The translations under genes were made by a program, and so were the position numbers. This document shows positions 1-61,259 of a stretch of 61,259 bases of DNA, one piece after another (within the stretch, counting starts at the first letter, position 1; the number at the start of each line of letters is the position of its first letter). Below the pieces are notes generated by a model. It ran no database searches and had not been told where the DNA came from. It worked only from the letters and a program-made list of their open reading frames with translations. Source of the DNA: an uncultured Bacteroidales bacterium (lineage in GTDB: Bacteria > Bacteroidota > Bacteroidia > Bacteroidales > BM520); contig CAZQNY010000005.1 of the NCBI GenBank assembly GCA_964594665.1, positions 1 through 61,259 on the forward strand, in the 5' to 3' direction.

Positions 1-179
1 TTATATATCAAGGGATAATTAAGATAAACTCTGCGTTATTTATTTTAAAAAACCACGTGACCCGTCTTCCTCTTCCCTCTTTCCTCCATCTTCGTAAATC
101 GTTCTTCCGGCCCGCAGGTATAATATTGATGTGTTTCTTCTGTTGTTAAAACGGCTGCAATTGATAATAACTAAAGTAT

Positions 180-187
180 TACATTTG
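180..187 (+). promoter_or_regulatory. Bacteroidetes -7 element (TACATTTG) just upstream of the GSCFA gene
   Basis: Matches TAnnTTTG and ends 5 nt before the ATG at 193; no clear -33 element. Confidence 0.35.
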
Positions 188-192
188 ATGTT

Positions 193-1203
193 ATGAAAAT
201 TCGTAATACAACCGGTACTTTTCGAACCACATTTGAAATCCCTGTGTCGTCAGAAAAATATTTATTTGACCAAAGCTCTTTGTGGACAGGATCCTGTTTT
301 ACAGAGAACCTCGGGAACTTTTTTGAAAATCACGCTTTCAGGGCAATTGTTAACCCTTTCGGGATTCTTTATAATCCTGCCTCAATACATTGTTCGTTGA
401 CAAGGATACTTAACCGGGATTTTTATACCGGAGAGGAGTTTGCTTTTTTTAATGATAAATATGTAAGTTTCGATCACCATGGCAGCTTTTCCAATGTTGA
501 TAAACAAATCATGACCGACACCATTAATGCACAAATTACCCGGTCGTATGATGCATTAACAAACGGTAGCTGGTTGTTTGTGACTTTTGGAACTGCTTGG
601 GCTTTTCGGACTGTTGCAAACAATAAAATAGTTGCAAATTGTCATAAAATGCCCTCATCAGCATTTGAACGCATATTATTACCCTTCGATACCCTTGTTT
701 CTCAATGGAGTGATCTGATTCAGAAAATCCATAAAAACAACGGAAACCTGAAGATTGTCTTTACTGTAAGCCCTGTCAGGCACTGGCGCGATGGAGCTGT
801 GAACAACCAGCAATCAAAGGCATTGCTCATAAATCTGGTGCATGAGCTTACCCGCGCATTCCATTTTGTTTCGTATTTCCCTGCCTACGAAATTATGATG
901 GATGACCTTCGTGATTATCGCTTTTATGCCGATGATATGCTTCATCCTTCCCCGGTTGCTGTGGAATATATACGAGAGCGATTTATGGAAACTTACCTTG
1001 ATAATACAGCCAGAGATATTCTGAGTGATATCTCTCCGGTGGTAAAGGCATCCGGGCATACAATAATGAATCCGGAATCTGATGACGGTAAATCGTTTAT
1101 TTATAAACAATTAGATGTTATTCACTGGCTAAAAGAAAAATACCCAACCCTTTCCCTGAATGTTCTGGAGGAGCATTTTAAGGCATTACTGCATAGCCGG
1201 TAA
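193..1203 (+). CDS. GSCFA domain protein (SGNH-hydrolase-like)
   Basis: WTGSCFTEN, NPFGILYNP, FTVSPVRHWRDG, YFPAYEIMMDDLRDYRFY and DMLHPS motifs typical of the family. Confidence 0.9.
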   Translation: MKIRNTTGTFRTTFEIPVSSEKYLFDQSSLWTGSCFTENLGNFFENHAFRAIVNPFGILYNPASIHCSLTRILNRDFYTGEEFAFFNDKYVSFDHHGSFSNVDKQIMTDTINAQITRSYDALTNGSWLFVTFGTAWAFRTVANNKIVANCHKMPSSAFERILLPFDTLVSQWSDLIQKIHKNNGNLKIVFTVSPVRHWRDGAVNNQQSKALLINLVHELTRAFHFVSYFPAYEIMMDDLRDYRFYADDMLHPSPVAVEYIRERFMETYLDNTARDILSDISPVVKASGHTIMNPESDDGKSFIYKQLDVIHWLKEKYPTLSLNVLEEHFKALLHSR

Positions 1204-1241
1204 TTTATTTCTAATCTAAATAATTTTAATATTGATATATT

Positions 1242-1249
1242 TATATTTG
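1242..1249 (+). promoter_or_regulatory. Candidate -7 element (TATATTTG) for the polyferredoxin gene
   Basis: Exact TAnnTTTG in an AT-rich gap, 30 nt before the ATG at 1280. Confidence 0.5.
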
Positions 1250-1279
1250 TAGATATAAAACAAGCAGTTTCCCAAACAG

Positions 1280-3448
1280 ATGCAGGTAGACAGAAGAGAT
1301 TTTATAAGAGTAAGTTCGAAAATCGCCGTTGGTAGTGCGACGGTATCAACATTACCGGTACTTACCCAATGTACAAAGGCCGTTTTTGATGTTTATAACA
1401 TAGATCCTGATTTATGTATAGGATGCGGTGACTGCATTCCTGCGTGCTATTATAAGGCGCTGGAATTACCTGTGGAAACCCAATACACCATCGAGAAGGA
1501 GTCGTGTACAGAGTGCGGTAAATGCCGTGATGTTTGTCATGATGATGCCATTACAGTATGTGGCGTTGATTACCGGATTGATAAGGAGAAGTGTACGGAT
1601 TGTGGGCGATGTGTATCAACATGTGAGCATGATGCAATTAAAATAGCGTATGTTTATTACAATATTGACGAAGAGCTGTGCCGCGATTGTGGGAAGTGTG
1701 TGGATGTTTGTCCTGAGGATGCCATAAATATTAGTCCCGCGCTGCATAATATAATACCTGAGGCCTGCCGCGACTGCGGGCTGTGCGTCGATCGGTGTCC
1801 TGAGAATGCTATTCATGTCAGCGTTGTGGAGCATGATATAAACCGTGAAACATGCCGTGATTGTGGCGAATGTGTGCCACATTGTGAATACGGTGCCTTG
1901 AAAGTGTCGGTTGTAAACCATGCCATAAACAAGGAGCTGTGTACCGACTGTGGCGAGTGTATGCCAAAATGTGATGAGCATGCCATTAGTATTGCTGTAA
2001 AACAACATTATATCGACCGGCAGGAGTGTATTGATTGTGGTGAATGTGAAGAAAAGTGTGAAGAGAATGCCATAAATATATCTGTTATAACTCATGATAT
2101 AGACACAGATAATTGTATTGAGTGTGGATTATGCGCACCGCTATGCCCTGAAGAGGCTATTGAAATTTCCGTAAGCGATTACGATATAAACAGTAATTGT
2201 GTGGGTTGTGGCGAATGTAAGGAGGCCTGCGAAGAGGAGGGTGCTTCATGTATTTCCTGGGTGAATGGAATTAATTATTACATTGTGGGTTCAAACTGTC
2301 ATTGCGGTGGAAAGCCCTGTGTGTCGAATTGCCCGGAAAATGCTGTTACCATTGTAAATAACAAAGCCGTTATAAATCATGATTTGTGTACCCGTTGTGG
2401 AATCTGCGCCGATGTTTGTCCTAAAAGTGCTATTACTCCCTGTAAGGTTCAGATTGATCAAACCGATTGTATTCATTGTGGAGCCTGTTATGATGAATGT
2501 GAATACGATGCTGTTACCCGCCATGTTCCTCCCAATTATCATGAACCACGGATTAATACCGATAAATGTACCAACTGTAACGACTGTATAACGCTTGGTT
2601 TTTGCGATAAAGATGCTATTGTACGTACGATACCTTCCAATTACCAGGATCCGTTTATTGATATAAACAAGTGTACAAATTGCGGGGATTGCATTACAGA
2701 TAACTTTTGTGATAAGGGAGCCATAAAAGTGGAGGATCCGGTACCCTACCACGATCCGGTGATCCTTTCGGATAAATGTACCAACTGCGGTGATTGTATC
2801 GAAGACTCCTTCTGTCCGCATAATGCAATTTACAAGGATGTTCCTCAGGATTATCATGCTCCGTATATCGATAAATCGTTGTGTGTGAATTGCGATGAGT
2901 GCGTGCTCGACAATTATTGCCCCTATAGCAGTATTGAGCGAATTGTGCCTCCTGATTATAATCAGCCGTTTATTGATGAAGATGCCTGTACACAGTGTGA
3001 TGAGTGTGTGCGCGATGCATTTTGTGATTTTGATGCTATCGAAAAACAATACCCGTCGGGTTACCATGAGCCGGTCGTGGAGCTTAATAAGTGTACTAAA
3101 TGCGGTGAGTGTGTGACTTCCGAAGTGTGTGAATGGGATGCCATCAGTCGTGTGGAACCAACGGAATACCATGAGCCTTTTATCGACCAGGAGACCTGTA
3201 CCGATTGTGGAGATTGTTATAAAGCTGAGGTCTGTGAAGAGGGAGCTATTCTTAAGCTTTTGCCGGAGAATTATGTGTCACCCTTTATCGATAACGATAA
3301 ATGTACCAGTTGCGGCGACTGTTGGGGCTCTTGTGAAGATGATGCCCTGAAACGTGATCTTCATCGGGCTGTCATTGACCCGACGCTATGTATGGCCTGT
3401 GGAAAATGCGAAATCCTTTGTCCGGTAGGCGCTATTAGTGAGAAATGA
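1280..3448 (+). CDS. Tat-signal (probably lipoprotein) polyferredoxin with 22 ferredoxin-type four-Cys motifs
   Basis: N-terminal DRRDFIR twin-arginine motif and LTQC31; 14 CxxCxxCxxxC, 7 CxxCxxCxxxxxC and 1 CxCxxxxCxxxC motifs; 92 Cys in 722 aa by manual count. Confidence 0.9.
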   Translation: MQVDRRDFIRVSSKIAVGSATVSTLPVLTQCTKAVFDVYNIDPDLCIGCGDCIPACYYKALELPVETQYTIEKESCTECGKCRDVCHDDAITVCGVDYRIDKEKCTDCGRCVSTCEHDAIKIAYVYYNIDEELCRDCGKCVDVCPEDAINISPALHNIIPEACRDCGLCVDRCPENAIHVSVVEHDINRETCRDCGECVPHCEYGALKVSVVNHAINKELCTDCGECMPKCDEHAISIAVKQHYIDRQECIDCGECEEKCEENAINISVITHDIDTDNCIECGLCAPLCPEEAIEISVSDYDINSNCVGCGECKEACEEEGASCISWVNGINYYIVGSNCHCGGKPCVSNCPENAVTIVNNKAVINHDLCTRCGICADVCPKSAITPCKVQIDQTDCIHCGACYDECEYDAVTRHVPPNYHEPRINTDKCTNCNDCITLGFCDKDAIVRTIPSNYQDPFIDINKCTNCGDCITDNFCDKGAIKVEDPVPYHDPVILSDKCTNCGDCIEDSFCPHNAIYKDVPQDYHAPYIDKSLCVNCDECVLDNYCPYSSIERIVPPDYNQPFIDEDACTQCDECVRDAFCDFDAIEKQYPSGYHEPVVELNKCTKCGECVTSEVCEWDAISRVEPTEYHEPFIDQETCTDCGDCYKAEVCEEGAILKLLPENYVSPFIDNDKCTSCGDCWGSCEDDALKRDLHRAVIDPTLCMACGKCEILCPVGAISEK
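1505..2197 (+). repeat. Intragenic repeat block A: 8 units, about 29 aa (87 nt) period
   Basis: Motifs 2-9: CxxCGxCxxxC plus an 18-aa linker (17 aa in the last unit), consensus near xxxAIxVSVxxHxIxxEx. Confidence 0.85.
2468..3301 (+). repeat. Intragenic repeat block B: 8 units with 22-aa linkers, 35 aa (105 nt) period for motifs 14-20
   Basis: Motifs 13-20, linker consensus near xxDAIxRxxPxxYHxPFIDxxK; near-identical DNA gataaatgtaccaactg at about 2561 and 2771. Confidence 0.85.
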
Positions 3449-3493
3449 TTACCTTAGTACACCTCAAATTTGTACTAACTCAATTTACTTACC

Positions 3494-4840
3494 ATGAAGA
3501 ATATTTTTTTCACCGTGAGCATGCTCATTAGTGTAATGATTGTTTTTGCTCAGCAGGACACATCAGAAATACCGGATAATGTTAAAACCGGATGGACTTT
3601 TGGTGCCCTTCCGGCTATTGCCTATGATACTGATCTGGGTTTTAAATACGGGGCATTGGTAAACTTTTTTTATTATGGTGATGGCACTACTTATCCTAAG
3701 TACCTGCACAGTATTTATTATGAATTAAGCACGACAACCAAAGGCAGTACACTGAGCAAGTTTTATTATGATAGCGATCAGCTAATGAAGAATTATTATC
3801 TCCGTCTTACTGCATCTTTTAATTATATCAAAGACAGGGCTTTTGATTTTTATGGTTTTAATGGTTACAGGAGTTCGTATTATCCTGAGCTGGCAACAAC
3901 CGGTGATACGGAATATCTTTCGCGTATGTTTTATCGTCTGGAACGCAAAAGGACAAATGTAACGGTTGATTTTCAGGGCAGTATTACCAGTGAGCAGTTC
4001 AGATGGATTGCCGGTTTGGGATATTTTAGTTATAACCTGGGTTCTGTTGATATTGAGCGTTTGAATAAAGGAAAATCGGGAGGGGATTTATTGCCCTCCC
4101 AGGATACTGTTCCCGGGTTGTGGGAGAATTATTGTTCATGGGGTGTTATCCCGGAGCAAGAGCAGGAAGGGGGCTCATTCGACCTGTTTAAGCTGGGTGT
4201 TGTATACGATAGCCGGGATAATGAGGCAAACCCACAGCGAGGGGTTTGGACTGAGGCAATTTTATCCGCTTCTTCAGGTATGGTAGGTTCTTTTGGTAAG
4301 CCTTTTTCGAAATTCACCTTTACGCACCGCCAGTATTTTACCTTGTGGCCCGATCATCTTACATTTGCTTATCGTTTGGGCTATCAGCAAACACTGTCAG
4401 GGACATCACCGCATTATTTTGAGCCCTTCATGGCCAGTAGCTGGCCGGGGTCGGCATATAGTGAGGGCCTTGGAGGATCCAGAAGCCTGAGAGGCGTGAT
4501 GCGCAACCGCGTTGTGGGTAATGGAACTGGTTATGCTAATTTTGAACTCAGGTATAAAGTTTTTAAAACGGTTATTTTTAATCAAAACCTCTATATTGCG
4601 CTTACTCCGTTCCTTGATTTGGGCCGGGTTTTTGTCCCTTATGACATTGATACTGAAAATGTTCCTGCTGATGAATATAACAGGTGGTTTACTGATGAGG
4701 AAGGCTTGCATGCCGGAGCAGGAGCCGGTATTTATATAGCCCTTAATGAGAACTTTATTCTTGCCGTTAACCATGGGCGTGCATTGGATTCCCGTGATGG
4801 AACAGCAGGAACCTATATCAATATCGGATTCTTGTTTTAA
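3494..4840 (+). CDS. Omp85/BamA-TamA-family outer-membrane beta-barrel without POTRA domains
   Basis: Sec signal ending VFA/QQ; VYDSRDNEANPQRG and GLGGSRSLRG (loop-6 VRGF-like) motifs; C-terminal beta-signal YINIGFLF; barrel starts right after the signal. Confidence 0.8.
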   Translation: MKNIFFTVSMLISVMIVFAQQDTSEIPDNVKTGWTFGALPAIAYDTDLGFKYGALVNFFYYGDGTTYPKYLHSIYYELSTTTKGSTLSKFYYDSDQLMKNYYLRLTASFNYIKDRAFDFYGFNGYRSSYYPELATTGDTEYLSRMFYRLERKRTNVTVDFQGSITSEQFRWIAGLGYFSYNLGSVDIERLNKGKSGGDLLPSQDTVPGLWENYCSWGVIPEQEQEGGSFDLFKLGVVYDSRDNEANPQRGVWTEAILSASSGMVGSFGKPFSKFTFTHRQYFTLWPDHLTFAYRLGYQQTLSGTSPHYFEPFMASSWPGSAYSEGLGGSRSLRGVMRNRVVGNGTGYANFELRYKVFKTVIFNQNLYIALTPFLDLGRVFVPYDIDTENVPADEYNRWFTDEEGLHAGAGAGIYIALNENFILAVNHGRALDSRDGTAGTYINIGFLF

Positions 4841-4845
4841 CTTTG
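4838..4845 (+). promoter_or_regulatory. Candidate -7 element (TAACTTTG, followed by CA) for the que genes
   Basis: Exact TAnnTTTG overlapping the barrel stop codon, 21 nt before the queD ATG. Confidence 0.5.
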
Positions 4846-4866
4846 CAGCTGGAAAAAATATAAATT

Positions 4867-5442
4867 ATGAAAATACGTAAGGCTTTTCGTTTTGAAGGAG
4901 CTCATATTGTGCGCAATTGCTCTTCGCAACGCTGTAAATATAATATCCACGGGCATTCCTATGGTGTTGAGGTTACTATTGAATCCAATCAGCTTGATAA
5001 TGGCTATATGGTTATGGATTTTATGTTACTTGATAAGGTAAAGCTGCTTGTGGATAGCTTTGATCATTCCTACAGTTTGTGGGATCGTGAATCGGATGAT
5101 TTTAAATCGTGGATCCATGCCAATACACAGCGCGTAGCCGAAATACCCATTTCTCCTTCTGCCGAAGGGTATGCACTTATGTTTTATTTTATTATTGATA
5201 AGATTTTGGAAAATACGGTTTTCCGTAATGGCGAGGGGCTCATCAGGCTGCATTCCGTTAAAGTACATGAAACAAGTACCGGTTTTGCTGAGGCCTTCAG
5301 GGAGGATCTTAATCTTGTAAAATTTACTCTTGAGGATATACAGTTTTCTTCACCTATTCATGATGAGTGGCCCTCAGACTGGTGGGGAGATTTAAAATCA
5401 GGTAAGAAATATAATAATCCGGAGGTGGAACAGAATCTGTAA
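4867..5442 (+). CDS. queD: 6-carboxy-5,6,7,8-tetrahydropterin synthase, long QueD2-like form
   Basis: FEGAHIVRNC, CKYNIHGHSY (Cx4HGH), FDHS and VHET motifs; next to queE and queF. Confidence 0.85.
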   Translation: MKIRKAFRFEGAHIVRNCSSQRCKYNIHGHSYGVEVTIESNQLDNGYMVMDFMLLDKVKLLVDSFDHSYSLWDRESDDFKSWIHANTQRVAEIPISPSAEGYALMFYFIIDKILENTVFRNGEGLIRLHSVKVHETSTGFAEAFREDLNLVKFTLEDIQFSSPIHDEWPSDWWGDLKSGKKYNNPEVEQNL

Positions 5443-6257
5443 TGCAGGGCAGTGAGAATGCCATATTGCGTTTGGCCCGGGAAGGGTTGTTCCCTGTTGT
5501 TGAGGACGGAAAGACGGCCTCTACAGGGTTGTCGGTTTCGGGCACATTGCAGGGTGAGGGTAAGCTGGCGGGAATGCCATCTCTTTTTCTTCGGCTTTTC
5601 GGCTGTAATCTTAACTGCCACTGGAGGCTGCCCGATGGAACTATCTCTCCGTGTGATACTCCTTCAGCAATTCAGTCGGGCATGCCCGTTACAAAGGTTC
5701 CGGCAGAGGATCTTGCCCGTCGTGTAGCCCAAAACCTTGGTGCCATTTCACATTTGGTTATTACCGGTGGTGAACCTGTTTTACAGGCTGACAGCCTGGT
5801 TGTTTTTCTGGATTATCTGCATCATTACAACCCTTTGGTGAAGGTAACCATGGAGACCAATGGTACACTTTTTTGTGAACCTCTTGCTCAACGGCTTAAC
5901 CTGGTAAGTATTAGTCCTAAACTTGACTCTGCTGATGCTATGGGCACAATGCACCGCGAAACAAGAATTAATACAGCTGTTTTGCAGGATTATCTTGATT
6001 ATCGAAATTCCAACCCTGCCATGGATTTGCAGCTTAAGTTTGTTATTGCTTCTGAAGAAGATGAAAAACAGGTGATCACAATTCTGGATACCCTACATGG
6101 TTATTCCGGCGATGATATTTTGTTAATGCCATTGGGCTCGGATACTGCAGAGCTTGCACAAACAACAACAACCGTTGTTGGTATGGCTATCCGCAATGGA
6201 TGGCGTTTTGCGCCCCGAATGCATATTGCCTTGTTTGGCTGTGGTGAAGGGGTATAA
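5442..6257 (+). CDS. queE: 7-carboxy-7-deazaguanine synthase (radical SAM) with expanded Cys motif
   Basis: TLQGEG, FLRLFGCNLNC...PCDT, VITGGEP, METNGT, SISPKL and LKFVI motifs; TAATG overlap with queD. Confidence 0.85.
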   Translation: MQGSENAILRLAREGLFPVVEDGKTASTGLSVSGTLQGEGKLAGMPSLFLRLFGCNLNCHWRLPDGTISPCDTPSAIQSGMPVTKVPAEDLARRVAQNLGAISHLVITGGEPVLQADSLVVFLDYLHHYNPLVKVTMETNGTLFCEPLAQRLNLVSISPKLDSADAMGTMHRETRINTAVLQDYLDYRNSNPAMDLQLKFVIASEEDEKQVITILDTLHGYSGDDILLMPLGSDTAELAQTTTTVVGMAIRNGWRFAPRMHIALFGCGEGV

Positions 6258-6268
6258 ATAATTGAATT

Positions 6269-7138
6269 ATGGAAGAAAACCTTACCCATCTGGGGCAACG
6301 TTCGGGATACCCTCAGCAGTATGACCCTTCAGTGCTGGAGCCTGTCCCGAGAAGCATTAATCGTACTGCATATGGCATCGACGACTCGACACCCGGTTTT
6401 CTGGGCTTTGATGTGTGGCATGCATGGGAAGTAAGTTTCCTCACCCGCAGGGGAATGCCTGTTGTCGGGGTGTTGAAGATTATTATCCCTCAAAGCAGTC
6501 CGTTTATTGTTGAAAGCAAGTCGTTGAAGCTATATCTTAACTCCTTTAATATGACCCGTATGGGGAATACAAAGCAGGAGGGTATTAAATTGCTTGTTGC
6601 AACGGTTCAGAATGACCTTGACAGGATCCTTGAATCCTTGCCTACAGTCGCTTTTTTCGACGGCCCTGATGAGGCAGAGAATGATTTTGTTCATTGGGAG
6701 CTTCTTGAGGAGAAGTATGATTTCTCGGATCTGGACTTTACACATTTTAATGAATCGCCGGAAGTATTGGTTGGGGACAATGGTATAAAAGCATTTCAGC
6801 TGGGCAGTCATTTATTACGTAGCAATTGCAAAGTTACGTTCCAGCCCGACTGGGGTTCGGTTTTTATAACCTTTAAGGGCGACAGGGGCCCGGCTCCGGA
6901 GGCCTTGATGCGCTATCTGGTGAGTTTCCGGAATGAGAATCATTTTCATGAAGAGGTATGTGAGATGATTTATAAACGCCTGTGGGATGCGTATCATCCT
7001 GAAGAACTGGGCGTGGCATGCCTTTACACACGCCGCGGAGGTATTGATATCTCTCCGGTCAGGGTTTCTTCTCCGGCATTGTTGCCCGATACGTTGCTTA
7101 GCCCCCGGGTACTTGGAAATAAACTCTACAGAGGTTAG
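6269..7138 (+). CDS. queF: NADPH-dependent preQ0 reductase, long two-domain form
   Basis: VESKSLKLYLNSF, LRSNCKVTFQPDWGSV (catalytic Cys/Asp), HFHEEVCE and YTRRGGIDI motifs. Confidence 0.92.
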   Translation: MEENLTHLGQRSGYPQQYDPSVLEPVPRSINRTAYGIDDSTPGFLGFDVWHAWEVSFLTRRGMPVVGVLKIIIPQSSPFIVESKSLKLYLNSFNMTRMGNTKQEGIKLLVATVQNDLDRILESLPTVAFFDGPDEAENDFVHWELLEEKYDFSDLDFTHFNESPEVLVGDNGIKAFQLGSHLLRSNCKVTFQPDWGSVFITFKGDRGPAPEALMRYLVSFRNENHFHEEVCEMIYKRLWDAYHPEELGVACLYTRRGGIDISPVRVSSPALLPDTLLSPRVLGNKLYRG

Positions 7139-7273
7139 TCCCTGATTTCTTTACAATTCCTTAATTTGCAAACGATTGCATACTTTTTTCCGTTTGCCCT
7201 GCACTTTTGTCCTGTAAATTTGTTTTATCTTAGTAAGCTCAAAAATTTTAATAATAATTAGAACAATATACTT

Positions 7274-8467
7274 ATGACTACAGCTGCGAATTATAATTTT
7301 AACGGCAAACGTGCTTTAATACGTGTTGATTTTAATGTTCCGCTTGATTCGGAATTCACCATAACCGATCCTACCCGTATAAATGCTGCATTACCAACCA
7401 TTAAAAAGGTGTTGGATGATGGTGGATCTGTGGTATTAATGTCACATCTGGGTCGCCCGAAACAAGGGCCGGAAGAGAAATTTTCCATGAAACATCTGTT
7501 GCCCTACCTTACAGAGGTAACAGGTGTGGAGGTAAAATTTGCTGATGATTGTGTTAGCGAAGAGTCGTTTGCATTATCTGCCGCATTGAAGCCGGGTGAG
7601 ATCCTTTTACTCAATAACCTGCGTTTTTATAAAGAAGAAACCAAAGGTGATGCTGATTTTGCTGAGAAACTTTCAAAACATGGCGATGTATATGTAAATG
7701 ATGCATTTGGGACGGCACACCGTGCTCATGCTTCCACAACCATTGTAGCGCAGTATTTTGCTGAAGGAGAAAAGATGTTTGGTTTGCTGCTGGGCAAAGA
7801 GATTGAGAGCATGGATAAAGTGCTGAAGGATTCACGCAGGCCATTTACGGCTATCCTCGGAGGCGCTAAAGTTTCCGGTAAGATACAGATTATCGAAAAT
7901 CTGCTTGATAAAGCTGATAATATAATTATTGGCGGTGGAATGATGTTTTCTTTTGTGAAAGCTACGGGTGGTGAAATCGGGAAATCGCTTGTAGAGGATG
8001 AATTTCTTGATCTTGCACGAAAAACATTGAAAATGGCAGAAGAAAAGAATGTTAACGTTTACATTCCTGTTGATGCTATAGAAGCCGATGCTTTTGATAA
8101 CAATGCCAACCGCAAAGAGGTTGCTGCTGATGCTATTGACAGTGAATGGATGGGTTTGGATATTGGAATAAAAAGCATGAAAGAGATTGAAGCAATCCTA
8201 ATGGCTTCGGAAACCATTCTCTGGAATGGCCCTATGGGTGTTTTTGAGATGGATAATTTTGCTGCAGGTACCCGTTTTGTTGCCGAAACAGTGGCTAAAG
8301 CAACAGCAAAAGGTGCTTTTTCACTCATTGGCGGTGGCGACAGCGTGGCAGCCATTAACAAGTATAACCTCAAAGATAAGGTAAGCTATGTTTCTACCGG
8401 TGGTGGAGCAATGCTTGAATATATTGAAGGAAAAGAACTTCCGGGTATTAAGGCAATACGTGGATAG
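7274..8467 (+). CDS. pgk: Phosphoglycerate kinase
   Basis: RVDFNVP, SHLGRP, YVNDAFGTAHRAHAS, WNGPMGVFE and STGGGA motifs. Confidence 0.98.
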   Translation: MTTAANYNFNGKRALIRVDFNVPLDSEFTITDPTRINAALPTIKKVLDDGGSVVLMSHLGRPKQGPEEKFSMKHLLPYLTEVTGVEVKFADDCVSEESFALSAALKPGEILLLNNLRFYKEETKGDADFAEKLSKHGDVYVNDAFGTAHRAHASTTIVAQYFAEGEKMFGLLLGKEIESMDKVLKDSRRPFTAILGGAKVSGKIQIIENLLDKADNIIIGGGMMFSFVKATGGEIGKSLVEDEFLDLARKTLKMAEEKNVNVYIPVDAIEADAFDNNANRKEVAADAIDSEWMGLDIGIKSMKEIEAILMASETILWNGPMGVFEMDNFAAGTRFVAETVAKATAKGAFSLIGGGDSVAAINKYNLKDKVSYVSTGGGAMLEYIEGKELPGIKAIRG

Positions 8468-8491
8468 ATTTGTATTGTGTGGGTTTTATGG

Positions 8492-8519
8492 GGCATGCCT
8501 TCGGGTATGCCTTTTTTTT
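8492..8519 (+). terminator. Intrinsic terminator after pgk
   Basis: ggcatgcc-TTCG-ggtatgcc stem with one G-U pair, then T8. Confidence 0.85.
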
Positions 8520-9081
8520 ATTCCAGTATTTCCGGCTCCTGCCAGTTGTTGAGCTCTTTTTTTATTCTTATGGCCATATATATCTGCCAGATGCCATAAA
8601 TAAGAAGGTATATCCCAATAAATACCATCAGCGTATTGGCAATGCTTTCGGGTTTGCTTATCAGCAGAACTCCGATTGCAAGCATTAGAATACCATTAAA
8701 AAGGCTAACGATATAATTGGAAAAAATATCCCGTAAGGAAAAGATCGTAATAATATGAAAAATGCCTGCCACAATAGCCCAAAGCCCGAAAAGCACAAAG
8801 ATAAACCGCACGACAAACTGCGGTGCTGCAAGGAGGATGATCCCGGGAAGTGCCAGTGCAATACCCTGTGTTATCCATAAACCCCAGGAAAGATTTTTGT
8901 TTTTATTTCGTAAATCTGAAAAGATAAGAATTGCTCCTCCGGTGAACATTGTAGCTCCAAGAATACGCAGAACAAGGTTTGTTGATGTTTCCGGGAGAAG
9001 TAATGCCAGCAGCCCGACAATGATGGCAGCAATACCATGTATTCCAAGGTACCACCAGTTCTTTTTAAGTTGTCTTTTCAT
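8518..9081 (-). CDS. HdeD/DUF308 family membrane protein
   Basis: KKNWW..GI.AIIVGLLALL.P start and repeated short TM hairpins. Confidence 0.8.
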   Translation of the reverse strand: MKRQLKKNWWYLGIHGIAAIIVGLLALLLPETSTNLVLRILGATMFTGGAILIFSDLRNKNKNLSWGLWITQGIALALPGIILLAAPQFVVRFIFVLFGLWAIVAGIFHIITIFSLRDIFSNYIVSLFNGILMLAIGVLLISKPESIANTLMVFIGIYLLIYGIWQIYMAIRIKKELNNWQEPEILE

Positions 9082-9086
9082 AATAA

Positions 9087-9752
9087 TCAGGTAAAGTCTG
9101 TAATAACTTTAAAGATAAGAATAATTCCGAACACTGAAAGGGCTATACCGACAATACGATTCAACCAGTGGATGTTTCTGGGATTTAAGTATTTACTGAT
9201 TTTGGTGCCAATAAGGCTTTTAATCATATCTGTGGCAAATACGGTACAAATGGTACCGCTAAAGAAGGCTATACTGTAGTTAAGGAGTTTTCCTTCGGGC
9301 GCATTTGCACTGACCCAGCCCATGGCTGTTAGCCAGAACACCAGCAGGAACGGGTTTAACAGATTCATAAAATAGCCTTTGACGATGTAGGTTGCAATTC
9401 CGGCATCACGGCTGGTGATTTTTTGCAAAAGATTTTTTTTCTCCGATGGGGGGGGAGCAGCAATTAATTCATCAGGTTTTTTAAAAAATGAATAAATACC
9501 ATAACCGATAAGAATAATTCCTCCAATAACACCAATGAATAATTTGTTCGAAAGGTCGTCGAAAAATGTGGAAGCTCCGATATAGCAGATCGCAATGAGT
9601 GTTATATCGGAAGCAGAAATGCCCAGCGCCATGAAAAAGCTTGATTTAAAACCACGCGACATGCCTGTTTGCATGATAGCTAAAAAGGCAGGGCCAATGC
9701 TTATCGCAATCATTAAACCCAGAATTATGCCATGGAAAATCGTACGGATCAT
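9087..9752 (-). CDS. LysE/RhtB family exporter
   Basis: GLMIAISIGPAFL, GISASD and GYFMNLLNP motifs; about 6 TM segments. Confidence 0.85.
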   Translation of the reverse strand: MIRTIFHGIILGLMIAISIGPAFLAIMQTGMSRGFKSSFFMALGISASDITLIAICYIGASTFFDDLSNKLFIGVIGGIILIGYGIYSFFKKPDELIAAPPPSEKKNLLQKITSRDAGIATYIVKGYFMNLLNPFLLVFWLTAMGWVSANAPEGKLLNYSIAFFSGTICTVFATDMIKSLIGTKISKYLNPRNIHWLNRIVGIALSVFGIILIFKVITDFT

Positions 9753-11293
9753 TTTTCAGTATAGCGCTTAATAAATTCCTGCCATTCTGTTAATTGTGCT
9801 TCTTTAAGAACCCTCGGGAATTTGTGTTGCCCGCCGGTTTTACCTTTCATTTCCATCCAGTCGTAGAAAGCCTCCACCGGTAGCAGAGTAACATTAACAT
9901 TTTTAATTGCGGCAATACGTTCTGTTTTGTAATCGTCGTTAAGAGCTTTAAGATTTTCATCCAACTGATTACGAACGGCTTCAGGGTCTGCATCTCTGTT
10001 TGTACCGATAAACCAATGATGGGCAAACATGGATTCGTGCTTAGTTCCGGCAACAGAGAATTCACGAATTTCCAGGTCGAGCTGTTCTTCAAGTAGCTGA
10101 ACAGCCATATTCATGTTTTCCTGGCTCAGGTGTTCGCCACAAAGGCTAAGGAAATGTTTTGTTCTTCCGGTAATTTGAATCTCACATCGTTCCTTGTCGG
10201 TAAATTTTACAGTATCACCAATAAGGTAACGCCATGCTCCGGAGCAGGTAGAAAGCAGCAGGCCATAGATTTCCCCTTCTTCAACCTGATGCAGGGGTAT
10301 ACTAACAGGGTTCTGCTTTATATTACCATCTTCATCGAAGTTATCATTGTTGAAAGGAACAAACTCCAGAAACAGACCATGGTCGGCGATTAGCTGCATG
10401 GATTCAACATTGGGGCGTGTCTGCAGGGCAATAAATCCTTCGGATGCCAGATAGGTCTCCATGTAAATAAGCGGATGAGCAAGCAATTTCTCGAAGCCAG
10501 TTTTATAAGGCTGGAAAGCTACACCACCATGAACAAAGATGGAAAGATGCGGCCAGATATCGTGTATCGTTGTGAGCTCATAATGCTCAATGATGCGTTC
10601 CAAAAGAATCTGAAGCCATGCAGGAACACCTACTATAGCTCCAATATCCCAGTCTTTTGCCTTGCGTACAATTTCATCCAGCTTTTTGTTCCAGTCTTTT
10701 TCTCTGGAGATTTTTCTTCCCGGATAGTAAAACCGCTGAAACCAAAAAGGCAATTTCCCGGTGTTTATTCCCGATAGATCACCTTCGTAATATACGCCGT
10801 TATAATCAAGATGCGTGCTTCCGCCAAGCATCAAAGCTCCCTTGGTATAAAACTCTTTTGGGAGGTTGTAGTGTGCCAGGGATAAGGCTTCACGGATACT
10901 GGTTTTTCGTATCTGTTTCACCATATCAGTGGTAACGGGAATATATTTACTTGATGCCTCTGATGTTCCGGAACTCAGGGCAAAATATTTTATTTTTCCC
11001 GGCCAGGTGATATTTGATTCCCCGTTAAGGCTTCTGTTCCACCAGGCCTTGAACATGGAGTTGTAGTCAAATACAGGAACCCGTTTTTGGTATTCACTGA
11101 TAATGTCTTCGTCATTACAACGAAGTAATTCACTAAACTGATGGGCCTTCCCAAACTCAGTATTTTGACTTTTACGAAGGAGTTTTCGCAACTCTTCCAC
11201 CTGAATGGCATGGACATTTTCGTAGATCGGGTCTCCTGACCCTCTGTTTTCCACAACATTCTTAAGTATTGATCCTATAACTGGTACTGGCAT
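9749..11293 (-). CDS. GH3 family acyl-adenylate-forming enzyme
   Basis: FALSSGTSEASSKYIP, ETYLASEGF, WRYLIGDTVKF and GRTKHFLSLCGE motifs. Confidence 0.9.
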   Translation of the reverse strand: MPVPVIGSILKNVVENRGSGDPIYENVHAIQVEELRKLLRKSQNTEFGKAHQFSELLRCNDEDIISEYQKRVPVFDYNSMFKAWWNRSLNGESNITWPGKIKYFALSSGTSEASSKYIPVTTDMVKQIRKTSIREALSLAHYNLPKEFYTKGALMLGGSTHLDYNGVYYEGDLSGINTGKLPFWFQRFYYPGRKISREKDWNKKLDEIVRKAKDWDIGAIVGVPAWLQILLERIIEHYELTTIHDIWPHLSIFVHGGVAFQPYKTGFEKLLAHPLIYMETYLASEGFIALQTRPNVESMQLIADHGLFLEFVPFNNDNFDEDGNIKQNPVSIPLHQVEEGEIYGLLLSTCSGAWRYLIGDTVKFTDKERCEIQITGRTKHFLSLCGEHLSQENMNMAVQLLEEQLDLEIREFSVAGTKHESMFAHHWFIGTNRDADPEAVRNQLDENLKALNDDYKTERIAAIKNVNVTLLPVEAFYDWMEMKGKTGGQHKFPRVLKEAQLTEWQEFIKRYTEK

Positions 11294-11317
11294 AGCTCGC
11301 CTGGTTTAATTTGAGTG

Positions 11318-11325
11318 CAAAGTTA
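11318..11325 (-). promoter_or_regulatory. -7 element (TAACTTTG) for the GH3-lysE-hdeD unit
   Basis: Exact TAnnTTTG followed by CA on the minus strand, 24 nt before the start. Confidence 0.55.
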
Positions 11326-11401
11326 ATAATTATTTTATTTTAAAAGTCCTCTTTTTTATGCATTATAAACACTTGAAATACAATACTTTATAAGGCTTTC
11401 T

Positions 11402-12520
11402 TTATTCAAACAGCGTAGAGGCGATGCCATCGAGATGAAACCACCCTTCTTCTGTGGTGCAAATATGGTTATTTGTCTCAAATAATAGACCATTATTTAT
11501 ATAAAGTGTTGCTTTTGATCGCACTGAATTGAACGTATCTTCCCCGAAGTTTTCCCTAATGTATTCATTGTGAATACCATCAGCTGTTCTGAGGTGCGTC
11601 ATAATATATTCATTGATTTTATCCTTCTCCGACAGGATTTCTTTTTCAGCCGGGATTGCCTTTTGTTGTAAAGCATTGATATACCTGTTGATGGCAGCGA
11701 TGTTCCATTGCCGTGAAGTACCATTATAGGAATGTGCTGATGCGCCAACGCCAAGATAAGTTGATTGGTTCCAGTAGGCCGAATTGTGCATTGACTCCCT
11801 TCCAGGCAGCGAGAAGTTGGATACTTCGTAATGATAATACCCGGCAGTTTTTAATTTTTGTACCAATATTTCAAAACACGCTCTGCTATGCTCATCGGAA
11901 ACAGGTTGATATTTTTTTGTGTTAATAAAATGATGTAATGCTGTTCCGGGCTCAACGGTTAATGCATAGGCTGAAATATGTTCCGGCGTCAGGCCTGTGG
12001 CTATGTTGATTTGTTCCTCCCACTGCCCAAGACTCTGAATAGGAATGCCGTAAATAAGATCAATGGAAATGTTGTCAAACCCTGTTTTACGGGCATTACA
12101 TACGGCCATTTGTGCCTGATCGCCCGAATGTCTGCGGTTAAGCCATGTCAAATCCCTGTCGTTGAACGATTGTATGCCGATACTGAGTCTGTTAATTCCT
12201 GAACAACGGATATTGTGCAAATACGACTCTGATAACTCATCAGGGTTTACCTCAAAGGTCGCTTCATGAAGCTTCAGGGAGAAGTGCTTATATATTGTAT
12301 TAAGAATTGCATCAACCTGAGATGGCTGCAACAGGCTTGGTGTTCCCCCCCCGAAGTAGATTGTTTCAACCGGTTCATTTAAGTACGCTTTCCGGAGCAC
12401 CAGTTCGTCGCAGAGTGCATTGACGTATGCAGGAATTAAATCAAGTGCCGGTTGAGAGAAGAAGTTGCAGTAGTGGCATTTTTTAACGCAAAACGGGATG
12501 TGAATATATATTCCGGCCAT
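11402..12520 (-). CDS. hemW: Radical SAM heme chaperone HemW (HemN-like)
   Basis: GIYIHIPFCVKKCHYCNF, YFGGGTPS, RLSIGIQSF, YEVSNF and HNSAYW motifs. Confidence 0.9.
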   Translation of the reverse strand: MAGIYIHIPFCVKKCHYCNFFSQPALDLIPAYVNALCDELVLRKAYLNEPVETIYFGGGTPSLLQPSQVDAILNTIYKHFSLKLHEATFEVNPDELSESYLHNIRCSGINRLSIGIQSFNDRDLTWLNRRHSGDQAQMAVCNARKTGFDNISIDLIYGIPIQSLGQWEEQINIATGLTPEHISAYALTVEPGTALHHFINTKKYQPVSDEHSRACFEILVQKLKTAGYYHYEVSNFSLPGRESMHNSAYWNQSTYLGVGASAHSYNGTSRQWNIAAINRYINALQQKAIPAEKEILSEKDKINEYIMTHLRTADGIHNEYIRENFGEDTFNSVRSKATLYINNGLLFETNNHICTTEEGWFHLDGIASTLFE

Positions 12521-12522
12521 AA

Positions 12523-14028
12523 TTATTTTTTCAGAATGATACGGAACGTTGTGCCTTTATCCAGCATGCTGCTTTTTACAAAGATCTTACCGTTATGGTA
12601 TTCGTTGATAATTCTTTTTGCCAGTGTAAGGCCTAAGCCCCATCCTCTGGATTTTGATGTTACTCCCGGATTAAAGATGGACTTGAAGTTGGCCTTTGGG
12701 ATTCCCTTACCTGTATCCGCGATATCAATAATAACCAGGTCATTTTCTTCTGTCATCGTCAGGGTTATTGATCCTGCACCACCCATGGCATCGATAGCGT
12801 TTTTGCAGAGGTTTTCTATAACCCACTCGAAGAGTGGAATATTCAGGGGTACAATAATATGATCCTTCTCCGGAAGGTTGATATTGTACGTTACTTTTGA
12901 TGAAGTGCGTTGTTTGAGGTATGTAACAGCTTCGGAAACGGTATGAACGATGTTTTCATCTTTCAGTGTTGGCTCGGAGCCGATTTTTGAAAACCTCTGT
13001 GCAATAGTTTCAAGCCGGTGAACATCTTTATCGAGTTCATCTGCAACATCTGTTTCTCCTTTTATTCGCAGAAGTTCGCTCCACGCCATGATACTTGACA
13101 ATGGTGTTCCCAGCTGATGGGCTGTTTCTTTTGCCATTCCTGCCCACACCTGATTTTGTTCCGATCTCCTGGAGGTGCTGAATATCAGATAGCTGATAAA
13201 TATAAACAAAGCAATAATGCCAAGCTGGATAATTGGATATAGCTGTAATTTGGTGAGTATCAGGCTGTCTTTATAGAAGATATAATTTGTGCTTTTTTCA
13301 AGCTGTAATTCAATAGGTGTATTTTGCGACTGCATATCTTCAATCATCTTATGCATATAGATGGAGTCGCTGGTTTTTTCATAGGGGATATTCCCCTGGG
13401 CGATGATTTTATTCATGCTGCTATCGGTAATAATTACCGGTACCGAAGCAGAGTTTATGACCGTTTCGGAGAAGAAGTCACGAATAAGCTCATCCAGATA
13501 ATCTCTGAGCTCTGTATAGACTTTTGATTCTTTGTAATACAGATAATTGATTGTTCCCCCTGCATCGACGGTTACAGGATCATAAACCGAGAATTCTTTC
13601 AGCAGCTCTCCACGAAGGAACGCAACGGTGTCAGGGTTGAATTCTACATTTCTGGCACCAAGGATTTTATGCTGCCTGTTGGTTTGAACAACAGGGATGG
13701 TTTTGTTATTCTGTATGATGTTGGAATAAAACGTAAGCTCTTCGTTGGTTTCTGCCTCCACGGCCCGTTTGGTAGCTTCTGCCAGCAGCTCTACACGGCG
13801 CCGTTCTTCTTCCTGGATGCGAAGGAAAAATTGTTCGGTATAGTTTACCAGTTCGGCTCTGCGGTTAATGGCATCAGCCCATAAGGTGACATTTTTCTTC
13901 TCATCACGGGCAATTTTTGAAACAATCGTGTTGGTATACCATAACGAAATCGTTACGATAGCCACAAAAGTGAAAAACAGCAGCCATTTCCACCGGTGTT
14001 TTTTGCTGTAAAAATCGAAGATACTCAT
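12523..14028 (-). CDS. Membrane sensor histidine kinase
   Basis: Two TM segments; H-box ETAHQLGTPLS, N-box ENLCKNAIDA, G-boxes DTGKGI and GWGLGL. Confidence 0.92.
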   Translation of the reverse strand: MSIFDFYSKKHRWKWLLFFTFVAIVTISLWYTNTIVSKIARDEKKNVTLWADAINRRAELVNYTEQFFLRIQEEERRRVELLAEATKRAVEAETNEELTFYSNIIQNNKTIPVVQTNRQHKILGARNVEFNPDTVAFLRGELLKEFSVYDPVTVDAGGTINYLYYKESKVYTELRDYLDELIRDFFSETVINSASVPVIITDSSMNKIIAQGNIPYEKTSDSIYMHKMIEDMQSQNTPIELQLEKSTNYIFYKDSLILTKLQLYPIIQLGIIALFIFISYLIFSTSRRSEQNQVWAGMAKETAHQLGTPLSSIMAWSELLRIKGETDVADELDKDVHRLETIAQRFSKIGSEPTLKDENIVHTVSEAVTYLKQRTSSKVTYNINLPEKDHIIVPLNIPLFEWVIENLCKNAIDAMGGAGSITLTMTEENDLVIIDIADTGKGIPKANFKSIFNPGVTSKSRGWGLGLTLAKRIINEYHNGKIFVKSSMLDKGTTFRIILKK

Positions 14029-14130
14029 TGATATAGTGAACGATAAGTTTAACCGTCTATTGTATTGACATCCAAACGTACAAAAAAAAACGCAGTTGCA
14101 CTATTTCTGACCGTGGTATACGATGTTTTG

Positions 14131-14138
14131 TATTTTTG
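14131..14138 (+). promoter_or_regulatory. -7 element (TATTTTTG) for the DUF2179 gene
   Basis: Exact TAnnTTTG followed by CA, 16 nt before ATG 14155. Confidence 0.5.
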
Positions 14139-14154
14139 CAAAAAAATAAATGCT

Positions 14155-14751
14155 ATGGAATCTTTTATGACATCTCCCTGGTTTACATGGGTTTTATTAC
14201 CTCTGTTAATATTCGTTTCAAGAATAATGGATGTAAGTGTTGGAACGATGCGTCTGATTTTTGTTTCCAAAGGTAATAAGCATATGGCGCCTATCTTAGG
14301 GTTCTTTGAAGTCATTATCTGGCTGATTGCCATTGGTCAGATTATGCAACACCTCAATAATGTTATGTGTTATATTGCCTATGGAGGTGGTTTTGCTGCC
14401 GGCAACTATATTGGTATCTACCTTGAAGAAAAGATGAAAATCGGTACTGTCATGTTCCGGGTGTTCCCCAAGAAGGATACTACGGCTCTTGCCGAAAATT
14501 TGCGGGAAAAGGGTTTTGGTATTACAACAATGGATATCAACGGCAAACTGGGGCCCAGCCAGATGATTTTTAGTGTAATGGATCGCCGTAGTGTTCCTGA
14601 GGCCCTGGAAATTGTGCAGCAGCATAATCCCGGTGCATTTTATACTATTGAAGATATCCGAGGGGTAAAGGAAGGATATACAAGGATGATAACCTCTAAA
14701 AATAAGTCTGTTTTTCGGGTTTCAAATCCCATGCGGCGGAAGGGGAAATAA
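14155..14751 (+). CDS. UPF0316 / DUF2179-DUF5698 membrane protein
   Basis: LLIFVSRIMDVSVGTMR, GFFEVIIW and AYGGGFAAGNYIG motifs; start moved from 14065 to ATG 14155. Confidence 0.85.
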   Translation: MESFMTSPWFTWVLLPLLIFVSRIMDVSVGTMRLIFVSKGNKHMAPILGFFEVIIWLIAIGQIMQHLNNVMCYIAYGGGFAAGNYIGIYLEEKMKIGTVMFRVFPKKDTTALAENLREKGFGITTMDINGKLGPSQMIFSVMDRRSVPEALEIVQQHNPGAFYTIEDIRGVKEGYTRMITSKNKSVFRVSNPMRRKGK

Positions 14752-14792
14752 AAATGTTGTCAACAGGAGGGTAACAAAACAGCTATTCCCCG

Positions 14793-17393
14793 TCACCAAT
14801 CGATCTCAAACCGCTTCTTTTTTTTCACTTTCCTGATAACACTATCCTGCTCCTCTTCTTTCTTGTCCCATTGAATATTAAACCCTTTCCCGGCCTCCGG
14901 TATAGCTACCGAATCTGCCTCTTCCTGTTGCGTTATCGCCTGCCATTCCTTCCGCTCTTTTTCCAGCTCCTTGCTGATGGCTTTTCTGGCTTTTGGCGTA
15001 TCATATCTGAATTTTGGCGATTCACTCGTTCCGGATACTGCAATATACAAGCGTGTCTGCTTTCTGTTATCCTCCTGAATAACCCCAAATTCACTGTCAG
15101 GGTTCTTCTGGTTGTACTTTTTACTGAGTAATTCTGCCAGTGCAAGGTCTATATGGTAGTCCAGGTTGCCATCAAATCCTTGTTTGCCTTCCATCGACAA
15201 ATCCAATACATTATTTCTGACCTCCATGGATGGAATAATGATCGCGTTATTATGTATATAGATCTGATTCTCCAGCGTTTCGAACTGAATGTCGCTGAGA
15301 TCATCCAAAGCCAGAAATCCACTGAAATCTGTAAGCGGGCCAAAATTATGTAGCCTGCCATCTCGAATAAGAATGTTTGCGTCCAGGGTTAATGAACTTA
15401 GCTCAGGTGTGAACCCGGAATCCAGAGGACTGGTAATATGTAGGTCGGTAGTAAGACTTCCACTGATGTTTTCATCCGTTAAGACCTCAAGACCAAAATT
15501 GTCGCAGATATAAAAGATTTTGGATATATCCAGGGAATTACCTTCCACACTGGCTTTCAACAATGGTGCTGACCGATAATCCGTGATGGCGGCAGTAGCA
15601 TTAATATGCCCTTTGTTATGCCATAACTGTATGTTATTTAGAAAGATGTCCTTGTCGGTTATCCTGATATCCATTTTTGTATCAGTAAAATTATCCTGAT
15701 GATAAATAATGTCATCTGCAACCAGGCTAATGGTGGCATCAATCCCGGGAAGGGTGTTGATATTAAAGGTGTTACCTGTACTCGAGTTGTTTTTATCAGC
15801 AAGAAAGTTATCAATATTAAAGGACTCTGAAAGTATTGATAAACTGGCATGAACCGTTTTAGCATTGTTTGACAGCAGGGATTCTGTTAATCCTTCCATT
15901 GTTCCTGAAATTGTGAGATCACTGCCGCGGTAACTTAAAACAGCCTCCGGAATATTCGCCTTCCGGGGTGTGGCATTTCCTTTAATAGCAGCTATTCTTA
16001 ATGGATCTTTTCCTTCCGGGGCAATCATCAGGTTTCTGAGGTCAAAGTCAGTACTGATCTCGGCAATCAGCAATTCTTTTTTCCAGGCACTCTGCAGGTC
16101 TTTCAGGCATCCTTTGTATTGAAGATTAATGTTTCCGTTTCCTTCCTTTATTGGTAATTCAGGGATACTGGCAGAAAGAAGGGAAAAATCTACATCTGTG
16201 TTCAACGCTGAATTGATGTATAGCCGGTTGAGGTTTCTGATGACGATCCATCCGGTAGACTGGCAATCGTGCTGTAATGATGCCGAAAAATCCTGAAGCT
16301 TTAAATAGAAATCCTCCGGATGAGCAGGGAAGTAACCGGCTTCAGCATTTGTTTTTATGTTATAAACCGACAAATTATCTTCATCGAAATGAATACTGTC
16401 GAGAGCAATGGTCGTTGTTAATTCTATTGCAGGCAAACTTTGGAATAGCGCATCACCATTGAGCGTTCCTGAAAAGGCTACTGTCCCGCAGGGATTCCAT
16501 TTTCTGAGTTCCGCAGTGCTCCCGTCAGGAAGCATTTTTATGACTTTCTGAATATCTATACCGGGTGAATTCGCTTCTATACGGTATTGATGATCTGCCA
16601 TGGGAATAATCTCATCCGATGATAAATAGATGGTCATATCATCGATTACCAGCCGGGCACCATCGATTGTGTAACTTCCTGAAACCGGATTATACCTTGC
16701 TTCTGCCATTATTGTGGAATAGGATGATGGAAGTTGCAGCCCCGGGAGGTCTGTTTTTGCCGTTATACCAAGATTGATTGACAGGAGAGAATCCCGGGAG
16801 GTTATACTAATTCCACATGTTGCGATTTCCGCTGTTATGTCGTGGTCATTGCCATTTATATACCTGATATTTACTCTGTTAAGCTGAAGCTTCGGGATAC
16901 TGATTGTTGGAATAATGGATGTTCCGCTATCCGAAGTGTTGTTTTGCAGTAAAAAGTCATAATTGGTTTTCCCTTTACCAGACTGGTAAATAACGATATC
17001 TGCGTCTTCCAGCAGAAAAGACTCAATATGATATGTTTTGTGTAACACCGAAAGCAGATCAATGCGAACAAAAAAGGATTTAACAACAGCCAGTGGCGGA
17101 ACATCGGGGTTATAGCCCTCAGGCGACAGTGTCGTTCCTGAAAGCCGCACGCTGATGTCAGGAAAGTGCCTGAATAATTCGATATCAGCGGCATTGATGG
17201 TGATATCAGCGTCAACTCTGTCGTGTAGTTGCTGGATAATGACGGTTTTGATTTGTTCGTCATTGGCGTCAACATAGATAAGCACGCCTGCAAATACAGC
17301 CATAACAGCAATGATGGCAATGGTAATAATCAGTGCCACTATTTTTACTATGCGCCTTACGACAGATTTTGGGGCCTCTTGAGGTGTGTTCAT
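14793..17393 (-). CDS. AsmA family protein (N-terminal anchor, AsmA-like C-terminal region)
   Basis: One N-terminal TM; FPDISVRLS start; C-terminal IQFETLENQIYI...MEVRNNVLDL.MEGKQGFDGNLDYHI. Confidence 0.8.
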   Translation of the reverse strand: MNTPQEAPKSVVRRIVKIVALIITIAIIAVMAVFAGVLIYVDANDEQIKTVIIQQLHDRVDADITINAADIELFRHFPDISVRLSGTTLSPEGYNPDVPPLAVVKSFFVRIDLLSVLHKTYHIESFLLEDADIVIYQSGKGKTNYDFLLQNNTSDSGTSIIPTISIPKLQLNRVNIRYINGNDHDITAEIATCGISITSRDSLLSINLGITAKTDLPGLQLPSSYSTIMAEARYNPVSGSYTIDGARLVIDDMTIYLSSDEIIPMADHQYRIEANSPGIDIQKVIKMLPDGSTAELRKWNPCGTVAFSGTLNGDALFQSLPAIELTTTIALDSIHFDEDNLSVYNIKTNAEAGYFPAHPEDFYLKLQDFSASLQHDCQSTGWIVIRNLNRLYINSALNTDVDFSLLSASIPELPIKEGNGNINLQYKGCLKDLQSAWKKELLIAEISTDFDLRNLMIAPEGKDPLRIAAIKGNATPRKANIPEAVLSYRGSDLTISGTMEGLTESLLSNNAKTVHASLSILSESFNIDNFLADKNNSSTGNTFNINTLPGIDATISLVADDIIYHQDNFTDTKMDIRITDKDIFLNNIQLWHNKGHINATAAITDYRSAPLLKASVEGNSLDISKIFYICDNFGLEVLTDENISGSLTTDLHITSPLDSGFTPELSSLTLDANILIRDGRLHNFGPLTDFSGFLALDDLSDIQFETLENQIYIHNNAIIIPSMEVRNNVLDLSMEGKQGFDGNLDYHIDLALAELLSKKYNQKNPDSEFGVIQEDNRKQTRLYIAVSGTSESPKFRYDTPKARKAISKELEKERKEWQAITQQEEADSVAIPEAGKGFNIQWDKKEEEQDSVIRKVKKKKRFEIDW

Positions 17394-17433
17394 CCTTCAG
17401 TTATTCTTTTTAGATAACGCGAAGATTATACTT

Positions 17434-18237
17434 TTAGGTGTATAAATAGCATCTTTTTGTGAAACCGATTAATGCCGAAAGGGTTTTTTGCGGTTGTTCC
17501 ACAAAGCCCATATGACCTGTGTTATCGAGAATCAGGGATTCGCTGTGGGGCGGTAAAATCATCTGCGCCAAGGTTTTATCCAATGGAATACGTGAATCCT
17601 GCTTGCCGGCAATAAAGAGCACCGGAAAGTCTACAGCAGTTAGCAGCCCGACTGAAGATTGCCTGCTTCTCATTCCCAAAAGTGCTGCTGTCACTCCCTC
17701 TGTTGTGGTCTTTCGGCTCTCTTCCTGCATCGTTGCAATGGTTTCTGCCAATCGGACTTTATTGACCGGAGAGAATAAATCCGGAACAAAGGATGTGATA
17801 AATCCCAAACGATTCTCCTGAACGATTTTTACGGTGCGTAAACGATTCTGTTTTACCTCTTCACTGTCGGCAGAGGCATGTGAATGGAATAAAACCAGGC
17901 CTTTAAGCATCTCCGGATAATTTTTTGCAAAGGCCAGCGTTACATAACCGCCCATGCTATGACCACATAGTACTGTTTCCTGAATGCCCTCGTTATCAAG
18001 GATGACTTTTACCATGGAGGCCATGAAATCCATAGTGTGCTCATCACCAAAAACAGATGTGTCGCCATGTCCCGGAAGATCAGGACAAATAACCGTGTGG
18101 TATTCAGCCAGCTTATTCTGAAATTCAGCCCAGACGCCGGATGATTCAAGAAATCCATGCAGTAATACCAGCGCAGTACCCGATCCTTTTACCGTGTATG
18201 CCAGGGATCCACCGTTTATTGCCAGTGTTTTTTTCAT
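17434..18237 (-). CDS. Alpha/beta hydrolase
   Basis: LLHGFLES, DLPGHG, GHSMGG nucleophile elbow and TGHMG; start moved to MKKTL at 18237. Confidence 0.9.
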   Translation of the reverse strand: MKKTLAINGGSLAYTVKGSGTALVLLHGFLESSGVWAEFQNKLAEYHTVICPDLPGHGDTSVFGDEHTMDFMASMVKVILDNEGIQETVLCGHSMGGYVTLAFAKNYPEMLKGLVLFHSHASADSEEVKQNRLRTVKIVQENRLGFITSFVPDLFSPVNKVRLAETIATMQEESRKTTTEGVTAALLGMRSRQSSVGLLTAVDFPVLFIAGKQDSRIPLDKTLAQMILPPHSESLILDNTGHMGFVEQPQKTLSALIGFTKRCYLYT

Positions 18238-18497
18238 ATACTTTTTTTTACAAAGATAATGAGCCGGATGATTTTTGCATTTATACGTGATTGTTTTTTC
18301 TGTAAAACTGATTATTTGCATTCCTGTATATGCCTCGTTTCGAATAATGGCGCACTTTATAAAATTGCAAACGTTTGCATTTTTTAATCATAAATATGTT
18401 CCTCTTTAACCGTGAATTTGCAATCTTTGTACTGTATATGGATGTTGAAAAACTAAAGTATGCTTCGGTTTGTTTGTAACTATAAAATACTATAAAA

Positions 18498-20024
18498 ATG
18501 AGTGATTTAAAAAGAAAAGCCCTGCTGATGATCCTTGATGGATGGGGACAGGGCGATGGCAGTGAGTCGGATGTGATAGCAAATACTCCAACACCCAATA
18601 TCGATGCCCTGCAGGCAAAATATCCACATAATACATTGCTTACAAGCGGTGAAAATGTAGGGCTCCCTGATGGCCAGATGGGGAATTCCGAGGTGGGCCA
18701 CCTGAATATCGGCGCAGGAAGAATTGTATATCAGGATCTGGTGAAGATTAACCGTGCTTGTGACGATAATTCCATTTCCGGTAATCCGGTGTTGAAAGAA
18801 GCTTTCCAATATGCTGCTGATAATGATAAAGCCGTTCACTTTCTTGGCCTTGTCTCCGATGGTGGTGTCCATTCGATGGATACACATCTGTATAAGCTGT
18901 GTGATTTAACTATGGATTATGGCCTGGATAAAGTCTATATCCATGCACTGACAGATGGCCGTGATACAGACCCACAGTCAGGGCTGGGGTATGTTGAGAA
19001 CCTTGAAAAACACCTCGAACATTCTAACGGTGTTATCGCTTCGCTTACCGGTAGGTATTATACCATGGATCGTGACAAACGATGGGAACGCGTTAGGGAA
19101 GGATATGATGCTCTTGTAAACGGCAAAGGTAAAAAGGTAACTTCCGTCACTGATGCCATTCGACAGTCGTATGCCGATGGTCTTACGGACGAATTTATCA
19201 AGCCTGTGGTGGCTGTTGATGAGAATGGTGAGCCTCTGGCAACCATAAAACCGGATGATGTGGTAATATGTTTTAACTTCCGTACCGACAGACTCCGCCA
19301 GATTTCTATTGCCCTTACGCAACAGGATTTTCCTGAATACGACATGAAGACACTCCCCCTGCATTACCTTACCATGACACGCTATGATGACAGTTTCAAA
19401 GGTGTCAGAATTGTTTATGATAAGGAAAATGTGAAAATGACCCTGGGCGAAGTGGTCGCCAATGCCGGGTTTAAACAGCTGCGAATTGCTGAAACAGAAA
19501 AATATGCCCATGTGACATTCTTCTTTAGCGGAGGTCGTGAAAAAGAATTTGATGGCGAAAAACGGATACTTATCCCATCTCCCAAGGTAGCAACCTACGA
19601 CCTGCAGCCTGAAATGAGTGCTTTTGCTGTTAAAGATGCGATTGTCAATGAATTGAATAATAAATCTATCGACCTGGCAGTGCTGAACTTTGCCAATGGG
19701 GATATGGTGGGCCATACCGGAATATACCAGGCTATTCAAAAAGCTGTAACTACTGTTGATCAGTGTGTTGGAGAGGTTGTAGCAGCGGCAGAAGCCAATG
19801 GCTATGACGTGCTGATTATTGCTGACCACGGGAATGCCGATTTTGCGGTTAATGCTGATGGCTCACCCAACACAGCGCACACCACAAACCCGGTGCCTGT
19901 TACGCTGGTAACAAACGATTATACAAAGATCGAACAGGGTATCCTTGCTGATGTGGCTCCTACTTTACTGAAAATAATGGGAATCCCGCAGCCGGAAGAA
20001 ATGACCGGAAAACCGATGATCTGA
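18498..20024 (+). CDS. gpmI: 2,3-bisphosphoglycerate-independent phosphoglycerate mutase
   Basis: [42 protein letters not shown] and ADHGNA motifs. Confidence 0.97.
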
Positions 20025-20032
20025 CAGTATTC

Positions 20033-21919
20033 TTAATCTTTCGGATTACTGATTTCAATATGTGAGAATTCAAGATCGGAATTTCCGTAATAATAGATCC
20101 TGAACTCCACATTTTCAACAGGCCGGATTGTCGTAAATGGAATCTCCAGCGGCGCTCCGGCTTCTGTTTTTGACATCTCCCGGGGAGTGAGCTTTATCGA
20201 TCCCAACACATTCTGACCATAATCGGCAACAATATCCAAAACCGCAATGGCTTTATCGCTGTCGCCTGCTTCGCATTTTGCATAAAAGCACGCCTTGTAA
20301 TGCCCGGCGGGCAACGTTATATACGGACCATATACAATGTGCTTGTATTCGAGCTCTGTGCTGTCGCGAAAAGCTGTTAGCAAACTGCTGTCAGACGATA
20401 TTTTGCATTTATCGTTGAATTTTAAATCCTTTAATGTCAGGGTAGTATCAAAAGGCAGCAACTCATATCGGCAAACATTGCAGTCGCCGATATTGAACTC
20501 CTCTCCGGCCTTAATCAGCGTGTTTCCGAATTGTTCTATTTGTTCAGGGAACGTTTCAAGCCACATATCTTTGATAAGATATAGGTTGGGCTGCATAAAT
20601 ACGCTGTCCACCAGAGCGGGGTTTCTGACTTCGCATTTATCGTGAGGCGTGGCTTTGATATTTTCAGGATCGACAAATGAGGAGCCATACGAATTCCAGT
20701 ATTCGCTGATAATACCAATTTTACCAAGCTCCCTGAATTCCCCAACAACCTGCGCCTTTGGTGTCAGACGCTTGGGATACACATATTTATAACCATATGG
20801 AATACTGCCTGCGCCAATGATTACAGTGAGGATGGCTAAACCAATAAGGATCTTCCGTGGCCGTTTATACTGAATCGCTTCAAGCATCATCAGATTTGCC
20901 AGCCATACAACAATGTAAACACTGACAAAATACCTGCGTGCAACACCATTAAGATACGACCAATGCGAAAGAATATTAATAAACAGAAAAGCCAGACCGT
21001 CGAGGAGAAATACCAACGCCCAGCGCCAGGAAACTTTTTTTGCACTCCCGGAAATAAACAGTGTTGCGGGAATGGCGATAAGAAGGACTACAACAAGATA
21101 GTTGTAAATCAGTAGCAGCGGGTTGGCATGATTGGGATGAAAGCCTTTTGCAATATTTCCTCCAAGAATCTTCAGACTTCCAAGTATCTCATCAGGTTTG
21201 TTTAGTAACTGTTTGTTGTATTCATAAAAATCGCTTACAACAGCAGCATTTTTCAATAATAAAATGATGATGCCACCGCAAATTATTGCAGCTGTGATAG
21301 TTATTGCAGTGGGCAAATGAATTTTTCTTTGTTGCTTTAAATGATAAAAAAGGGCTGTACCTATGATAATGGCAATGGTAACAAAGGCTGTTTCAGTAAC
21401 CCAGACTGCTGCTGTAAAGGCCAGGAACACCGGAAGGATTTCCCGGATAACGGGCCAGACACCTGATGGGGCTTTTTTCTCAAAACGAGTGATAAAGTAT
21501 AAACCAATTGCCAGTAAACTGTAATGTAAACCCAGAGAATAACGGGTAAGGCCTAAAAATGGCGAAACAGGTAGAAACCAGATAACCGCAAAAATGAGTT
21601 TTGTGCTTTTTTTATTCAGAAAGGTGGAAAACGCGAAGTAACCCAACAGTAAAAGCAGGTAGTGCGTTATGGATTCTGACCAGAGATGATTTATGTGAAA
21701 CAGCTTGTAGGGGATCTGCCCCAGCAAGGGTACAATTGATCCCACCCTGTCCTGTCCCCAGAAATAGAGATCGCGGGGAAGGGAAAAATCGTGCAACATC
21801 AGTAATATTATGCCATCATCAGCATTTAGTAAAGGATAAAAAACGGAAGAGTACATTAACCACGAGATAATAATTATGACAAGCAATATCAGATAATGCA
21901 AAATGGTTTTTCTCTTCAT
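20033..21919 (-). CDS. Multi-pass membrane protein, putative GT-C-fold glycosyltransferase with C-terminal beta-sandwich domain
   Basis: TM1 followed by LNADDG...YFWGQDRVGS, about 11-12 TM segments, soluble tail with YGPYITLPAGHYKACF; start moved to MKRKT at 21919. Confidence 0.5.
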   Translation of the reverse strand: MKRKTILHYLILLVIIIISWLMYSSVFYPLLNADDGIILLMLHDFSLPRDLYFWGQDRVGSIVPLLGQIPYKLFHINHLWSESITHYLLLLLGYFAFSTFLNKKSTKLIFAVIWFLPVSPFLGLTRYSLGLHYSLLAIGLYFITRFEKKAPSGVWPVIREILPVFLAFTAAVWVTETAFVTIAIIIGTALFYHLKQQRKIHLPTAITITAAIICGGIIILLLKNAAVVSDFYEYNKQLLNKPDEILGSLKILGGNIAKGFHPNHANPLLLIYNYLVVVLLIAIPATLFISGSAKKVSWRWALVFLLDGLAFLFINILSHWSYLNGVARRYFVSVYIVVWLANLMMLEAIQYKRPRKILIGLAILTVIIGAGSIPYGYKYVYPKRLTPKAQVVGEFRELGKIGIISEYWNSYGSSFVDPENIKATPHDKCEVRNPALVDSVFMQPNLYLIKDMWLETFPEQIEQFGNTLIKAGEEFNIGDCNVCRYELLPFDTTLTLKDLKFNDKCKISSDSSLLTAFRDSTELEYKHIVYGPYITLPAGHYKACFYAKCEAGDSDKAIAVLDIVADYGQNVLGSIKLTPREMSKTEAGAPLEIPFTTIRPVENVEFRIYYYGNSDLEFSHIEISNPKD

Positions 21920-21982
21920 CAGAATAATGATTATTGGTGTTGTAAATATGTTGTAAGCAAATGTATTGATTTTGTCGGGCAT

Positions 21983-22009
21983 AAAAAAACCGGCAGGAAT
22001 GCTGCCGGG
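21983..22009 (-). terminator. Intrinsic terminator after the RRM gene
   Basis: ccggcag/ctgccgg stem, followed by T7 on the minus strand. Confidence 0.8.
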
Positions 22010-22028
22010 TATAAAAAGTATTTCGTTT

Positions 22029-22415
22029 TTAATAACGATCTGATCTGTTGTTGTCGCGGTAGTTGTTTCTTCCACCACCGCGATGATCATCGTTGCGACG
22101 ATAATTGTCGTTTTTGCGGAATCCGCCACCGCCACCCTGACGATAACCACCGCCGCCACCGCCGCGATTATCTTCACGTGGACGAGCTTTTTTAACAATA
22201 ACTGTACTTCCCTCAAAATCTGTTTCGTTGAGTTGATCAATGGCTGCAGATGCTTCATCATCATTATCCATTTCAACAAAACCGTACTTTTTTGAATAAC
22301 CGGTCTCCCGATCCATAATTACCCTGGCACTTTTTACTTCGCCAAAGGGTTCAAATAAAGCTCTCAGGCTGTCATCGTTTGTTCCGGAGCTCAATTTTGC
22401 AATAAAAATGTTCAT
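22029..22415 (-). CDS. RRM-domain RNA-binding protein with Gly/Arg/Asp-rich tail
   Basis: RNP2 NIFIAKL, RNP1 KKYGFVEM, then VKKARPRE and a low-complexity tail. Confidence 0.93.
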   Translation of the reverse strand: MNIFIAKLSSGTNDDSLRALFEPFGEVKSARVIMDRETGYSKKYGFVEMDNDDEASAAIDQLNETDFEGSTVIVKKARPREDNRGGGGGGYRQGGGGGFRKNDNYRRNDDHRGGGRNNYRDNNRSDRY

Positions 22416-22529
22416 TCTAAAAAAAAATTAAAGTGAATAAAAGTACCGAGAGGAAAAGTGTAATAAACAGGGGTTACCACATTTACGTACATCTGCGCCC
22501 ATCGATGCAAGAACAAAAGTTTACTTAGA

Positions 22530-22537
22530 CAAATATA
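22530..22537 (-). promoter_or_regulatory. -7 element (TATATTTG) for the RRM gene
   Basis: Exact TAnnTTTG; would give a leader of about 105-110 nt. Confidence 0.45.
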
Positions 22538-22609
22538 CAATTCCCATCGTGTATTTGAACTTTTGCCCTGAATTATTTTTTTATTACTAACGTATTAATT
22601 AACAGTAAA

Positions 22610-24538
22610 TTACATAATAATCATTTTTTTTACGATCCTGAAGTCTTCATTTTGAAATACAATAAAGTGTAAACCACTGTTAAATAGTGTTTTATCTATT
22701 GTCAGATGTTTTTTATCCGACAGAGCCCGATACTCTCCAACAGGCTTCATTTGTGTAGAATAGATGATAATTTCGTTGATTATAAGGTCGTTCCATTCAA
22801 TAATGGCATTGTTAATGACCGGATTAGGTGATATTGTAATATTATTTGCTGCCTGCTGCTCTTCTATTCCGGTGATAAATACAGGTGGCCCGGCCACTAA
22901 TGAAATCTCCGGGTCGAAGAGAACCTCTTCAACGCAAAATTCCAGCGGAACTAAAAAATACTGGTTGTTGTAGGTGTTGTTAAACACTACTATTGTGTCG
23001 GCGTAACTGCTTTTAAGATGCAGCGCGACCGGCATTTCAAAGAAATCGACCGATTCGTGCGATGTTTCCTGCGACAATATTACTGAAAAGAGGGCAGAAC
23101 ACCCCGGCGTATAATTAATGGTGTAGGTAGGGTAGCCCTCGCCATAGTACCAGTCGTTAAAGAATTCCGTGAGTGAGGTGTCTGCTGCCACCTCCATAGA
23201 ATTTATAAATGAATCCATCGAGGCAAAGCCATAGTGGTGCGCTGCTTCATACAGGTAATTATTCACACCAGTGAAAAATGCCGTATCACCAATGGTCTTT
23301 CTTAGCATATGCAATACCATCGCTCCTTTGTTATACGATAACCGGGCATCGAAGATCCGGTCAATATCAGTAGTGTCTTGAACGTAAACTGACCCGCCCG
23401 GCTGTGTGATAATGTGTTCTCTCTTTTCACTTTTCCATCTCTCCCAATAATCTTTTTCCGGAAACAGACTTTCATATGCCAGCCCGCTGATATAGGTCGC
23501 AAAGCCTTCATTAAGGAATATGTCATGCCATGAATTTAACGTTACCATGTTCCCAAACCATTGATGCCCCAGTTCATGGACAAGTAGTTCGTAATTCCAG
23601 CAGCATGTTGATGTCATGGTCTGATGCTCCATTGCGCCGCCTCGGGGCCATTGCATATGACCGTATTTTTCATCGCTAAAGGGATATTCACCAAAGTAGT
23701 TTCCCAGCAGCTCAAATACTTCCGGCAGGGCAGCAGTAGTGTTCTTGGCCAGTGTCACATCTTCCGGCCATACAAGGTTATCGACTGTAAATACCGTTTG
23801 TCCTGAAGCTATCGTGTCCGAATACATCTCGTATTCTGATATGGCAAATGCAATATTGTAAGGTATCACCGGATAGCGGTGCCTCCAATGCTGCGTTCTG
23901 GTGTTGTCATCGTTTATCCGGTCGCCCACAAGCAATCCGTTGGCCCCTGAAGAATATAGTGAAGGGAAAGTGAGTATAATATCCAGAGAATCCACCTTGT
24001 CGGTGAGGCCTGTATTGCATGGCCACCAGTCGGAAGCGCCCCAGGGCTCGGCAAAGGTCGCCAAAACCGGTATGTCGTTATGGTATTCCTGAAGATAGTA
24101 CCCGTTCGCTGGTGGCGTTCCGGAATAGGTAATGGAAACAGAATATGCCACCCCCGGAGTCAGTGTCTCCGGGAAATCAACCTCCAGGTTGTAATCTTCG
24201 TGTGTATAGACCGCTCCGGGTGGTGTCGTAGCAATTTCTGTTATGTCCAGATCATCAGTAAACGACAAAACAATGCTCTGGGTCGCTGACTTAACCCTGA
24301 ACTGATGTGTTACCGTGCCCGAAATGGCTCTTTCATTCGGATCCAGAGAATAATCCATCAGTGTATGGACAATATCAAGGTTGCTGTCGCCCGATGTATT
24401 GCTCAAAATGTAATTTCCTGCATCCTGCTGAATGTGCTTTGTGAAGGTTGCATTATCAGGCTCTATCTGGGCTGAAAGGCTTAGGGATAACAGTAATGCA
24501 CTTATTGTCAGAAGATAGTTTGTTTTTATATATACCAT
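22610..24538 (-). CDS. M1 family aminopeptidase with T9SS C-terminal sorting domain
   Basis: Signal ending SLSA/Q; GAMEH, HELGHQWFG...LNEGFATY and YNKG motifs; CTD ISPNPV...GLHFIVF. Confidence 0.9.
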   Translation of the reverse strand: MVYIKTNYLLTISALLLSLSLSAQIEPDNATFTKHIQQDAGNYILSNTSGDSNLDIVHTLMDYSLDPNERAISGTVTHQFRVKSATQSIVLSFTDDLDITEIATTPPGAVYTHEDYNLEVDFPETLTPGVAYSVSITYSGTPPANGYYLQEYHNDIPVLATFAEPWGASDWWPCNTGLTDKVDSLDIILTFPSLYSSGANGLLVGDRINDDNTRTQHWRHRYPVIPYNIAFAISEYEMYSDTIASGQTVFTVDNLVWPEDVTLAKNTTAALPEVFELLGNYFGEYPFSDEKYGHMQWPRGGAMEHQTMTSTCCWNYELLVHELGHQWFGNMVTLNSWHDIFLNEGFATYISGLAYESLFPEKDYWERWKSEKREHIITQPGGSVYVQDTTDIDRIFDARLSYNKGAMVLHMLRKTIGDTAFFTGVNNYLYEAAHHYGFASMDSFINSMEVAADTSLTEFFNDWYYGEGYPTYTINYTPGCSALFSVILSQETSHESVDFFEMPVALHLKSSYADTIVVFNNTYNNQYFLVPLEFCVEEVLFDPEISLVAGPPVFITGIEEQQAANNITISPNPVINNAIIEWNDLIINEIIIYSTQMKPVGEYRALSDKKHLTIDKTLFNSGLHFIVFQNEDFRIVKKMIIM

Positions 24539-24634
24539 TTTTAATATTTCTGTGTTAATAATGTATAAACGCCGAAATTGTCGTATTGTTGGATAAATGT
24601 TTTTTATCGCCCATAGGGTAGTATATTTGCAATT

Positions 24635-26299
24635 ATGAAATATAGCCGGATAATAATAGGAATCCTTTCAGTATCAATGCTTTTTTTTGCCACCCGTTGT
24701 GCAAATGAAGTTACTCCTTCTGGTGGGCCTCGCGATGAAACGCCGCCGAAACTACTATCTTCAGAACCTGCAATGGGCTCTACAAATTTCAATGAAAAAA
24801 TTATAAAGGTCAATTTTGATGAATATCTCCAGCTTAAAAAACTTAATGAACAGATGGTGATATCTCCGCCAATGAAAGAAAAACCTGAGGTAATCCTGCG
24901 AGGTAAAACATTGGTTATCAAAATAAAAGATACCCTGCGTGAGGCGACTACCTATAATCTGTTCCTTGGTGATGCTGTTGCTGACCTTAACGAAGCAAAT
25001 ATATACCCCGGGTTCAGATATGTTTTTTCTACGGGAGACTATATAGACTCGCTTTCTGTAAAAGGTACTGTTATTGATGCTGTTTCCGGTGATCCGGTGG
25101 AGGAGGCCTGGGTGATTATGTATCCCGCCGGCCCTGACTCGCTGTTTTTTACTTCTACTCCCTATTATATCGCCAACACTGATGAAAATGGTGCTTTTGA
25201 ATTAAGCCAGCTGCGTGATACGATATACAGGATCTATGCCATTAAGGATATCAATTCAAACTATTATTTCGATCTTCCCTCGGAGCAAATAGCATTTATT
25301 GATTCCCTGATTCAACCGGGTTATATTTCCCGGCGCCCTGATTCAATACCCGACACAATTCCTTTTACACCCCTGAATACAGTGCCGCAACTTACATTAA
25401 ACCTGTATGAAGAACCTGATACCGTTCTGAAAATAATGTCGTCAGACCTGGTGGATGACTATGTGGTGGACTTTGTGTTTAATAACCCGGCAAAAGAGGT
25501 GCACTTTGTTTCTGCTGATACGTTACCGCTACCGGAGCATATTTCCCGTATCAGTGAGTTTGGAGATACCATCCGCTGGTGGATTGCTGATACCTCTTAT
25601 AAAGTTTTAAAAGTTGCTGCAATTTACGATACCCTTGTTCTGGATACGCTGAGAATCCCCACTGTTATTACTGAAAAAAAAGCAGGCCCGCCCCGTTCGC
25701 TGTTTTCGGGTAATTTGAAAAGTGGGTCACGGTTAAAACCCGAAACGGCATTTACAATTATCAGTGATCATCCGATTGCAGAAATTTCAGACCGGCAGTC
25801 AACGGTCAAATCAATATCCGACAGTTCAATGGCTGCATTTGAATTTGATGATGAATATAAAAGACATCTGAAACTTAATTATACTTTTCTTGAGGATTCA
25901 TCCTATTCACTATTGATTCCGGATAGCTCTTTTTTCGATATATATGGCAATACAAATGATACTCTGGTGTACAGGGTCTCTGTAGCCGGAAAAAAAGAAT
26001 ATGGATCTTTGGAGTTTACTTTGACATTACCCGAAACGATTGAAAATACTGTTTTATATCTTAATGATTCACGTGATAAGGTGTTGGCAAAGCGACAAAT
26101 CAAGGGCTCAGCAACTGTAACTTTCCCTTTGCTGGAACCCGGAAAATATAGTATTAGTTTATTGCTTGATGAAGATGGAAACGGAAGGTGGAGCAGCGGA
26201 ATGATTTTAAAGAATCGTCAACCTGAGCAGGTAATAAAATTCGGTAAAGAGGTGGAGATCCGCGCCAACTGGGTGGTTCAGGAATCGTGGGAGCTATAA
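24635..26299 (+). CDS. Ig-like (Big_5) domain lipoprotein with C-terminal DUF2141-like domain
   Basis: FATRCA lipobox, PSGGPRDETPP, FDEYLQL, TTYNLFLGDAVADLNE; C-terminal PGKY...DEDGNGRWSSG...PE. Confidence 0.75.
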   Translation: MKYSRIIIGILSVSMLFFATRCANEVTPSGGPRDETPPKLLSSEPAMGSTNFNEKIIKVNFDEYLQLKKLNEQMVISPPMKEKPEVILRGKTLVIKIKDTLREATTYNLFLGDAVADLNEANIYPGFRYVFSTGDYIDSLSVKGTVIDAVSGDPVEEAWVIMYPAGPDSLFFTSTPYYIANTDENGAFELSQLRDTIYRIYAIKDINSNYYFDLPSEQIAFIDSLIQPGYISRRPDSIPDTIPFTPLNTVPQLTLNLYEEPDTVLKIMSSDLVDDYVVDFVFNNPAKEVHFVSADTLPLPEHISRISEFGDTIRWWIADTSYKVLKVAAIYDTLVLDTLRIPTVITEKKAGPPRSLFSGNLKSGSRLKPETAFTIISDHPIAEISDRQSTVKSISDSSMAAFEFDDEYKRHLKLNYTFLEDSSYSLLIPDSSFFDIYGNTNDTLVYRVSVAGKKEYGSLEFTLTLPETIENTVLYLNDSRDKVLAKRQIKGSATVTFPLLEPGKYSISLLLDEDGNGRWSSGMILKNRQPEQVIKFGKEVEIRANWVVQESWEL

Positions 26300-26326
26300 A
26301 AAAAGCATACAGATTGCCCTGCATGC
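26298..26326 (-). terminator. Terminator after the ArsR gene (convergent junction)
   Basis: gcatgcag/ctgtatgc stem with one G-U pair, then a T run on the minus strand. Confidence 0.6.
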
Positions 26327-26353
26327 CCTTTTATTTAAAGTTTTCATTTAATT

Positions 26354-26656
26354 TTAGTCCATATCATTACATCTGTTGATACAGTGAATGATCTCTGTTA
26401 AGGTGTCATTCCGCAGTGAGTAGTATATTTTTTTCCCACTACGGTGGGATGAAAGAACTTTTTTGCTTTTTAGAACATTCAGATGATGCGAGGCTGCAGC
26501 TTGTTCAAGCTTTAATTCCTCATAAATCTGTGTTACATTCATTTGCTTTCCGTCTTGTAATAGCTCAATAATGGCGATCCTCATGGGATGTGCCATGGCT
26601 CTCAGCTTACTGGCTGCAGCTTCAAGCTTGTCAACGTCTAAAACCATTTTATCCAT
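26354..26656 (-). CDS. ArsR/SmtB family transcriptional regulator
   Basis: LRAMAHPMRIAIIELL, MNVTQI...LEQAAASHHLNVLK and RSGKKIYYSL. Confidence 0.92.
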   Translation of the reverse strand: MDKMVLDVDKLEAAASKLRAMAHPMRIAIIELLQDGKQMNVTQIYEELKLEQAAASHHLNVLKSKKVLSSHRSGKKIYYSLRNDTLTEIIHCINRCNDMD

Positions 26657-26779
26657 GTTACTTTTTTTTTGAGAGTTTCAAGCAGTGAGAAAAGGTAAAG
26701 TTTCTGTCTGCTGCTTTGCTACTTTCGCAGCAAAATTAAAAATATTTTAGTATTTATATAGTTATATGTTAATAATATG

Positions 26780-28426
26780 TCAGTTTTTAAATATAAGCGA
26801 TGAAAAGCAAAATTGTTCACCATTGAAAAGTCCTTTATCACTGATTTTGAGTTGCGGAATGACGAGCAGAGCCATGAAGGAGGCAGTAATAAACGGGTTG
26901 TTGAGTTGTGATCCCATTTTTTTTGCCATTTGATTGTTTTTTGTAAACAATGATGCAACTTCATTCACAGGAAGATTTGCCATTAAACCGCCGAAGGGCA
27001 AAGGCAGGAAATATTCTACTTTGTTATCAAGGGCACTGCAAAGCCCTCCCTGATGTTTAATAATAGCATTAATTGCTGCGACAATGTCCTGATCATTAGT
27101 GCCAATAGCAATAATATTGTGGCTGTCGTGCGCAATTGAAGAGGCAATAGCTCCCTGTTTTAATCCAAAACCGGTAATGAATGCGACAGCAGGTTTTACA
27201 GGGCTGTATCTGTTGTGTACAACAATTTTAAGGATGTCGTTATCGGTGTCAGGTATGATTTTATTATCATGAATTTTCGCCGTTGCAATAATTTCTTTTG
27301 TAAGCAAACTGGCGTCTTCAGCGCCAATAACTCTGATTTTGTCACCCTGTTTACCTTCAACCTCAAGGTCGTTGAGTGTTATAGGTTTAGCATTAAAAGC
27401 ATTAACACTGATACTGCTGTTATTTTTGATTGCTTCTGTTTTTGAAGCAATAAGAGGAAATATTTTTTTTCCATTAACCCAGGTTTCAGTCGGCTCAAAA
27501 TCATTCAGGTTTTCAGTGATAATAAAATCAGCAGGGTCGCCTTCTTTAAGCATTCCCACCGGGATATTATAGTGTTGTATCGGATTAATGGTTGCTGCTC
27601 TGATAACGTCAAAGAGGTCGTAACCCATATTAATGGCTTTCTTGACCAGCAGGTTAATATGACCTTTTATCAGGTCATCAGGGTGGAGGTCGTCGCTGCA
27701 GAACATTATATTGTCAGGAAATTCTCTAAGTAATGGAATTAGTTCAAGGAAGTTTTTGGCGGCCGAACCTTCACGGATTTGAATTTTCATGCCTGCATCA
27801 ATTTTATCAATGGCATTTTGCAGGCAATAGGTTTCATGGTCTGTGGAGATTCCTGCGCCGGCATATTTCTCGGCGTCAATTCTTGCAAGGCCGGGAGCAT
27901 GGCCGTCGACAGGTTTGTTGTACTTTTTTGCAGCATTAATCTTTGCCATCACCGCAGGATCATTATTGAGAACCCCGGGGTAGTTCATCATTTCGCTGAG
28001 GAACCAGATATTGTCTTTTGCCAGCAGCGTGTCCACATCGTTTTCATCCAGTGTAGCCCCTGCCGATTCAAAAGGTGTTGCAGGAACGCATGACGGGGCA
28101 CCAAAAAAGATTTTTGCAGGACTGTGTTCTGCACTGGCTATCATCGCTTCAATACCGGCGATGCCTGCAACATTGGCAATCTCATGCGGGTCGGAAAGGG
28201 TTGCTACCGTTCCGTGTTGAACAATGGCTTTTCCGAATTCTTCCGGTGTCGCCATGGAGCTTTCAATATGCACATGTGAGTCAACAAAACCAGGCATGAT
28301 AAAGCGGTCATAGGTGCCGCCACTCTCTTTAATGGATTCAATATACCCGTTATTGACAGTAATTTCTGCACCGTAGATGGTACGACGATGAATATCAATT
28401 AAATTGCCTGTGATCTTTTTTTGCAT
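26780..28426 (-). CDS. ade: Adenine deaminase
   Basis: PGFVDSHVHIESS, DPHEIANV, EMMNYPGV, DGHAPG, IREGSAAKN, FCSDD and SIAHDSHN motifs. Confidence 0.95.
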   Translation of the reverse strand: MQKKITGNLIDIHRRTIYGAEITVNNGYIESIKESGGTYDRFIMPGFVDSHVHIESSMATPEEFGKAIVQHGTVATLSDPHEIANVAGIAGIEAMIASAEHSPAKIFFGAPSCVPATPFESAGATLDENDVDTLLAKDNIWFLSEMMNYPGVLNNDPAVMAKINAAKKYNKPVDGHAPGLARIDAEKYAGAGISTDHETYCLQNAIDKIDAGMKIQIREGSAAKNFLELIPLLREFPDNIMFCSDDLHPDDLIKGHINLLVKKAINMGYDLFDVIRAATINPIQHYNIPVGMLKEGDPADFIITENLNDFEPTETWVNGKKIFPLIASKTEAIKNNSSISVNAFNAKPITLNDLEVEGKQGDKIRVIGAEDASLLTKEIIATAKIHDNKIIPDTDNDILKIVVHNRYSPVKPAVAFITGFGLKQGAIASSIAHDSHNIIAIGTNDQDIVAAINAIIKHQGGLCSALDNKVEYFLPLPFGGLMANLPVNEVASLFTKNNQMAKKMGSQLNNPFITASFMALLVIPQLKISDKGLFNGEQFCFSSLIFKN

Positions 28427-28648
28427 ATATAGAAAGCCTTTTAAGTAGTTTTACAGCTTCTTTCCGGTTGAAGTCCATAATGACCCATACAAAGGTAATA
28501 AAAAATTTATATGTTTATATGTAATATATCTTTAAAATTAACAGTTTTATTTTAAACGATTTAATCTGTTGCATTTGGTTATTATAACTGTTGTTTTTTT
28601 TCTAAAAATTATTTTCTGATCTTTGACAACTTCTTTCAAAAAACAACT

Positions 28649-29470
28649 ATGGCATATACATCAGAAACAACCGTATGGATTACCGGTGCCAGTTCGGGAA
28701 TAGGTGAAGCTCTGGCTGTACGTTATTCTCAACTTGGTGCAAGTGTTATCTTATCGTCACGAAATAGAGAGAAGCTTGATATAGTTGCAGCAAAATGTAA
28801 GGAAGCTGCAGCCGGAAAATATGGAAAGCAGGCTCCCGTTCAGTACGTCGTTCCTGTGGATATGTCTTCAGAAACGGATATACTAAAAGCCTGGAAGCAG
28901 GTGCAATCATTTTCTGTAAATATTAGTATTCTGATAAATAATGCAGGCATAAGCCAGCGGTCACTGGCAAGGGCAACTGGTGTTGAGGTGGATCGTAAGG
29001 TAATGGATCTGAATTTCTTTGGCCCTGTGTTACTTACAAAGCTGGTACTTCCCCAAATGCAGGAATACGGGGGTGGGCAGATTGTGGCTGTCAGCAGTAT
29101 TGTTGGAAAATTTGGTTTCCCGCTGCGATCGGCGTATTCTGCCTCCAAACATGCAATAAAAGGTTTCTTTGAAAGCCTTGATGCAGAGGAACATAACAAT
29201 AATATCCATGTAACATTGGTCTATCCCGGATTTATCTCAACAAATATCTCCATCAATGCTGTTACCTCCAGCGGAGAAGCACATGGCAGAATGGATAATA
29301 ACCAGAAAGGTGGTATGCCTGCTGATATCTGTGCAAAGAAAATTGTAAAAGCTGTGGAAAAACGAAAACATGAAGTCCTTGTAGGCCGAAAAGAGCTTCT
29401 TCTGGTGCATATCCGTCGTTTTATACCGGCATTATATTATAAAATGGCCCGTAGGGTAAGCCCTGTATAA
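28649..29470 (+). CDS. Classical short-chain dehydrogenase/reductase (DHRS7-like)
   Basis: ITGASSGIG, LINNAGISQRS and YSASK motifs. Confidence 0.92.
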   Translation: MAYTSETTVWITGASSGIGEALAVRYSQLGASVILSSRNREKLDIVAAKCKEAAAGKYGKQAPVQYVVPVDMSSETDILKAWKQVQSFSVNISILINNAGISQRSLARATGVEVDRKVMDLNFFGPVLLTKLVLPQMQEYGGGQIVAVSSIVGKFGFPLRSAYSASKHAIKGFFESLDAEEHNNNIHVTLVYPGFISTNISINAVTSSGEAHGRMDNNQKGGMPADICAKKIVKAVEKRKHEVLVGRKELLLVHIRRFIPALYYKMARRVSPV

Positions 29471-29480
29471 AATTGTATTT

Positions 29481-30551
29481 ATGGCAGAAAATAACATTAT
29501 AATCAGTGGAATACAACAGATTGGCATTGGTATTCCCGTTTTGAAAGATGCCTTTGGATGGTATAATAAATTCCTGGGTTTTGATGCAAAGATTTTTGAC
29601 GACGAGGGCGTTGCTGAGCTCATGTTACCTTATACGGGAGGAAAACCGCAACAGCGACATGCAATACTCGCTGTTAACATGCGTGGCGGTGGTGGCCTGG
29701 AAATATGGCAGCCCAAAGGAAGGGAGCAACGGAAACCTGAAAATCAGATCCTTTTGGGTGACCTGGGACTTTACGTGGCCAAGTATAAAGCAGGTAATAT
29801 TCAGAAGGCTTTTGATGAACTTAAAGAAAAGAATGCAGATCTTTTGGGTGAGATTGTTTCCGGCCCTTCAGGAGTAAGGCATTTCTTTTTAAAAGATCCT
29901 TTTGGTAATATCGTGCAAATTGAGGAAGATGATTATCAGTTTGGAGACGCACATAAAAATATCGGTGGTGTCAATGGTCTTATCATTGGTGTTTCTGATA
30001 TGGCACGTTCCATTGAATTTTATCATAAGGCGCTGGGATACGATAGCATTGTAAGCGATACGGAAGCTGTATTTAATGATTTTGCTGCTTTGCCGGGCGG
30101 CGATCATAAAGTTCGCAGGGTGTTGCTAAAACGCTCTGAATCGCCTGTGGGTGCTTTCAGCCCTATATTTGGTACTTCTGTGATTGAGCTGGTACAGTCA
30201 ATTGATTATACCCCCGTAAAGATCTTCGAAAACCGCTGGTGGGGCGATAGCGGATATATCCATATTTGTTTCGATATTCAGGGTATGGAGGCTTTACGGA
30301 AACGTTGCGAAAACCTTGGGCATCCTTTTGTTTGTGATAGTAACGACAGCTTCGATATGGGGGAGGCAGCAGGCCATTTTACCTATGTTGAAGATCCCGA
30401 TGGTGCACTTATAGAGTTTGTGGAAACGCATAAAGTCCCGGTGATGAAAAAACTGGGATGGTATATTGACCTCCGTAAACGCGACCCGCGCAAACCTCTG
30501 CCCAAATGGATGCTAAAAGCTATCGGATTAAAACGTGAAAAAGTAAATTAG
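29481..30551 (+). CDS. Two-domain VOC/glyoxalase family protein
   Basis: GIQQIGIG, GLEIWQ, FFLKDPFGN, GYIHICF and YVEDPDGALIEFVE motifs. Confidence 0.8.
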   Translation: MAENNIIISGIQQIGIGIPVLKDAFGWYNKFLGFDAKIFDDEGVAELMLPYTGGKPQQRHAILAVNMRGGGGLEIWQPKGREQRKPENQILLGDLGLYVAKYKAGNIQKAFDELKEKNADLLGEIVSGPSGVRHFFLKDPFGNIVQIEEDDYQFGDAHKNIGGVNGLIIGVSDMARSIEFYHKALGYDSIVSDTEAVFNDFAALPGGDHKVRRVLLKRSESPVGAFSPIFGTSVIELVQSIDYTPVKIFENRWWGDSGYIHICFDIQGMEALRKRCENLGHPFVCDSNDSFDMGEAAGHFTYVEDPDGALIEFVETHKVPVMKKLGWYIDLRKRDPRKPLPKWMLKAIGLKREKVN

Positions 30552-30558
30552 ATTATAT

Positions 30559-30579
30559 GCCGGGGAAACCCGGCTTTTT
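30559..30579 (+). terminator. Intrinsic terminator after the VOC gene
   Basis: gccggg-GAAA-cccggc followed by T5. Confidence 0.85.
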
Positions 30580-30580
30580 G

Positions 30581-31111
30581 TTACCACTCTTCTTCCTCTT
30601 CAACAACAGGAGGTGCCATGGTCTCTTTTAAAGATTCGATAAGTTTACTTATTCTCTCATCGATTTGCTTCTGAACGATCGCATTATCAGCACGGTAATC
30701 AGGGCTCTCCTTATCAGTCCATTTTTCCAGAGGGAAACGGGATTGCTTCCTGACATAAAAATCATCAAAGGTATAGCGGTATCTGCCTTCCTTAAACTGT
30801 AATTTGAAGTGATAAAGGATCATCTCCCCTTGTGTTTCAACACCTTGCTCGTTGTTATACGTTAATTTAATGCGGTGTTTGCCTTCAACGATTCCTGAAT
30901 GTGGGTCTCTCACAGAGGTGACATCAGCAGCATTTTTATAGTTATTGTTAACCCATGTAACGGCACGGTTAAAGAATTCCTGTTGTGAGCCGTCAGCATT
31001 AACAACTTCCTGGTACAGAAACTTTCCTGTTTTTTCGTTAACAGGCATTTGAGCCATCGTATTGATTGCAACAGCAGCCATCAAAAAGTAAAGTGCTATA
31101 ATTTTTTTCAT
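30581..31111 (-). CDS. Exported DUF4468-like protein
   Basis: Signal peptide ending TMA/Q; YQEVV...SQQEFFNRAVTWV...KEGRYRYTF; start moved to 31111. Confidence 0.65.
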   Translation of the reverse strand: MKKIIALYFLMAAVAINTMAQMPVNEKTGKFLYQEVVNADGSQQEFFNRAVTWVNNNYKNAADVTSVRDPHSGIVEGKHRIKLTYNNEQGVETQGEMILYHFKLQFKEGRYRYTFDDFYVRKQSRFPLEKWTDKESPDYRADNAIVQKQIDERISKLIESLKETMAPPVVEEEEEW

Positions 31112-31147
31112 AAGGATCAATTTTGGCAAAAATAAAAAAAGAGGGAT

Positions 31148-31178
31148 AAAAAAAGGCGTTCCGGGAGACCGAAACGCC
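31148..31178 (-). terminator. Intrinsic terminator after groEL
   Basis: ggcgtttcgg/ccggaacgcc stem followed by T7 on the minus strand. Confidence 0.8.
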
Positions 31179-31200
31179 AAATATATTTTCAAAGGGAGAA

Positions 31201-32850
<1,650 letters not shown>

Positions 32851-32873
32851 TTACCTTTATAGAAATGACATGA

Positions 32874-33152
32874 TTAGATGATAGCAACGATATCAGATTC
32901 GCGCATGATAAGATAATCTTTCCCTTCCAAAGAGAGTTCTGTACCTGCATATTTGCCATAGAGCACAGTGTCGCCTACAGCAACAGTCATAGGTTCATCT
33001 TTTTTACCGGGGCCAACAGCAACGATTGTTCCTTTTTGGGGTTTTTCTTTCGCCGTGTCGGGGATAATAATACCACCAGCGGTTTTCTGTTCTGCAGCAG
33101 CAGGTTCCACAAGAACTCTGTCTGCTAATGGTTTGATGTTCAAATTTGCCAT
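32874..33152 (-). CDS. groES: Co-chaperonin GroES
   Basis: [23 protein letters not shown] and YGKYAGTE motifs. Confidence 0.99.
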
Positions 33153-33203
33153 TTTAACTGGTTTTTATAATTGTTTTAAAAATTCAATTTGCGAGGTGCT
33201 GTC

Positions 33204-33220
33204 GTCACATTTTGTGCCAA
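33204..33220 (-). promoter_or_regulatory. Sigma-54-like -24/-12 element upstream of groES
   Basis: Minus strand TTGGCACAAAATGTGAC, i.e. GG-N10-GA against the consensus TGGCAC-N5-TTGC. Confidence 0.4.
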
Positions 33221-33230
33221 AGTGGATATC

Positions 33231-33271
33231 AAAAAAAAATGTCAGAATGAAGTGACATTCTGACATTTTTT
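33231..33271 (-). terminator. Perfect 16-bp inverted repeat, likely secG terminator
   Basis: aaaaaatgtcagaatg-N6-cattctgacatttttt (33234-33271) with a T9 run on the minus strand. Confidence 0.7.
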
Positions 33272-33291
33272 ATCTTTTAAGAAAGAAATCG

Positions 33292-33642
33292 TTATTCTTC
33301 TGTCGGTGGAGCCTGATAATCGTCAGCACTTACCGGAGCAGTAGTTTCTGCCGGGGTGGTGTTAAGTGTTTCACGAAGCTCAGTGTCGTTACTTGTTCCT
33401 TGTGTCGCTGTTCCTTTAGGGATAACGATTACAGAAACCAGGCTGAGGACAAAAATTGCGATTGCCAGCACCCAGGTAGCTTTTTCAAGAAAATCTGTAG
33501 TTCTGCGAACACCCATGATCTGGTTGCCTCCGGTAAAGTTTGCTGCCAGGCCGCCGCCTTTAGAGTTTTGTACTAATACCACAAGTATCATGAGTACTGC
33601 AGCAATAAGAATAAGTACCGAAATTAAAATATATGCTCCCAT
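33292..33642 (-). CDS. secG: Preprotein translocase subunit SecG
   Basis: VLVQNSKGGGLA...GVRRTTDFLEKATW motif. Confidence 0.95.
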   Translation of the reverse strand: MGAYILISVLILIAAVLMILVVLVQNSKGGGLAANFTGGNQIMGVRRTTDFLEKATWVLAIAIFVLSLVSVIVIPKGTATQGTSNDTELRETLNTTPAETTAPVSADDYQAPPTEE

Positions 33643-33652
33643 AGTTGTTCTT

Positions 33653-34366
33653 TTATTGGTTACTCTCGTTATTTATTTTTTCAATTTGGGCTGCAAAGTA
33701 AGCGCTTTTTTTCGGGATTTTCAAACTCAGCCGCTGATAAATTTCTATAGCTTTCTGAATATTACCTTGTTGAAGGTATATTTTTGCCAATGTTTCGCTT
33801 ATTAGGTCACTGTGGACCGTATTTGAGCTTTTCGCCATCGCTTCCGGGTTGAAAAATGGTGTTGCTGACTGACCCCGCTGAATGGAGGGCTGCTCGGCAA
33901 TAAATTTGTCAATGATGGCTTTTTTATCTGTTTTTTGCGACTGCTGTTCCTGATCATTACCTTTTTTTGGAATATCCTTGATGGGATCGTAGATATCTCC
34001 GGGAATAAAATCACTGTTGCGGATGATTAATTTGGAGACCTCACTGGCAAGAGATTCCTTTGATAGCGGTTCCTGCTTATGGCTGACACTTTTTATACTT
34101 TTTTGTATCGGAAGGCTATCATCTTCGGATTGCTGACCGGAAGCATTGTCGTTATTAACGATTTCACGAAGTTTTAACCGATCAGGGAGGTGAATGGCCA
34201 GGAAGGGCAATTCGTTTTCAAAGTTTTTGGAATGTGTATGATATAAATAATGTGCTTTAAGAAGGTATCCACCGGCAAAATAGGGATATTTATCCAGCAT
34301 TTGCCGGATATACTCCGGAGATGCTTCTCCGGGATTGCGGATTATGTCAAAAAAATCCTCGCTCAT
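33653..34366 (-). CDS. Conserved Bacteroidetes protein with a C-terminal TPR-like helix pair
   Basis: KYPYF N-terminal motif; SETLAKIYLQQGNIQKAIEIYQRLSLK.PKKSAYFA; usual position between lptE and secG. Confidence 0.75.
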   Translation of the reverse strand: MSEDFFDIIRNPGEASPEYIRQMLDKYPYFAGGYLLKAHYLYHTHSKNFENELPFLAIHLPDRLKLREIVNNDNASGQQSEDDSLPIQKSIKSVSHKQEPLSKESLASEVSKLIIRNSDFIPGDIYDPIKDIPKKGNDQEQQSQKTDKKAIIDKFIAEQPSIQRGQSATPFFNPEAMAKSSNTVHSDLISETLAKIYLQQGNIQKAIEIYQRLSLKIPKKSAYFAAQIEKINNESNQ

Positions 34367-34374
34367 GCACATTG

Positions 34375-34878
34375 TTACCAGTTAACTACCGCTTTGTTAA
34401 AAATATCGTCTACAAGATATTCTGTGATCGTCTCAATGAGACCGGATTCAACTTCAGATAAATCTTTACCCGAATCAAAATCTTCATAGGCAGTAAAGGT
34501 TTGGTCAAAACTCTGCTCCGGGTTTACATTGTTGGTGTACTTTACCTTTACACTTATTGAAAGCCTGTTCATGGCAGCAGTCTCACCAGCCTGAATGGCC
34601 TGTGGATCAATTTTATAATCTGATATATATCCTTCCATGTATAGGTCGGCAAAATCATTGGTGAGAGTAAGGCTTGTTTGCGATACAAAGCGATCTTTTA
34701 ATGCATCACTAAAAACCTGGCTCAGTTCCGACTGTACCAGTCGGGCTTTATTGTCAAAGTATTCTATATTAATGGTTTCGATGTTGGGGTCGAGAGAGGC
34801 ACCTGTAAAACTGTATATGCCACAGCTGTTAAAAGCAAGTGTGCTCAGGAGCAAAAGATATATCGTTTTTATTTTCAT
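34375..34878 (-). CDS. lptE: LPS assembly lipoprotein LptE family
   Basis: FNSCGIYSFTGAS lipoprotein start, RLSISVKVKY and DDIFNKAVVNW. Confidence 0.85.
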   Translation of the reverse strand: MKIKTIYLLLLSTLAFNSCGIYSFTGASLDPNIETINIEYFDNKARLVQSELSQVFSDALKDRFVSQTSLTLTNDFADLYMEGYISDYKIDPQAIQAGETAAMNRLSISVKVKYTNNVNPEQSFDQTFTAYEDFDSGKDLSEVESGLIETITEYLVDDIFNKAVVNW

Positions 34879-34908
34879 GATAATAAAACGGATCCCGGCC
34901 GCAAAAAA

Positions 34909-36150
34909 TTATTTTATATCGTATTCCTTTATTTTTCTGTAAAGTGTTCTTTCTGATATTCCCAGTTCCTCAGCAGCAGCCTTTCTTTTTCCGTGATGTT
35001 TTTCAAGCGCTTTTTTTATCAGATCAATTTCTTTTTTTTCCAACGAAAGGCTCTCTTCCAGTACCTCTGCACCATCAAACTCATCATCGTAGTGATTGTC
35101 TTCTTTCCGCGATGAAGAGATTTCAAAAGTATGGTGAGGCTCAAAAGAATCGCGTTCTTCGTAATCGTTTAAAAACTGTTTATGTATTTGCTGCAGATCC
35201 TCATTCTGATTTTGATTCCCTGACATTACGCTATTCAGGATTTTCTTTAATTCGGTGATATCGCGGCGCATTTCAAAAAGCACCTTATAAAGCAATTCTC
35301 TTTCCGAAAATTCGCTATTACCCGACCTTTCCTCATTACTGTAAAGTATTGGAAGGGAAGAAGATGCATTTCGAGGCAGGTAGATACGCATTGTTTCACC
35401 ATCAATATCACGATCCTGTTCAATAATGGATATTTGTTCCGTAACATTCTTGAGCTGACGGATATTTCCTTCCCATCGATAGTTTTCAAGTATTTTCCTG
35501 GCTTCTTCGGTGAGCTGTAAGTTTGGCATATGATACTTAGCTGCAAAGTCGGAGGAAAACTTCCGGAAGAGCATATAAATGTCCTCTTTCCTGTCTCGTA
35601 GTGGAGGGATAAATATGGGAACGGTATTGAGCCTGTAGTACAGATCCTGTCTGAATTTTCCTTTTCGTATGGCTTCAGGAATATCAACGTTTGTGGCAGC
35701 AACAACGCGCACGTCTGTTTTAATAACTTTCGATGATCCCACACGCATAAACTCGCCACTTTCAAGTACACGAAGCAGTCTTACTTGTGTTGATACAGGC
35801 AGTTCAGCAACTTCATCAAGAAAAATGGTACCATTATTGGCGACTTCAAAATATCCTTTTCGTGCTTCATGAGCGCCGGTAAAAGCACCCTTTTCATGAC
35901 CAAAGAGTTCGGAGTCGATGGTACCTTCGGGTATGGCACCACAGTTAACAGCGATGTAGCTGCCATGCTTCCTGGCACTCATGGTATGAATTATTTTTGG
36001 GAATGATTCCTTTCCCACACCGCTTTCGCCGGTGATAAGCACGGTAAGGTCTGTGGCAGCAACCTGACGTGCTGTGTCAATAGCACGATTCAGGCTCTCC
36101 GAATTGCCAATTATTCCGAAACGTTGTTTTATTGATTGAATGTCAATCAT
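34909..36150 (-). CDS. Sigma-54 enhancer-binding AAA+ protein with Fis HTH and no N-terminal regulatory domain
   Basis: Walker A GESGVGKE, intact GAFTGA, Walker B IFLDE, DLYYRL and C-terminal LGISERTLYRK. Confidence 0.93.
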   Translation of the reverse strand: MIDIQSIKQRFGIIGNSESLNRAIDTARQVAATDLTVLITGESGVGKESFPKIIHTMSARKHGSYIAVNCGAIPEGTIDSELFGHEKGAFTGAHEARKGYFEVANNGTIFLDEVAELPVSTQVRLLRVLESGEFMRVGSSKVIKTDVRVVAATNVDIPEAIRKGKFRQDLYYRLNTVPIFIPPLRDRKEDIYMLFRKFSSDFAAKYHMPNLQLTEEARKILENYRWEGNIRQLKNVTEQISIIEQDRDIDGETMRIYLPRNASSSLPILYSNEERSGNSEFSERELLYKVLFEMRRDITELKKILNSVMSGNQNQNEDLQQIHKQFLNDYEERDSFEPHHTFEISSSRKEDNHYDDEFDGAEVLEESLSLEKKEIDLIKKALEKHHGKRKAAAEELGISERTLYRKIKEYDIK

Positions 36151-36161
36151 TTGTGTGTGTT

Positions 36162-38633
36162 TTATCGAATAGCAGCCCCAATTTTATGTTCAAAGGCACC
36201 TACCAGTTTATTTATGGTTTTATCGATGAGTTTATCTGTTAGCGTCTTCTCAGGATCCTGAAGTGTAATGCTTATGGCATAAGATTTTTTCCCTGCCTCC
36301 AGTTTATCACCCTCATATACATCAAAAAGGTTTACCTCTTTAACCAGTGCCCCACCATTTTGTTTAACAACATTGAGAATATCCCTGAAAGATACGGTTT
36401 TATCTACTAAAAGGGCCAGGTCACGGCGAACTTCCGGGAATTTTGGTACTGTTGTCATCGACATATCTTTGGATGGAATGTGGTCAAGCAATAAATCCCA
36501 ATCAATTTCGGCATAATATACCGGCTTTTGGATGTCGAATTTTTTTCTGAATGAAGATGCAAGTAATCCTATAGATGCAAGCCGTTGTTTCTTGATTTTC
36601 AGATCAAGGCCTTCCGCAAACCAGGGGCTTTCTGATTCAACCTCTTTGAGGTTTCCGGTGTCAATTCCTGCTTTTGCCATAACATTAAGAAGACTTTGTT
36701 TGAGGTCGAAAAAGCTAACCTCACGTGCTTCCCGGTACCAGCTTTCCCCTGTCATGTTGCCGGTCATGAACAGTGCCAGATATGTTTTCTCGCTGTATCT
36801 TTTTCTTACATTTTCACCTTTTTCAGCGTTTACATCAAAGAAATAGGTCTTACCAAATTCATATAACTTTTGGTCGGTAGTTTTTCTGTTCTGATTATAA
36901 CTGATCACTTCCAGACCACCAAAAAGTAGAGTGCGCCGCAGTATGTTAAGCTCTTTACTTAAAGGGTTCAGCATCGTGACATGATTTTTTTCATCAATGG
37001 CATCAATGCCTTCGTAATACGATGATGCGGTCAGAGAGTTATTCATAATTTCATTAAACCCATTGGCCGACAGAGCATCTGCGATACGGTTTTTGACCTT
37101 TTGCCTGTCAGGTTTTTCAATGTAGGATAATGCTGAGCGAACTTCATGGCTGAGTTCTATGTTATTATAACCATAAATGCGCAGTACTTCTTCTACAATA
37201 TCAGCTTCCCGTGTAACTTCAACTTTTGCTGTGGGAACTTCCAGCTTCATGGTTTCATCATTTTCCTCAAGGATTCTGATATCCAATGACACAAGAATAT
37301 GTTTCACCAGGTCTTTACTGAAGCGTTTGCCAATAAGATTAAAAATTCTGTCAAAGTTAACTTCAATAGTGTTTCGTTTCAGCGGTGCAGGATAACAGTC
37401 ATTTATATCAGATGATATTTTCCCTCCGGCGATTTCTTTGATCAGCAGGGCAGCTCTTTTAAGTGCGTAAGTTGTCATTTCAATATCAGAACCTCTTTCA
37501 AATCGGAAGGAAGCATCTGTTTGAAGGGTGTGTCGTTTTGCTGTTTTCCTGATTGTAGGCGGGTCAAACCAGGCACTTTCAATGAATACCCTTTTTGTTG
37601 CCTCTGTAACGCCGGAATTAATGCCACCGAAAACACCCGCCATGCACATGGCATCTTCTGCATTACATATCATAAGGTCATTAACGGAGAGTTCTCTGTC
37701 AATTTCGTCCAGGGTAGTAAATTTTTCGTTTTCTTTTGCTTTTCTTACGATGATACGATTACCTTTAATTTTATCAGCATCAAAGAAATGTAAAGGCTGC
37801 CCTGTTTCCATCATTACAAAGTTACTGATATCCACCAGGTTGTTTATGGGCCGCAACCCTACAGCATTAAGATAATCTTTCATCCATTGTGGTGACTCTT
37901 CAACAGAGATGTCAGAAACGGTTATGCCAACATATCTTCTGCAGGCATTTTCATCTTCAATAAAAATATCAACAGGTAAATCATTATTGTCGGCAGCGAA
38001 GGTTGATATGTCAGGGATGAGAAGCGCAGCATCTTCTTGATTATTTTCAAAAGCATACCTGTCGAGAACGGCTTTTACATCGCGGGCAACGCCAATATGT
38101 GATGTAGCATCTGAGCGGTTGGGTGTAAGGCCTATTTCAAAGATATAATCTTCTTTAATGTCAAAGCATTGTTTTGCCGGTGTTCCTGCGTCGATGCCAT
38201 CATCAAGAACCATAATGCCATCGTGTGAGGTTCCCAGTCCCAGTTCATCTTCAGCACAGATCATTCCTTCAGAGGCGACTCCGCGGAGTTTGGATTTCTT
38301 AATGGCAAAGGATGTATCACCGGAATAGAGCACTGCACCAATGGTGGCAACAGGAACGGTTTGTCCGCTGGCGACATTAGGCGCACCACAAACAATTTGC
38401 ACGGGCTGATCAGCACCCACATCAACGGTTGTAACACTAAGTTTATCTGCATTAGGGTGTTTTTCGCATGAAAGTATTTTCCCGATCACAATACCTTCCA
38501 GTCCCCCTTTTACCGATTCTGTCTTTTCAAGTCCTTCTACTTCCAGTCCGCAGTCAGTAAGTAACTCTGACATCTTTTCAGGTTCCAGGTCGGTGTTGAT
38601 ATAATTCTTGAGCCAGTTATAAGAAATTTTCAT
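36162..38633 (-). CDS. pheT: Phenylalanine-tRNA ligase beta subunit
   Basis: MKISYNWL, HPNADKL, LTPNRSD, RFERG, EEVLRIYGY and FPEVRRDLAL motifs. Confidence 0.98.
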   Translation of the reverse strand: MKISYNWLKNYINTDLEPEKMSELLTDCGLEVEGLEKTESVKGGLEGIVIGKILSCEKHPNADKLSVTTVDVGADQPVQIVCGAPNVASGQTVPVATIGAVLYSGDTSFAIKKSKLRGVASEGMICAEDELGLGTSHDGIMVLDDGIDAGTPAKQCFDIKEDYIFEIGLTPNRSDATSHIGVARDVKAVLDRYAFENNQEDAALLIPDISTFAADNNDLPVDIFIEDENACRRYVGITVSDISVEESPQWMKDYLNAVGLRPINNLVDISNFVMMETGQPLHFFDADKIKGNRIIVRKAKENEKFTTLDEIDRELSVNDLMICNAEDAMCMAGVFGGINSGVTEATKRVFIESAWFDPPTIRKTAKRHTLQTDASFRFERGSDIEMTTYALKRAALLIKEIAGGKISSDINDCYPAPLKRNTIEVNFDRIFNLIGKRFSKDLVKHILVSLDIRILEENDETMKLEVPTAKVEVTREADIVEEVLRIYGYNNIELSHEVRSALSYIEKPDRQKVKNRIADALSANGFNEIMNNSLTASSYYEGIDAIDEKNHVTMLNPLSKELNILRRTLLFGGLEVISYNQNRKTTDQKLYEFGKTYFFDVNAEKGENVRKRYSEKTYLALFMTGNMTGESWYREAREVSFFDLKQSLLNVMAKAGIDTGNLKEVESESPWFAEGLDLKIKKQRLASIGLLASSFRKKFDIQKPVYYAEIDWDLLLDHIPSKDMSMTTVPKFPEVRRDLALLVDKTVSFRDILNVVKQNGGALVKEVNLFDVYEGDKLEAGKKSYAISITLQDPEKTLTDKLIDKTINKLVGAFEHKIGAAIR

Positions 38634-38655
38634 AGTAATATAATTTTCAAAAGCG

Positions 38656-38663
38656 CAAAATTA
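38656..38663 (-). promoter_or_regulatory. -7 element (TAATTTTG) for pheT
   Basis: Exact TAnnTTTG, 22 nt before the start. Confidence 0.5.
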
Positions 38664-38673
38664 CGATTTTATT

Positions 38674-40779
38674 TTAACTGATCCTGCTCCAGAGGTTACC
38701 TGTTTGGTTCAGGTAATCAAGATATTTTACCAGAGGGGCATTTTTTGGATCTTTCAGGTGGGGGTCGTTAGAAATTATCTTCGCTGCCACGGCATGGGCA
38801 TATTTTAAAATAGGTTCATCGGCGGTGATGGAAGCCAGCTTAAGATTTTCAATGCCACTTTGTCGGGTTCCCTGAATATCACCGGGGCCGCGAAGCTCAA
38901 GATCTGCTTTGGCAATACGGAAACCATCGCTGGTTTGTATCATGGTATTGATCCGTTTTCCGGCATCCTGTGATATTTCATCTTTGGTTATTAACAGGCA
39001 ATAGGATTGCTCTCCACCACGCCCTACACGACCCCTCAGCTGATGCAGCTGAGAGAGCCCGAAACGTTCAGCATTTTCAATCACCATCACTGTGGCATTG
39101 GGCACATCAACCCCCACTTCGATAACCGTTGTAGATACCAGAATATGCGTTTGTCCTTTTACAAAACGATCCATCTCAAAGGCTTTGTCTTTGGCCGGCA
39201 TGCGCCCGTGAACAATACTTACCTGGTAGGTTGGCATCTGGAATTCCCTGCTAACAGTATCAAAACCATCCATAAGGTCTTTGAGATCGCTTTTTTTCGA
39301 TTCCTCTATTAAGGGATAAACTATGTATACCTGGCGTCCGCTATCGATTTGTTGTTTAAGAAAACGGTTTATGCGAAACCTGTCTCTGTCGAGAAAATGT
39401 TTTGTGATAATGGTCTTTCTTCCGGGAGGCATTTCATCAATGACAGAATAATCCAGATCGCCGTAAAGCGACATAGCAAGGGTTCGGGGAATGGGTGTCG
39501 CTGTCATTACAAGAATATGTGGTGGAACAATGTTTTTTGCCCATAGTTTTGCCCGCTGTTCCACACCAAACCGGTGTTGCTCGTCAATGACTACGAGCCC
39601 GAGGTTATAGAATTTTACATTTTTTTCTATCAGTGCATGGGTTCCGATGATAATGTCTCCTCTGCCGGTCTGTAATTCGTTGTGGATATCTTTTCTTTTC
39701 GATGATTTTGTAGAGCCTGTAAGCAATAATACAGAGATGCCAAGCCCTTCGGTCATGGAGGAGATTGTTTTAAAGTGCTGAGATGCAAGGATTTCTGTTG
39801 GCGCCATAATAGCGGCCTGGAAGCCATTATCAATAGCCAAAAGCATAGCCATAAGTGCAACGAGGGTTTTGCCCGAACCCACATCACCCTGCAGCAGTCG
39901 GTTCATCTGTTTGCCACTCCCTGCATCCAATCTTATCTCTCTGATTACTCTTTTTTGTGCTCCTGTTAGTTCAAAAGGCAGGTGCCGATGGTAAAAGTCG
40001 TTGAAATATTTTCCGACTTTGTCAAAACGATGACCTTTGACATTTATATTCCGGATGAATTTTGCCTGCTGCATTTTTAACTGGATAAAGAAAAACTCTT
40101 CAAATTTAAGTCTTGCTTTTGCAGCTTCAACAGCTTTCAGGTCTTCGGGAAAATGGATGGTCAACAAGGCCTTTTCATGAGAAATAAACTGGAAATAGTT
40201 TATTACCGAGAGGGGTAATGTTTCTTGGATTTTTCCCAGGATTAGTTTTTGCAGGTTTTCCTGAAGTTTTGCAATTCCTTTTGAATGGAGGCCTTTGCTT
40301 TTGAGTTTTTCTGTGGAATGATACACCCCTATGAGCCGTTGGCGATTTTGCGCTTTAAATTCCTGCGGGGATTCAAGCTCAGGGTGTGCGATATTTACAG
40401 AACCTTTAAAATATCCCGGTTTACCCCATGCGACAACTGTTTTGCCAGGTGTAACAATATCCTTGACCCACTTAATTCCCTGGAACCAGATGAGCTCCAT
40501 GGAGCCTGTGTCGTCACTGACAATGGCATGCAGTCGTGATGACCTTCCTGCGCCTGAGATTTCTGCATGAGTGATTTTTCCCATGATCTGTACATCCGGC
40601 ATATCAGAATTGACCATCGCAATGGGAGTGATTTTCGAGCGGTCGGAGTATCGAAAGGGATAAAAGGTAATCAAATCACCAAAGGTTTCGATGTCCAGTT
40701 CTTTACGCATAAGTTCGGCGCGTGCCGGGCCTACACCTTTGAGGTATTCGACGGACGTATGAAGGATGTTTTTTTGCAT
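38674..40779 (-). CDS. recG: ATP-dependent DNA helicase RecG
   Basis: LLQGDVGSGKT, DEQHRFG, MTATPIPRTL and QLHQLRGRVGRG motifs. Confidence 0.98.
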   Translation of the reverse strand: MQKNILHTSVEYLKGVGPARAELMRKELDIETFGDLITFYPFRYSDRSKITPIAMVNSDMPDVQIMGKITHAEISGAGRSSRLHAIVSDDTGSMELIWFQGIKWVKDIVTPGKTVVAWGKPGYFKGSVNIAHPELESPQEFKAQNRQRLIGVYHSTEKLKSKGLHSKGIAKLQENLQKLILGKIQETLPLSVINYFQFISHEKALLTIHFPEDLKAVEAAKARLKFEEFFFIQLKMQQAKFIRNINVKGHRFDKVGKYFNDFYHRHLPFELTGAQKRVIREIRLDAGSGKQMNRLLQGDVGSGKTLVALMAMLLAIDNGFQAAIMAPTEILASQHFKTISSMTEGLGISVLLLTGSTKSSKRKDIHNELQTGRGDIIIGTHALIEKNVKFYNLGLVVIDEQHRFGVEQRAKLWAKNIVPPHILVMTATPIPRTLAMSLYGDLDYSVIDEMPPGRKTIITKHFLDRDRFRINRFLKQQIDSGRQVYIVYPLIEESKKSDLKDLMDGFDTVSREFQMPTYQVSIVHGRMPAKDKAFEMDRFVKGQTHILVSTTVIEVGVDVPNATVMVIENAERFGLSQLHQLRGRVGRGGEQSYCLLITKDEISQDAGKRINTMIQTSDGFRIAKADLELRGPGDIQGTRQSGIENLKLASITADEPILKYAHAVAAKIISNDPHLKDPKNAPLVKYLDYLNQTGNLWSRIS

Positions 40780-40853
40780 TTTTCTTTGTTAATACAAAAA
40801 AGGGTGATTTGTTACCCCCAAAAGTAAGAAAAGAAGCACGGAAAATGAAAGAT

Positions 40854-40887
40854 AAAAAAACCGGGAGTGACAATTGTGCCTCCCGGT
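40854..40887 (-). terminator. Terminator after the gld/por operon
   Basis: ccgggag/ctcccgg stem followed by T7 on the minus strand. Confidence 0.75.
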
Positions 40888-40919
40888 AGATGATATTTTT
40901 GTGTGCAATAGACTAAAAT

Positions 40920-41774
40920 CTAGAATTCCCAGAAATCATGTTCGTACTGATGAATTTCATTATTTATGCGTTCTGATTCAAGCAGGGCGTCAATTCCGGT
41001 AGCATATTCAGAAATGTATCGGTCGAAACGATTGGACTCCTTGTAAACAGTACTATGGAAAATGCGTTTCCAGAAAACATCATCATACGTAAGCTTTTGG
41101 GCGTCGTTCTGAGGGTTGTAAACTTCAGCTTTTGCAAAAGTTTCGCGTGCTTCAGGATAATAGATCCAGAAAGTGGGAGCATAACCACGGAAGTTGCCAT
41201 CCTGATCAAGGTTATCGCGAACAGGGCAGATACCCAGAACACGGGCTTCCATTACAGAGCGTTGCTTGTCAAAGAACCAGTCTTCCTTTATACGAATACG
41301 TTTTACATCCATCGCATTAAATTCTGAATGGATAATGGTATCATAGTAATCGTAAGGAGGATAGCTGCGCTGTAGCGTCATGGTATCTGTTCGTGCCAAT
41401 CGGCTCATAATTTCCTCATAGGTTATGGGTACCTCAAATTCATCTGTAGGCATTGAAGCATCATAGGCAGTTATCTGACCTTCTCTGAGGCCGTCCATGA
41501 TAACTGTCATAAGGCTTCTCCACTTATTTTGGGGTACTTCAGGGTAGTAGAAAGGCTGGTTTACACGCTCGCGCATATCAATAACACGCCATACACGTTT
41601 CGACCAGATCATATCAGCTTCGCGAACATAAACGTAAGGAATAGGTCTCTTGTCAACAAGATTAACTTTGTCGTAGACTCCATCGCGGGGAGTACTCACT
41701 ACCTGTGCATTGAGCGACATGGCACCGGCGATGGTGAGGCTTAAAAGAGTAACTATTGCAACAAATTTTTTCAT
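40920..41774 (-). CDS. gldN: T9SS/gliding protein GldN (PorN)
   Basis: READMIWSKRVWRVID, IKEDWFFDKQRS and FWIYYPEAR motifs; operon position. Confidence 0.93.
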   Translation of the reverse strand: MKKFVAIVTLLSLTIAGAMSLNAQVVSTPRDGVYDKVNLVDKRPIPYVYVREADMIWSKRVWRVIDMRERVNQPFYYPEVPQNKWRSLMTVIMDGLREGQITAYDASMPTDEFEVPITYEEIMSRLARTDTMTLQRSYPPYDYYDTIIHSEFNAMDVKRIRIKEDWFFDKQRSVMEARVLGICPVRDNLDQDGNFRGYAPTFWIYYPEARETFAKAEVYNPQNDAQKLTYDDVFWKRIFHSTVYKESNRFDRYISEYATGIDALLESERINNEIHQYEHDFWEF

Positions 41775-41789
41775 ATATATTACCTCCGG

Positions 41790-43403
41790 TTATTTTATTG
41801 TCAGGTTAATAGCATTTAGTTTTCGTGAGGATCCGTCAGGGCCTTTGGCATAGATATTTTCCAGCCAGATTTTGTCGTCCCGGCGTGAATTACGGATTCT
41901 TGAGAGCATATCTTCAGAAAGGCGGTTACCGCTTCCCTGCAGTGTGATAAGGTCACCGTTACGCTGACGGGCTACGAAGTCAAATTTTGTGATTTCGAAG
42001 TTTAACTCAAATTCAAAATCTTCAGGCATTTGAGGAATAATTGCTCCGGCAGTAACAAGAAGGTTCTTGTTGATTTTACCGCCATCACTACCACCAATTT
42101 TAGCTACCGGATTGGGAACCCTCTTAATACGGAAGTCTGCAGTTCCCATTTCAACCATATTGCCATCCTGCTCTGCAGTAACACTGATGGTAGTAGTACC
42201 TGTAGCATCGTCAGGGAGTGTAACAATCCATTCCCCGGTTTCAGCGTTCATTTTCAGTGTTCCCACACTAATGGAAGCCTGAAGCATATCACTGCCAATA
42301 CCTGGTGAAGAGATAGATACAGGGTTGTCAACACCTTTGTAGAAAACGTTCATTTTTGTTGGCGCTACCGTTAATGACGGCTTGGCAACAATGTATGAAT
42401 CGTTAAATGGATATGTGTTGATTTCTCCTGAAGGTCCTTTTACTTCAATAACACCGGCATAGGAATGAATTCCTTCTTCGTTGGCAGGGAAACGGAGTTT
42501 TACTTTTCCGCTGTCGCCGGGAAGAACTGTTGCATTTGCATACATATCATCTGTGAGCTGACTAACACCTTTCATAACACGAACGGTAGGAGCCTGTTTA
42601 CTATCGTATGCAGCAACGAGTACCTCAGCTTCATATTCTCCGTTAAGGAAAATATAGTTACTTGTGGGAATAACTTTGGCATCAATATCATCAAACTTAA
42701 AGTCTTCTGCACTGATATTGTTCAAAAAATAATTCAATACACCGAATTCAGCATTTTGAACATCCATAATAAGTTTGTTAAGGAAAGTTACATCAGCAGC
42801 AAGAATAGTGTGGTAGAAGTGATGCATTTCCCAGGTTTGTGGTTTTCCGTCGGCATCGTGGTATTTGCCATCAGTTTCCAGTCCCAGGTTAATGTTAATA
42901 TCTTCTTTGCCATCAAAGAGAGCCATCATATTGGCTTTATACTCATTGATTTTGTTTTTTAGTTCACCTGCTTTTCCTTTGGTTCCGTCAGGAGACGATC
43001 CGATGAAGAAATTTGTAGGTTCGTCGTAGCTATCTCTGTTGCCAATTTCAGCGAGTTTTAAACCTTTAATTTCATCAACGGTTTTTTTCTCTGTTAGCGC
43101 AGTGACATCATTTTTCAGGTTTTCAATGTAGGTAATCATTTCCTCGGAGAGCTGATTTGCCTGTTTGGCTTTTTCCCAGGAAGGACCTACTTTGGCCTGG
43201 TTAATCATATATTGTTGTTCAAACTGGGCATAGATGTTTTGAATTTTATCTTCAAACGTCTTATTGGTTTGTTCAACGCTGTCGTTCACGATAACAAAAG
43301 CTTCAAGGATTTCCACTGATACGTTCAGGGCCAGCATAGCCGTGAGTACCAGGTACATCATCCCGATCATCTTTTGCCGTGGGGTTTCTTTATATCCAGC
43401 CAT
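41790..43403 (-). CDS. gldM: T9SS/gliding motor protein GldM (PorM)
   Basis: ETPRQKMIGMMYLVLTAMLALNVS and MNVFYKGVDNPVSIS motifs. Confidence 0.95.
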   Translation of the reverse strand: MAGYKETPRQKMIGMMYLVLTAMLALNVSVEILEAFVIVNDSVEQTNKTFEDKIQNIYAQFEQQYMINQAKVGPSWEKAKQANQLSEEMITYIENLKNDVTALTEKKTVDEIKGLKLAEIGNRDSYDEPTNFFIGSSPDGTKGKAGELKNKINEYKANMMALFDGKEDININLGLETDGKYHDADGKPQTWEMHHFYHTILAADVTFLNKLIMDVQNAEFGVLNYFLNNISAEDFKFDDIDAKVIPTSNYIFLNGEYEAEVLVAAYDSKQAPTVRVMKGVSQLTDDMYANATVLPGDSGKVKLRFPANEEGIHSYAGVIEVKGPSGEINTYPFNDSYIVAKPSLTVAPTKMNVFYKGVDNPVSISSPGIGSDMLQASISVGTLKMNAETGEWIVTLPDDATGTTTISVTAEQDGNMVEMGTADFRIKRVPNPVAKIGGSDGGKINKNLLVTAGAIIPQMPEDFEFELNFEITKFDFVARQRNGDLITLQGSGNRLSEDMLSRIRNSRRDDKIWLENIYAKGPDGSSRKLNAINLTIK

Positions 43404-43450
43404 TTATAATGAGCTTTATTTTGTTTTTAAATGGGTTAATTGAACTGTAA

Positions 43451-44362
43451 CTACTTAACTTTTACATTCATGGCAGAAAGCATATTGCCATAAACAGTAT
43501 TGAGAGCTGCCACGTTCTGCGTAAGTGCGTCAGCCTGCTTTTTATAGTTTTCAGTTGTAGCGATTGATTCCTTCATGTTTTTCATAAAGGCTTCAATGGC
43601 TGTACCCATTTGACCGGTAACTTTGGATTGTGCATCTGAATTTTTCAGCTGCATTTCGTATACTGCATTGAGTGCTGCCAGATTCTGAGTTAGTTTCTGG
43701 AAGGTTTCATCGTATGCTTTATTTTCTGACGTCACTGCTTTGGCTGCACTTGAATAAGTTTCAGAGAGTTTACCTGCTGCAGTAGCTGCACTTTGAACAT
43801 TTTGCAGGAAGGCTTCGGTTCCGGCGAGGTCCTTGTTCATGGTTTCAGCTGTTTTTACATAGGTGTCAGAGAGTTTATCTGCTGATGAGGAAGCTGTCTC
43901 CATACTTTTGGCAAACTTGTCACTTGCTACCTTAGCTTTTGAAATATCAGATAACGCATTCGTTGTTTCGCTAAGGTTTGTAAGTCCTTTTCCTAAATCT
44001 TCAATAAGCTTGGAATCGATTTTTGCTTTTTTGAGCATTTCATCGAGTTCATTTGTAGGAGAACCACCTCTTTGAACAGCTCCACCTTTTGGCATGCCCT
44101 TTTTGTCTGATTTTTTACCATACATACCTGCAAGTTCAGGATACACCAGGCTCCAGTCGGGTTCAACGTGTGGCGGCTCGAATGCCGAGAAGAAAAAGAT
44201 AATTGCTTCGGTCAACATCCCCGCAAAAAGCATTTCGTTGGCACCGGGAATATGTGTAATTTTAAACAGTGCCCCTACAATAACAACCGATGCACCGATA
44301 CCATATAGCTTGGCCATAAAATTCTTGAAGAACCTGCTCTGAACAATCTTATTTAATCCCAT
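43451..44362 (-). CDS. gldL: T9SS/gliding motor protein GldL (PorL)
   Basis: YGIGASVVIVGALFK, TEAIIFFFSAFEP, PDWSLVYPEL and LNTVYGNMLSAM motifs. Confidence 0.95.
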   Translation of the reverse strand: MGLNKIVQSRFFKNFMAKLYGIGASVVIVGALFKITHIPGANEMLFAGMLTEAIIFFFSAFEPPHVEPDWSLVYPELAGMYGKKSDKKGMPKGGAVQRGGSPTNELDEMLKKAKIDSKLIEDLGKGLTNLSETTNALSDISKAKVASDKFAKSMETASSSADKLSDTYVKTAETMNKDLAGTEAFLQNVQSAATAAGKLSETYSSAAKAVTSENKAYDETFQKLTQNLAALNAVYEMQLKNSDAQSKVTGQMGTAIEAFMKNMKESIATTENYKKQADALTQNVAALNTVYGNMLSAMNVKVK

Positions 44363-44417
44363 AATGTAATAACTTAACTATAATTAATGTTTGTGATTTT
44401 TTTCGTTATTCTGATTT

Positions 44418-45779
44418 TTATTTGTAAACTTTCGATGCTTTTGAAGGGTTGTCGCCTTTTTGGCGTCCGAGATAATTTTGCACACAACGGAAGCCTACAT
44501 AGCATTTTGCTGTATCCTGATATTCATAAGATCTGGAAGCAACTTCAAGATAATAATGAACATCTTTCCATGATCCACCACGTGTAACTTTACGCTTCAG
44601 TGCCACAGGGTCGTCTTCTTTGGCATTGTAGGTATAGCTCATGTTCATATCCCAGGCAAAATTGTATGTTGACTCATCGTAAGCGTCTTCCGTCCATTCT
44701 GCAACGTTACCGGCCATATCGTAAAGGCCAAAGTCGTTGGAAGGATAGTGGCCAACAATCACAGTGTAAGCACCGCCGTCGTCGGCATAGTCTCCACGCA
44801 TAGGTTTGAAGTTGGCAAGGAAACAACCATTTTCATTACGTGTGTAAGGGCCACCCCATGGGTAAGGGCTCAGCTCATAACCTCCGCGTGCTGCCCATTC
44901 CCATTCTGCTTCAGTGGGAAGACGGAATTCGTTAACAATAACCTCGTCGTTTTTACTCAGATAGGAGTTAAGGTATTCTGTTCTCCAGATACAAAAAGCT
45001 TTAGCCTGTTTCCAGTTCACGCCAACAACAGGGTAGTTGTCGTAGGCAGGATGCCAGAAGTAGCGTTTTGTCATAGGCTCGTTGTAAGAGTAGCTGTAAT
45101 CGTGGATCCAGCAAAGGGTATCAGGATACACGTTGATAGTTTCTTTACGAACATAAACCGAGCGGTCGGTGCGTCCCTGACGACGATTTGCGAAAGCTGC
45201 GTTTTTACTTACTGCATCGGGATCAGCATAGTTTTTGCGTGCAGCAGCCTGCAGGTCAATCCAGTAATATTCATAAAAAAGCTTACGGGTATCGATTTCT
45301 TTTTTACGGAAGAAGCGCTCATGCTCCGGAAGATACATCTCTTCAAGGATATCTCTTTCCTCTTCACCGTTCCAATCGATTTCTGTTTCCCAGTTAAGTA
45401 CGGGTGTATCGTAAACTTCTCCTGTTTCTTCGTTTTCTTCAATAAGAAACTCTTCCGGATTGAGGTCTCCCAGCAGAGTTCTTGCGATGGAATCACGCAC
45501 CCAGAATACGAACTGACGATATTCATTGTTGGTGATTTCAGTTTCATCCATATAAAATGCCGAAATTGTAATCACACGGGGCTGATTGATGCGTGCATAA
45601 GGAACATCCTGGTCACCACCGCCCATCGTAAAACTCCCCATAGGTACATAAGTCATTCCAAAGGGATCTGGTTGGTAGAATTCTCCATTTCTTTTCACGC
45701 CTGTGAGTTCACCATTCCCTGAGTTGCTACAGCTGGCAAGCATGATGAGAACGAATGAATACAAGAATAATTTTTTCAT
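44418..45779 (-). CDS. gldK: T9SS/gliding lipoprotein GldK (PorK)
   Basis: LASC lipobox; ETEITNNEYRQFV, YPVVGVNW, RLPTEAEWE and RGGSWKD (FGE-sulfatase fold). Confidence 0.95.
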   Translation of the reverse strand: MKKLFLYSFVLIMLASCSNSGNGELTGVKRNGEFYQPDPFGMTYVPMGSFTMGGGDQDVPYARINQPRVITISAFYMDETEITNNEYRQFVFWVRDSIARTLLGDLNPEEFLIEENEETGEVYDTPVLNWETEIDWNGEEERDILEEMYLPEHERFFRKKEIDTRKLFYEYYWIDLQAAARKNYADPDAVSKNAAFANRRQGRTDRSVYVRKETINVYPDTLCWIHDYSYSYNEPMTKRYFWHPAYDNYPVVGVNWKQAKAFCIWRTEYLNSYLSKNDEVIVNEFRLPTEAEWEWAARGGYELSPYPWGGPYTRNENGCFLANFKPMRGDYADDGGAYTVIVGHYPSNDFGLYDMAGNVAEWTEDAYDESTYNFAWDMNMSYTYNAKEDDPVALKRKVTRGGSWKDVHYYLEVASRSYEYQDTAKCYVGFRCVQNYLGRQKGDNPSKASKVYK

Positions 45780-45841
45780 TTTTTACTGTTTTATTCAGAA
45801 TAACGTTTTACTTTCTTAAAAATTATGTTTTATGGCATTGA

Positions 45842-46810
45842 TTATAAATACCTTGTATTACGAAGTGTTCGTAATCCCCGGTCAAATTCAAATTTAAAAC
45901 AATAGCCCAACATTACTTCGTGGCTGCCCATACTACCTCCAATACTTACTTTTGAGGTGGAAATATCGTATGAGTATCCAAGTTTAAAATCTTTCCACCA
46001 CAAACCGAATAATAGTCCAAGCCCGTCACCAAAGCGATAATTTACGCCACCCCAGAATTTGTCACGGTATTTTACAAGCCCGTTGAAATCAACCTGTACA
46101 CCTGACAAATCTGTTTTCATAACAAACGATGGCTCCACTTTAATAAAAGGCCTTGTGGGGAAACTAAACTGATAACCGCCGGCAAGAAAAAAGGTTCTTC
46201 CCAGCTGATACAGTGTGTTTCTACCTGTGGATTGTATTATATTTTGTGCGGAAATTCCAAACCAGTATTCATTGGGTACCTGATAATATACGCCCAGGTT
46301 GGCATCAAAGATCATATCGCTCTCCTCACCATTACGTTGAATAAGTACAGGATCTTCAGAATTGATGGCATCAAACTGGCCAAAGTCCAGGATGCTGTTA
46401 AAAAACATTGCCTGAACCCCAATGCCAAGATCACCGACACCGACGGTTGTGTGATAGGAATACCCCAGATCAACGTTGGTTTGTTTAAAGAAACCAATTT
46501 GATCCTGCATGATGTTTATCCCGGCACCGCCATGGAGTACTTTTACAGGCATATCAATGGAGAAAGAATAGGTTTTGGGGCCAATGTTTTCTCCTGAACT
46601 GTTTTCTGTTCCCTGGCTAACAAAACCTACCCATTGTTGACGCATTATTCCGGTAGCACATATTGCACTGCGCATACCGGCATAGCCCGGATTATAATGC
46701 AGTTTACTGAACATTTGCTGGGTGAACTGTGGCTCCTGTTGTGCCACGGCCTGCCCTACAATACTCAGTAACAGAATGATTGCTACAACTCTTGAAATGC
46801 GTGTTAACAT
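45842..46810 (-). CDS. porP: T9SS PorP/SprF family beta-barrel
   Basis: QQEPQFTQQMF...YNPGYAG, RQQWVGF and GYSYD...GSHEVMLGY; upstream of gldK. Confidence 0.9.
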   Translation of the reverse strand: MLTRISRVVAIILLLSIVGQAVAQQEPQFTQQMFSKLHYNPGYAGMRSAICATGIMRQQWVGFVSQGTENSSGENIGPKTYSFSIDMPVKVLHGGAGINIMQDQIGFFKQTNVDLGYSYHTTVGVGDLGIGVQAMFFNSILDFGQFDAINSEDPVLIQRNGEESDMIFDANLGVYYQVPNEYWFGISAQNIIQSTGRNTLYQLGRTFFLAGGYQFSFPTRPFIKVEPSFVMKTDLSGVQVDFNGLVKYRDKFWGGVNYRFGDGLGLLFGLWWKDFKLGYSYDISTSKVSIGGSMGSHEVMLGYCFKFEFDRGLRTLRNTRYL

Positions 46811-47034
46811 AAGGTAATTCTAAAGCGTCGCTAAAATAGTAATTTTTTTTGAACATTAACCACTATCAAATGGTTCTGGCAATTTTTATTCTAAAACGTT
46901 TGAATTCGATGGTTTAGTACATGCTCTCTGTATCCTGCAGCTGTTTTTTTCCCGGTCTCTGCCTGATTATTATGAAATTACTGTGATGATTATGTTAAAC
47001 TGTATTATGCTATGGTAAATATTTGTGTGAAATA

Positions 47035-47064
47035 TTGCCAGATAATTCAGAAAGCTTACTTTTG
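47035..47064 (+). promoter_or_regulatory. Bacteroidetes sigma-ABfr-type promoter for the YitT gene
   Basis: TTG (47035-37), 19 nt spacer, then TACTTTTG (47057-64) followed by CA. Confidence 0.6.
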
Positions 47065-47122
47065 CAGCCATTTTTCGTGAATCAATGATTTAATTGAGTG
47101 TAAATGCTTAAATATCAATGTT

Positions 47123-48049
47123 ATGGCTTTTGTGACACGTGAGGTATTATTTAGTAAAAAGTGGTTTCGTTCGTATGCCTTAATTATTATTGGAGCAATA
47201 ATAATGGCGTCAGGATACAGTTTTTTCATCTCCCCCTATAAAATCGTCCCGGGTGGTGTTTACGGTATCGGTATTGTTGTTCACTTTCTCACCAAAGGGC
47301 TTTTTTCCTTTGCCCCTGATGGTTTTCCTATCGGTCTTTTCGGTTTGATATTGAACATCCCTCTTACGATTCTTGGAATACGTATTCTGGGTCCCCGGTT
47401 TGGAGTAAAGACTGTTGTTGGCTTTATTCTTACCTCCGCATTTATCGATATTCTTACCATGGTTTTTGGTGAAGACCCATTAATGATTGGCGAAGATATC
47501 CTTTTGGCTTCGGTTTTCGGAGGTGTACTTATTGGTTTCGGCCTGGGATTAATCTTCCGTGCCCGTGCTACTACCGGAGGCTCGGATATTGTTGCAATGA
47601 TTTTTGCCAAATACACACGTATGCCTCTGGGACAGCTTATCATTATTGTCGATTCTATTATAGTGTTACTTGGTTTGGCTGTATTTAAAGACTGGCGCAT
47701 ACCCTTATATTCCTGGATTACCATATTTGTTACCGGCAAAGTAATTGATATTGTTGTGGAAGGTATTTCTTATGAGAAATCACTGATGATTGTTTCGGAA
47801 AAGCATCAGGAAATTAAAGATAAAATCCTTAACGACCTCAAGCGTGGGGGTACATATCTCAAAGGTGAAGGTTTGTATAGTGGTGCCGATCGTAGAATTA
47901 TTTTCACTGTCGTTACACGTCGTGAGTTGGCAATTTTGCAGGACTATATTAACCTTATTGACCCTGACGCATTTATGACGGTAACAGATTCCAGCGAGGT
48001 GCTTGGGAAGGGTTTTCGTTCTCTGCGAGATAAAGTTGAGCAATCTTAA
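47123..48049 (+). CDS. YitT family membrane protein (DUF161 + DUF2179)
   Basis: PYKIVPGGVYG, LNIPL, ATTGGSDIVA and IDPDAF motifs. Confidence 0.9.
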   Translation: MAFVTREVLFSKKWFRSYALIIIGAIIMASGYSFFISPYKIVPGGVYGIGIVVHFLTKGLFSFAPDGFPIGLFGLILNIPLTILGIRILGPRFGVKTVVGFILTSAFIDILTMVFGEDPLMIGEDILLASVFGGVLIGFGLGLIFRARATTGGSDIVAMIFAKYTRMPLGQLIIIVDSIIVLLGLAVFKDWRIPLYSWITIFVTGKVIDIVVEGISYEKSLMIVSEKHQEIKDKILNDLKRGGTYLKGEGLYSGADRRIIFTVVTRRELAILQDYINLIDPDAFMTVTDSSEVLGKGFRSLRDKVEQS

Positions 48050-48076
48050 TATATTGTTTAGTTAGTGTGAGTGTGT

Positions 48077-48114
48077 AAAAAAACCGGGCAGGATGTATAT
48101 CCTTGCCCGGTTTT
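48077..48114. terminator. Bidirectional terminator between yitT and rseP
   Basis: aaaaccgggcaggat...atccttgcccggtttt, with A and T flanks. Confidence 0.8.
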
Positions 48115-48139
48115 GATTTATGTATATTTAATATTTCTC

Positions 48140-49462
48140 TTATCTGAACAATCGCATAATATCATTACCCATAGCAAGCACAAACAGCCCCAATAAAATT
48201 ATCATCCCTACGAGTTGCGCAATTTCCAGAAATCGTTCTCCCGGTTTTCTGCCACTGATAATTTCAATCAGCAGGAAGAGTACATGCCCTCCGTCGAGCG
48301 CAGGAATAGGCAATACATTCAAAATGGCCAGCATAATCGACAGGAATGCTGTCAGTCGCCAGAATACCTGCCAGTTCCAGGTTCCCGGAAAAATACTGCC
48401 AATAGTTATAAAGCTTCCAATGGATTCATAGGCCTTCGTTTCTGGGCGTACCAGCAATTTAAGTTGCTTCCAGTAGCTTCCGATACCATTAAATGTTCGG
48501 ACAATACCTGCTGGAATGGCCTCAAATACTGAATAGGTCCTTTTATGAAGTTCGAAGTAAAAGTCCAGCTGCCCGATGGGAGCAACGCCAATCATTCCTG
48601 CATCAGTAACGCGAACAGGTAACGCAAGCGTGTCACTGTTTCTTATTACCTGCAAGGCTACTTCTTCGCCTTTATAGCCTGAAATAGTTTTTTTAAACTG
48701 GTCAAACCAGGGTGCATATGTATCATTTACACCTATTATAATATCCTTTTCCAAAAGACCTGCCTCTTTCGCCGGAGAGTCCTCTGCAAAACCACCTACA
48801 ATAAACGGAATCCGATACGACATAAACGGGGTTTCATGCTTGAGCAATTTTGATGTGATGCCTTCAGGAAGGACCACCTCAAAAGGTTTCTCATCGCGCA
48901 ATACCTGGATTGTCTTTGCCTCATCAAGAATTATTGCCTCAGTGATTTTATTGAAGTCCTCGATTTCCACATTATCGATGGTCAGTATTTTATCCCCGTC
49001 ACGGAGGCCCATTTCATATCCCAGCGTATCGACAACAATACCGTATTTTAGTTCAGAAGTAGGGAGGTATTCTTCACCGTGCACTGCCAGCAAAGAGATA
49101 TAAATCACCATGGCAAGGATCACATTTACTGTTACCCCGCCAAGCATAATAATCAATCGTTGCCATGCAGGTTTGGACCTGAACTCCCACGGTTGCGGGG
49201 GCTTTTTCATTTGCTCCTTGTCCATCGACTCATCAATCATGCCTGCAATTTTAACATATCCTCCCAGAGGAAGCCAGCCGATACCGTATTCTGTCTCTTT
49301 ATGTTTTATTTTAAAAAGAGAAAACCAGGGATTAAAAAAGAGATAAAACTTTTCAACTCTTACTTTAAATGCTTTTGCTGCAAGAAAGTGGCCCATCTCG
49401 TGAAATACCACAAGAATTGAAAGGCTGAGAAGCAGCTGTAATACTTTGATTAAAATTTCCAT
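48140..49462 (-). CDS. rseP: RIP metalloprotease RseP
   Basis: HEMGH, GWLPLGGYVKI, PDZ region and NVLPIPALDGGH. Confidence 0.96.
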   Translation of the reverse strand: MEILIKVLQLLLSLSILVVFHEMGHFLAAKAFKVRVEKFYLFFNPWFSLFKIKHKETEYGIGWLPLGGYVKIAGMIDESMDKEQMKKPPQPWEFRSKPAWQRLIIMLGGVTVNVILAMVIYISLLAVHGEEYLPTSELKYGIVVDTLGYEMGLRDGDKILTIDNVEIEDFNKITEAIILDEAKTIQVLRDEKPFEVVLPEGITSKLLKHETPFMSYRIPFIVGGFAEDSPAKEAGLLEKDIIIGVNDTYAPWFDQFKKTISGYKGEEVALQVIRNSDTLALPVRVTDAGMIGVAPIGQLDFYFELHKRTYSVFEAIPAGIVRTFNGIGSYWKQLKLLVRPETKAYESIGSFITIGSIFPGTWNWQVFWRLTAFLSIMLAILNVLPIPALDGGHVLFLLIEIISGRKPGERFLEIAQLVGMIILLGLFVLAMGNDIMRLFR

Positions 49463-49472
49463 TCGTATGTTG

Positions 49473-50627
49473 TTACTTTTTAATTACTGAGTGTGCCATC
49501 ATGCGGGTTTCTTTGTCGGTGACAAGCAGATCTTCCAGTGATGGATGTTTAATAAAAGATATTTTGTCCAGACAATGTTCAATAATGTCTGACATTCCTG
49601 TAAACGATATTTGCCGGTTAAGAAATGCACTTACTGCGATTTCATTGGCAGCATTTAGCACGCAGGGCGTGTTGCCCCCCTGTAACAGTGCGTCATATGC
49701 AAGGGCAAGATTACGAAAATTATCCGGATCAGGCTTTTCAAAGGTGAATTCCGGGTGTTCGAATATGTTAAAGTTTGTGAAATCAGCTTTAATACGATGG
49801 GGATAGGTGAGCGCATATTGTATAGGCACGCGCATGTCGGGAGCACCCAGCTGGGCCTTGATACTACCATCCTCAAAAGCCACCATGCTGTGAATAATGG
49901 ATTGCGGATGTACTACAACCTGAATTTGATCAGGAGTGACATCAAACAGCCACTTTGCTTCAATAACCTCCAGGCCTTTGTTCATCATGCTGGCGCTGTC
50001 GATGGTGATTTTTGCGCCCATATTCCAGGTAGGGTGCTTCAGCGCCATTTCAGGAGTAACCTTCTGGAGCTGTTGATGTGTAAATCCTCTGAAAGGCCCC
50101 CCGCTGGCAGTAAGCAATATTTTATTGATTTTGTTGGGCTCACCGGCAAGGCATTGAGCTATGGCGGAGTGTTCCGAATCGATAGGATAGAGGTTAATGC
50201 CTTTTTTCCGGGCGCTGGATGTTACGAGTTCACCGGCAACAACGAGGGTTTCCTTGTTGGCGATGGCTACCGGCTTTCCTGCATCAATGGCTGCCAGGGT
50301 AGGGCGCAGGCCTACGGCACCAACAACTGCCGTAACAACGATGTCAACAGTTCCCATTTCCGTGACCTGAGAAAGGGCTTCTTCCCCTGCATAAACCTTT
50401 ATGGGCAGGTCGTAAAGAGCATCGCTGACTGTTTTATACCCTTGCTCATCGCTTATTACAACAGCATTTGGCACAAACTCACGGGCTTGTTCAATGAGTA
50501 AAGCAGTATTTTTATATGCCGTAAGTACTTCAGCAACAAATTGGTCGGAATTATTCCTGATTACATCCAGGGTTTGAACCCCTATGGATCCTGTCGATCC
50601 CAGGAGTGCAATATGTTTCTTTTTCAT
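49473..50627 (-). CDS. dxr: 1-deoxy-D-xylulose 5-phosphate reductoisomerase
   Basis: LLGSTGSIG, ANKETLV, PIDSEH, LTASGGPF and NKGLEVIEA; start moved to 50627 (ATGA overlap with the M23 gene). Confidence 0.97.
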   Translation of the reverse strand: MKKKHIALLGSTGSIGVQTLDVIRNNSDQFVAEVLTAYKNTALLIEQAREFVPNAVVISDEQGYKTVSDALYDLPIKVYAGEEALSQVTEMGTVDIVVTAVVGAVGLRPTLAAIDAGKPVAIANKETLVVAGELVTSSARKKGINLYPIDSEHSAIAQCLAGEPNKINKILLTASGGPFRGFTHQQLQKVTPEMALKHPTWNMGAKITIDSASMMNKGLEVIEAKWLFDVTPDQIQVVVHPQSIIHSMVAFEDGSIKAQLGAPDMRVPIQYALTYPHRIKADFTNFNIFEHPEFTFEKPDPDNFRNLALAYDALLQGGNTPCVLNAANEIAVSAFLNRQISFTGMSDIIEHCLDKISFIKHPSLEDLLVTDKETRMMAHSVIKK

Positions 50628-51529
50628 AGGGTTGCGATATTTAAGAATTTTGCCGGGTTCATAGGGTTTCCGCGATACCAAACTTCAAAGTGCAGGTGTG
50701 GCCCTGTGGATACCTCTCCCGATTCCCCGACAATGGCAATTGCCTCTCCGGCTTCCACATAATCACCCTGCTTTTTTAACAATACTGCATTGTGTTTGTA
50801 GACCGAAATAAGCTCATGGCGGTGTTGAATCGCAATAACATAACCTGTCTCCACCGTCCAGTTGCTCATGATAACCGTGCCGTCAAGTGTTGCCAGTACG
50901 GGCTCATTGTCGCGGGTTACCAGATCAATACCATAATGCTTGTTTATGGGGTCGAAAGGTGATGTCATTGTGCCTTCAACGGGTTGGTAGAATAGAAAAT
51001 TTGCCGCTGATGTGATATCATTGTATAGATCCTCGCTCTGCCGGAATTTTAAATTGTATCGCGTAGCTTCCTCGAATTCAGCTCTTAACAGGCTGTCTTG
51101 TGCCGAGTTCTCTATAATAATATTTGCATTCTCTGTCGATGTAATGCCTTTGTTGTTTATCGTATCAACACCGTAAATATTTTCAATAACAGTACTATCG
51201 GAAAGGATTATGTAAAGATTATTGAGATAGGCTTCTTTTTGCTTCATGGATTGCTCCAGGGAATCAGCACGCGCTGTAAGCTGGTAAAGGTCTTGTTTAA
51301 ATTGAACTTCTGTATATCCCGGGATGTATTCCTTCAGCCCTGTTTTTGAGATCAGAAAAAAAGTCCCGGTAGCAATAATAATTATGGTGAAGGTAATCAC
51401 TACCAGAACGTTGAGTCCTGTTATTTTCATGGAGAACCGCTCTTCAAAGGTGTGTTCTTTAAGCATCACCAGCCGATATCTGTCGTTGAGCTTTTTAAGT
51501 CGTTTTTTCTTTTTTTTGCTATTCTCCAC
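50624..51529 (-). CDS. M23 family metallopeptidase with N-terminal TM anchor
   Basis: HYGID, YKHN and TGPHLHFE motifs; GTG start at 51529 is my best guess. Confidence 0.88.
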   Translation of the reverse strand: MENSKKKKKRLKKLNDRYRLVMLKEHTFEERFSMKITGLNVLVVITFTIIIIATGTFFLISKTGLKEYIPGYTEVQFKQDLYQLTARADSLEQSMKQKEAYLNNLYIILSDSTVIENIYGVDTINNKGITSTENANIIIENSAQDSLLRAEFEEATRYNLKFRQSEDLYNDITSAANFLFYQPVEGTMTSPFDPINKHYGIDLVTRDNEPVLATLDGTVIMSNWTVETGYVIAIQHRHELISVYKHNAVLLKKQGDYVEAGEAIAIVGESGEVSTGPHLHFEVWYRGNPMNPAKFLNIATL

Positions 51530-51709
51530 GCTATTCAACGTTTTCTTAAATTGGATAATTATCTTTGTGCAAATATCGTAAAAATCCACTGATTCACACA
51601 TAAGTAATATTTCGACCTGCCAGGAAAAAGGATTTCGTGCAATGAATTCGAAAAAATAAAATATTTTTGCAGGGAAGTAGTTAATCTATAAGAAACAGAT
51701 AATTATACC

Positions 51710-54376
51710 TTGAATAAGAAAGAATATCTCCACCAGGCGCGAATTGTATCAGTACTACTGATGGTTGTATTGGTAATGTCATCCTGCAGTACAAAAAAGA
51801 ACACGGCGTTTCGTCGTGCATTTCATAATCTGAACACCCATTATAACGGGTACTGGAATGGTCGTGAGAGTTTCCGGCAGGGCGTCAGGGAACTGGAATA
51901 TAACGGGCAGGACAACTATGCTTTTGTGCTACCAGTAGTTTATTATGGAAATAAACAGGAAGCTGCCTCACTGGCTCCATACATGGATAAGGCCATTGAA
52001 AAAGCCGGAATCATGATCCAGCGTCACTCTATGATTTTTGATAAAGAGGAGAAGGTAAAATGGATTGATGATTGTTATTTGCTAATTGGTCAGTCGTATT
52101 TTTATAAAAAGGAGTACCTGAAAGCCCGGCGTACTTTTGAATTTATTACAAAGAATTACAATAAAGCCATGGGTGCTGAGGCACAGCTATGGATGGCACG
52201 TGCCTATAATCAGATGGGGGAGTTTGAAAAATCACTTACCATCCTGGAAACCATGCAGCCCAAAATCGATCAACATACGGTTCCTATAGATGTTGTTCGC
52301 CTGTTTCCCTTAGTGTATGCTGAGTTTTACCTTATGCAGGAGCGCTACTCTGAGGCCAGAAAACATCTGGAAAACGGAATTATCTTCAATAGAAATAAAA
52401 AGCTTCGTACACGATTGATGTATATCCTGGCACAGATTTATCAACAGGAAGGTGACCTGGAAGCAGCAACAGAATATTTTTCAAAGGTTATAAGGAAAAA
52501 CCCCGGGTATGAGATGACTTTTAATGCCCGCATCAGCCTTGCACAGTCGTATGATGCTGCAAGTGGTAATAAGTCCATGGTGCTCAAGCAACTTAACAAG
52601 TTACTGGAAGACGAGAAAAACGTAGAGTACCGGGACCAGATATATTATGCGCTGGCAGAAATTGCCCGCCGCGACAGGGATACTACTTTACTGATGAAGA
52701 ATCTTTCCAGCTCGGTGGCATCCAGTGAGGATAATAATTATCAGCTCTCCAAGTCAGCACTTGAGCTTGCGGATATCTATTTTTACCGCAATAATTATGA
52801 AATGGCGCAGTCATACTACGATACCGCTATGCAGTCGATCCCAGACGATTACCCTAATCTTGCCAAATTACGTAAAAAGACAGGCACACTTACTGATTTG
52901 GTAACCAACCTTACAGAGGTACAGCGTCAGGACAGCCTTCAGCATCTGGCTAGTCTTGAGGAGGGTGAAAGAATGGAAATCATCAAGGCGTTGATAAAGA
53001 AAATAGAGGCTGAGGAGCGCCGAAAGAAAGAAGCGGAACGCCGCAAACAGCAGCAGCTTATGCAGGCACGTATGAATCAGATGCAAAACCGGCAAATGCA
53101 AAATATGCCCGGTATGGGAGGCGCGAAATGGTATTTTTATAATCCGCAAACAGTAAGCTTCGGTATGGCGGACTTTGAAAAACGCTGGGGAGACCGTAAA
53201 CTTGAAGATTTGTGGAGGCTTTCGAATAAGGTAGTGGTGGATTTTGGAGATTTCTCTGATGAAGAGGGAATGGCTGCCGACAGCCTGGCTGCGGCGGATA
53301 CTATCAAGCGATCGGTGGATCCCAAAGACCCGCAAACCTACCTCCAGGATATTCCCCTGACAGAGGAACAGATGAAAGTTTCAAATGAGAAAATTGAAAG
53401 TGCTCTCTTTAATGCCGGGTTTATCTATTACGAAGGCCTGGGCGATCTGGAAGCCTCTATTGTGTGTTTTGAAAATCTTATTGAACGCTACCCGGAAAGT
53501 GATAATATGCTCTTGTCGTTATATATGTTGTACAAACAAAATGGTGACCTCGGGAATGCGGAAAGGGAAGAGTATTATAAATCGCGCATACTTAATGAGT
53601 TTCCTGATACGGATTATGCGAAAATTATCCGTGATCCGGAGTATAATAAAACACTGCTGGAAACACTTAACCGAAAGGCATCGCTTTACAGGGAAACCTA
53701 TATGGCATATGAAGACGGAATGCATAACCTGGTATTAATTTATACCGACGAAGGCATTAATAATTTTGATGAAGATGCTTTTACGCCTAAGTTTAAATAC
53801 CTGCGCGCTCTTTCCTTTGGTGCAAAACAACAACAGGACAGCCTGGTGAAAAACCTGCAGGAAATTGTTACTGTTTATCCCAATAGCGAAGTGACGCCTC
53901 TGGCGCAAAATATCCTTATCCAGATGTTTAATCCTGATTTGGAACAGGAAACAGCAGACAATGAAGAAGATCAGGTTTCTGAAGAGATGAAGAATCTTAT
54001 GGAACAATATAAATATACTCCTGACCAGCAGCACTTTTATGTCCTTATTGTGGATGGTACCAAAGTAAATGTTAATGCCACAAAGGTTAAGGTTTCTGAT
54101 TACAATAGTAAATATCAGGGGCTGTCAAAGCTATCTGTAAGCTCTGTAATTCTGAAAGATAAAATGCAAATGATTACTATTAGTAGTTTTAATAATGCTT
54201 CTGAGGCTCAGGATTATATGTCAGATATCTCATCAAATCAATATGTATTCTCTCAGCTGGCGCCAGAAGATTATTATCAATTTATCATTGGCTCCGGTAA
54301 TTATCCTGTTTTTTATAAAAATAAGAATATAGATGCCTATCTTATGTTTTATAATAAAGAATATATAGAAGAGTAA
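51710..54376 (+). CDS. sprE: T9SS TPR lipoprotein SprE/PorW-like
   Basis: TTG start; MSSCSTKKNT...HNLNTHYNGYWNG; multiple TPRs; WYFYN...F.KRWGDRKLEDLWR. Confidence 0.8.
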   Translation: MNKKEYLHQARIVSVLLMVVLVMSSCSTKKNTAFRRAFHNLNTHYNGYWNGRESFRQGVRELEYNGQDNYAFVLPVVYYGNKQEAASLAPYMDKAIEKAGIMIQRHSMIFDKEEKVKWIDDCYLLIGQSYFYKKEYLKARRTFEFITKNYNKAMGAEAQLWMARAYNQMGEFEKSLTILETMQPKIDQHTVPIDVVRLFPLVYAEFYLMQERYSEARKHLENGIIFNRNKKLRTRLMYILAQIYQQEGDLEAATEYFSKVIRKNPGYEMTFNARISLAQSYDAASGNKSMVLKQLNKLLEDEKNVEYRDQIYYALAEIARRDRDTTLLMKNLSSSVASSEDNNYQLSKSALELADIYFYRNNYEMAQSYYDTAMQSIPDDYPNLAKLRKKTGTLTDLVTNLTEVQRQDSLQHLASLEEGERMEIIKALIKKIEAEERRKKEAERRKQQQLMQARMNQMQNRQMQNMPGMGGAKWYFYNPQTVSFGMADFEKRWGDRKLEDLWRLSNKVVVDFGDFSDEEGMAADSLAAADTIKRSVDPKDPQTYLQDIPLTEEQMKVSNEKIESALFNAGFIYYEGLGDLEASIVCFENLIERYPESDNMLLSLYMLYKQNGDLGNAEREEYYKSRILNEFPDTDYAKIIRDPEYNKTLLETLNRKASLYRETYMAYEDGMHNLVLIYTDEGINNFDEDAFTPKFKYLRALSFGAKQQQDSLVKNLQEIVTVYPNSEVTPLAQNILIQMFNPDLEQETADNEEDQVSEEMKNLMEQYKYTPDQQHFYVLIVDGTKVNVNATKVKVSDYNSKYQGLSKLSVSSVILKDKMQMITISSFNNASEAQDYMSDISSNQYVFSQLAPEDYYQFIIGSGNYPVFYKNKNIDAYLMFYNKEYIEE

Positions 54377-54435
54377 AAGATGATATATCGCATAAAAAAC
54401 AATATCTTTGTTTTTTGCGTTTAAAAAGACCAATT

Positions 54436-54825
54436 ATGGCGAAGACACCAGAAATGGATACAACCTCTGCAAATCTGATTCAGAGTGGCACAGCAATTAA
54501 AGGAGATGTTACTACGAATGGTAATATCCGTATAGATGGAAAATTGTCAGGAACGTTGCAGTGTAAAGGCAAGCTCATAATAGGTAAAACCGGTGAGGTA
54601 GACGGAACTGTTATTTGCAGCAATGCAGAAGTTCAGGGTACATTGAAAGCTTCAATGAATGTAGCGGGTTTATTAACATTAAAGAGTACCGCTCAACTTT
54701 ATGGCGATATCGTTGTTGATAAATTAGCAATTGAACCGGGAGCAGTTTTTACCGGGAATTGTAAAATGGGTGATGGAGCAGCCTTAAAAGAAAAAAATGA
54801 CTCCCGAATTAACGCTGCAGGGTAG
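54436..54825 (+). CDS. Bactofilin (polymer-forming cytoskeletal protein)
   Basis: IQSGTAIKGDV...IRIDG...LAIEPGAVFTGNCKM beta-helix; start moved to 54436. Confidence 0.92.
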   Translation: MAKTPEMDTTSANLIQSGTAIKGDVTTNGNIRIDGKLSGTLQCKGKLIIGKTGEVDGTVICSNAEVQGTLKASMNVAGLLTLKSTAQLYGDIVVDKLAIEPGAVFTGNCKMGDGAALKEKNDSRINAAG

Positions 54826-54857
54826 CAGTCTTTGCAGCGTGTAAAATACCAATCCTT

Positions 54858-55286
54858 ATGCCTCAAATAATTTATATTACTCGCCGGGAGCGTTTTAATG
54901 GCGCTCATCGGTTGTTTCGCGCCGATTGGAGTGACGAAAAAAACCTGGAGGTCTTTGGGAAATGTTCCAACCCCCACTGGCATGGCCATAATTATACGCT
55001 ATTCGTTACAGTAAAAGGACCAATGGATCCTGAAACGGGATTTTTGGTGAACCTTAAAGATCTGAGCCGCATTATTAAGGAGGAGGTTATTGAAAAACTG
55101 GATCATAAAAACCTGAATGTGGAAGTGGACTTCCTGAAAGATACTATTATATCTTCCGAGAATATCGCCATTGCCATCTGGAATCAGCTGGCACCTCTTG
55201 TTAAGGATATTGGTGCCACACTGCATTGCGTTAAGCTTGTGGAAACAGAAAATAATTATGTTGAATATTTTGGAGAATTAGTATGA
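54858..55286 (+). CDS. 6-pyruvoyl tetrahydropterin synthase family protein (Cx5HGH type)
   Basis: [33 protein letters not shown] and ETENN motifs. Confidence 0.88.
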
Positions 55287-55927
55287 AAGAGATAAAGGAA
55301 AGTATGCTCAGAGATAACTGCCTCGACAGCGACAGTTATGAAAAAATTGACTGTTATAATATGGATGTTGTTAATCAAATGGCAGTCCATTATCATGAGA
55401 TCCTGAAGCTTATCGGTGAAGATCCTCAGCGTGAGGGCCTGGTGAAAACTCCTGAACGTGTGGCCAAAGCAATGCAGTTTCTTACACATGGTTACGGATT
55501 AAAGCCTCAGGAAATTCTGCTCTCTGCGCGCTTTAAAGAAGATTACCGCCAAATGGTTCTTGTAAAGGATATTGAAATCTATTCATTGTGTGAGCATCAT
55601 ATGATACCTTTTGTTGGTAAAGCACATGTTGCTTATATCCCCAATGGTTATATTGTCGGGCTCAGTAAAATACCCCGTGTTGTGGATGCCTTTGCCCGCA
55701 GATTACAGGTTCAGGAACGACTTACAACACAGATAAAGGATTGTATTGTAAAAACGCTTAACCCCCTTGGAGTGGCCGTGGTTATTGAAGCTCAGCACAT
55801 GTGTATGTCTATGCGTGGTGTTCAAAAACAAAATTCTGTAACAACAACCTCTGATTTTACTGGTGCTTTCCTGCGCGAGGCAACCCGAGAGGAATTTATT
55901 CATCTTATTGGGACTAAATTGCACTAG
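55283..55927 (+). CDS. folE: GTP cyclohydrolase I
   Basis: [37 protein letters not shown] and HMCMSMRGV motifs. Confidence 0.97.
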
Positions 55928-55996
55928 AGTGCATTTTTTTTACAAGTATCTTTAGGGTTATCAACCCTTGATGATTTTCAATAATATTGATAAACA

Positions 55997-56707
55997 ATGA
56001 ATATTCAGGAATCCGTATCACTTAATAGTACTGGTACTGCAGTTATAAATTCACTTTTACGACGTGTTTTTGTGCTGATGGCACTGGGAATCGGCCTTAC
56101 CGCCGTTGTTGCATGGTATTTTGCCGCTTCTCCTTCAATGACAGCATTGTTGGTAAATGAACAGGGTATTTCGGGGCTTGGAATAGCCGTTATGTTTGCC
56201 CCTCTGGCATTTGTGCTAATAATGTCGCTGGGCTTTCAGCGGCTTCCGGCAGCGACTCTCGCCCTTCTTTTTGGCCTCTATTCTGTTATTAATGGTGTGA
56301 GTTTCAGCTTTATTTTTATGGCTTATACCACCGCCTCGATATTTAAAACTTTTGCTATTACCGCGCTGATGTTTGGCATAATGGCCGTACTGGGATATAC
56401 CACTAAAATGGATCTTACCCGCTTTGGTTCTCTGATGGTTATGGGATTAATCGGCATTATCGTGGCTACGGTGGTGAATTTTTTCCTGAAAAGTGCTGCA
56501 TTTGATTATTTTATCAGCATTGCAGGAGTAATTGTTTTTACCGGCCTTACTGCATGGGATGTTCAGAAAATCAAACGTTTAGGTGAAACGGCAGGTAGTG
56601 GTGGCGAGACCTATAACAAACTTGCGGTCATGGGTGCATTAACACTGTACCTTGATTTTATTAATTTATTTTTATTTTTGCTGCGCTTTTTTGGTAACAG
56701 AAAATAG
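55997..56707 (+). CDS. Bax inhibitor-1/YccA (YbhL-like) membrane protein
   Basis: About 7 TM segments; GLTAWDVQKIK and GALTLYLDFINLF motifs. Confidence 0.92.
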   Translation: MNIQESVSLNSTGTAVINSLLRRVFVLMALGIGLTAVVAWYFAASPSMTALLVNEQGISGLGIAVMFAPLAFVLIMSLGFQRLPAATLALLFGLYSVINGVSFSFIFMAYTTASIFKTFAITALMFGIMAVLGYTTKMDLTRFGSLMVMGLIGIIVATVVNFFLKSAAFDYFISIAGVIVFTGLTAWDVQKIKRLGETAGSGGETYNKLAVMGALTLYLDFINLFLFLLRFFGNRK

Positions 56708-56769
56708 TTGCAGCCATTTAAGTTGTTAAAAGACAGTATATCTGTTTCGATAAATTTAAGATTATAACA

Positions 56770-57660
56770 ATGAAAGCATTTGTTTTTCCCGGACAGGGAG
56801 CGCAGTATTCAGGAATGGGAAAAGATCTTTATGATGCCAGCTCTATTGCCCGGGATCTGTTTTCCAAGGCAAACCATGTTTTAGGTTTTAAAATCACTGA
56901 CATCATGTTTGAAGGTAGTGAGGATGACCTTAAGCAAACGCGTGTTACGCAGCCTGCCATATTTTTACATTCTGTAATCCTTTCAAAGGTTATGGGAAGC
57001 GATAATTTCCGCCCTGATATGGTTGCCGGTCACTCGCTGGGTGAGTTTTCCGCTCTTGTAGCTGCCAATGCCGTGGCTTTTGAAGAAGGATTAAAACTCG
57101 TTTCCCGCCGCGCTGAGCTTATGCAGATGGCCTGCGAGAAAAACCCTTCCACCATGGCAGCAGTATTAAAAATGAAAGATAAGGATGTGGAGGAAATTTT
57201 GCGCTCCATACCTTCTGAATTAATTGTTGTAGCTGCAAATTACAACTGCCCCGGGCAGGTAGTTATCTCCGGAAGTATGGAGGGTATTGAGGCTGCAGGA
57301 GAAAAACTTAAGGCTGAAGGTGGTCGTGTATTACCACTGAAGGTTGGCGGTGCTTTTCATTCTCCTCTTATGGATCCTGCTAAAGTAGAACTGGAGAAAG
57401 CAATTCAAAAAGCAATCTTTAAAGATCCCGTTTGTCCGATTTATCAGAATGTTAATGCCCAGCCGGTAAAAAATCCTGATGTGATTAAGAGTAACCTTAT
57501 AGCACAGCTTACCAGCCCCGTGCGCTGGACCCAAACGGTTCAGAATATGATTGCTGACGGTGCCAACGAATTTATTGAAGTAGGTCCCGGAAAAGTTTTG
57601 CAGGGTTTGGTGAAAAAAGTGAAAGCTGATGTTTCCGCTGTGAGCGCTACATGGGAATAA
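56770..57660 (+). CDS. fabD: Malonyl-CoA:ACP transacylase
   Basis: FPGQGAQ, TQPA, GHSLGEF, ANYNCPGQ and GAFHSPLM motifs. Confidence 0.97.
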   Translation: MKAFVFPGQGAQYSGMGKDLYDASSIARDLFSKANHVLGFKITDIMFEGSEDDLKQTRVTQPAIFLHSVILSKVMGSDNFRPDMVAGHSLGEFSALVAANAVAFEEGLKLVSRRAELMQMACEKNPSTMAAVLKMKDKDVEEILRSIPSELIVVAANYNCPGQVVISGSMEGIEAAGEKLKAEGGRVLPLKVGGAFHSPLMDPAKVELEKAIQKAIFKDPVCPIYQNVNAQPVKNPDVIKSNLIAQLTSPVRWTQTVQNMIADGANEFIEVGPGKVLQGLVKKVKADVSAVSATWE

Positions 57661-57683
57661 TTCAAAAAAAATACCTTAAATAT

Positions 57684-57720
57684 AAAACCCCGGTCGATAG
57701 CTTCGCCCGGGGTTTCTTTT
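57684..57720. terminator. Bidirectional terminator between fabD and the dipeptidase gene
   Basis: aaaccccgg...ccggggttt stem with A and T flanks. Confidence 0.75.
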
Positions 57721-57745
57721 ATCTTTTCTGTAAAAGAAATGTTTA

Positions 57746-59116
57746 CTATTTCATCTCCTCAACAAAATGTGCATAGAAATGTGCAATCGTTTCAATGCCT
57801 TTGTAGAAGTTAAAGAGTGGGTAGTTCTCGTTTGGTGAGTGGATAGCATCCGACTCAAGACCAAAGCCCATCAGTACTGATTTTGTTTCAAGAATATCGT
57901 TGAAACCGGCGATGATAGGAATAGATCCACCACTGCGAACAGGGATTGGGCGCTTACCAAAGGTATCGGTATAGGCTTTTTCCGCTGCACGGTATGCAGG
58001 AAGGTCGATAGGACATACATACGCCTGGCCTCCGTGGAGAGGTGTTACCTCTACCTTCACGCTCCTGGGAGCGATAGACTCAAAGTGTTTCTTGAACATA
58101 TCAGCAATCTTCTCGTGATTCTGATCGGGAACCAGACGGGTAGAGATTTTGGCGTATGCTGTTGAAGGAAGTACCGTCTTGGCACCTTCGCCGGTATAAC
58201 CACCCCAGATACCACAAACGTCGAAAGAAGGGCGAATACCCGTGCGCTCATTGGTACTAAAGCCGGTTTCACCCTGAAGCTCTTCCACATCAATAGCTTT
58301 TTTGTATTCCTCTTCGCTGAATGGTGCCTCGGCCATAAGCTTACGCTCTTCATCAGTGACAAACAGAACATCATCGTAGAACCCTGGTATGGTGATATGG
58401 TTGTTCTCGTCAGTCATCTGAGAGATGAGGTCACAGAGTACATTGATCGGGTTTGCAACAGCGCCACCAAACAGACCTGAGTGGAGGTCGCGGTTAGGGC
58501 CTTTTACTTCTACCTGCCAGTATGCAAGACCACGAAGCCCGGTTGTAATAGAAGGAATATCAGGAGCGATCATTCCTGTATCTGAAACCAGGATTACGTC
58601 TGATTTCAGGAGCTCTTTGTTATCTTCACAGAACTTATAAAGGCTTGGAGAACCAACTTCTTCTTCACCTTCGATCATGAACTTAACGTTACATGGGAGG
58701 TTATCAGTTTTTACAAGGATTTCAAATGCTTTGGCGTGCATGAAAGCCTGGCCTTTATCATCATCAGCACCACGTGCCCAGATCTTACCATCTTTTACAA
58801 CAGGCTCAAAAGGCTCAGTATTCCACAGGTCGATGGGGTCAACCGGCATTACGTCCATGTGTCCATAAACGAGAACTGTAGGGAGAGCAGGATCGATAAT
58901 TTTTTCACCATAGGTAACAGGATTACCTTCTGTTTCCATCACCTCTGCTTTGTCAGCACCTGCTTCAAGCATCATTTTTTTCCAGTATTCAGCGGCTTTG
59001 TACATATCGGGCTTGTGCTCCGACTGCGAGCTGATTGAAGGGATGCGGATCAGACCAAAGAGTTCGTCGAGGAAGCGATCTTTATTGGCCTCGATGTATT
59101 CATTGATATAAGTCAT
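57746..59116 (-). CDS. M20 family dipeptidase (CNDP-like)
   Basis: YGHMDVMP, RGADDDKG, EGEEEVGS, DLHSG and HSPNE motifs. Confidence 0.92.
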   Translation of the reverse strand: MTYINEYIEANKDRFLDELFGLIRIPSISSQSEHKPDMYKAAEYWKKMMLEAGADKAEVMETEGNPVTYGEKIIDPALPTVLVYGHMDVMPVDPIDLWNTEPFEPVVKDGKIWARGADDDKGQAFMHAKAFEILVKTDNLPCNVKFMIEGEEEVGSPSLYKFCEDNKELLKSDVILVSDTGMIAPDIPSITTGLRGLAYWQVEVKGPNRDLHSGLFGGAVANPINVLCDLISQMTDENNHITIPGFYDDVLFVTDEERKLMAEAPFSEEEYKKAIDVEELQGETGFSTNERTGIRPSFDVCGIWGGYTGEGAKTVLPSTAYAKISTRLVPDQNHEKIADMFKKHFESIAPRSVKVEVTPLHGGQAYVCPIDLPAYRAAEKAYTDTFGKRPIPVRSGGSIPIIAGFNDILETKSVLMGFGLESDAIHSPNENYPLFNFYKGIETIAHFYAHFVEEMK

Positions 59117-59189
59117 AATGAGTTGAATTTATGGGTTATTAATATAATATTTCATATGAGCCCATAAAGGTAAGATAATTCTGAGAAAA

Positions 59190-59489
59190 TCAAGGAAAAA
59201 CAACTTGTCCAACCCTATTGATATGATCTCTTAATTCTGGATTTCCAATATGGTGAAAAATAGAGAGATCAATGTACCAGGGTAGTAAAAGATCGTCAAG
59301 CGCGGTTTCTAGCGATAACAGATCATTAGTTGTTAAATGTTCCCCCTTAAGTGTTATGTCTATATCTGAGTTGTTGCGGAAATTTCCTTTTGCCCTGGAA
59401 CCATATATAATTGCTTTTGAAATGTTTTCATTTTTTGAGAAAACATCACAAATTTTTTTTATTACAGACTCTTCCAGCCCAAATCTCAT
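59190..59489 (-). CDS. Minimal nucleotidyltransferase (MNT) antitoxin
   Basis: IYGSRAKG..RNNSDIDI (GSx10DxD); start moved to MRFGL at 59489. Confidence 0.88.
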   Translation of the reverse strand: MRFGLEESVIKKICDVFSKNENISKAIIYGSRAKGNFRNNSDIDITLKGEHLTTNDLLSLETALDDLLLPWYIDLSIFHHIGNPELRDHINRVGQVVFP

Positions 59490-59490
59490 G

Positions 59491-59979
59491 CTAAAAAATA
59501 TTAGTTTGTGATCCACTTCGTTTCTCTTCCATTACTTTTTGAAATTCACAAAATTCAGGGAAGTAGTTTTCGATAATATTAATATAGATATCTTTTGCAG
59601 TCTCTTTATTGTATGTGTGTGAAGTTTTATTTCTGCTGTTTATCATATCCATCCATGTCTTTCCATTAGATAATAATCCTACACTAAAAGCCCAGCGTGT
59701 AGCATCACGTGATCCGGAGATATTATTACTGCCCTGGAAATGAGCAAAATCTTTCATCACGTTCCATGCGAGCTCATGAGTGTATTCAAATCGTTGAATC
59801 AGCCCTTCAATGATAATTTCACTTTCTATACCAATAGCTTCAAAATCATTTGCTTTGAGATCATCCAGAAGCTCATTATAAATATATTCAACAGCCTCAG
59901 AAAGCTTTTTCAAGGCTTTGTTAAAGTTGCTGAATCGTTGATGCCATCTAATATCCAGATTATCTTCGTTTGTCTCCAT
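59491..59979 (-). CDS. HEPN-domain protein (HI0074 family), putative RNase toxin
   Basis: RWHQRFSNF, GLIQRFEYTHELAWNVMKD and SRNKTSHTY (Rx4H) motifs. Confidence 0.88.
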   Translation of the reverse strand: METNEDNLDIRWHQRFSNFNKALKKLSEAVEYIYNELLDDLKANDFEAIGIESEIIIEGLIQRFEYTHELAWNVMKDFAHFQGSNNISGSRDATRWAFSVGLLSNGKTWMDMINSRNKTSHTYNKETAKDIYINIIENYFPEFCEFQKVMEEKRSGSQTNIF

Positions 59980-59998
59980 AGGACTCCATTCTCAAATT

Positions 59999-60013
59999 CT
60001 TATCAAAGATAAG
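59999..60013 (-). promoter_or_regulatory. -7 element (TATCTTTG, 60004-60011) inside the palindrome cttatc-aaa-gataag
   Basis: Read directly; lies about 20-30 nt upstream of the HEPN start. Confidence 0.5.
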
Positions 60014-60056
60014 CATTGTTTGGAATAGAACTACTAATTGCGATTTCCGGATTACA

Positions 60057-60112
60057 TAATGTTTGTATATACGAACAAAATGTACTGTTTTTGTTCGTAT
60101 ATACAAACATTA
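60057..60112. repeat. Perfect 24-bp inverted repeat with 8-nt spacer
   Basis: taatgtttgtatatacgaacaaaa-tgtactgt-ttttgttcgtatatacaaacatta. Confidence 0.95.
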
Positions 60113-60134
60113 AGTGAAAACAGGAGTAAAAATA

Positions 60135-61259
60135 TTATCTCCCGGCACTCAACAGCATCTCCTTCAATTCTTCATTGAAACCATCCGCCTGAAGTAAATC
60201 TTCAACTTTTTGTCTCATGCGGTAGCGCCAAAGGTGTGTAGGGTTACTTGGTACGTTGATTCGTTCCTCCTGGGTTTTCTCCCACCGGATTGTGCCATCC
60301 ATGGAGAGTATATCCTGCATGGGGAAGATAGCCAGCAGGGCAGGTGAGTAGAGGTGCTGGATTATAATTTCCCTGGCAACCCACGGTTCACAGAAATAGG
60401 GTGCAGCGCCATAATTTCCCAGGATGGTATTGAAGAATCGTTGTGTCTTACCACGATCTTCTTCCCACCAGCCACGTATTGTAGACATATCGTGGGTTGA
60501 CGGACTGGCCACTGAACGATAAGGGTAATCTGAAGGATGTCCAAAGTCTTTTTCCGGATCTTTTGGCATGCGCTGAATCTCCAGGCTCAGGATTCCAAGC
60601 TCATCCATTACCCCGGGAACACTGGCAGGAACCATACCCAGATCTTCACCACAAACCAGCATGTTGGTGGCATTCACCAGTGCCGGCAGCTGTTGCATGG
60701 CACGTTCACGCCAGAAACCATCGTGGCGGTGGTAGAAATAGTCCGTGTAGATGCGGTTGATAACCTCTTTGCGGTAGTCATCGAGAGCCTGATAGCTGTA
60801 GGTGTAGTGCAGCGAAATACGTGGATGAAAGGCAGCCACTTTTGAGTGAGGATCTCTGATAAAGAGTACCTCGGCACAGAGGCTTAGCAACCCGTCGCGG
60901 ATGCGGGTCCACTTCTCGTCCAGCTGCTCGCTTTCAAAGCTTCGTTTGAAATGTTCTGAAATTTTCTGCTGCGTATCATATTCCTTTTTTAAACGATAAA
61001 CCTCCCATTCAACCGGTTCCAGGAACTTATTTATAACATCCTCGGTATATTCGCCAAAGACATTGCCGAGGTACCATTGATGGATATACGGTTTAAGGAA
61101 GCGATCATCGTCAAGATCGAGGCCACGTTCGTGCAGCTCTTGTCGGGTGAGTGGCATGGCAGGGTTAAAATAGCCCATCAATCCCTGTGTTGAATCGATA
61201 GGGATCTCCCAGATGCGAAAGAACCCGAGGATATGATCGATCCGATAGGCGTCGAAATA
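60135..61259 (-). CDS. malQ: 4-alpha-glucanotransferase (GH77, DPE2-like), 5' part outside the window
   Basis: Frame is open to the window edge (YFDAYRIDHILGFFRIWEIP); CGEDLGMVP, STHDMST and ERINVP motifs. Confidence 0.93.
   Translation of the reverse strand, partial: YFDAYRIDHILGFFRIWEIPIDSTQGLMGYFNPAMPLTRQELHERGLDLDDDRFLKPYIHQWYLGNVFGEYTEDVINKFLEPVEWEVYRLKKEYDTQQKISEHFKRSFESEQLDEKWTRIRDGLLSLCAEVLFIRDPHSKVAAFHPRISLHYTYSYQALDDYRKEVINRIYTDYFYHRHDGFWRERAMQQLPALVNATNMLVCGEDLGMVPASVPGVMDELGILSLEIQRMPKDPEKDFGHPSDYPYRSVASPSTHDMSTIRGWWEEDRGKTQRFFNTILGNYGAAPYFCEPWVAREIIIQHLYSPALLAIFPMQDILSMDGTIRWEKTQEERINVPSNPTHLWRYRMRQKVEDLLQADGFNEELKEMLLSAGR

What the first reader, a model, noticed from the sequence alone, without database searches (positions are those of the whole stretch)
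1280..3448. Tat-signal polyferredoxin with 22 putative [4Fe-4S] sites: a candidate periplasmic Fe-S wire
Seen: 22 four-Cys ferredoxin motifs from aa 46 to 714, no catalytic domain, and DRRDFIR at the N-terminus. Established: well-studied polyferredoxins such as methanogen MvhB (12 clusters) and FwdF (8 clusters) are smaller and cytoplasmic. Tat exports folded, cofactor-loaded proteins. Clusters in such chains sit about 1-1.2 nm apart. Inference: an exported protein made only of clusters could carry electrons over roughly 10-25 nm, a job normally done by multiheme cytochromes.
Basis: partly seen in the sequence, partly recalled or inferred. Interest (0 to 1): 0.92.

Follow-up and report, generated by a model that had tools for sequence, protein, structure and literature searches.

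The report
Exported 22-cluster iron-sulfur wire protein
This Bacteroidota gene encodes a protein made only of 22 iron-sulfur cluster sites behind an export signal; it is the longest member of an undescribed family that probably carries electrons across the space between the two cell membranes, a job usually done by haem proteins.

Summary
ORF 1280..3448 (+) encodes 722 aa with 92 Cys, arranged as 21 CxxCxxCx3-5C motifs plus one conserved variant. That gives 22 sites between aa 46 and 714. Only Fer4 domains are found, and there is no haem motif.

The RRxF motif and a Cys about 25 residues after it are invariant in 23 aligned homologues.

The protein is not unique. It is the longest member of a small family in Bacteroidota and Zixibacteria that carries 4 to 22 sites, always an even number.

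In 11 sequence-verified loci outside the window lineage, the gene directly follows a probable outer-membrane barrel and sits with a small lipoprotein-like protein. In 9 of those 11 there is also a NapH-like membrane Fe-S protein. That layout suggests an envelope electron conduit without haem.

The window lineage lacks these partners within 61 kb. It sits instead between a GSCFA gene and a common Omp85-family gene.

Tat-exported Fe-S proteins such as NapG are already known, so export itself is not new. The size, the anchor and the partner genes are. All evidence is computational.

The parts
1242..1249 (+). TATATTTG, a match to the Bacteroidetes-type -7 promoter element TAnnTTTG, 31 nt upstream of the ATG
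   Evidence: Read directly from the sequence. The consensus is from my own knowledge of Bacteroides promoters. This is a motif match only.
1280..1372 (+). Signal region, aa 1-31: MQVD-RRDFIR, a weakly hydrophobic h-region, then VLTQ-C31. This is a twin-arginine signal ending in a lipobox-like Cys.
   Evidence: R5, R6, F8 and C31 are invariant in 23 family members. TIGR01409 is the only NCBIfam hit: 13.8 bits here, and 17.6-22.4 bits in four relatives. Mean Kyte-Doolittle hydropathy of aa 10-30 is 0.63, and no 19-aa window reaches 1.6. Residue -1 is Q (K in L084), where other members have G, A or S.
1415..2197 (+). Motifs 1-9 (aa 46-306): CxxCGxCxxxC units at a 28-30 residue period. This is expansion zone 1.
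   Evidence: In alignment A3 the short family members keep only motif 1 plus one or two units of this zone. The rest is present only in the 12- to 22-site members.
2198..2566 (+). Conserved family core (aa 307-429): motif 10, variant motif 11 (CxCx4Cx3CP), motif 12 (CxRCGxCxxxCP) and motif 13
   Evidence: The core alignment of 19 sequences has 16 motif Cys invariant or nearly so. AlphaFold pLDDT is 85-95 over aa 310-470. Foldseek matches clostridial 2[4Fe-4S] ferredoxin 1fdn with TM 0.82 and rmsd 1.5 A.
2567..3301 (+). Motifs 14-20 (aa 430-674): seven 35-residue units of the form CxxCxxCx5C...P..Y(H).P.ID. This is expansion zone 2.
   Evidence: Unit number varies between family members. There is no DNA-level tandem repeat, so the duplications are old.
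3302..3448 (+). Terminal motif pair 21-22 (aa 675-722) and the stop codon. This pair is conserved at the C-terminus of all full-length members.
   Evidence: Alignment A3 has C704, C707 and C710 invariant and C714 nearly invariant.
3494..4840 (+). Neighbouring Omp85-family outer-membrane barrel (448 aa), 45 bp downstream with no terminator-like site between. It is probably co-transcribed. A functional link is not supported.
   Evidence: NCBIfam NF047779 E 1e-93, 315 bits against a cut-off of 200. There are more than 4600 homologues, mostly named as Bacteroidales or Bacteroidota. Two homologues at 50-57% identity have no polyferredoxin next to them. It is not homologous to the barrel-like partner F4 of relatives. 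No terminator-like site was called between the two genes.

Best explanation
The gene encodes a folded, cluster-loaded polyferredoxin. It is exported by the Tat pathway and held at a membrane by its N-terminus. Across the family the anchor is a lipid-modified Cys. In the window protein it could instead be an uncleaved signal. The mature protein is about 77 kDa, very acidic (pI 4.3), and built as 11 tandem two-cluster ferredoxin domains. It has no catalytic site.

Its job is to pass electrons stepwise from cluster to cluster through the periplasm.

In the family's usual gene cluster, the likely input is a NapH-like inner-membrane Fe-S protein, analogous to NapH feeding NapG. The likely far end is a ~430-aa outer-membrane barrel and a ~127-aa Cys/His lipoprotein-like protein. 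The final acceptor or donor is unknown.

Shown by computation: the motifs, the purifying selection, the conserved signal, the family and its synteny.

Inferred: Fe-S loading, Tat export, lipidation, the direction of electron flow, the span, and that the window copy uses partners encoded elsewhere in its genome.
For: - There are 22 four-Cys sites and only Fer4 domains.
- All 92 Cys are kept at 77% identity, with dS saturated and dN 0.16.
- Confidently modelled parts adopt the 2[4Fe-4S] ferredoxin fold.
- The 8-site relative P0040 models at pLDDT 86.7 and pTM 0.71, and its best fold match is polyferredoxin FwdF at E 1.5e-8.
- R5, R6, F8 and C31 are invariant in 23 members.
- TIGR01409 is the only signal-type hit for all 8 N-termini tested.
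- tatA lies next to the gene in L003.
- Site numbers are 4, 8, 10, 12, 16, 20 or 22. The regex gives odd counts for four members; each has one irregular or truncated motif visible in its sequence, which makes the count even. This fits insertion of whole two-cluster domains.
- In 11 sequence-verified loci outside the window lineage, the gene follows F4 and sits with F1. F3, the NapH/MauN/NosR-like protein, is present in 9 of the 11. A twelfth contig has an unverified 449-aa gene directly upstream.
- F4 has only a signal peptide, no transmembrane helix, 13-15% aromatic residues and a C-terminal Phe.
- Fused NapH-like / Tat-signal / polyferredoxin proteins exist (P0025 and P0028). This class has been shown to be Tat-dependent (PMC5449189).
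Against: - The window has no F1, F3 or F4 homologue in 61 kb, and no redox enzyme either.
- The window's Tat-signal score is below the model cut-off.
- Its lipobox has Q at -1.
- No locus contains a catalytic subunit, so the endpoint is unknown.
- The family's length varies about fivefold, which is odd for a device that must span a fixed gap.
- One near-identical strain carries a stop codon at the Cys49 codon.
- Nothing here is experimental.
Confidence: 0.6

Rival explanations
1. It is the electron-transfer subunit of a periplasmic redox or metal-handling system that never reaches the outer membrane. One model is NapG passing quinol-derived electrons to a soluble reductase. Another is the FtrABCD-type iron uptake system, where a NapH-like membrane polyferredoxin (FtrD) exchanges electrons with periplasmic metal-binding proteins.
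For: - The NapH-like partner in relatives.
- An F1 paralogue plus an ArsP_1 permease downstream in three lineages. The permease hits the SO_0444 Cu/Zn-efflux and SaoE models weakly.
- F1 has conserved Cys and His residues.
- FtrABCD combines an outer-membrane protein, a small periplasmic protein, a permease and a membrane polyferredoxin (PMC7415376).
Against: No reductase, cupredoxin or P19-like gene is present in any locus. F1 has no Pfam, NCBIfam or PDB relative. Such systems use 4 or fewer periplasmic clusters, and 8-22 would be unexplained.
Confidence: 0.22
2. It is a periplasmic electron store or redox buffer (a capacitor). It could instead be an oxygen or oxidant sink that protects an anaerobe, rather than a directional wire.
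For: There are 22 one-electron sites and no catalytic domain. The window copy stands apart from any input or output partner. Site number varies between lineages.
Against: The tight synteny with membrane and barrel partners in relatives is not needed for a buffer. The strict even-number domain architecture and conserved end modules suggest defined docking ends.
Confidence: 0.1
3. It is an ordinary cytoplasmic polyferredoxin whose N-terminal RR stretch is not a working signal. Alternatively it is a decaying orphan gene in this lineage.
For: The window's TIGR01409 score is below the cut-off. The lipobox is atypical. The partner genes are lost from the neighbourhood. A close strain carries a nonsense codon.
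Against: RR, F and the lipobox Cys are invariant across 23 members. All 92 Cys and the full length are kept at 72-79% identity in three other metagenomes. There are no mvh, fwd or hdr genes nearby.
Confidence: 0.05
4. It is a Cys-rich metal-binding or metal-sulfide-binding protein (Zn, Fe or Cu sequestration) rather than a redox protein.
For: 12.7% Cys and a net charge of about -79.
Against: The Cys spacing and flanking residues are those of 4Fe-4S ferredoxins (Fer4 E 7e-86). The predicted fold matches 2[4Fe-4S] ferredoxin.
Confidence: 0.03

Closest known systems
NapG/NapH quinol dehydrogenase, with its relatives MauM/MauN and NosG/NosH
   Same: A Tat-exported, cluster-only periplasmic ferredoxin is paired with a polytopic Fer4_5 membrane Fe-S protein. 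In relatives of the window gene, such a NapH-like gene lies two genes upstream (PMC5449189).
   Different: NapG has 4 clusters and is not a lipoprotein. This family has 4-22 sites, a lipobox Cys, and barrel-like and small-lipoprotein partners. No NapG model appears among the 25 NCBIfam hits shown for each query. No nap, mau or nos catalytic genes are nearby. The window copy has no NapH-like neighbour.
Polytopic Sec/Tat polyferredoxin (MLMS-1 PFD), a NapH-NapG fusion
   Same: A NapH-like membrane part is followed by an internal RR signal and an exported polyferredoxin. P0025 and P0028 found here have that layout. Tat dependence was shown experimentally for this class (PMC5449189).
   Different: In that class everything is one fused polypeptide with few exported clusters. 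Here the proteins are separate, the signal is N-terminal, there is a lipobox, and there are up to 22 sites.
Archaeal polyferredoxins MvhB (12 clusters) and FwdF/FmdF (8 clusters)
   Same: Tandem 2[4Fe-4S] ferredoxin domains with no other domain, acting as intramolecular wires. These are the best PDB matches by sequence (MvhB 9sw6_G E 7e-19; FwdF) and by fold (5t61/5t5m FwdF) (PMC13580503).
   Different: Those proteins are cytoplasmic, have no signal peptide, and are subunits of hydrogenase/Hdr/Fmd complexes. NCBIfam scores are far below their cut-offs (VhuB 116 against 600; FwdF 133 against 375). Global TM-score to FwdF is only about 0.2, so the domain arrangement differs.
Porin-cytochrome conduits (MtrCAB, PioAB/MtoAB, Geobacter Pcc)
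   Same: Working analogy only: a periplasmic multi-cofactor protein encoded next to an outer-membrane barrel, giving a route for electrons across the envelope. Knowledge of these systems is my own.
   Different: The cofactors are [4Fe-4S] clusters, not c-type haems, and there is no CxxCH motif. F4 has no detectable relation to any known barrel family. No docking has been shown.
FtrABCD iron uptake system (FtrD membrane polyferredoxin)
   Same: A NapH-like membrane polyferredoxin is encoded with an outer-membrane protein, a small periplasmic protein and a permease (PMC7415376). This resembles F3, F4, F1 and the ArsP_1 permease in relatives.
   Different: FtrABCD has no exported soluble polyferredoxin. 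F1 is not detectably P19-like, and the permease family differs.

Membership tests
2[4Fe-4S] ferredoxin domain (Pfam Fer4 clan) | Paired CxxCxxCxxxC(P) motifs about 30 residues apart | tested here: met
   21 canonical or extended motifs plus 1 conserved variant. Fer4 E 7e-86, Fer4_7 E 3e-64, Fer4_21 E 1e-58.
2[4Fe-4S] ferredoxin domain (Pfam Fer4 clan) | (beta-alpha-beta)2 ferredoxin fold | tested here: met
   Confident model segments match 1fdn (TM 0.82, rmsd 1.5 A). Only aa ~90-130 and 310-470 are modelled confidently.
2[4Fe-4S] ferredoxin domain (Pfam Fer4 clan) | Actual binding of [4Fe-4S] clusters | not testable with these tools
   Needs Fe/S analysis, UV-vis and EPR.
Methanogen-type polyferredoxin (MvhB/VhuB, FwdF) | Many tandem ferredoxin motifs and no other domain | tested here: met
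Methanogen-type polyferredoxin (MvhB/VhuB, FwdF) | Scores above the family model cut-off; cytoplasmic; encoded with mvh, hdr or fwd genes | tested here: not met
   VhuB 116 bits against 600. FwdF 133 bits against 375. An N-terminal RR signal is present. Neighbours are GSCFA, Omp85 and queDEF.
Tat substrate | Twin-arginine motif (S/T-R-R-x-F-L-K) followed by a weakly hydrophobic h-region | tested here: met
   D-R-R-D-F-I-R at aa 4-10. R5, R6 and F8 are invariant in 23 members. The h-region is weakly hydrophobic.
Tat substrate | Score above the TIGR01409 cut-off | tested here: inconclusive
   Window 13.8 bits against a cut-off of 16.7. Four of 7 relatives score 17.6-22.4 bits.
Tat substrate | Export that depends on RR and TatABC | not testable with these tools
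   Needs an RR-to-KK mutant, a tat mutant and fractionation.
Bacterial lipoprotein | Lipobox [LVI][ASTVI][GAS]-C at the end of the signal | tested here: inconclusive
   Cys31 is invariant in the family and relatives have G, A or S at -1. The window has VLTQ-C and its close relative has VLTK-C.
NapG/MauM ferredoxin-type protein | Match to the NapG/MauM model; four clusters; adjacent napH-like gene | tested here: not met
   No NapG model is among the 25 NCBIfam hits listed for the full protein, the N-terminal 132 aa, or the 8-site relative. Only the best 25 of 55-67 hits were listed. There are 22 sites. No NapH-like gene exists in the window, although relatives have one.
Porin-cytochrome electron conduit | Multihaem (CxxCH) periplasmic protein encoded next to its outer-membrane barrel | tested here: not met
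   Zero CxxCH motifs. The adjacent barrel in the window is a common Omp85-family gene, and neither of the two more distant homologues examined has a polyferredoxin beside it. Relatives have a different barrel-like neighbour, F4. The resemblance is functional analogy only.

The most novel reading that the evidence does not exclude
The family is a haem-free, iron-sulfur counterpart of porin-cytochrome conduits. A NapH-like inner-membrane protein feeds a lipid-anchored polyferredoxin of adjustable length (8-22 clusters). That polyferredoxin reaches, and perhaps enters, a dedicated outer-membrane barrel (F4), handing electrons to a small Cys/His lipoprotein or to an external substrate. The 22-cluster window protein would then be long enough, up to about 25 nm if extended, to bridge the whole periplasm on its own.
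Probability: 0.3. Interest if true: 0.92.

Novelty: new variant of a known kind. Interest (0 to 1): 0.77.

Why it matters
Long-range electron transfer outside the cytoplasm is currently attributed to multihaem cytochromes, flavins or conductive fibres. The exported Fe-S proteins known to me have about four clusters.

A conserved, exported, membrane-anchored family with up to 22 [4Fe-4S] sites would be a second chemical solution to wiring the cell envelope. Its partners, a NapH-like protein and an undescribed outer-membrane barrel, add to that picture. The phyla involved, Bacteroidota and Zixibacteria, are not known for extracellular electron transfer and are common in anoxic sediments and digesters.

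The find also defines two unannotated partner families, F1 and F4. Because the four-gene cluster is present in a cultured strain, Mangrovibacterium lignilyticum BM_7, the idea can be tested directly.

Tried and rejected
- The word-indexed homologue searches were swamped by generic ferredoxins. They returned only ~29%-identity methanogen polyferredoxins or a few fragments. The exhaustive representative search found the real family.
- Alignment A1 was too diverse for a locus search. The smaller alignment A2 worked.
F4 could therefore not be modelled, and the expansion zones of the 722-aa model stayed at low confidence.
- I tested whether the window's Omp85-family neighbour stands in for F4. There is no similarity by BLASTP or hhalign (probability 0.5%). 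The Omp85 gene is a common Bacteroidales gene found in other contexts. I rejected it as evidence of a functional pair.
- I searched the whole window for F1, F3 and F4 by tblastn. Nothing was found apart from Fer4-motif hits inside the gene itself.
- I looked for tatA near all family loci. It is present only in L003.
- No NapG, VhuB or FwdF model reached its cut-off.
- There is no tandem DNA repeat, so recent duplication is rejected.
- GC and GC3 match the neighbouring genes, so there is no compositional sign of recent transfer.
- Cluster look-ups gave no names.
- Text searches for exported, periplasmic or outer-membrane polyferredoxins, and for the sample accessions, found nothing.
- F1 and F4 profiles have no PDB relatives.
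Full report
**Observation.** The ORF at 1280..3448 (+) is real. It starts at the first possible ATG and encodes 722 aa. It has 92 Cys. A regex finds 21 CxxCxxCx3-6C motifs, and a further four-Cys motif, C340-x-C-x4-C-x3-CP, brings the total to 22 sites between aa 46 and 714. Spacing is very regular: 28-30 residues for motifs 1-10 and 35 residues for motifs 13-21. Pfam reports only 4Fe-4S families (Fer4 E 7e-86) and NCBIfam only generic ferredoxin-type hits. There is no CxxCH motif, and the mature protein is about 77 kDa with pI 4.3. DRRDFIR is at aa 4-10.

**Is it a functional gene?** Three metagenome contigs carry homologues at 72-79% identity, and the one complete copy (L084) has the same length and motif count. 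Against L084, all 92 Cys are conserved, non-Cys identity is 74%, dN is 0.16 and dS is saturated. GC and GC3 match the neighbouring genes. There is no DNA-level tandem repeat, so the internal duplications are old. A Bacteroidetes-type -7 element (TATATTTG) lies 31 nt upstream. The window is from a Bacteroidota genome: gldK, gldL, gldM and gldN plus porP/sprF lie at 40.9-46.8 kb.

**The signal.** An exhaustive search of 1.8 billion representative proteins found a small family of 16 proteins at E <= 1e-30. The best hit has 49% identity. Nearly every homologue with an intact N-terminus has RRxF[IL][KR], followed about 20-25 residues later by a Cys preceded by a small residue. In a 23-sequence alignment, R5, R6, F8 and C31 are invariant. 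The Tat-signal model TIGR01409 is the only signal-type hit for all eight N-termini tested. It is above its cut-off in four relatives and below it for the window (13.8 bits against 16.7). The h-region is only weakly hydrophobic. One relative has tatA immediately downstream. The family therefore looks like Tat-exported lipoproteins. In the window lineage the residue before the Cys is Q or K rather than G, A or S, so lipidation of this particular protein is uncertain.

**Architecture of the family.** Alignment A3 shows a fixed scaffold: the signal, motif 1, a conserved core (window aa ~279-442, including the variant motif) and a terminal motif pair. Two zones take up extra units. One holds 29-residue units before the core, and the other holds 35-residue CxxCxxCx5C units after it. 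Site numbers are 4, 8, 10, 12, 16, 20 and 22. The regex gives odd counts for four members; each has one irregular or truncated motif visible in its sequence, which makes the count even. This is as expected if whole two-cluster domains are added. The window protein and its close relatives are the longest. A Zixibacteria MAG has 20 sites and two Bacteroidota MAGs have 16.

**Structure.** AlphaFold on the 722-aa protein gave mean pLDDT 55.6. Values were 85-95 where the alignment is deep (aa ~90-130 and 310-470) and low in the expansion zones, where only the window row exists. The confident parts match clostridial 2[4Fe-4S] ferredoxin (TM 0.82) and FwdF. The 8-site relative P0040 models well (pLDDT 86.7, pTM 0.71). 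It matches FwdF locally (E 1.5e-8) but not globally (TM about 0.2), so the modules are standard but their arrangement is not that of any solved polyferredoxin. By sequence, the nearest solved chains are MvhB, FwdF and RnfB. No coordinates were available, so the 10-25 nm span remains an estimate. With about 1.2 nm between neighbouring clusters (established for these domains), 25 nm is an upper bound for a straight chain.

**Gene neighbourhood.** This is the most informative result.
- Outside the window lineage I examined 11 loci with sequence: L003-L011, L168/L169 counted as one, and L170. They come from Bacteroidota, Zixibacteria and unclassified MAGs.
- In all 11, the polyferredoxin gene directly follows F4, a ~420-470-aa protein, and sits with F1, a ~127-aa protein.
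- In 9 of the 11 (8 if the near-identical L008 and L009 count as one), F3 lies between F1 and F4. F3 is absent from L168/L169. The contig end leaves F1 unseen in L006.
- A twelfth contig, carrying P0042, has an unverified 449-aa gene directly upstream.
- F3 is a NapH/MauN/NosR-like polytopic Fer4_5 protein with a C-terminal dicluster domain.
- F4 has a signal peptide, no transmembrane helix, 13-15% aromatic residues, two invariant Cys and a C-terminal ...R-x-x-F. These features fit an outer-membrane barrel. It has no Pfam, NCBIfam or PDB relative.
- F1 has a lipobox-like A-C-E and conserved THRxC and RxCDKEGGFG segments, and likewise has no known relative.
- Three lineages add an F1 paralogue and an ArsP_1 permease downstream. 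In Mangrovibacterium and Sunxiuqinia the nqr genes lie just upstream, judged by reading the sequences.
- Flanking genes otherwise vary, so the four genes look like a self-contained module.
- Fused NapH-like / RR-signal / polyferredoxin proteins (P0025, P0028) link the two Fe-S parts functionally. That class and the NapGH pair are described in PMC5449189.

**The window differs.** tblastn finds no F1, F3 or F4 in 61 kb, and the rest of the window is housekeeping. The gene sits between a GSCFA gene and a 448-aa Omp85-family gene, followed by queD, queE and queF. That order is kept in the close relatives. The Omp85 gene is 45 bp downstream and probably co-transcribed. However, it belongs to a very common Bacteroidales family with more than 4600 hits. 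The two more distant members I examined have other neighbours, and the family is unrelated to F4. I therefore do not count it as a partner. Whether the partners lie elsewhere in this genome could not be tested.

**Interpretation.** The best-supported reading is an exported, membrane-anchored, cluster-only electron carrier. It works like an extended NapG fed by a NapH-like protein, and in its usual context it has an outer-membrane barrel and a small Cys/His protein at the other end. Fe-S loading, export, lipidation, direction of flow and span are all inferred.

The rival readings are:
- a purely periplasmic redox or metal-handling role, with the FtrABCD system and its membrane polyferredoxin FtrD as an analogue (PMC7415376);
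- an electron store or oxidant sink;
- a non-exported or decaying gene;
- simple metal binding.

The conserved signal, the purifying selection and the ferredoxin-type motifs argue against the last two.

**Comparison and novelty.** What appears undescribed is a lipobox-bearing family with 8-22 sites, its modular even-number growth, and its fixed association with a NapH-like protein and two unannotated envelope proteins. Full-text searches for exported, periplasmic or outer-membrane polyferredoxins found nothing relevant. I rate it a new variant of a known kind. There is a substantial chance that the family as a whole is a new type of envelope conduit.

Noticed in passing
L164:1213-3384 (ENA ERZ18242372 NODE_2544): A strain 97% identical in DNA to relative L084 has TGA in place of the Cys49 codon (CIG*GDC). 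The gene is therefore called as 48 aa plus 659 aa. This could be a sequencing error, a strain-level pseudogene or, less likely, recoding.
   Followed up: partly
L003-L011, L168, L170 (e.g. L011:6617-7003 and L011:8302-9585): Two undescribed protein families always accompany the polyferredoxin in relatives. F1 is ~127 aa, lipoprotein-like, with ACE...THRxC...RxCDKEGGFG. F4 is ~430 aa, probably an outer-membrane barrel, with two invariant Cys. Neither has a Pfam, NCBIfam or PDB relative.
   Followed up: partly
L010:7561-8959, L011:10616-12039, L170:6527-7907: In three lineages an F1 paralogue and an ArsP_1-family permease follow the polyferredoxin gene. The permease gives weak hits to the SO_0444 Cu/Zn-efflux and SaoE models. 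This hints at a metal- or sulfur-related role.
   Followed up: no
window 2291-3172 (-) and 1616-2095 (-): Long antisense ORFs of 293 and 159 aa lie inside the polyferredoxin gene. I take them to be a by-product of the Cys/Asp/Glu-rich repeat coding (my inference), not genes.
   Followed up: no
window 40920-46810 (-): gldN, gldM, gldL, gldK (FGE-sulfatase type) and porP/sprF form the type IX secretion and gliding core. This places the window in Bacteroidota.
   Followed up: yes
window 4867-7138 (+) and 55283-55927 (+): queD, queE and queF lie directly downstream of the Omp85-family gene, and folE (GTP cyclohydrolase I) lies 48 kb away. Together these are preQ1/queuosine precursor genes.
   Followed up: no
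window 20033-22279 (-): A 748-aa ORF has no Pfam family and no exact record in the gene-position collection.
   Followed up: no
window 3494-4840 (+): A POTRA-less Omp85-family barrel with a weak DUF5982 N-terminal match is very widespread in Bacteroidales at about 50% identity. Its cellular role is not stated by any source seen here.
   Followed up: partly

What the first reader, a model, noticed from the sequence alone, without database searches (positions are those of the whole stretch)
1280..4840. Polyferredoxin plus POTRA-less Omp85 barrel: possible Fe-S analogue of porin-cytochrome conduits
Seen: same strand, 45-nt gap and no U-tailed terminator between them. The 448-aa partner is a signal peptide plus a barrel, with no POTRA domains. 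Established: MtrAB, PioAB and MtoAB pair a periplasmic redox wire with an adjacent barrel gene for extracellular electron transfer. Inference: the barrel could dock, thread or surface-display the wire. Caveats: Omp85 barrels have about 16 strands, much narrower than MtrB. POTRA-less Omp85 proteins also occur in Bacteroidota in unrelated contexts, so the adjacency may be chance.
Basis: inference. Interest (0 to 1): 0.8.

Follow-up and report, generated by a model that had tools for sequence, protein, structure and literature searches.

The report
Giant exported polyferredoxin beside housekeeping Omp85 barrel
The two genes are real: an unusually long exported iron-sulfur "wire" protein sits next to an outer-membrane barrel gene. 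Comparison with other genomes indicates the pairing is a local accident of gene order. Relatives of the wire protein instead travel with a different, porin-like barrel and a membrane electron-transfer protein, in a four-gene set I could not find described.

Summary
Window 1280-3448 encodes a 722-aa polyferredoxin with a twin-arginine export motif (DRRDFIR) and about 22 [4Fe-4S] binding motifs. After a 45-nt spacer with no terminator, 3494-4840 encodes a 448-aa Omp85-family barrel with 16 predicted strands and no POTRA domains.

- **Barrel side:** the barrel belongs to a widespread, highly conserved Bacteroidales family. None of 80 species-level orthologous loci carries any ferredoxin-like gene within 5 kb.
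- **Adjacency:** it is seen only in a narrow clade of four lineages (69-77% polyferredoxin identity), where the flanking genes are syntenic too.
- **Polyferredoxin side:** the protein is the longest member of a family of exported polyferredoxins, most with a lipoprotein-type signal, that I found no paper describing. About 28 clusters at 50% identity carry 2-11 motifs each.
- **Conserved partners:** in 7 of 7 informative independent loci, relatives sit in a cassette of small secreted Cys protein, NapH-like membrane Fe-S protein (6 of 7), a ~420-460-aa protein and the polyferredoxin. The ~420-460-aa protein is one family in six loci and is modelled as an 18-strand porin-like barrel. None has an Omp85 neighbour.
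- **In the window:** none of these partners occurs in the 61 kb.

So the "wire plus barrel" idea has a basis at family level, but with a different barrel. The Omp85 pairing is most likely incidental.

The parts
1242..1249 (+). TATATTTG, a match to the Bacteroidota -7 promoter consensus TAnnTTTG, 31 nt before the polyferredoxin ATG
   Evidence: There is no further + strand match until 4360, so none in the spacer before the barrel. The motif count over the whole window is not above chance (71 found against 64 expected), so this is suggestive only.
1280..3448 (+). Polyferredoxin gene, 722 aa, with about 22 [4Fe-4S] binding motifs. It is the longest member found of a family of Tat-exported polyferredoxins, most of them with a lipoprotein-type signal.
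   Evidence: Purifying selection: against L004, non-synonymous difference 0.147 versus synonymous 0.83 (saturated); L004 against L001 gives dN/dS 0.05.
1289..1372 (+). Export signal: Tat motif DRRDFIR (residues 4-10), a hydrophobic stretch, then Cys31 at the lipobox position (L-T-Q-C) followed by T-K-A|V
   Evidence: R5, R6, F8 and C31 are invariant in the 23-sequence family alignment A3. About 25 relatives have a canonical lipobox (ISGC, LKAC, FSSC and similar), whereas the window clade has Q or K at position -1. tatA lies directly after the closest relative's gene in L135.
1397..2269 (+). N-terminal half: roughly ten 29-aa units, each with CxxCxxCxxxC
   Evidence: There is no DNA-level tandem repeat, so the expansion is old or has diverged.
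2531..3295 (+). C-terminal half: seven 35-aa units of the form 'P-x-x-Y-H-x-P-x-I-D-x-x-K-C-T-x-C-G-D-C-x5-C'
   Evidence: One to three copies of the same unit occur in relatives P0153, P0155, P0163 and P0167.
3449..3493 (+). 45-nt spacer with an 8-bp hairpin at 3454-3478 (TTAGTACA / TGTACTAA), no U tract and no TAnnTTTG motif
   Evidence: An equivalent hairpin with a different stem sequence occurs in L001/L004 (-9.4 kcal/mol) and a weak one in L002/L005. RNAalifold finds no consensus and there is no Rfam match.
3494..4840 (+). Omp85-family barrel without POTRA domains (noNterm type), 448 aa; Sec signal peptide ending VFA|QQ, then 16 strands
   Evidence: About 95 invariant columns across 18 family members, window included. 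It has an L6-type 'RG' motif (SLRGVMRN at residue 333).
4838..4845 (+). TAACTTTG, a -7-like promoter motif overlapping the barrel stop codon, 22 nt before queD
4867..7138 (+). Context: queD-like (4867-5442), queE-like (5442-6257) and queF (6269-7138), on the same strand with 26-nt, overlapping and 11-nt junctions
   Evidence: They are syntenic with the polyferredoxin-barrel pair in L001, L002 and L005.

Best explanation
Gene 1280-3448 encodes a Tat-exported periplasmic polyferredoxin, a chain of about 22 [4Fe-4S] clusters.

What the family is. This protein is the much-expanded member of a family that databases annotate only as '4Fe-4S binding protein'. Members are exported by Tat, and most carry a canonical lipobox. 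They are normally encoded in a four-gene cassette: a small secreted Cys/His protein, a NapH-like membrane Fe-S protein, an 18-strand porin-like outer-membrane barrel, and the polyferredoxin.

How it most likely works (inferred, by analogy with NapG/NapH and NosG/NosH). The polyferredoxin folds and receives its clusters in the cytoplasm and is exported by Tat. In the periplasm it relays electrons supplied across the inner membrane by a NapH-like partner, from the quinol pool or a cytoplasmic donor. The acceptor at or near the outer membrane is unknown. The cassette's neighbours hint at metals: ECF sigma factor, FecR and TonB receptor in one pair of loci, ArsP/HMA permeases in two, and MntP in one.

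The situation in this window. Here the gene sits away from those partners, between a GSCFA-family gene and an Omp85 barrel gene. The barrel is an orthologue of a conserved, stand-alone POTRA-less Omp85 protein of Bacteroidales, with its own and still unknown envelope function. It is probably co-transcribed with the polyferredoxin, since the spacer has no promoter motif and no terminator. Even so, the adjacency is a lineage-specific gene order, not a porin-ferredoxin conduit.

Shown: the domain content, the export motif, the family, the cassette, the barrel folds (as models) and the distribution. Inferred: the direction of electron flow, the partner proteins in this organism, and co-transcription.
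For: Identity of the polyferredoxin:
- Fer4 motifs and their count.
- Family alignment A3 keeps R5, R6, F8 and C31 invariant.
- About 28 representative clusters carry RRxF followed by a lipobox-type Cys, including all 14 best hits (E 5e-97 to 1e-40).
- tatA lies next to the closest relative's gene.
- The gene is under strong purifying selection.

Cassette in relatives:
- Seven independent loci were examined: L135, L136, L137, L141/142, L145, L146 and L147.
- All 7 have a ~420-464-aa gene immediately upstream. HMM or BLAST shows these are one family in 6 of 7.
- The small ~125-aa family is present in 7 of 7, and the Fer4_5 NapH-like protein in 6 of 7.
- The partner family is modelled as 18 antiparallel strands (pLDDT 79.5, pTM 0.76). 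Its best PDB folds are the 18-strand porins MOMP, OprD/Occ and AlgE, E down to 4e-12.
- NapH-like PF12801 proteins are a modular transmembrane electron-transfer device (PMC8238504).

Barrel independence:
- NF047779 matched at full length, with more than 4600 homologues.
- 541 or more GTDB genomes carry a relative. Of the 80 best loci, none has a ferredoxin-like neighbour and no neighbour is conserved.
- L003 (57% identity) has no polyferredoxin.
- The Omp85 family and the 18-strand family are unrelated: hhalign probability 28%, over the signal peptide only.

Partners absent from the window: tblastn and HMM searches of all six frames find none.
Against: - The polyferredoxin-barrel order and the 44-50-nt spacer are kept in all four lineages of the clade, although synonymous sites are saturated.
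- The block polyferredoxin-barrel-queDEF is retained while the DNA after queF has been rearranged: pgk in the window, a Peptidase_S46 gene in L001, GtrA in L002. GSCFA precedes the block in both the window and L001. That fits an operon under some selection.
- No promoter motif separates the two genes.
- Family members have a striking habit of lying next to an outer-membrane barrel gene. Replacement of the 18-strand barrel by this one cannot be excluded.
- The rest of the genome is unseen. The source contig ends 96 nt before the window start, so neither the presence nor the absence of the usual partners in this organism is known.
- Only 7 family loci were sampled.
Confidence: 0.6

Rival explanations
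1. The 22-cluster polyferredoxin and the Omp85 barrel form a heme-free outer-membrane electron conduit, with the Omp85 barrel having replaced the family's usual 18-strand barrel as docking or threading partner.
For: - The adjacency and the short spacer without a terminator are conserved in 4 of 4 clade lineages.
- There is no promoter motif in the spacer.
- Relatives always lie next to an outer-membrane barrel gene.
- The usual 18-strand barrel is absent from the 61-kb window.
- The chain is about twice as long as in any relative, which could suit spanning the periplasm.
Against: - Barrel orthologues are conserved in hundreds of species with no polyferredoxin nearby (0 of 80 loci).
- The window barrel keeps every family-invariant column and shows no clade-specific remodelling.
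- Its closest relative outside the clade (L003) has no polyferredoxin.
- A 16-strand Omp85 lumen is too narrow to hold a folded 2x[4Fe-4S] domain. This rests on established structural knowledge: MtrB needs 26 strands to hold MtrA.
- The clade shares the surrounding gene order as well, so the adjacency is not independent evidence.
Confidence: 0.12
2. The Omp85 barrel acts in biogenesis rather than electron transfer. As a POTRA-less Omp85 it would help place or flip the exported polyferredoxin at the outer membrane, comparable to the BamA-RcsF and Slam-type routes, and the gene linkage would reflect a chaperone-client relation in this clade.
For: - The Omp85 superfamily is devoted to protein insertion and translocation, and noNterm members are proposed to act in membrane-protein biogenesis (PMC4104836).
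- The polyferredoxin family carries a lipobox Cys.
- Co-transcription is plausible.
Against: - It faces the same distribution argument: the barrel family is near-universal in Bacteroidales, whereas the polyferredoxin is rare.
- The window clade has a non-canonical lipobox (Q or K at position -1) and no acidic surface-export signal after the Cys.
- Relatives manage without an adjacent Omp85 gene.
Confidence: 0.08
3. The polyferredoxin is a stranded paralogue with no working partners: a cassette gene that was duplicated, expanded and moved, and is now functionally idle or on the way to loss.
For: - It is separated from all cassette partners in the window.
- One relative (L001) carries an in-frame TGA at a cluster Cys codon.
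- The lipobox is degenerate in the clade.
Against: - Strong purifying selection, with all Cys motifs kept across 69-77% identical lineages.
- The near-identical L004 has TGC at the L001 stop position, so a sequencing error is likely.
Confidence: 0.04

Closest known systems
NapG/NapH and NosG/NosH quinol-dehydrogenase modules (periplasmic nitrate and N2O reductase systems)
   Same: They combine a Tat-exported periplasmic multi-[4Fe-4S] ferredoxin with a membrane-integral Fer4_5 (PF12801) Fe-S protein. The cassette partners in L135 and L136 match NapH models at E 1e-21 and 4e-19. The window protein itself matches NapF and NapH ferredoxin modules.
   Different: It has about 22 cluster sites instead of 4. 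The family has a lipobox Cys. No terminal reductase gene lies in any cassette. An outer-membrane barrel and a small Cys protein are present instead. No NapH-like gene occurs in this window.
Porin-cytochrome conduits MtrAB, PioAB and MtoAB
   Same: A gene for a periplasmic multi-centre redox protein lies next to a gene for an outer-membrane beta-barrel. The idea of a wire reaching the outer membrane is shared.
   Different: There is no heme motif (0 CxxCH). The barrel is a 16-strand Omp85, or an 18-strand porin-like barrel in relatives, not a 26-strand MtrB/PioB type. The adjacency with the Omp85 barrel is not conserved.
Archaeal polyferredoxins (MvhB, EhbK/EhaP, FwdF)
   Same: They share the tandem 2x[4Fe-4S] ferredoxin repeats. 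The best solved-structure sequence match is MvhB (9sw6_G, E 7e-19), followed by FwdF. One JGI record names a family member 'energy-converting hydrogenase B subunit K'.
   Different: Those proteins are cytoplasmic subunits of hydrogenase or formylmethanofuran dehydrogenase complexes without signal peptides, at 25-30% identity. The window protein has a Tat signal and a bacterial envelope context.
noNterm (POTRA-less) Omp85 proteins (Heinz & Lithgow 2014, PMC4104836; Leptospira paralogues, PMC11358297)
   Same: A 16-strand Omp85 barrel preceded only by a signal peptide.
   Different: This is a specific, strongly conserved Bacteroidales subfamily (NF047779). No function has been shown for it, and none for the class.

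Membership tests
Porin-cytochrome conduit (MtrAB/PioAB/MtoAB) | The periplasmic partner is a multiheme c-type cytochrome with several CxxCH motifs | tested here: not met
   0 CxxCH motifs in 722 aa; there are 21 CxxCxxC Fe-S motifs instead.
Porin-cytochrome conduit (MtrAB/PioAB/MtoAB) | The barrel is of the MtrB/PioB type, about 26 strands and wide enough to sheath the redox protein | tested here: not met
   NF047779 Omp85 family; 16 strands in the AF2 model; BamA and TamA are the best fold matches.
Porin-cytochrome conduit (MtrAB/PioAB/MtoAB) | The two genes co-occur and are adjacent across lineages | tested here: not met
   0 of 80 barrel loci have a ferredoxin neighbour. 0 of 7 polyferredoxin-family loci have an Omp85 neighbour. 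They are adjacent only within one narrow clade.
Omp85 superfamily, noNterm class | 16-strand Omp85 barrel (PF01103/NF047779) with an L6-loop RG motif | tested here: met
   NF047779 E 1e-93 at full length. PF01103 is precomputed on most homologues. 16 strands. BamA/TamA/Sam50 fold matches. SLRGVMRN at residue 333, with R333 and G334 invariant.
Omp85 superfamily, noNterm class | No POTRA or other periplasmic N-terminal domain | tested here: met
   The signal helix (residues 2-19) is followed by the first strand at residue 34. The only Pfam hit is a sub-threshold one, DUF5982 at residues 30-63.
Polyferredoxin (tandem 2x[4Fe-4S] ferredoxin domains) | Repeated CxxCxxCxxxC(P) motifs in pairs | tested here: met
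   Fer4 E 7e-86 in 13 stretches; 21 motifs plus 1 degenerate site. Cluster content itself cannot be tested here.
Tat substrate | N-terminal S/T-R-R-x-F-L-K motif followed by a hydrophobic region | tested here: met
   DRRDFIR at residues 4-10. RRxF is invariant across 23 family members. tatA is adjacent in L135. Actual export was not tested.
Bacterial lipoprotein | Lipobox [LVI][ASTVI][GAS]-C at the end of the signal peptide | tested here: inconclusive
   The Cys is invariant in the family and the lipobox is canonical in about 25 relatives. The window has L-T-Q-C and L001/L004 have L-T-K-C, which is atypical at position -1. An alternative TKA|V signal peptidase I site follows.
NapGH/NosGH-type quinol dehydrogenase module | The Tat-exported ferredoxin is encoded together with a membrane Fer4_5 (NapH-like) protein | tested here: not met
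   Met in 6 of 7 relatives' loci, but no NapH-like gene lies in the 61-kb window or in L001-L005. The rest of the genome is unseen.
Polyferredoxin cassette found in this analysis (small Cys protein, NapH-like protein, 18-strand barrel, Tat polyferredoxin) | The polyferredoxin carries the family signature: RRxF, lipobox Cys, and the C-terminal 'DL(K/H)xAxID...C..CG.C' unit | tested here: met
   49% identity to P0153, E 5e-97; alignment A3; the window protein ends with ...DLHRAVIDPTLCMACGKCEILCPVGAISEK.
Polyferredoxin cassette found in this analysis (small Cys protein, NapH-like protein, 18-strand barrel, Tat polyferredoxin) | The gene lies directly downstream of the 18-strand barrel gene | tested here: not met
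   The upstream gene is GSCFA (PF08885, E 3e-83). HMM search for the barrel family in the window gives nothing better than E 0.48.

The most novel reading that the evidence does not exclude
A heme-free, iron-sulfur-based envelope electron conduit. A NapH-like inner-membrane protein would feed an exported polyferredoxin chain, which delivers electrons to or through an outer-membrane barrel for reduction of an external or periplasmic metal or other acceptor. In the window's clade the chain has doubled to 22 clusters, long enough to bridge the periplasm, and would use the adjacent Omp85 barrel in place of the usual 18-strand porin.
Probability: 0.1. Interest if true: 0.85.

Novelty: new variant of a known kind. 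Interest (0 to 1): 0.55.

Why it matters
All well-studied bacterial routes that carry electrons across the periplasm to the outer membrane use multiheme cytochromes. Tat-exported ferredoxins are known only as short (4-cluster) subunits of periplasmic reductases.

A 22-cluster exported polyferredoxin is therefore unusual. So is a conserved cassette that couples such proteins to a NapH-like membrane protein and a porin-like barrel. The cassette occurs in Bacteroidota, in a MAG labelled Gemmatimonadota, and in a 65% G+C locus of unidentified origin. Together these would be a different solution to periplasmic or extracellular electron transfer in anaerobes, possibly linked to metal handling.

For this window specifically, the practical lesson is that the neighbouring Omp85 gene should not be annotated as a redox partner. 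The real leads are the polyferredoxin family and its cassette. The cassette's 18-strand-barrel family has members in cultured Marinilabiliales (Carboxylicivirga caseinilyticus, Saccharicrinis), where genetic tests may be possible if the whole cassette is present there.

Tried and rejected
- **Word-indexed protein search with the polyferredoxin.** It returned only archaeal-type cytoplasmic polyferredoxins at 22-31% identity, plus short 40-42% matches over 7% of the query to unrelated ~700-aa proteins. It missed the true family, and the window's exact sequence is not in that collection. The family emerged only from the exhaustive HMMER search.
- **Profile search with alignment A3.** It timed out.
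- **Metagenome scan with alignment A1.** It gave only two true relatives (L004, L005). The remaining 49 loci were generic ferredoxins or HdrA, for example L028.
- **Selenocysteine reading of the in-frame TGA in L001.** Rejected, because the near-identical L004 has TGC there.
- **preQ1 riboswitch or other known RNA in the spacer before the barrel-queDEF genes.** There is no Rfam match, even at E up to 10 on the 181-nt stretch, and none at gathering score anywhere in the window. RNAalifold gives no consensus structure.
- **Recent DNA-level tandem duplication within the gene.** TRF finds none.
- **Homology between the 18-strand partner family and the Omp85 family.** hhalign probability is 28%, over the signal peptide only. 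Neither the partner family nor the small protein family gives a PDB sequence hit.
- **Cassette partners hidden elsewhere in the window.** tblastn and HMM searches of six-frame ORFs were negative. Pfam annotation of 20 further ORFs between 12.5 and 44.4 kb shows only housekeeping genes.
- **Structure prediction of locus-derived partner proteins.** This was solved by first retrieving the family through a protein search.
- **Literature searches for a periplasmic polyferredoxin-porin system.** No description was found.

Full report
**1. Observation**

Two same-strand ORFs occupy 1280-3448 (722 aa) and 3494-4840 (448 aa), separated by 45 nt.

The first ORF is saturated with ferredoxin motifs. Pfam Fer4 scores E 7e-86 in 13 stretches. 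A direct count gives 21 CxxCxxC motifs plus one degenerate four-Cys site, about 22 [4Fe-4S] sites in all. They are arranged as roughly ten 29-aa units, a central irregular part, and seven 35-aa 'PxxYHxPxIDxxKCTxCGDCx5C' units. There is no CxxCH heme motif. The N-terminus reads MQVDRRDFIRVSSKIAVGSATVSTLPVLTQC-TKA-V, which is a twin-arginine motif, a hydrophobic stretch and a Cys.

The second ORF matches NCBIfam NF047779 'Omp85 family outer membrane protein' from end to end (E 1e-93). An AlphaFold2 model built on 18 homologues (pLDDT 73.9, pTM 0.72) has a signal helix and then 16 strands starting at residue 34. Foldseek places it with the BamA, TamA and Sam50 barrels. It therefore has no POTRA domain.

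No terminator-like site lies in the spacer. The only convincing terminator in the first 8.6 kb follows pgk.

**2. The barrel is a widespread, self-standing family**

The word-indexed search returned more than 4600 homologues. Most are about 50% identical across the full length and come from Bacteroidales, Lentimicrobiaceae and Marinilabiliales MAGs. An 18-sequence alignment has 60% mean column identity and about 95 invariant columns, the window protein included.

I kept the 80 best loci, at 45-52% identity, with 5-kb flanks.
- None has a tblastn hit to the polyferredoxin.
- None contains any ORF of 70 aa or more with two or more CxxCxxC motifs.
- Clustering of the two nearest genes on each side shows no conserved neighbour. 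The commonest are a penicillin-acylase-like gene (18 of 80) and FabI (15 of 80).

The nearest barrel outside the window's clade (P0004, 57% identity) follows thioredoxin and Cu-oxidase_4 genes. Such a distribution fits a housekeeping envelope protein, not a dedicated redox partner. POTRA-less 'noNterm' Omp85 proteins are a recognised class of unknown function (PMC4104836).

**3. Where the adjacency does occur**

It is present in the window (the same sequence recurs on three assemblies), in L001/L004 (one species, 98.6% identical polyferredoxins), in L002 and in L005. That makes four lineages, with 69-77% identical polyferredoxins and about 77% identical barrels.

In these lineages queD, queE and queF follow the barrel, and in L001 GSCFA precedes the polyferredoxin. 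The adjacency is thus part of a conserved block, not an independent recurrence.

Two points count in its favour.
- What follows queF differs among the window (pgk), L001 (Peptidase_S46) and L002 (GtrA). The block is therefore more stable than its surroundings.
- The 44-50-nt spacer lacks both a terminator and a TAnnTTTG promoter motif in all of these loci. Such motifs sit before the polyferredoxin (1242) and before queD (4838).

Co-transcription is plausible but not shown.

**4. The polyferredoxin belongs to a real family with a different, conserved partner set**

The indexed search missed the family. An exhaustive HMMER search of 1.84 billion representatives found it. All 14 best hits (E 5e-97 to 1e-40, 37-49% identity, 269-412 aa), and about 28 clusters among the top 150, begin with RRxF followed 13-27 residues later by a lipobox-type Cys. 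R5, R6, F8 and C31 are invariant in a 23-member alignment.

Members carry 2-11 CxxCxxC motifs. The window protein has 21 and is by far the longest. Sources call these proteins only '4Fe-4S binding protein'.

I looked up the genomic context of eight members. One contig was too short to be informative. The other seven are independent loci: L135, L136, L137-140, L141-143, L145, L146 and L147-149. All seven show the same arrangement directly upstream of the polyferredoxin.
- **A ~120-140-aa secreted protein** with invariant Cys22, His52, Cys55 and Cys109 (numbering of the first sequence of A7). Present in 7 of 7.
- **A Fer4_5 membrane protein** matching NapH and NosR models at E 1e-21 to 1e-16. 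Present in 6 of 7.
- **A 417-464-aa protein with no Pfam or NCBIfam match.** It is a demonstrable single family in 6 of 7. In L147 the equivalent protein sits in the same position and shares the N-terminal 'C-K-S-x-L' motif.

This last family has 32 database members, all 'hypothetical'. They include proteins from the cultured Carboxylicivirga caseinilyticus and Saccharicrinis. Its AlphaFold2 model (pLDDT 79.5, pTM 0.76) is an 18-strand beta-barrel. Foldseek matches the 18-strand porins MOMP, OprD/Occ and AlgE (E down to 4e-12, TM 0.5-0.6). It is unrelated to the Omp85 family.

Extra neighbours of the cassette:
- tatA (L135);
- ECF sigma factor, FecR, a TonB-dependent receptor and DUF2202 (L141/L142);
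- ArsP_1 permeases, one with an HMA domain (L136, L145);
- MntP (L146).

L145 comes from a MAG labelled Gemmatimonadota, and L147 has 65% G+C. The cassette is therefore not confined to Bacteroidota. No cassette locus has an Omp85 gene.

**5. The window lacks the cassette partners**

tblastn and HMM searches of all six-frame ORFs of the window and of L001-L005 find no small-protein, NapH-like or 18-strand-barrel gene. The remainder of the window is housekeeping: HemN-like, a histidine kinase, AsmA, iPGM, GroEL, PheT, RecG and GldLMN.

There is a caveat. The source contig ends 96 nt before the window start, and two other assemblies also break 145-289 nt upstream of GSCFA. What lies further upstream, and in the rest of the genome, is unknown.

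**6. The gene is functional**

Against L004, non-synonymous difference is 0.147 while synonymous sites are saturated (0.83). Between L004 and L001, dN/dS is 0.05. An in-frame TGA at the Cys49 codon of L001 is TGC in L004, so it is probably an error.

**7. Mechanism**

Shown: the gene encodes a Tat-signal polyferredoxin of a family that is genetically tied to a NapH-like membrane protein and a porin-like outer-membrane barrel.

Established knowledge: NapH-like PF12801 proteins are modular devices that pass electrons between the membrane or cytoplasmic pool and extracytosolic redox proteins (PMC8238504). NapG-type ferredoxins are their Tat-exported periplasmic partners (my own knowledge of the Nap and Nos systems).

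Inference: the family members are elongated NapG-like relays, in most members tethered by a lipid, that carry electrons from the inner membrane towards an acceptor at the outer membrane. The barrel more likely admits a small substrate or anchors the complex than sheaths the protein, because 18 strands are too few to enclose a ferredoxin domain. The metal-related neighbours suggest metal reduction or acquisition, but this is a weak inference.

In the window clade the chain has doubled in length. The lipobox has an atypical Q or K at position -1, with a possible TKA|V signal-peptidase I site after it, so the protein may be soluble in the periplasm. Its partners in this organism are unknown.

**8. 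Verdict**

The specific proposal, an Fe-S wire plus this Omp85 barrel as a conduit, fails its own refutation test and all three defining features of porin-cytochrome systems. I rate it at about 0.1.

The general intuition finds an unexpected echo in the family's conserved cassette, which I could not find described in the literature.

- **Novelty:** a new variant of a known kind, namely NapGH-like periplasmic Fe-S relays.
- **Interest:** 0.55. It is moderate for the pair as stated and higher for the polyferredoxin family and its cassette.

Noticed in passing
L135:26-4253, L136:2178-6527, L137:4312-7002, L141:3492-7014, L145:1117-4895, L146:2100-6036, L147:2888-6894: Conserved cassette in relatives of the polyferredoxin: a small secreted Cys/His protein, a NapH-like Fer4_5 membrane protein, a ~420-460-aa protein modelled as an 18-strand porin-like barrel (no Pfam or NCBIfam family), and the Tat polyferredoxin. 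I found no paper describing it.
   Followed up: yes
L141:2088-10564; L136:6918-7907; L145:4962-6281; L146:1312-1881; L135:4071-4253: The cassette sits next to metal-related or export genes: ECF sigma factor, FecR, a TonB-dependent receptor and DUF2202; ArsP_1 permease, once with an HMA domain; MntP; tatA. This hints at a metal-linked role.
   Followed up: partly
L001:1357-1359: In-frame TGA replaces the second Cys codon of the first cluster motif (CIG*GDC). The near-identical L004 and the window have TGC. It is probably a sequencing error in a 5.9x contig, or a strain-specific nonsense mutation, rather than selenocysteine.
   Followed up: partly
L005:1522-2701: The barrel gene of this relative is split into two ORFs (1522-1896 and 1922-2701). 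This is either a frame break from an assembly error or a pseudogene.
   Followed up: no
window 3454-3478 (and the equivalent spacers in L001, L004, L002, L005): A small hairpin lies between the polyferredoxin and the barrel, with different stem sequences in the window (TTAGTACA/TGTACTAA) and in L001/L004 (GTTAGC.../...GCTAAC). The flanks TTACnTT and CTAAC are conserved. There is no U tract, no Rfam match and no RNAalifold consensus.
   Followed up: partly
window 1 (contig end 96 nt upstream); L001:1-145; L151:1-175: Three independent assemblies all break 145-289 nt upstream of the GSCFA gene. That suggests a repeat or some other element that is hard to assemble just outside the window.
   Followed up: no
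window 4867-7138: queD-like (191 aa, longer than usual), queE-like and queF all score below the NCBIfam equivalog cut-offs (for example QueF 251 bits against a cut-off of 293). No queC lies beside them. The set is tightly linked to the barrel gene in the clade.
   Followed up: no
window 1367-1372: The lipobox position -1 is Gln in the window and Lys in L001/L004, where about 25 relatives have Gly, Ala or Ser. The clade may have lost lipidation and be cleaved at TKA|V instead.
   Followed up: partly
window 20033-22279 (-): A 748-aa ORF with no Pfam match at E 1e-5 or better, lying among housekeeping genes.
   Followed up: no
window 40920-44362 (-): gldL, gldM and gldN (type IX secretion and gliding core) are present, confirming a Bacteroidota chromosome. 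The polyferredoxin sequence shows no recognisable type IX C-terminal sorting domain; its C-terminus is a ferredoxin unit ending ...CPVGAISEK.
   Followed up: no

What the first reader, a model, noticed from the sequence alone, without database searches (positions are those of the whole stretch)
1415..3421. Mirror-symmetric repeat layout suggests a nested hairpin rod rather than beads on a string
Seen, linker lengths between motifs 1-22: 19 | 18,18,18,18,18,18,18,17 | 22 | 18 | 16 | 22,22,22,22,22,22,22,22 | 18. Eight block-A linkers match exactly eight block-B linkers, and ten motifs lie on each side of the central pair 11/12. Established: a 2[4Fe-4S] domain needs two motifs that exchange their fourth Cys, and insertion of one domain into another is known from FwdF. 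Inference: motif i pairs with motif 23-i (1-22, 2-21 ... 11-12). That gives a thin antiparallel rod whose two arms must expand together. Sequential pairing (1-2, 3-4 ...) is also possible.
Basis: partly seen in the sequence, partly recalled or inferred. Interest (0 to 1): 0.75.

Follow-up and report, generated by a model that had tools for sequence, protein, structure and literature searches.

The report
Hairpin-nested 22-cluster exported polyferredoxin
This gene encodes an exported iron-sulfur protein with 22 cluster-binding motifs whose chain most likely runs out along a rod and back, so that motif i pairs with motif 23-i; it would be the longest single-chain iron-sulfur "wire" that I found reported, and it belongs to a bacterial family nobody has described.

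Summary
ORF 1280..3448 (+, 722 aa) carries 22 four-Cys motifs with linkers 19 | 18x7,17 | 22 | 18 | 16 | 22x8 | 18.

- **Family.** The protein is the extreme member of an undescribed family of about 50 sequence clusters of Tat-signal proteins, nearly all with a lipoprotein box, in Bacteroidota, Gemmatimonadota and KSB1.
- **Arm counts.** Layouts are 3+2+3, 4+2+4, 5+2+5 and 10+2+10 around a conserved atypical tip motif. The two arms are equal in 52 of 53 sequences, across at least three independent expansions. Odd arms (3, 5) and even arms (4, 10) cannot both fit sequential pairing.
- **Structure model.** An AlphaFold2 model of a 3+2+3 member (pLDDT 86.6, pTM 0.68) has beta-strands that pair in mirror order.
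- **Covariation.** The nested matching ranks 1 of 105; the sequential matching ranks 27.

Not shown: the structure of the expanded arms of the window protein (AlphaFold2 failed there), the straightness of the rod, cluster content, and function. Shorter relatives always sit beside a NapH-like membrane ferredoxin, which suggests a periplasmic electron wire. The window gene sits instead next to a common Omp85-type barrel, which is weak evidence of a link.

Verdict: a new variant of a known kind; interest 0.66.

The parts
1280..3448 (+). Gene for the 722-aa polyferredoxin (stop codon included)
   Evidence: ORF list. Pfam Fer4 E=7.3e-86 with 13 stretches. Orthologues at 72-79% identity with the same length and layout.
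1280..1372 (+). Twin-arginine (Tat) signal region, MQVDRRDFIRV..., hydrophobic stretch, and family-invariant Cys31 (codon 1370-1372)
   Evidence: R5, R6, F8 and C31 are invariant in a 50-sequence family alignment. 46 of 50 members have a canonical lipobox L-x-[SAG]-C; the window protein has Q at -1. A TatA gene lies next to the sister protein P0033.
1415..2230 (+). N-arm: motifs 1-10, CxxCxxCxxxC, 29-residue period, linkers 19, 18x7, 17
   Evidence: Motif parse. No two-unit periodicity in unit similarity.
2297..2419 (+). Tip domain: atypical motif 11 (CxCx4Cx3CP, nt 2297-2332), an 18-residue linker, and motif 12 (nt 2387-2419). This is the only contiguous two-motif ferredoxin domain.
   Evidence: The tip motif and its flanks (W/Y..Y.V before, AIT..KA.I after) are conserved in all family members. 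In both AlphaFold2 models only this linker forms a 4+4 beta-hairpin, with pLDDT >90.
2468..3421 (+). C-arm: motifs 13-22, linkers 22x8 then 18. Motifs 14-20 (nt 2567-3235) have Cx2Cx2Cx5C spacing and a 35-residue period.
   Evidence: Motif parse. Cx5C motifs occur only in C-arms of family members.
1242..1249 (+). TATATTTG, which matches the Bacteroidetes -7 promoter element TAnnTTTG, 31 nt upstream of the ATG
   Evidence: Sequence read. The consensus is recalled from memory and was not tested.
3494..4840 (+). Downstream neighbour, same strand, 45-nt gap: Omp85-family outer-membrane barrel without POTRA domains. A functional link is uncertain.
   Evidence: NCBIfam NF047779, 315 bits against a cut-off of 200. 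It follows the polyferredoxin in all three species that have the 10+2+10 form. The family is very widespread and has unrelated neighbours elsewhere.

Best explanation
ORF 1280..3448 encodes a Tat-exported polyferredoxin predicted to bind 22 [4Fe-4S] clusters in 11 two-cluster ferredoxin domains.

The domains are nested like a hairpin. The chain lays down the first half of domains 1 to 10 (motifs 1-10) and forms one contiguous tip domain (motifs 11+12). It then returns, supplying the second half of domains 10 to 1 (motifs 13-22). Motif i therefore exchanges its fourth Cys with motif 23-i.

Each domain-domain junction is made of one N-arm linker (~18 residues) and one C-arm linker (~22 residues). 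This is why the two linker classes occur in equal numbers, and why the family only exists in n+2+n forms.

Both termini, and so the N-terminal membrane anchor or signal, sit at one end and the tip sits at the other. If the domains are roughly collinear, with the usual ~10-13 Å spacing between clusters, the cluster chain would be about 25 nm long.

The likely function is a single-chain periplasmic electron wire. In the shorter relatives the likely electron donor or acceptor is the NapH-like membrane ferredoxin encoded two genes upstream.

Shown: motif layout, family membership, arm equality, Tat and lipobox features, gene contexts.

Inferred: cluster binding, nested pairing in the expanded arms, rod shape and length, direction and partners of electron flow.
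For: **Layout.**
- The layout is exact.
- It is conserved in three species.

**Family.**
- 44 proteins score E<=2e-59 against the family profile, with a clear gap to fragments of family members and then to generic polyferredoxins.
- Arm counts are equal in 52 of 53 sequences: 3+3, 4+4, 5+5 and 10+10.
- There are at least three independent expanded clades.
- Odd and even arms coexist, which excludes a fixed sequential register.

**Periodicity.**
- Within each arm the period is one motif. Similarity at unit distance 1 is higher than at distance 2.
- Archaeal polyferredoxins in the same hit list instead have irregular or alternating short and long linkers.

**AlphaFold2.**
- The 3+2+3 member P0040 gives pLDDT 86.6 and pTM 0.68.
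- The 16 DSSP strands have mirror-matched lengths (3/3, 2/2, 4/4, 2/2, 4/4, 5/4, 2/2, 4/4) and midpoint sums of 312-319.
- The window model repeats this pattern in its confident parts. Strands 39-41/719-721, 61-62/698-699 and 68-71/690-693 all sum to about 760. Central ladders sum to 715-721.

**Covariation (39 sequences).**
- The nested matching is the best of 105.
- In bootstrap resampling, nested beats sequential in 98% of replicates.
- Of the top 150 MI pairs, 42 lie on the antidiagonal against 26.7 expected (p=0.0013).
- Top pairs 40-276, 92-224 and 132-185 fall on the predicted strand pairs, and 125-186 beside one.

**Export.**
- The RRxF motif is invariant.
- The lipobox is canonical in 46 of 50 members.
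- A TatA gene neighbours P0033.

**Partner.**
- A NapH-like Fer4_5 protein lies two genes upstream in 6 of 6 shorter members examined.
Against: - No coordinates, PAE or contact map were available, so the nested topology of the AlphaFold2 model is read indirectly from its DSSP string.
- The window protein's own expanded arms (residues 107-261 and 465-686) have pLDDT <50. Nesting there rests on counts and linker classes only.
- Foldseek found no global match to solved nested four-cluster proteins (TM normalised to target <=0.33). Only single ferredoxin domains matched.
- The covariation signal is modest: about 38 effective sequences, z of 1.0-4.0, phylogeny not controlled, and the 3-6 pair is weak.
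- Two mirror tests inside the window protein gave nothing: unit similarity r=0.18, p=0.26, and per-unit conservation r=0.29, p=0.20.
- No mutational route that lengthens both arms together was identified.
- P0049 is 3+2+2.
- The window has no NapH-like gene in 61 kb, and its neighbours are housekeeping genes. Its partner is therefore unknown.
Confidence: 0.72

Rival explanations
1. Beads on a string. Consecutive motifs pair (1-2, 3-4 ... 21-22) as in a simple tandem polyferredoxin, and the equal numbers of 18- and 22-residue linkers are a coincidence.
For: All linkers (16-22 residues) are long enough for an intradomain connection as in clostridial ferredoxins (established knowledge). The Pfam two-cluster models Fer4_7, Fer4_9 and Fer4_21 match consecutive motif pairs. 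Foldseek matches 55-aa ferredoxins over ~59 contiguous columns.
Against: - Family members have arms of 3, 4, 5 and 10 around a conserved tip. A sequential register would therefore change the partner of the conserved tip motif between close relatives.
- Arms are equal in 52 of 53 sequences, over at least three independent expansions.
- There is no two-unit periodicity within the arms.
- The sequential matching ranks 27/105 in covariation, and same-domain pairs are not enriched, with p = 0.6-0.9.
- In the model only the tip linker forms a hairpin.
- The Pfam dicluster hits are expected for any run of motifs and do not speak to topology.
Confidence: 0.06
2. Partly nested or branched. The conserved core (outer pairs and tip) is nested as in the 3+2+3 members. 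Within the expanded arms of the window protein, some neighbouring units pair with each other and form side branches, as in the T-shaped FwdF or the branched MvhB.
For: Solved polyferredoxins are branched, with inserted domains: in MvhB, Fd2 and Fd6 are inserted between Fd1 and Fd5 (PMC13580544). The window's arms were not modelled. Foldseek's best, though poor, hits are to FwdF.
Against: - Relative to the 3+2+3 core, the window has 7 extra units per arm and the 4+2+4 forms have 1. Both numbers are odd, so at least some extra units must pair across the arms.
- All extra N-arm linkers are 18 (one is 17) and all extra C-arm linkers are 22, with a one-unit period. This argues that every unit of an arm sits in the same structural environment.
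- Branching would not require equal arms.
Confidence: 0.15
3. Other pairings. One option is a non-reciprocal 'daisy chain', in which cluster k is held by three Cys of motif k and the fourth Cys of motif k+1. Another is intermolecular pairing in a domain-swapped dimer or filament.
For: A one-motif period in both arms fits a daisy chain. Fe-S nanowires built from oligomerising four-cluster subunits exist, for example AorA and the HDCR HycB3/4 subunits (PMC10413684).
Against: Neither option explains equal arms, two arm-specific unit types, the conserved tip, or the antidiagonal covariation. A daisy chain leaves unsatisfied ends and I know of no precedent for it.
Confidence: 0.05

Closest known systems
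Four-cluster ferredoxin subunits of the DmsB/NarH/FdnH/NrfC/HybA/NapG type (two fused ferredoxin domains)
   Same: Several are Tat-exported and periplasmic, and NapG works with the membrane protein NapH. From established structures (recalled from memory, not re-derived here), Cys groups I+IV and II+III share clusters. This is the same nested principle at depth 2. The shorter relatives of the window protein are encoded beside a NapH-like protein.
   Different: - The window protein has 22 Cys groups and nesting depth 11, against 4 groups and depth 2.
- It has no catalytic partner subunit nearby.
- No NCBIfam model of these families appears among the 25 best matches shown (67 matched in all); the Nap-system models that were listed score below their cut-offs (NapF 93 bits against 102; NapH-type 94.7 against 213).
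- Structural superposition on solved four-cluster proteins is poor, TMt 0.26-0.33.
- It has a lipobox and an atypical tip motif.
Archaeal polyferredoxins MvhB/VhuB, FwdF/FmdF, EhaP/EhaQ/EhbK
   Same: They have many CX2CX2CX3C(P) motifs in one chain, form chains of [4Fe-4S] clusters that act as intramolecular wires, and contain ferredoxin domains inserted into other ferredoxin domains (PMC13580544). They are the best PDB sequence hits (9sw6_G MvhB E=3.1e-39; 5t5i_F FwdF E=1.4e-29).
   Different: - They are cytoplasmic subunits of methanogen enzyme complexes with 6-14 clusters (PMC3087415), that is 3-7 modules (PMC13580544), and their layouts are branched or T-shaped.
- The window protein is bacterial and carries a Tat signal.
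- It has 22 motifs and regular one-motif periodicity in two arms of equal number.
- Its scores are far below the NCBIfam cut-offs: FwdF 132.6 against 375 and VhuB 116.3 against 600.
- Global TM to FwdF is only 0.22.
Fe-S 'nanowires' made of oligomerised four-cluster subunits (AorA of tungsten aldehyde oxidoreductase; HycB3/HycB4 of HDCR)
   Same: They form a long, continuous chain of [4Fe-4S] clusters for electron conduction over tens of nanometres (PMC10413684).
   Different: Those wires are non-covalent polymers of short subunits in the cytoplasm, decorated with enzymes. Here a comparable length would be reached by a single exported polypeptide.
Periplasmic multihaem conduits (MtrA-type decahaem cytochromes, porin-cytochrome complexes)
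   Same: The idea is the same: a single elongated exported protein carries a linear chain of redox centres across the periplasm or outer membrane. This is a comparison from established knowledge.
   Different: The cofactor is different (Fe-S clusters loaded in the cytoplasm, with Tat export, instead of Sec export plus haem attachment). There is no sequence or fold relationship, and no evidence here of insertion into a barrel.

Membership tests
Polyferredoxin in the broad sense (several 2[4Fe-4S] ferredoxin modules in one chain) | Three or more pairs of CX2CX2CX3C-type motifs matching ferredoxin domain models | tested here: met
   22 motifs. Pfam Fer4 E=7.3e-86 with 13 stretches; Fer4_7, Fer4_9 and Fer4_21 dicluster models match with 8-12 stretches.
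Polyferredoxin in the broad sense | Actually binds [4Fe-4S] clusters | not testable with these tools
   This needs Fe/S analysis, EPR or UV-vis on purified protein. All 88 motif Cys are present, and they are conserved in the L001 orthologue; the other two orthologous sequences keep all 22 motifs.
MvhB/VhuB/FwdF-type archaeal polyferredoxins | Scores above the curated NCBIfam cut-off for the family | tested here: not met
   FwdF NF042909 132.6 bits against 375; VhuB NF045874 116.3 against 600.
MvhB/VhuB/FwdF-type archaeal polyferredoxins | Cytoplasmic, encoded in mvh/fwd/eha/ehb operons of methanogens | tested here: not met
   Tat signal present. The lineage is Marinilabiliales (Bacteroidota). 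The neighbours are GSCFA, Omp85, QueD/E/F and Pgk.
NapG / DmsB-type four-cluster proteins | Exactly four Cys groups forming two fused ferredoxin domains | tested here: not met
   22 groups. The smallest family members have 8.
NapG / DmsB-type four-cluster proteins | Twin-arginine signal peptide | tested here: met
   RRDFIR at residues 5-10; R5, R6 and F8 are invariant in the family. No signal-peptide predictor was available.
NapG / DmsB-type four-cluster proteins | Encoded next to its membrane or catalytic partner (NapH, or a molybdoenzyme subunit) | tested here: not met
   tblastn with NapH-like queries hits only the polyferredoxin gene itself, nothing elsewhere in the 61-kb window. The feature is met for 6 of 6 shorter family members.
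NapG / DmsB-type four-cluster proteins | Outer Cys groups pair with each other and inner groups with each other (nested) | tested here: inconclusive
   Arm-count symmetry, the DSSP mirror pattern and covariation all favour nesting. No contact map was available, and Foldseek superposition on such proteins is poor.
New family: Tat-signal hairpin polyferredoxins of FCB-group bacteria (defined here) | RRxF signal, invariant Cys about 15 residues before motif 1, n+2+n motif layout, atypical four-Cys tip motif preceded by [WY]-x3-Y-x-V | tested here: met
   The window protein aligns over all core columns. Its layout is 10+2+10. Its closest relative is P0033, 5+2+5, 49% identity, E=5.5e-97.
New family: Tat-signal hairpin polyferredoxins of FCB-group bacteria (defined here) | Canonical lipobox L-x-[SAG]-C | tested here: not met
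   46 of 50 members have it. The window protein has VLTQ-C and L001 has VLTK-C.
New family: Tat-signal hairpin polyferredoxins of FCB-group bacteria (defined here) | Four-gene cassette: ~125-aa secreted protein, NapH-like protein, ~400-aa unknown protein, polyferredoxin | tested here: not met
   Absent from the window and from the L001 contig as far as it was read. Present in L064-L069.

The most novel reading that the evidence does not exclude
The 10+2+10 protein is a cytochrome-free, periplasm-spanning iron-sulfur nanowire. It would be a single Tat-exported chain about 25 nm long that carries electrons from an inner-membrane NapH-like quinol dehydrogenase to the outer membrane or cell surface of an anaerobic Bacteroidota bacterium. 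Evolution would set its length, like a ruler, by adding one half-domain to each arm of the hairpin. The family (8, 10, 12 and 22 clusters) would then be a set of wires of graded length. The conserved cassette of the short forms (secreted Cys/His protein, NapH-like protein, a possible outer-membrane barrel, lipoprotein wire) would be an Fe-S analogue of porin-cytochrome conduits.
Probability: 0.2. Interest if true: 0.88.

Novelty: new variant of a known kind. Interest (0 to 1): 0.66.

Why it matters
Known polyferredoxins have 6-14 clusters (3-7 modules), are cytoplasmic parts of archaeal enzyme complexes, and are branched. Long Fe-S wires described so far are polymers of short subunits.

A single exported chain with 22 clusters would differ in three ways:
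- It would extend the known size range by more than half.
- It would show a design rule: length grows by adding one half-domain to each arm, which gives double-stranded, presumably stiff junctions and places both termini at one end.
- It would put a low-potential Fe-S wire in the cell envelope of Bacteroidota, a phylum for which I know of no characterised envelope-spanning electron conduit (my own knowledge, not checked here).

The family offers natural length variants (8, 10, 12 and 22 clusters). These could be used to test distance dependence of electron transfer, the limits of Tat export, and the design of protein wires. Even if the biological role proves modest, the n+2+n rule is a clean, testable case of constrained repeat evolution.

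Tried and rejected
1. **AlphaFold2 on the full window protein** with a 49-row family alignment. Only the parts covered by shorter homologues were confident: residues ~41-70, ~271-450 and 691-722 at about pLDDT 84 or above, and the signal region 1-40 at 60-80. Both expanded arms had pLDDT <50, so there was no direct model of the 10-level nest. The L001 orthologue was not accepted as an alignment row.

2. **Foldseek of the confident 3+2+3 model against the PDB.** No global match was found (FwdF TMq 0.22, rmsd ~20 Å; four-cluster proteins TMt 0.26-0.33). Only single ferredoxin domains matched (1dur TMt 0.84). In a repeat protein the local 3Di alignment can be out of register, so I treat this as inconclusive, not as evidence against nesting.

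3. **Mirror congruence of unit similarity** within the window protein (N units 3-9 against C units 20-14): r=0.18, p=0.26 by exhaustive permutation. The parallel mapping was no worse, r=0.27. The units are too diverged for this test.

4. **Mirror correlation of per-unit conservation** among the three 10+2+10 species: r=0.29, p=0.20.

5. **Extra Cys pair C324/C388** as a cross-arm contact. C388 occurs only in the window/L001/P0033 clade, always together with C324, which amounts to one evolutionary event. This is not independent evidence.

6. **Porin-wire idea from the Omp85 neighbour.** The barrel family is ubiquitous in Bacteroidota (4609 hits at E<=1e-20). It has unrelated neighbours elsewhere. 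It is not homologous to the ~400-aa unknown protein of the short-form cassette (hhalign probability 5%). I downgraded the idea to speculation.

7. **First word-indexed homologue search.** It found only generic archaeal polyferredoxins at 29% identity or less. The family surfaced only in the exhaustive representative search.

8. **Search for redox partners in the window.** None was found by tblastn or by Pfam on the next ten genes. No Rfam match was found in the window.

9. **Long antisense ORFs inside the gene** (1616..2095 and 2291..3172, minus strand). I take them for non-coding by-products of the repeat composition; they were not searched against any database.
Full report
**1. Observation**

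The region lies inside one ORF, window 1280..3448 on the + strand, 722 aa. A regular-expression parse of its translation finds 92 Cys, 88 of them in 22 four-Cys motifs:
- Motifs 1-10, 12, 13, 21 and 22 are canonical CxxCxxCxxxC.
- Motif 11 (residues 340-351) is CxCx4Cx3CP.
- Motifs 14-20 are Cx2Cx2Cx5C.

The stated coordinates 1415..3421 are the first and last motif Cys codons.

The repeats are ancient. Unit-to-unit DNA identity is 32-68% among the C-arm units and 46-68% among the N-arm units, and Tandem Repeats Finder reports no array in the gene.

**2. What the gene is**

- Pfam Fer4 matches with E=7.3e-86 in 13 stretches.
- The N-terminus is MQVDRRDFIRV, followed by a hydrophobic stretch and Cys31. 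This is a twin-arginine signal.
- A scan of one genome per species found one orthologue (L001, a Marinilabiliales MAG, 76% identity, 723 aa) with the same layout and the same gene order: GSCFA, polyferredoxin, Omp85-like, QueD, QueE, QueF.
- A metagenome scan added two more contigs carrying the L001-type sequence (one complete, one cut at the contig end) and a further species, split over two contigs, again with the 10+2+10 layout and again followed by the Omp85-like gene.
- The word-indexed protein search saw only generic archaeal polyferredoxins at 29% identity or less.

**3.

The exhaustive representative search and a profile search uncovered a discrete family. In one search, 44 proteins score E<=2e-59, followed by a clear gap to fragments of family members and then to generic polyferredoxins.

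- Where the sources name the members, the name is only '4Fe-4S binding protein' or 'ferredoxin' (one carries a generic RnfB label). They come from Bacteroidota (Prolixibacteraceae, Bacteroidales, Marinilabiliales), Gemmatimonadota and KSB1.
- All full-length members have the RRxF motif and an invariant Cys about 15 residues before motif 1.
- 46 of 50 have a canonical lipobox L-x-[SAG]-C. The window protein has Q at -1 and L001 has K.
- All share a distinctive centre. A degenerate four-Cys motif is preceded by [WY]-x3-Y-x-V and followed by AIT..KA.I. Next come a canonical motif, a 16-residue linker and another canonical motif.

Counting motifs on either side of the central pair gives:

| Layout | Sequences |
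|---|---|
| 3+2+3 | 38 |
| 4+2+4 | 10 |
| 5+2+5 | 2 (P0033, P0038) |
| 10+2+10 | 3 (window, L001/L070, L073+L072) |

The only imbalance is P0049 (3+2+2). A precise one-unit deletion there fuses motifs 5 and 6. It comes from a 1.5-kb contig.

A neighbour-joining tree on 267 core columns places the expanded forms in three separate clades. This implies at least five step changes (3 to 4 twice, 4 to 5, 3 to 5, 5 to 10), each symmetric.

Every added N-arm unit carries an ~18-residue linker and every added C-arm unit a ~22-residue linker. The base pattern is N-arm 19,18 / tip / C-arm 16,22,18. The pairs (19|18), (18|22)xk and (22|16) are therefore the two strands of successive domain junctions.

The parity argument is decisive against a fixed sequential register. 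The tip motif and both its flanks are conserved, so it should have the same partner everywhere. Arms of 3 and 5 and arms of 4 and 10 cannot both satisfy sequential pairing.

**4. Structure prediction and covariation**

*Window protein.* AlphaFold2 gave mean pLDDT 55 and pTM 0.43. It was confident only where shorter homologues align, and both expanded arms were below 50.

*P0040 (3+2+3, 39-row alignment).* AlphaFold2 gave pLDDT 86.6 and pTM 0.68. Coordinates are not returned, but the DSSP string is informative:
- The 16 strands pair off in mirror order with matching lengths (3/3, 2/2, 4/4, 2/2, 4/4, 5/4, 2/2, 4/4).
- The midpoints of each pair sum to 312-319, as expected for antiparallel ladders between the two arms of a hairpin.
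- N-arm linkers read (short strand, long strand), while the last two C-arm linkers read (long, short).
- Only the tip linker is a 4+4 hairpin, the mark of a contiguous ferredoxin domain.

The confident parts of the window model repeat this. Base ladders sum to about 760 and central ladders to 715-721. The difference equals the extra length of the C-arm units.

*Covariation.* I computed APC-corrected mutual information on the 39 3+2+3 sequences:
- Averaged over motif-unit blocks, the nested matching (1-8, 2-7, 3-6, 4-5) is the best of all 105 perfect matchings, and the sequential one ranks 27th.
- Nested beats sequential in 98% of bootstrap replicates.
- Among the top 150 residue pairs at least 25 apart, 42 lie in the band i+j = 285-325 against 26.7 expected (p=0.0013). 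Pairs within sequential domains are not enriched, p = 0.6-0.9.
- Several top pairs (40-276, 92-224, 132-185) fall on the strand pairs read from the model, and 125-186 lies beside one.

The signal is modest and phylogeny is not controlled. It is, however, independent of the counts and points the same way.

*Periodicity.* Within each arm of the window protein, similarity falls with unit distance and shows no two-unit period. Archaeal polyferredoxins in the same hit list have irregular or alternating short and long linkers.

*Foldseek.* No global PDB match was found for the P0040 model (FwdF TMq 0.22; four-cluster proteins TMt <=0.33; single ferredoxins TMt up to 0.84). I regard this as inconclusive, because local alignments of repeat proteins easily slip register.

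**5. Context and likely function**

In all six shorter members whose contigs I read, the gene is the last of a four-gene cassette:
1. A ~125-aa secreted protein with invariant Cys, His and Cys residues.
2. A NapH/NosR-like membrane ferredoxin (Pfam Fer4_5, E~1e-14; TIGR02163, 75-77 bits, below its cut-off of 213).
3. A ~400-457-aa protein with no family or PDB match, whose alignment consensus ends in Phe; in one locus (L068) this position holds two shorter genes.
4. The polyferredoxin.

TatA, ArsP-type permeases, ApbE, TonB-dependent receptors and DUF2202 recur nearby.

NapH-like proteins are regarded as modular transmembrane electron-transfer units for extracytosolic redox partners (PMC8238504). 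The family therefore looks like a periplasmic Fe-S wire fed by, or feeding, a NapH-like module.

The window and L001 lack this cassette locally. Their neighbours are housekeeping genes. The Omp85-type barrel downstream belongs to a very common Bacteroidota family that has unrelated neighbours elsewhere. The adjacency is conserved only among three close species, so it is weak evidence of a functional link.

With the usual ~10-13 Å spacing between clusters, 22 clusters in a line would span about 25 nm, close to the width of a Gram-negative periplasm. This is an inference, not a result.

**6. Comparison with what is known**

- **Archaeal polyferredoxins.** These have 6-14 clusters (PMC3087415), or 'three to seven ferredoxin modules' (PMC13580544). 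The solved MvhB has ferredoxin domains inserted into others and branched electron paths (PMC13580544).
- **Bacterial four-cluster subunits** (NarH, FdnH, DmsB, NapG type). These pair Cys groups I+IV and II+III, a two-level nest. I recall this from memory and did not re-derive it here.
- **Long Fe-S wires** such as AorA or the HDCR HycB3/4 subunits are polymers of four-cluster subunits (PMC10413684).
- **What is new here.** The nest is regular, unbranched and 4 to 11 levels deep in one exported chain. Two arm-specific unit types are kept in equal number.
- **Membership.** The window protein fails the curated cut-offs of FwdF, VhuB, NapF and NapH models. It is not a member of those families; it works like them.

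**7. Verdict**

- I put about 0.72 on full nesting in the window protein.
- I put about 0.15 on a partly nested or branched arrangement in the expanded arms.
- Pure sequential pairing is unlikely (about 0.06).
- Cluster content, rod geometry, localisation and partners remain untested.
- It is a new variant of a known kind. Interest is 0.66 because of its size, its export, the clean n+2+n rule and the natural length series.

**8. What led nowhere**

- Mirror tests on unit similarity and per-unit conservation inside the window protein.
- The C324/C388 co-occurrence, which amounts to one clade.
- The AlphaFold2 model of the expanded arms.
- Foldseek topology transfer.
- A link between the Omp85 barrel and the cassette's unknown protein.

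Noticed in passing
L064 2-4035; L065 3539-7023; L066 3348-6822; L067 2178-6527; L068 3188-6849; L069 1117-4895: All six shorter family members examined end a conserved cassette. It consists of a ~125-aa secreted protein, a NapH/NosR-like Fer4_5 membrane protein, a ~400-457-aa protein with no Pfam, NCBIfam or PDB match (split into 311 + 131 aa in L068), and the polyferredoxin. ArsP_1 permease, ApbE, TonB-dependent receptors, DUF2202 and an ECF sigma/FecR pair recur nearby.
   Followed up: partly
L065 3539-3907 and homologues (alignment A9): The ~125-aa cassette protein has a signal peptide ending in A-C-E-I, and invariant T-H-x-x-C and R-x-C-x-K-E-G-G motifs. This may be a small metal- or cofactor-binding lipoprotein. 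It matches no family in Pfam or NCBIfam.
   Followed up: partly
L065 4779-5987 and homologues (alignment A6): The ~400-aa cassette protein has a signal peptide, a conserved QWEC(R)S start to the mature part, and an alignment consensus that ends in Phe, as outer-membrane barrels often do. It has no homology to the window's Omp85-like protein (hhalign probability 5%) and no PDB sequence match.
   Followed up: partly
window 1358-1372 (residues 27-31): The window protein and its L001 orthologue have Q or K at position -1 of the otherwise canonical family lipobox (L-x-[SAG]-C in 46 of 50 members). The long forms may therefore no longer be lipidated and may be anchored or processed differently.
   Followed up: no
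P0049 (262 aa; alignment A1, columns 201-245): This is the single family member with unequal arms (3+2+2). A precise one-unit deletion fuses motifs 5 and 6. It comes from a 1.5-kb contig, so it could be a real variant, a pseudogene or an assembly artefact.
   Followed up: partly
window 2249-2251 and 2441-2443 (Cys324, Cys388); also 1559-1561 (Cys94): There are extra Cys residues outside the motifs. C324 (N-arm linker before the tip) occurs in 19 of 50 family members. C388 (C-arm linker after the tip) occurs only in the window/L001/P0033 clade, always together with C324. This may be a cross-arm disulfide or an extra ligand at the last junction. C94 is found only in the 10+2+10 forms.
   Followed up: partly
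window 1616..2095 (-) and 2291..3172 (-): Long antisense ORFs (159 and 293 aa) lie inside the polyferredoxin gene. They are rich in I, T, N, F and V and are probably a by-product of the repeat's codon composition rather than genes.
   Followed up: no
L064 4071-4253: A TatA/B/E-family gene lies directly downstream of P0033, the closest relative of the window protein. This is consistent with Tat export of the family.
   Followed up: no
window 1225-1249: The intergenic region upstream of the gene is AT-rich and holds a short TTTATATA tandem. It ends in TATATTTG, which matches the Bacteroidetes -7 promoter element TAnnTTTG (recalled from memory), 31 nt before the ATG.
   Followed up: no
window 4867-8467: Downstream of the Omp85-like gene lies a queuosine-precursor cluster: QueD-like PTPS, a radical-SAM QueE-like gene whose start overlaps the preceding stop by one base (5442), and a two-domain QueF. 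Phosphoglycerate kinase follows. The same order is found in L001.
   Followed up: partly
window 3494-4840: The Omp85-family protein has no POTRA domains and only a weak DUF5982 match at its N-terminus. It belongs to a very large Bacteroidota family (more than 4600 clusters at E<=1e-20), often labelled BamA/TamA, whose role appears uncharacterised.
   Followed up: partly
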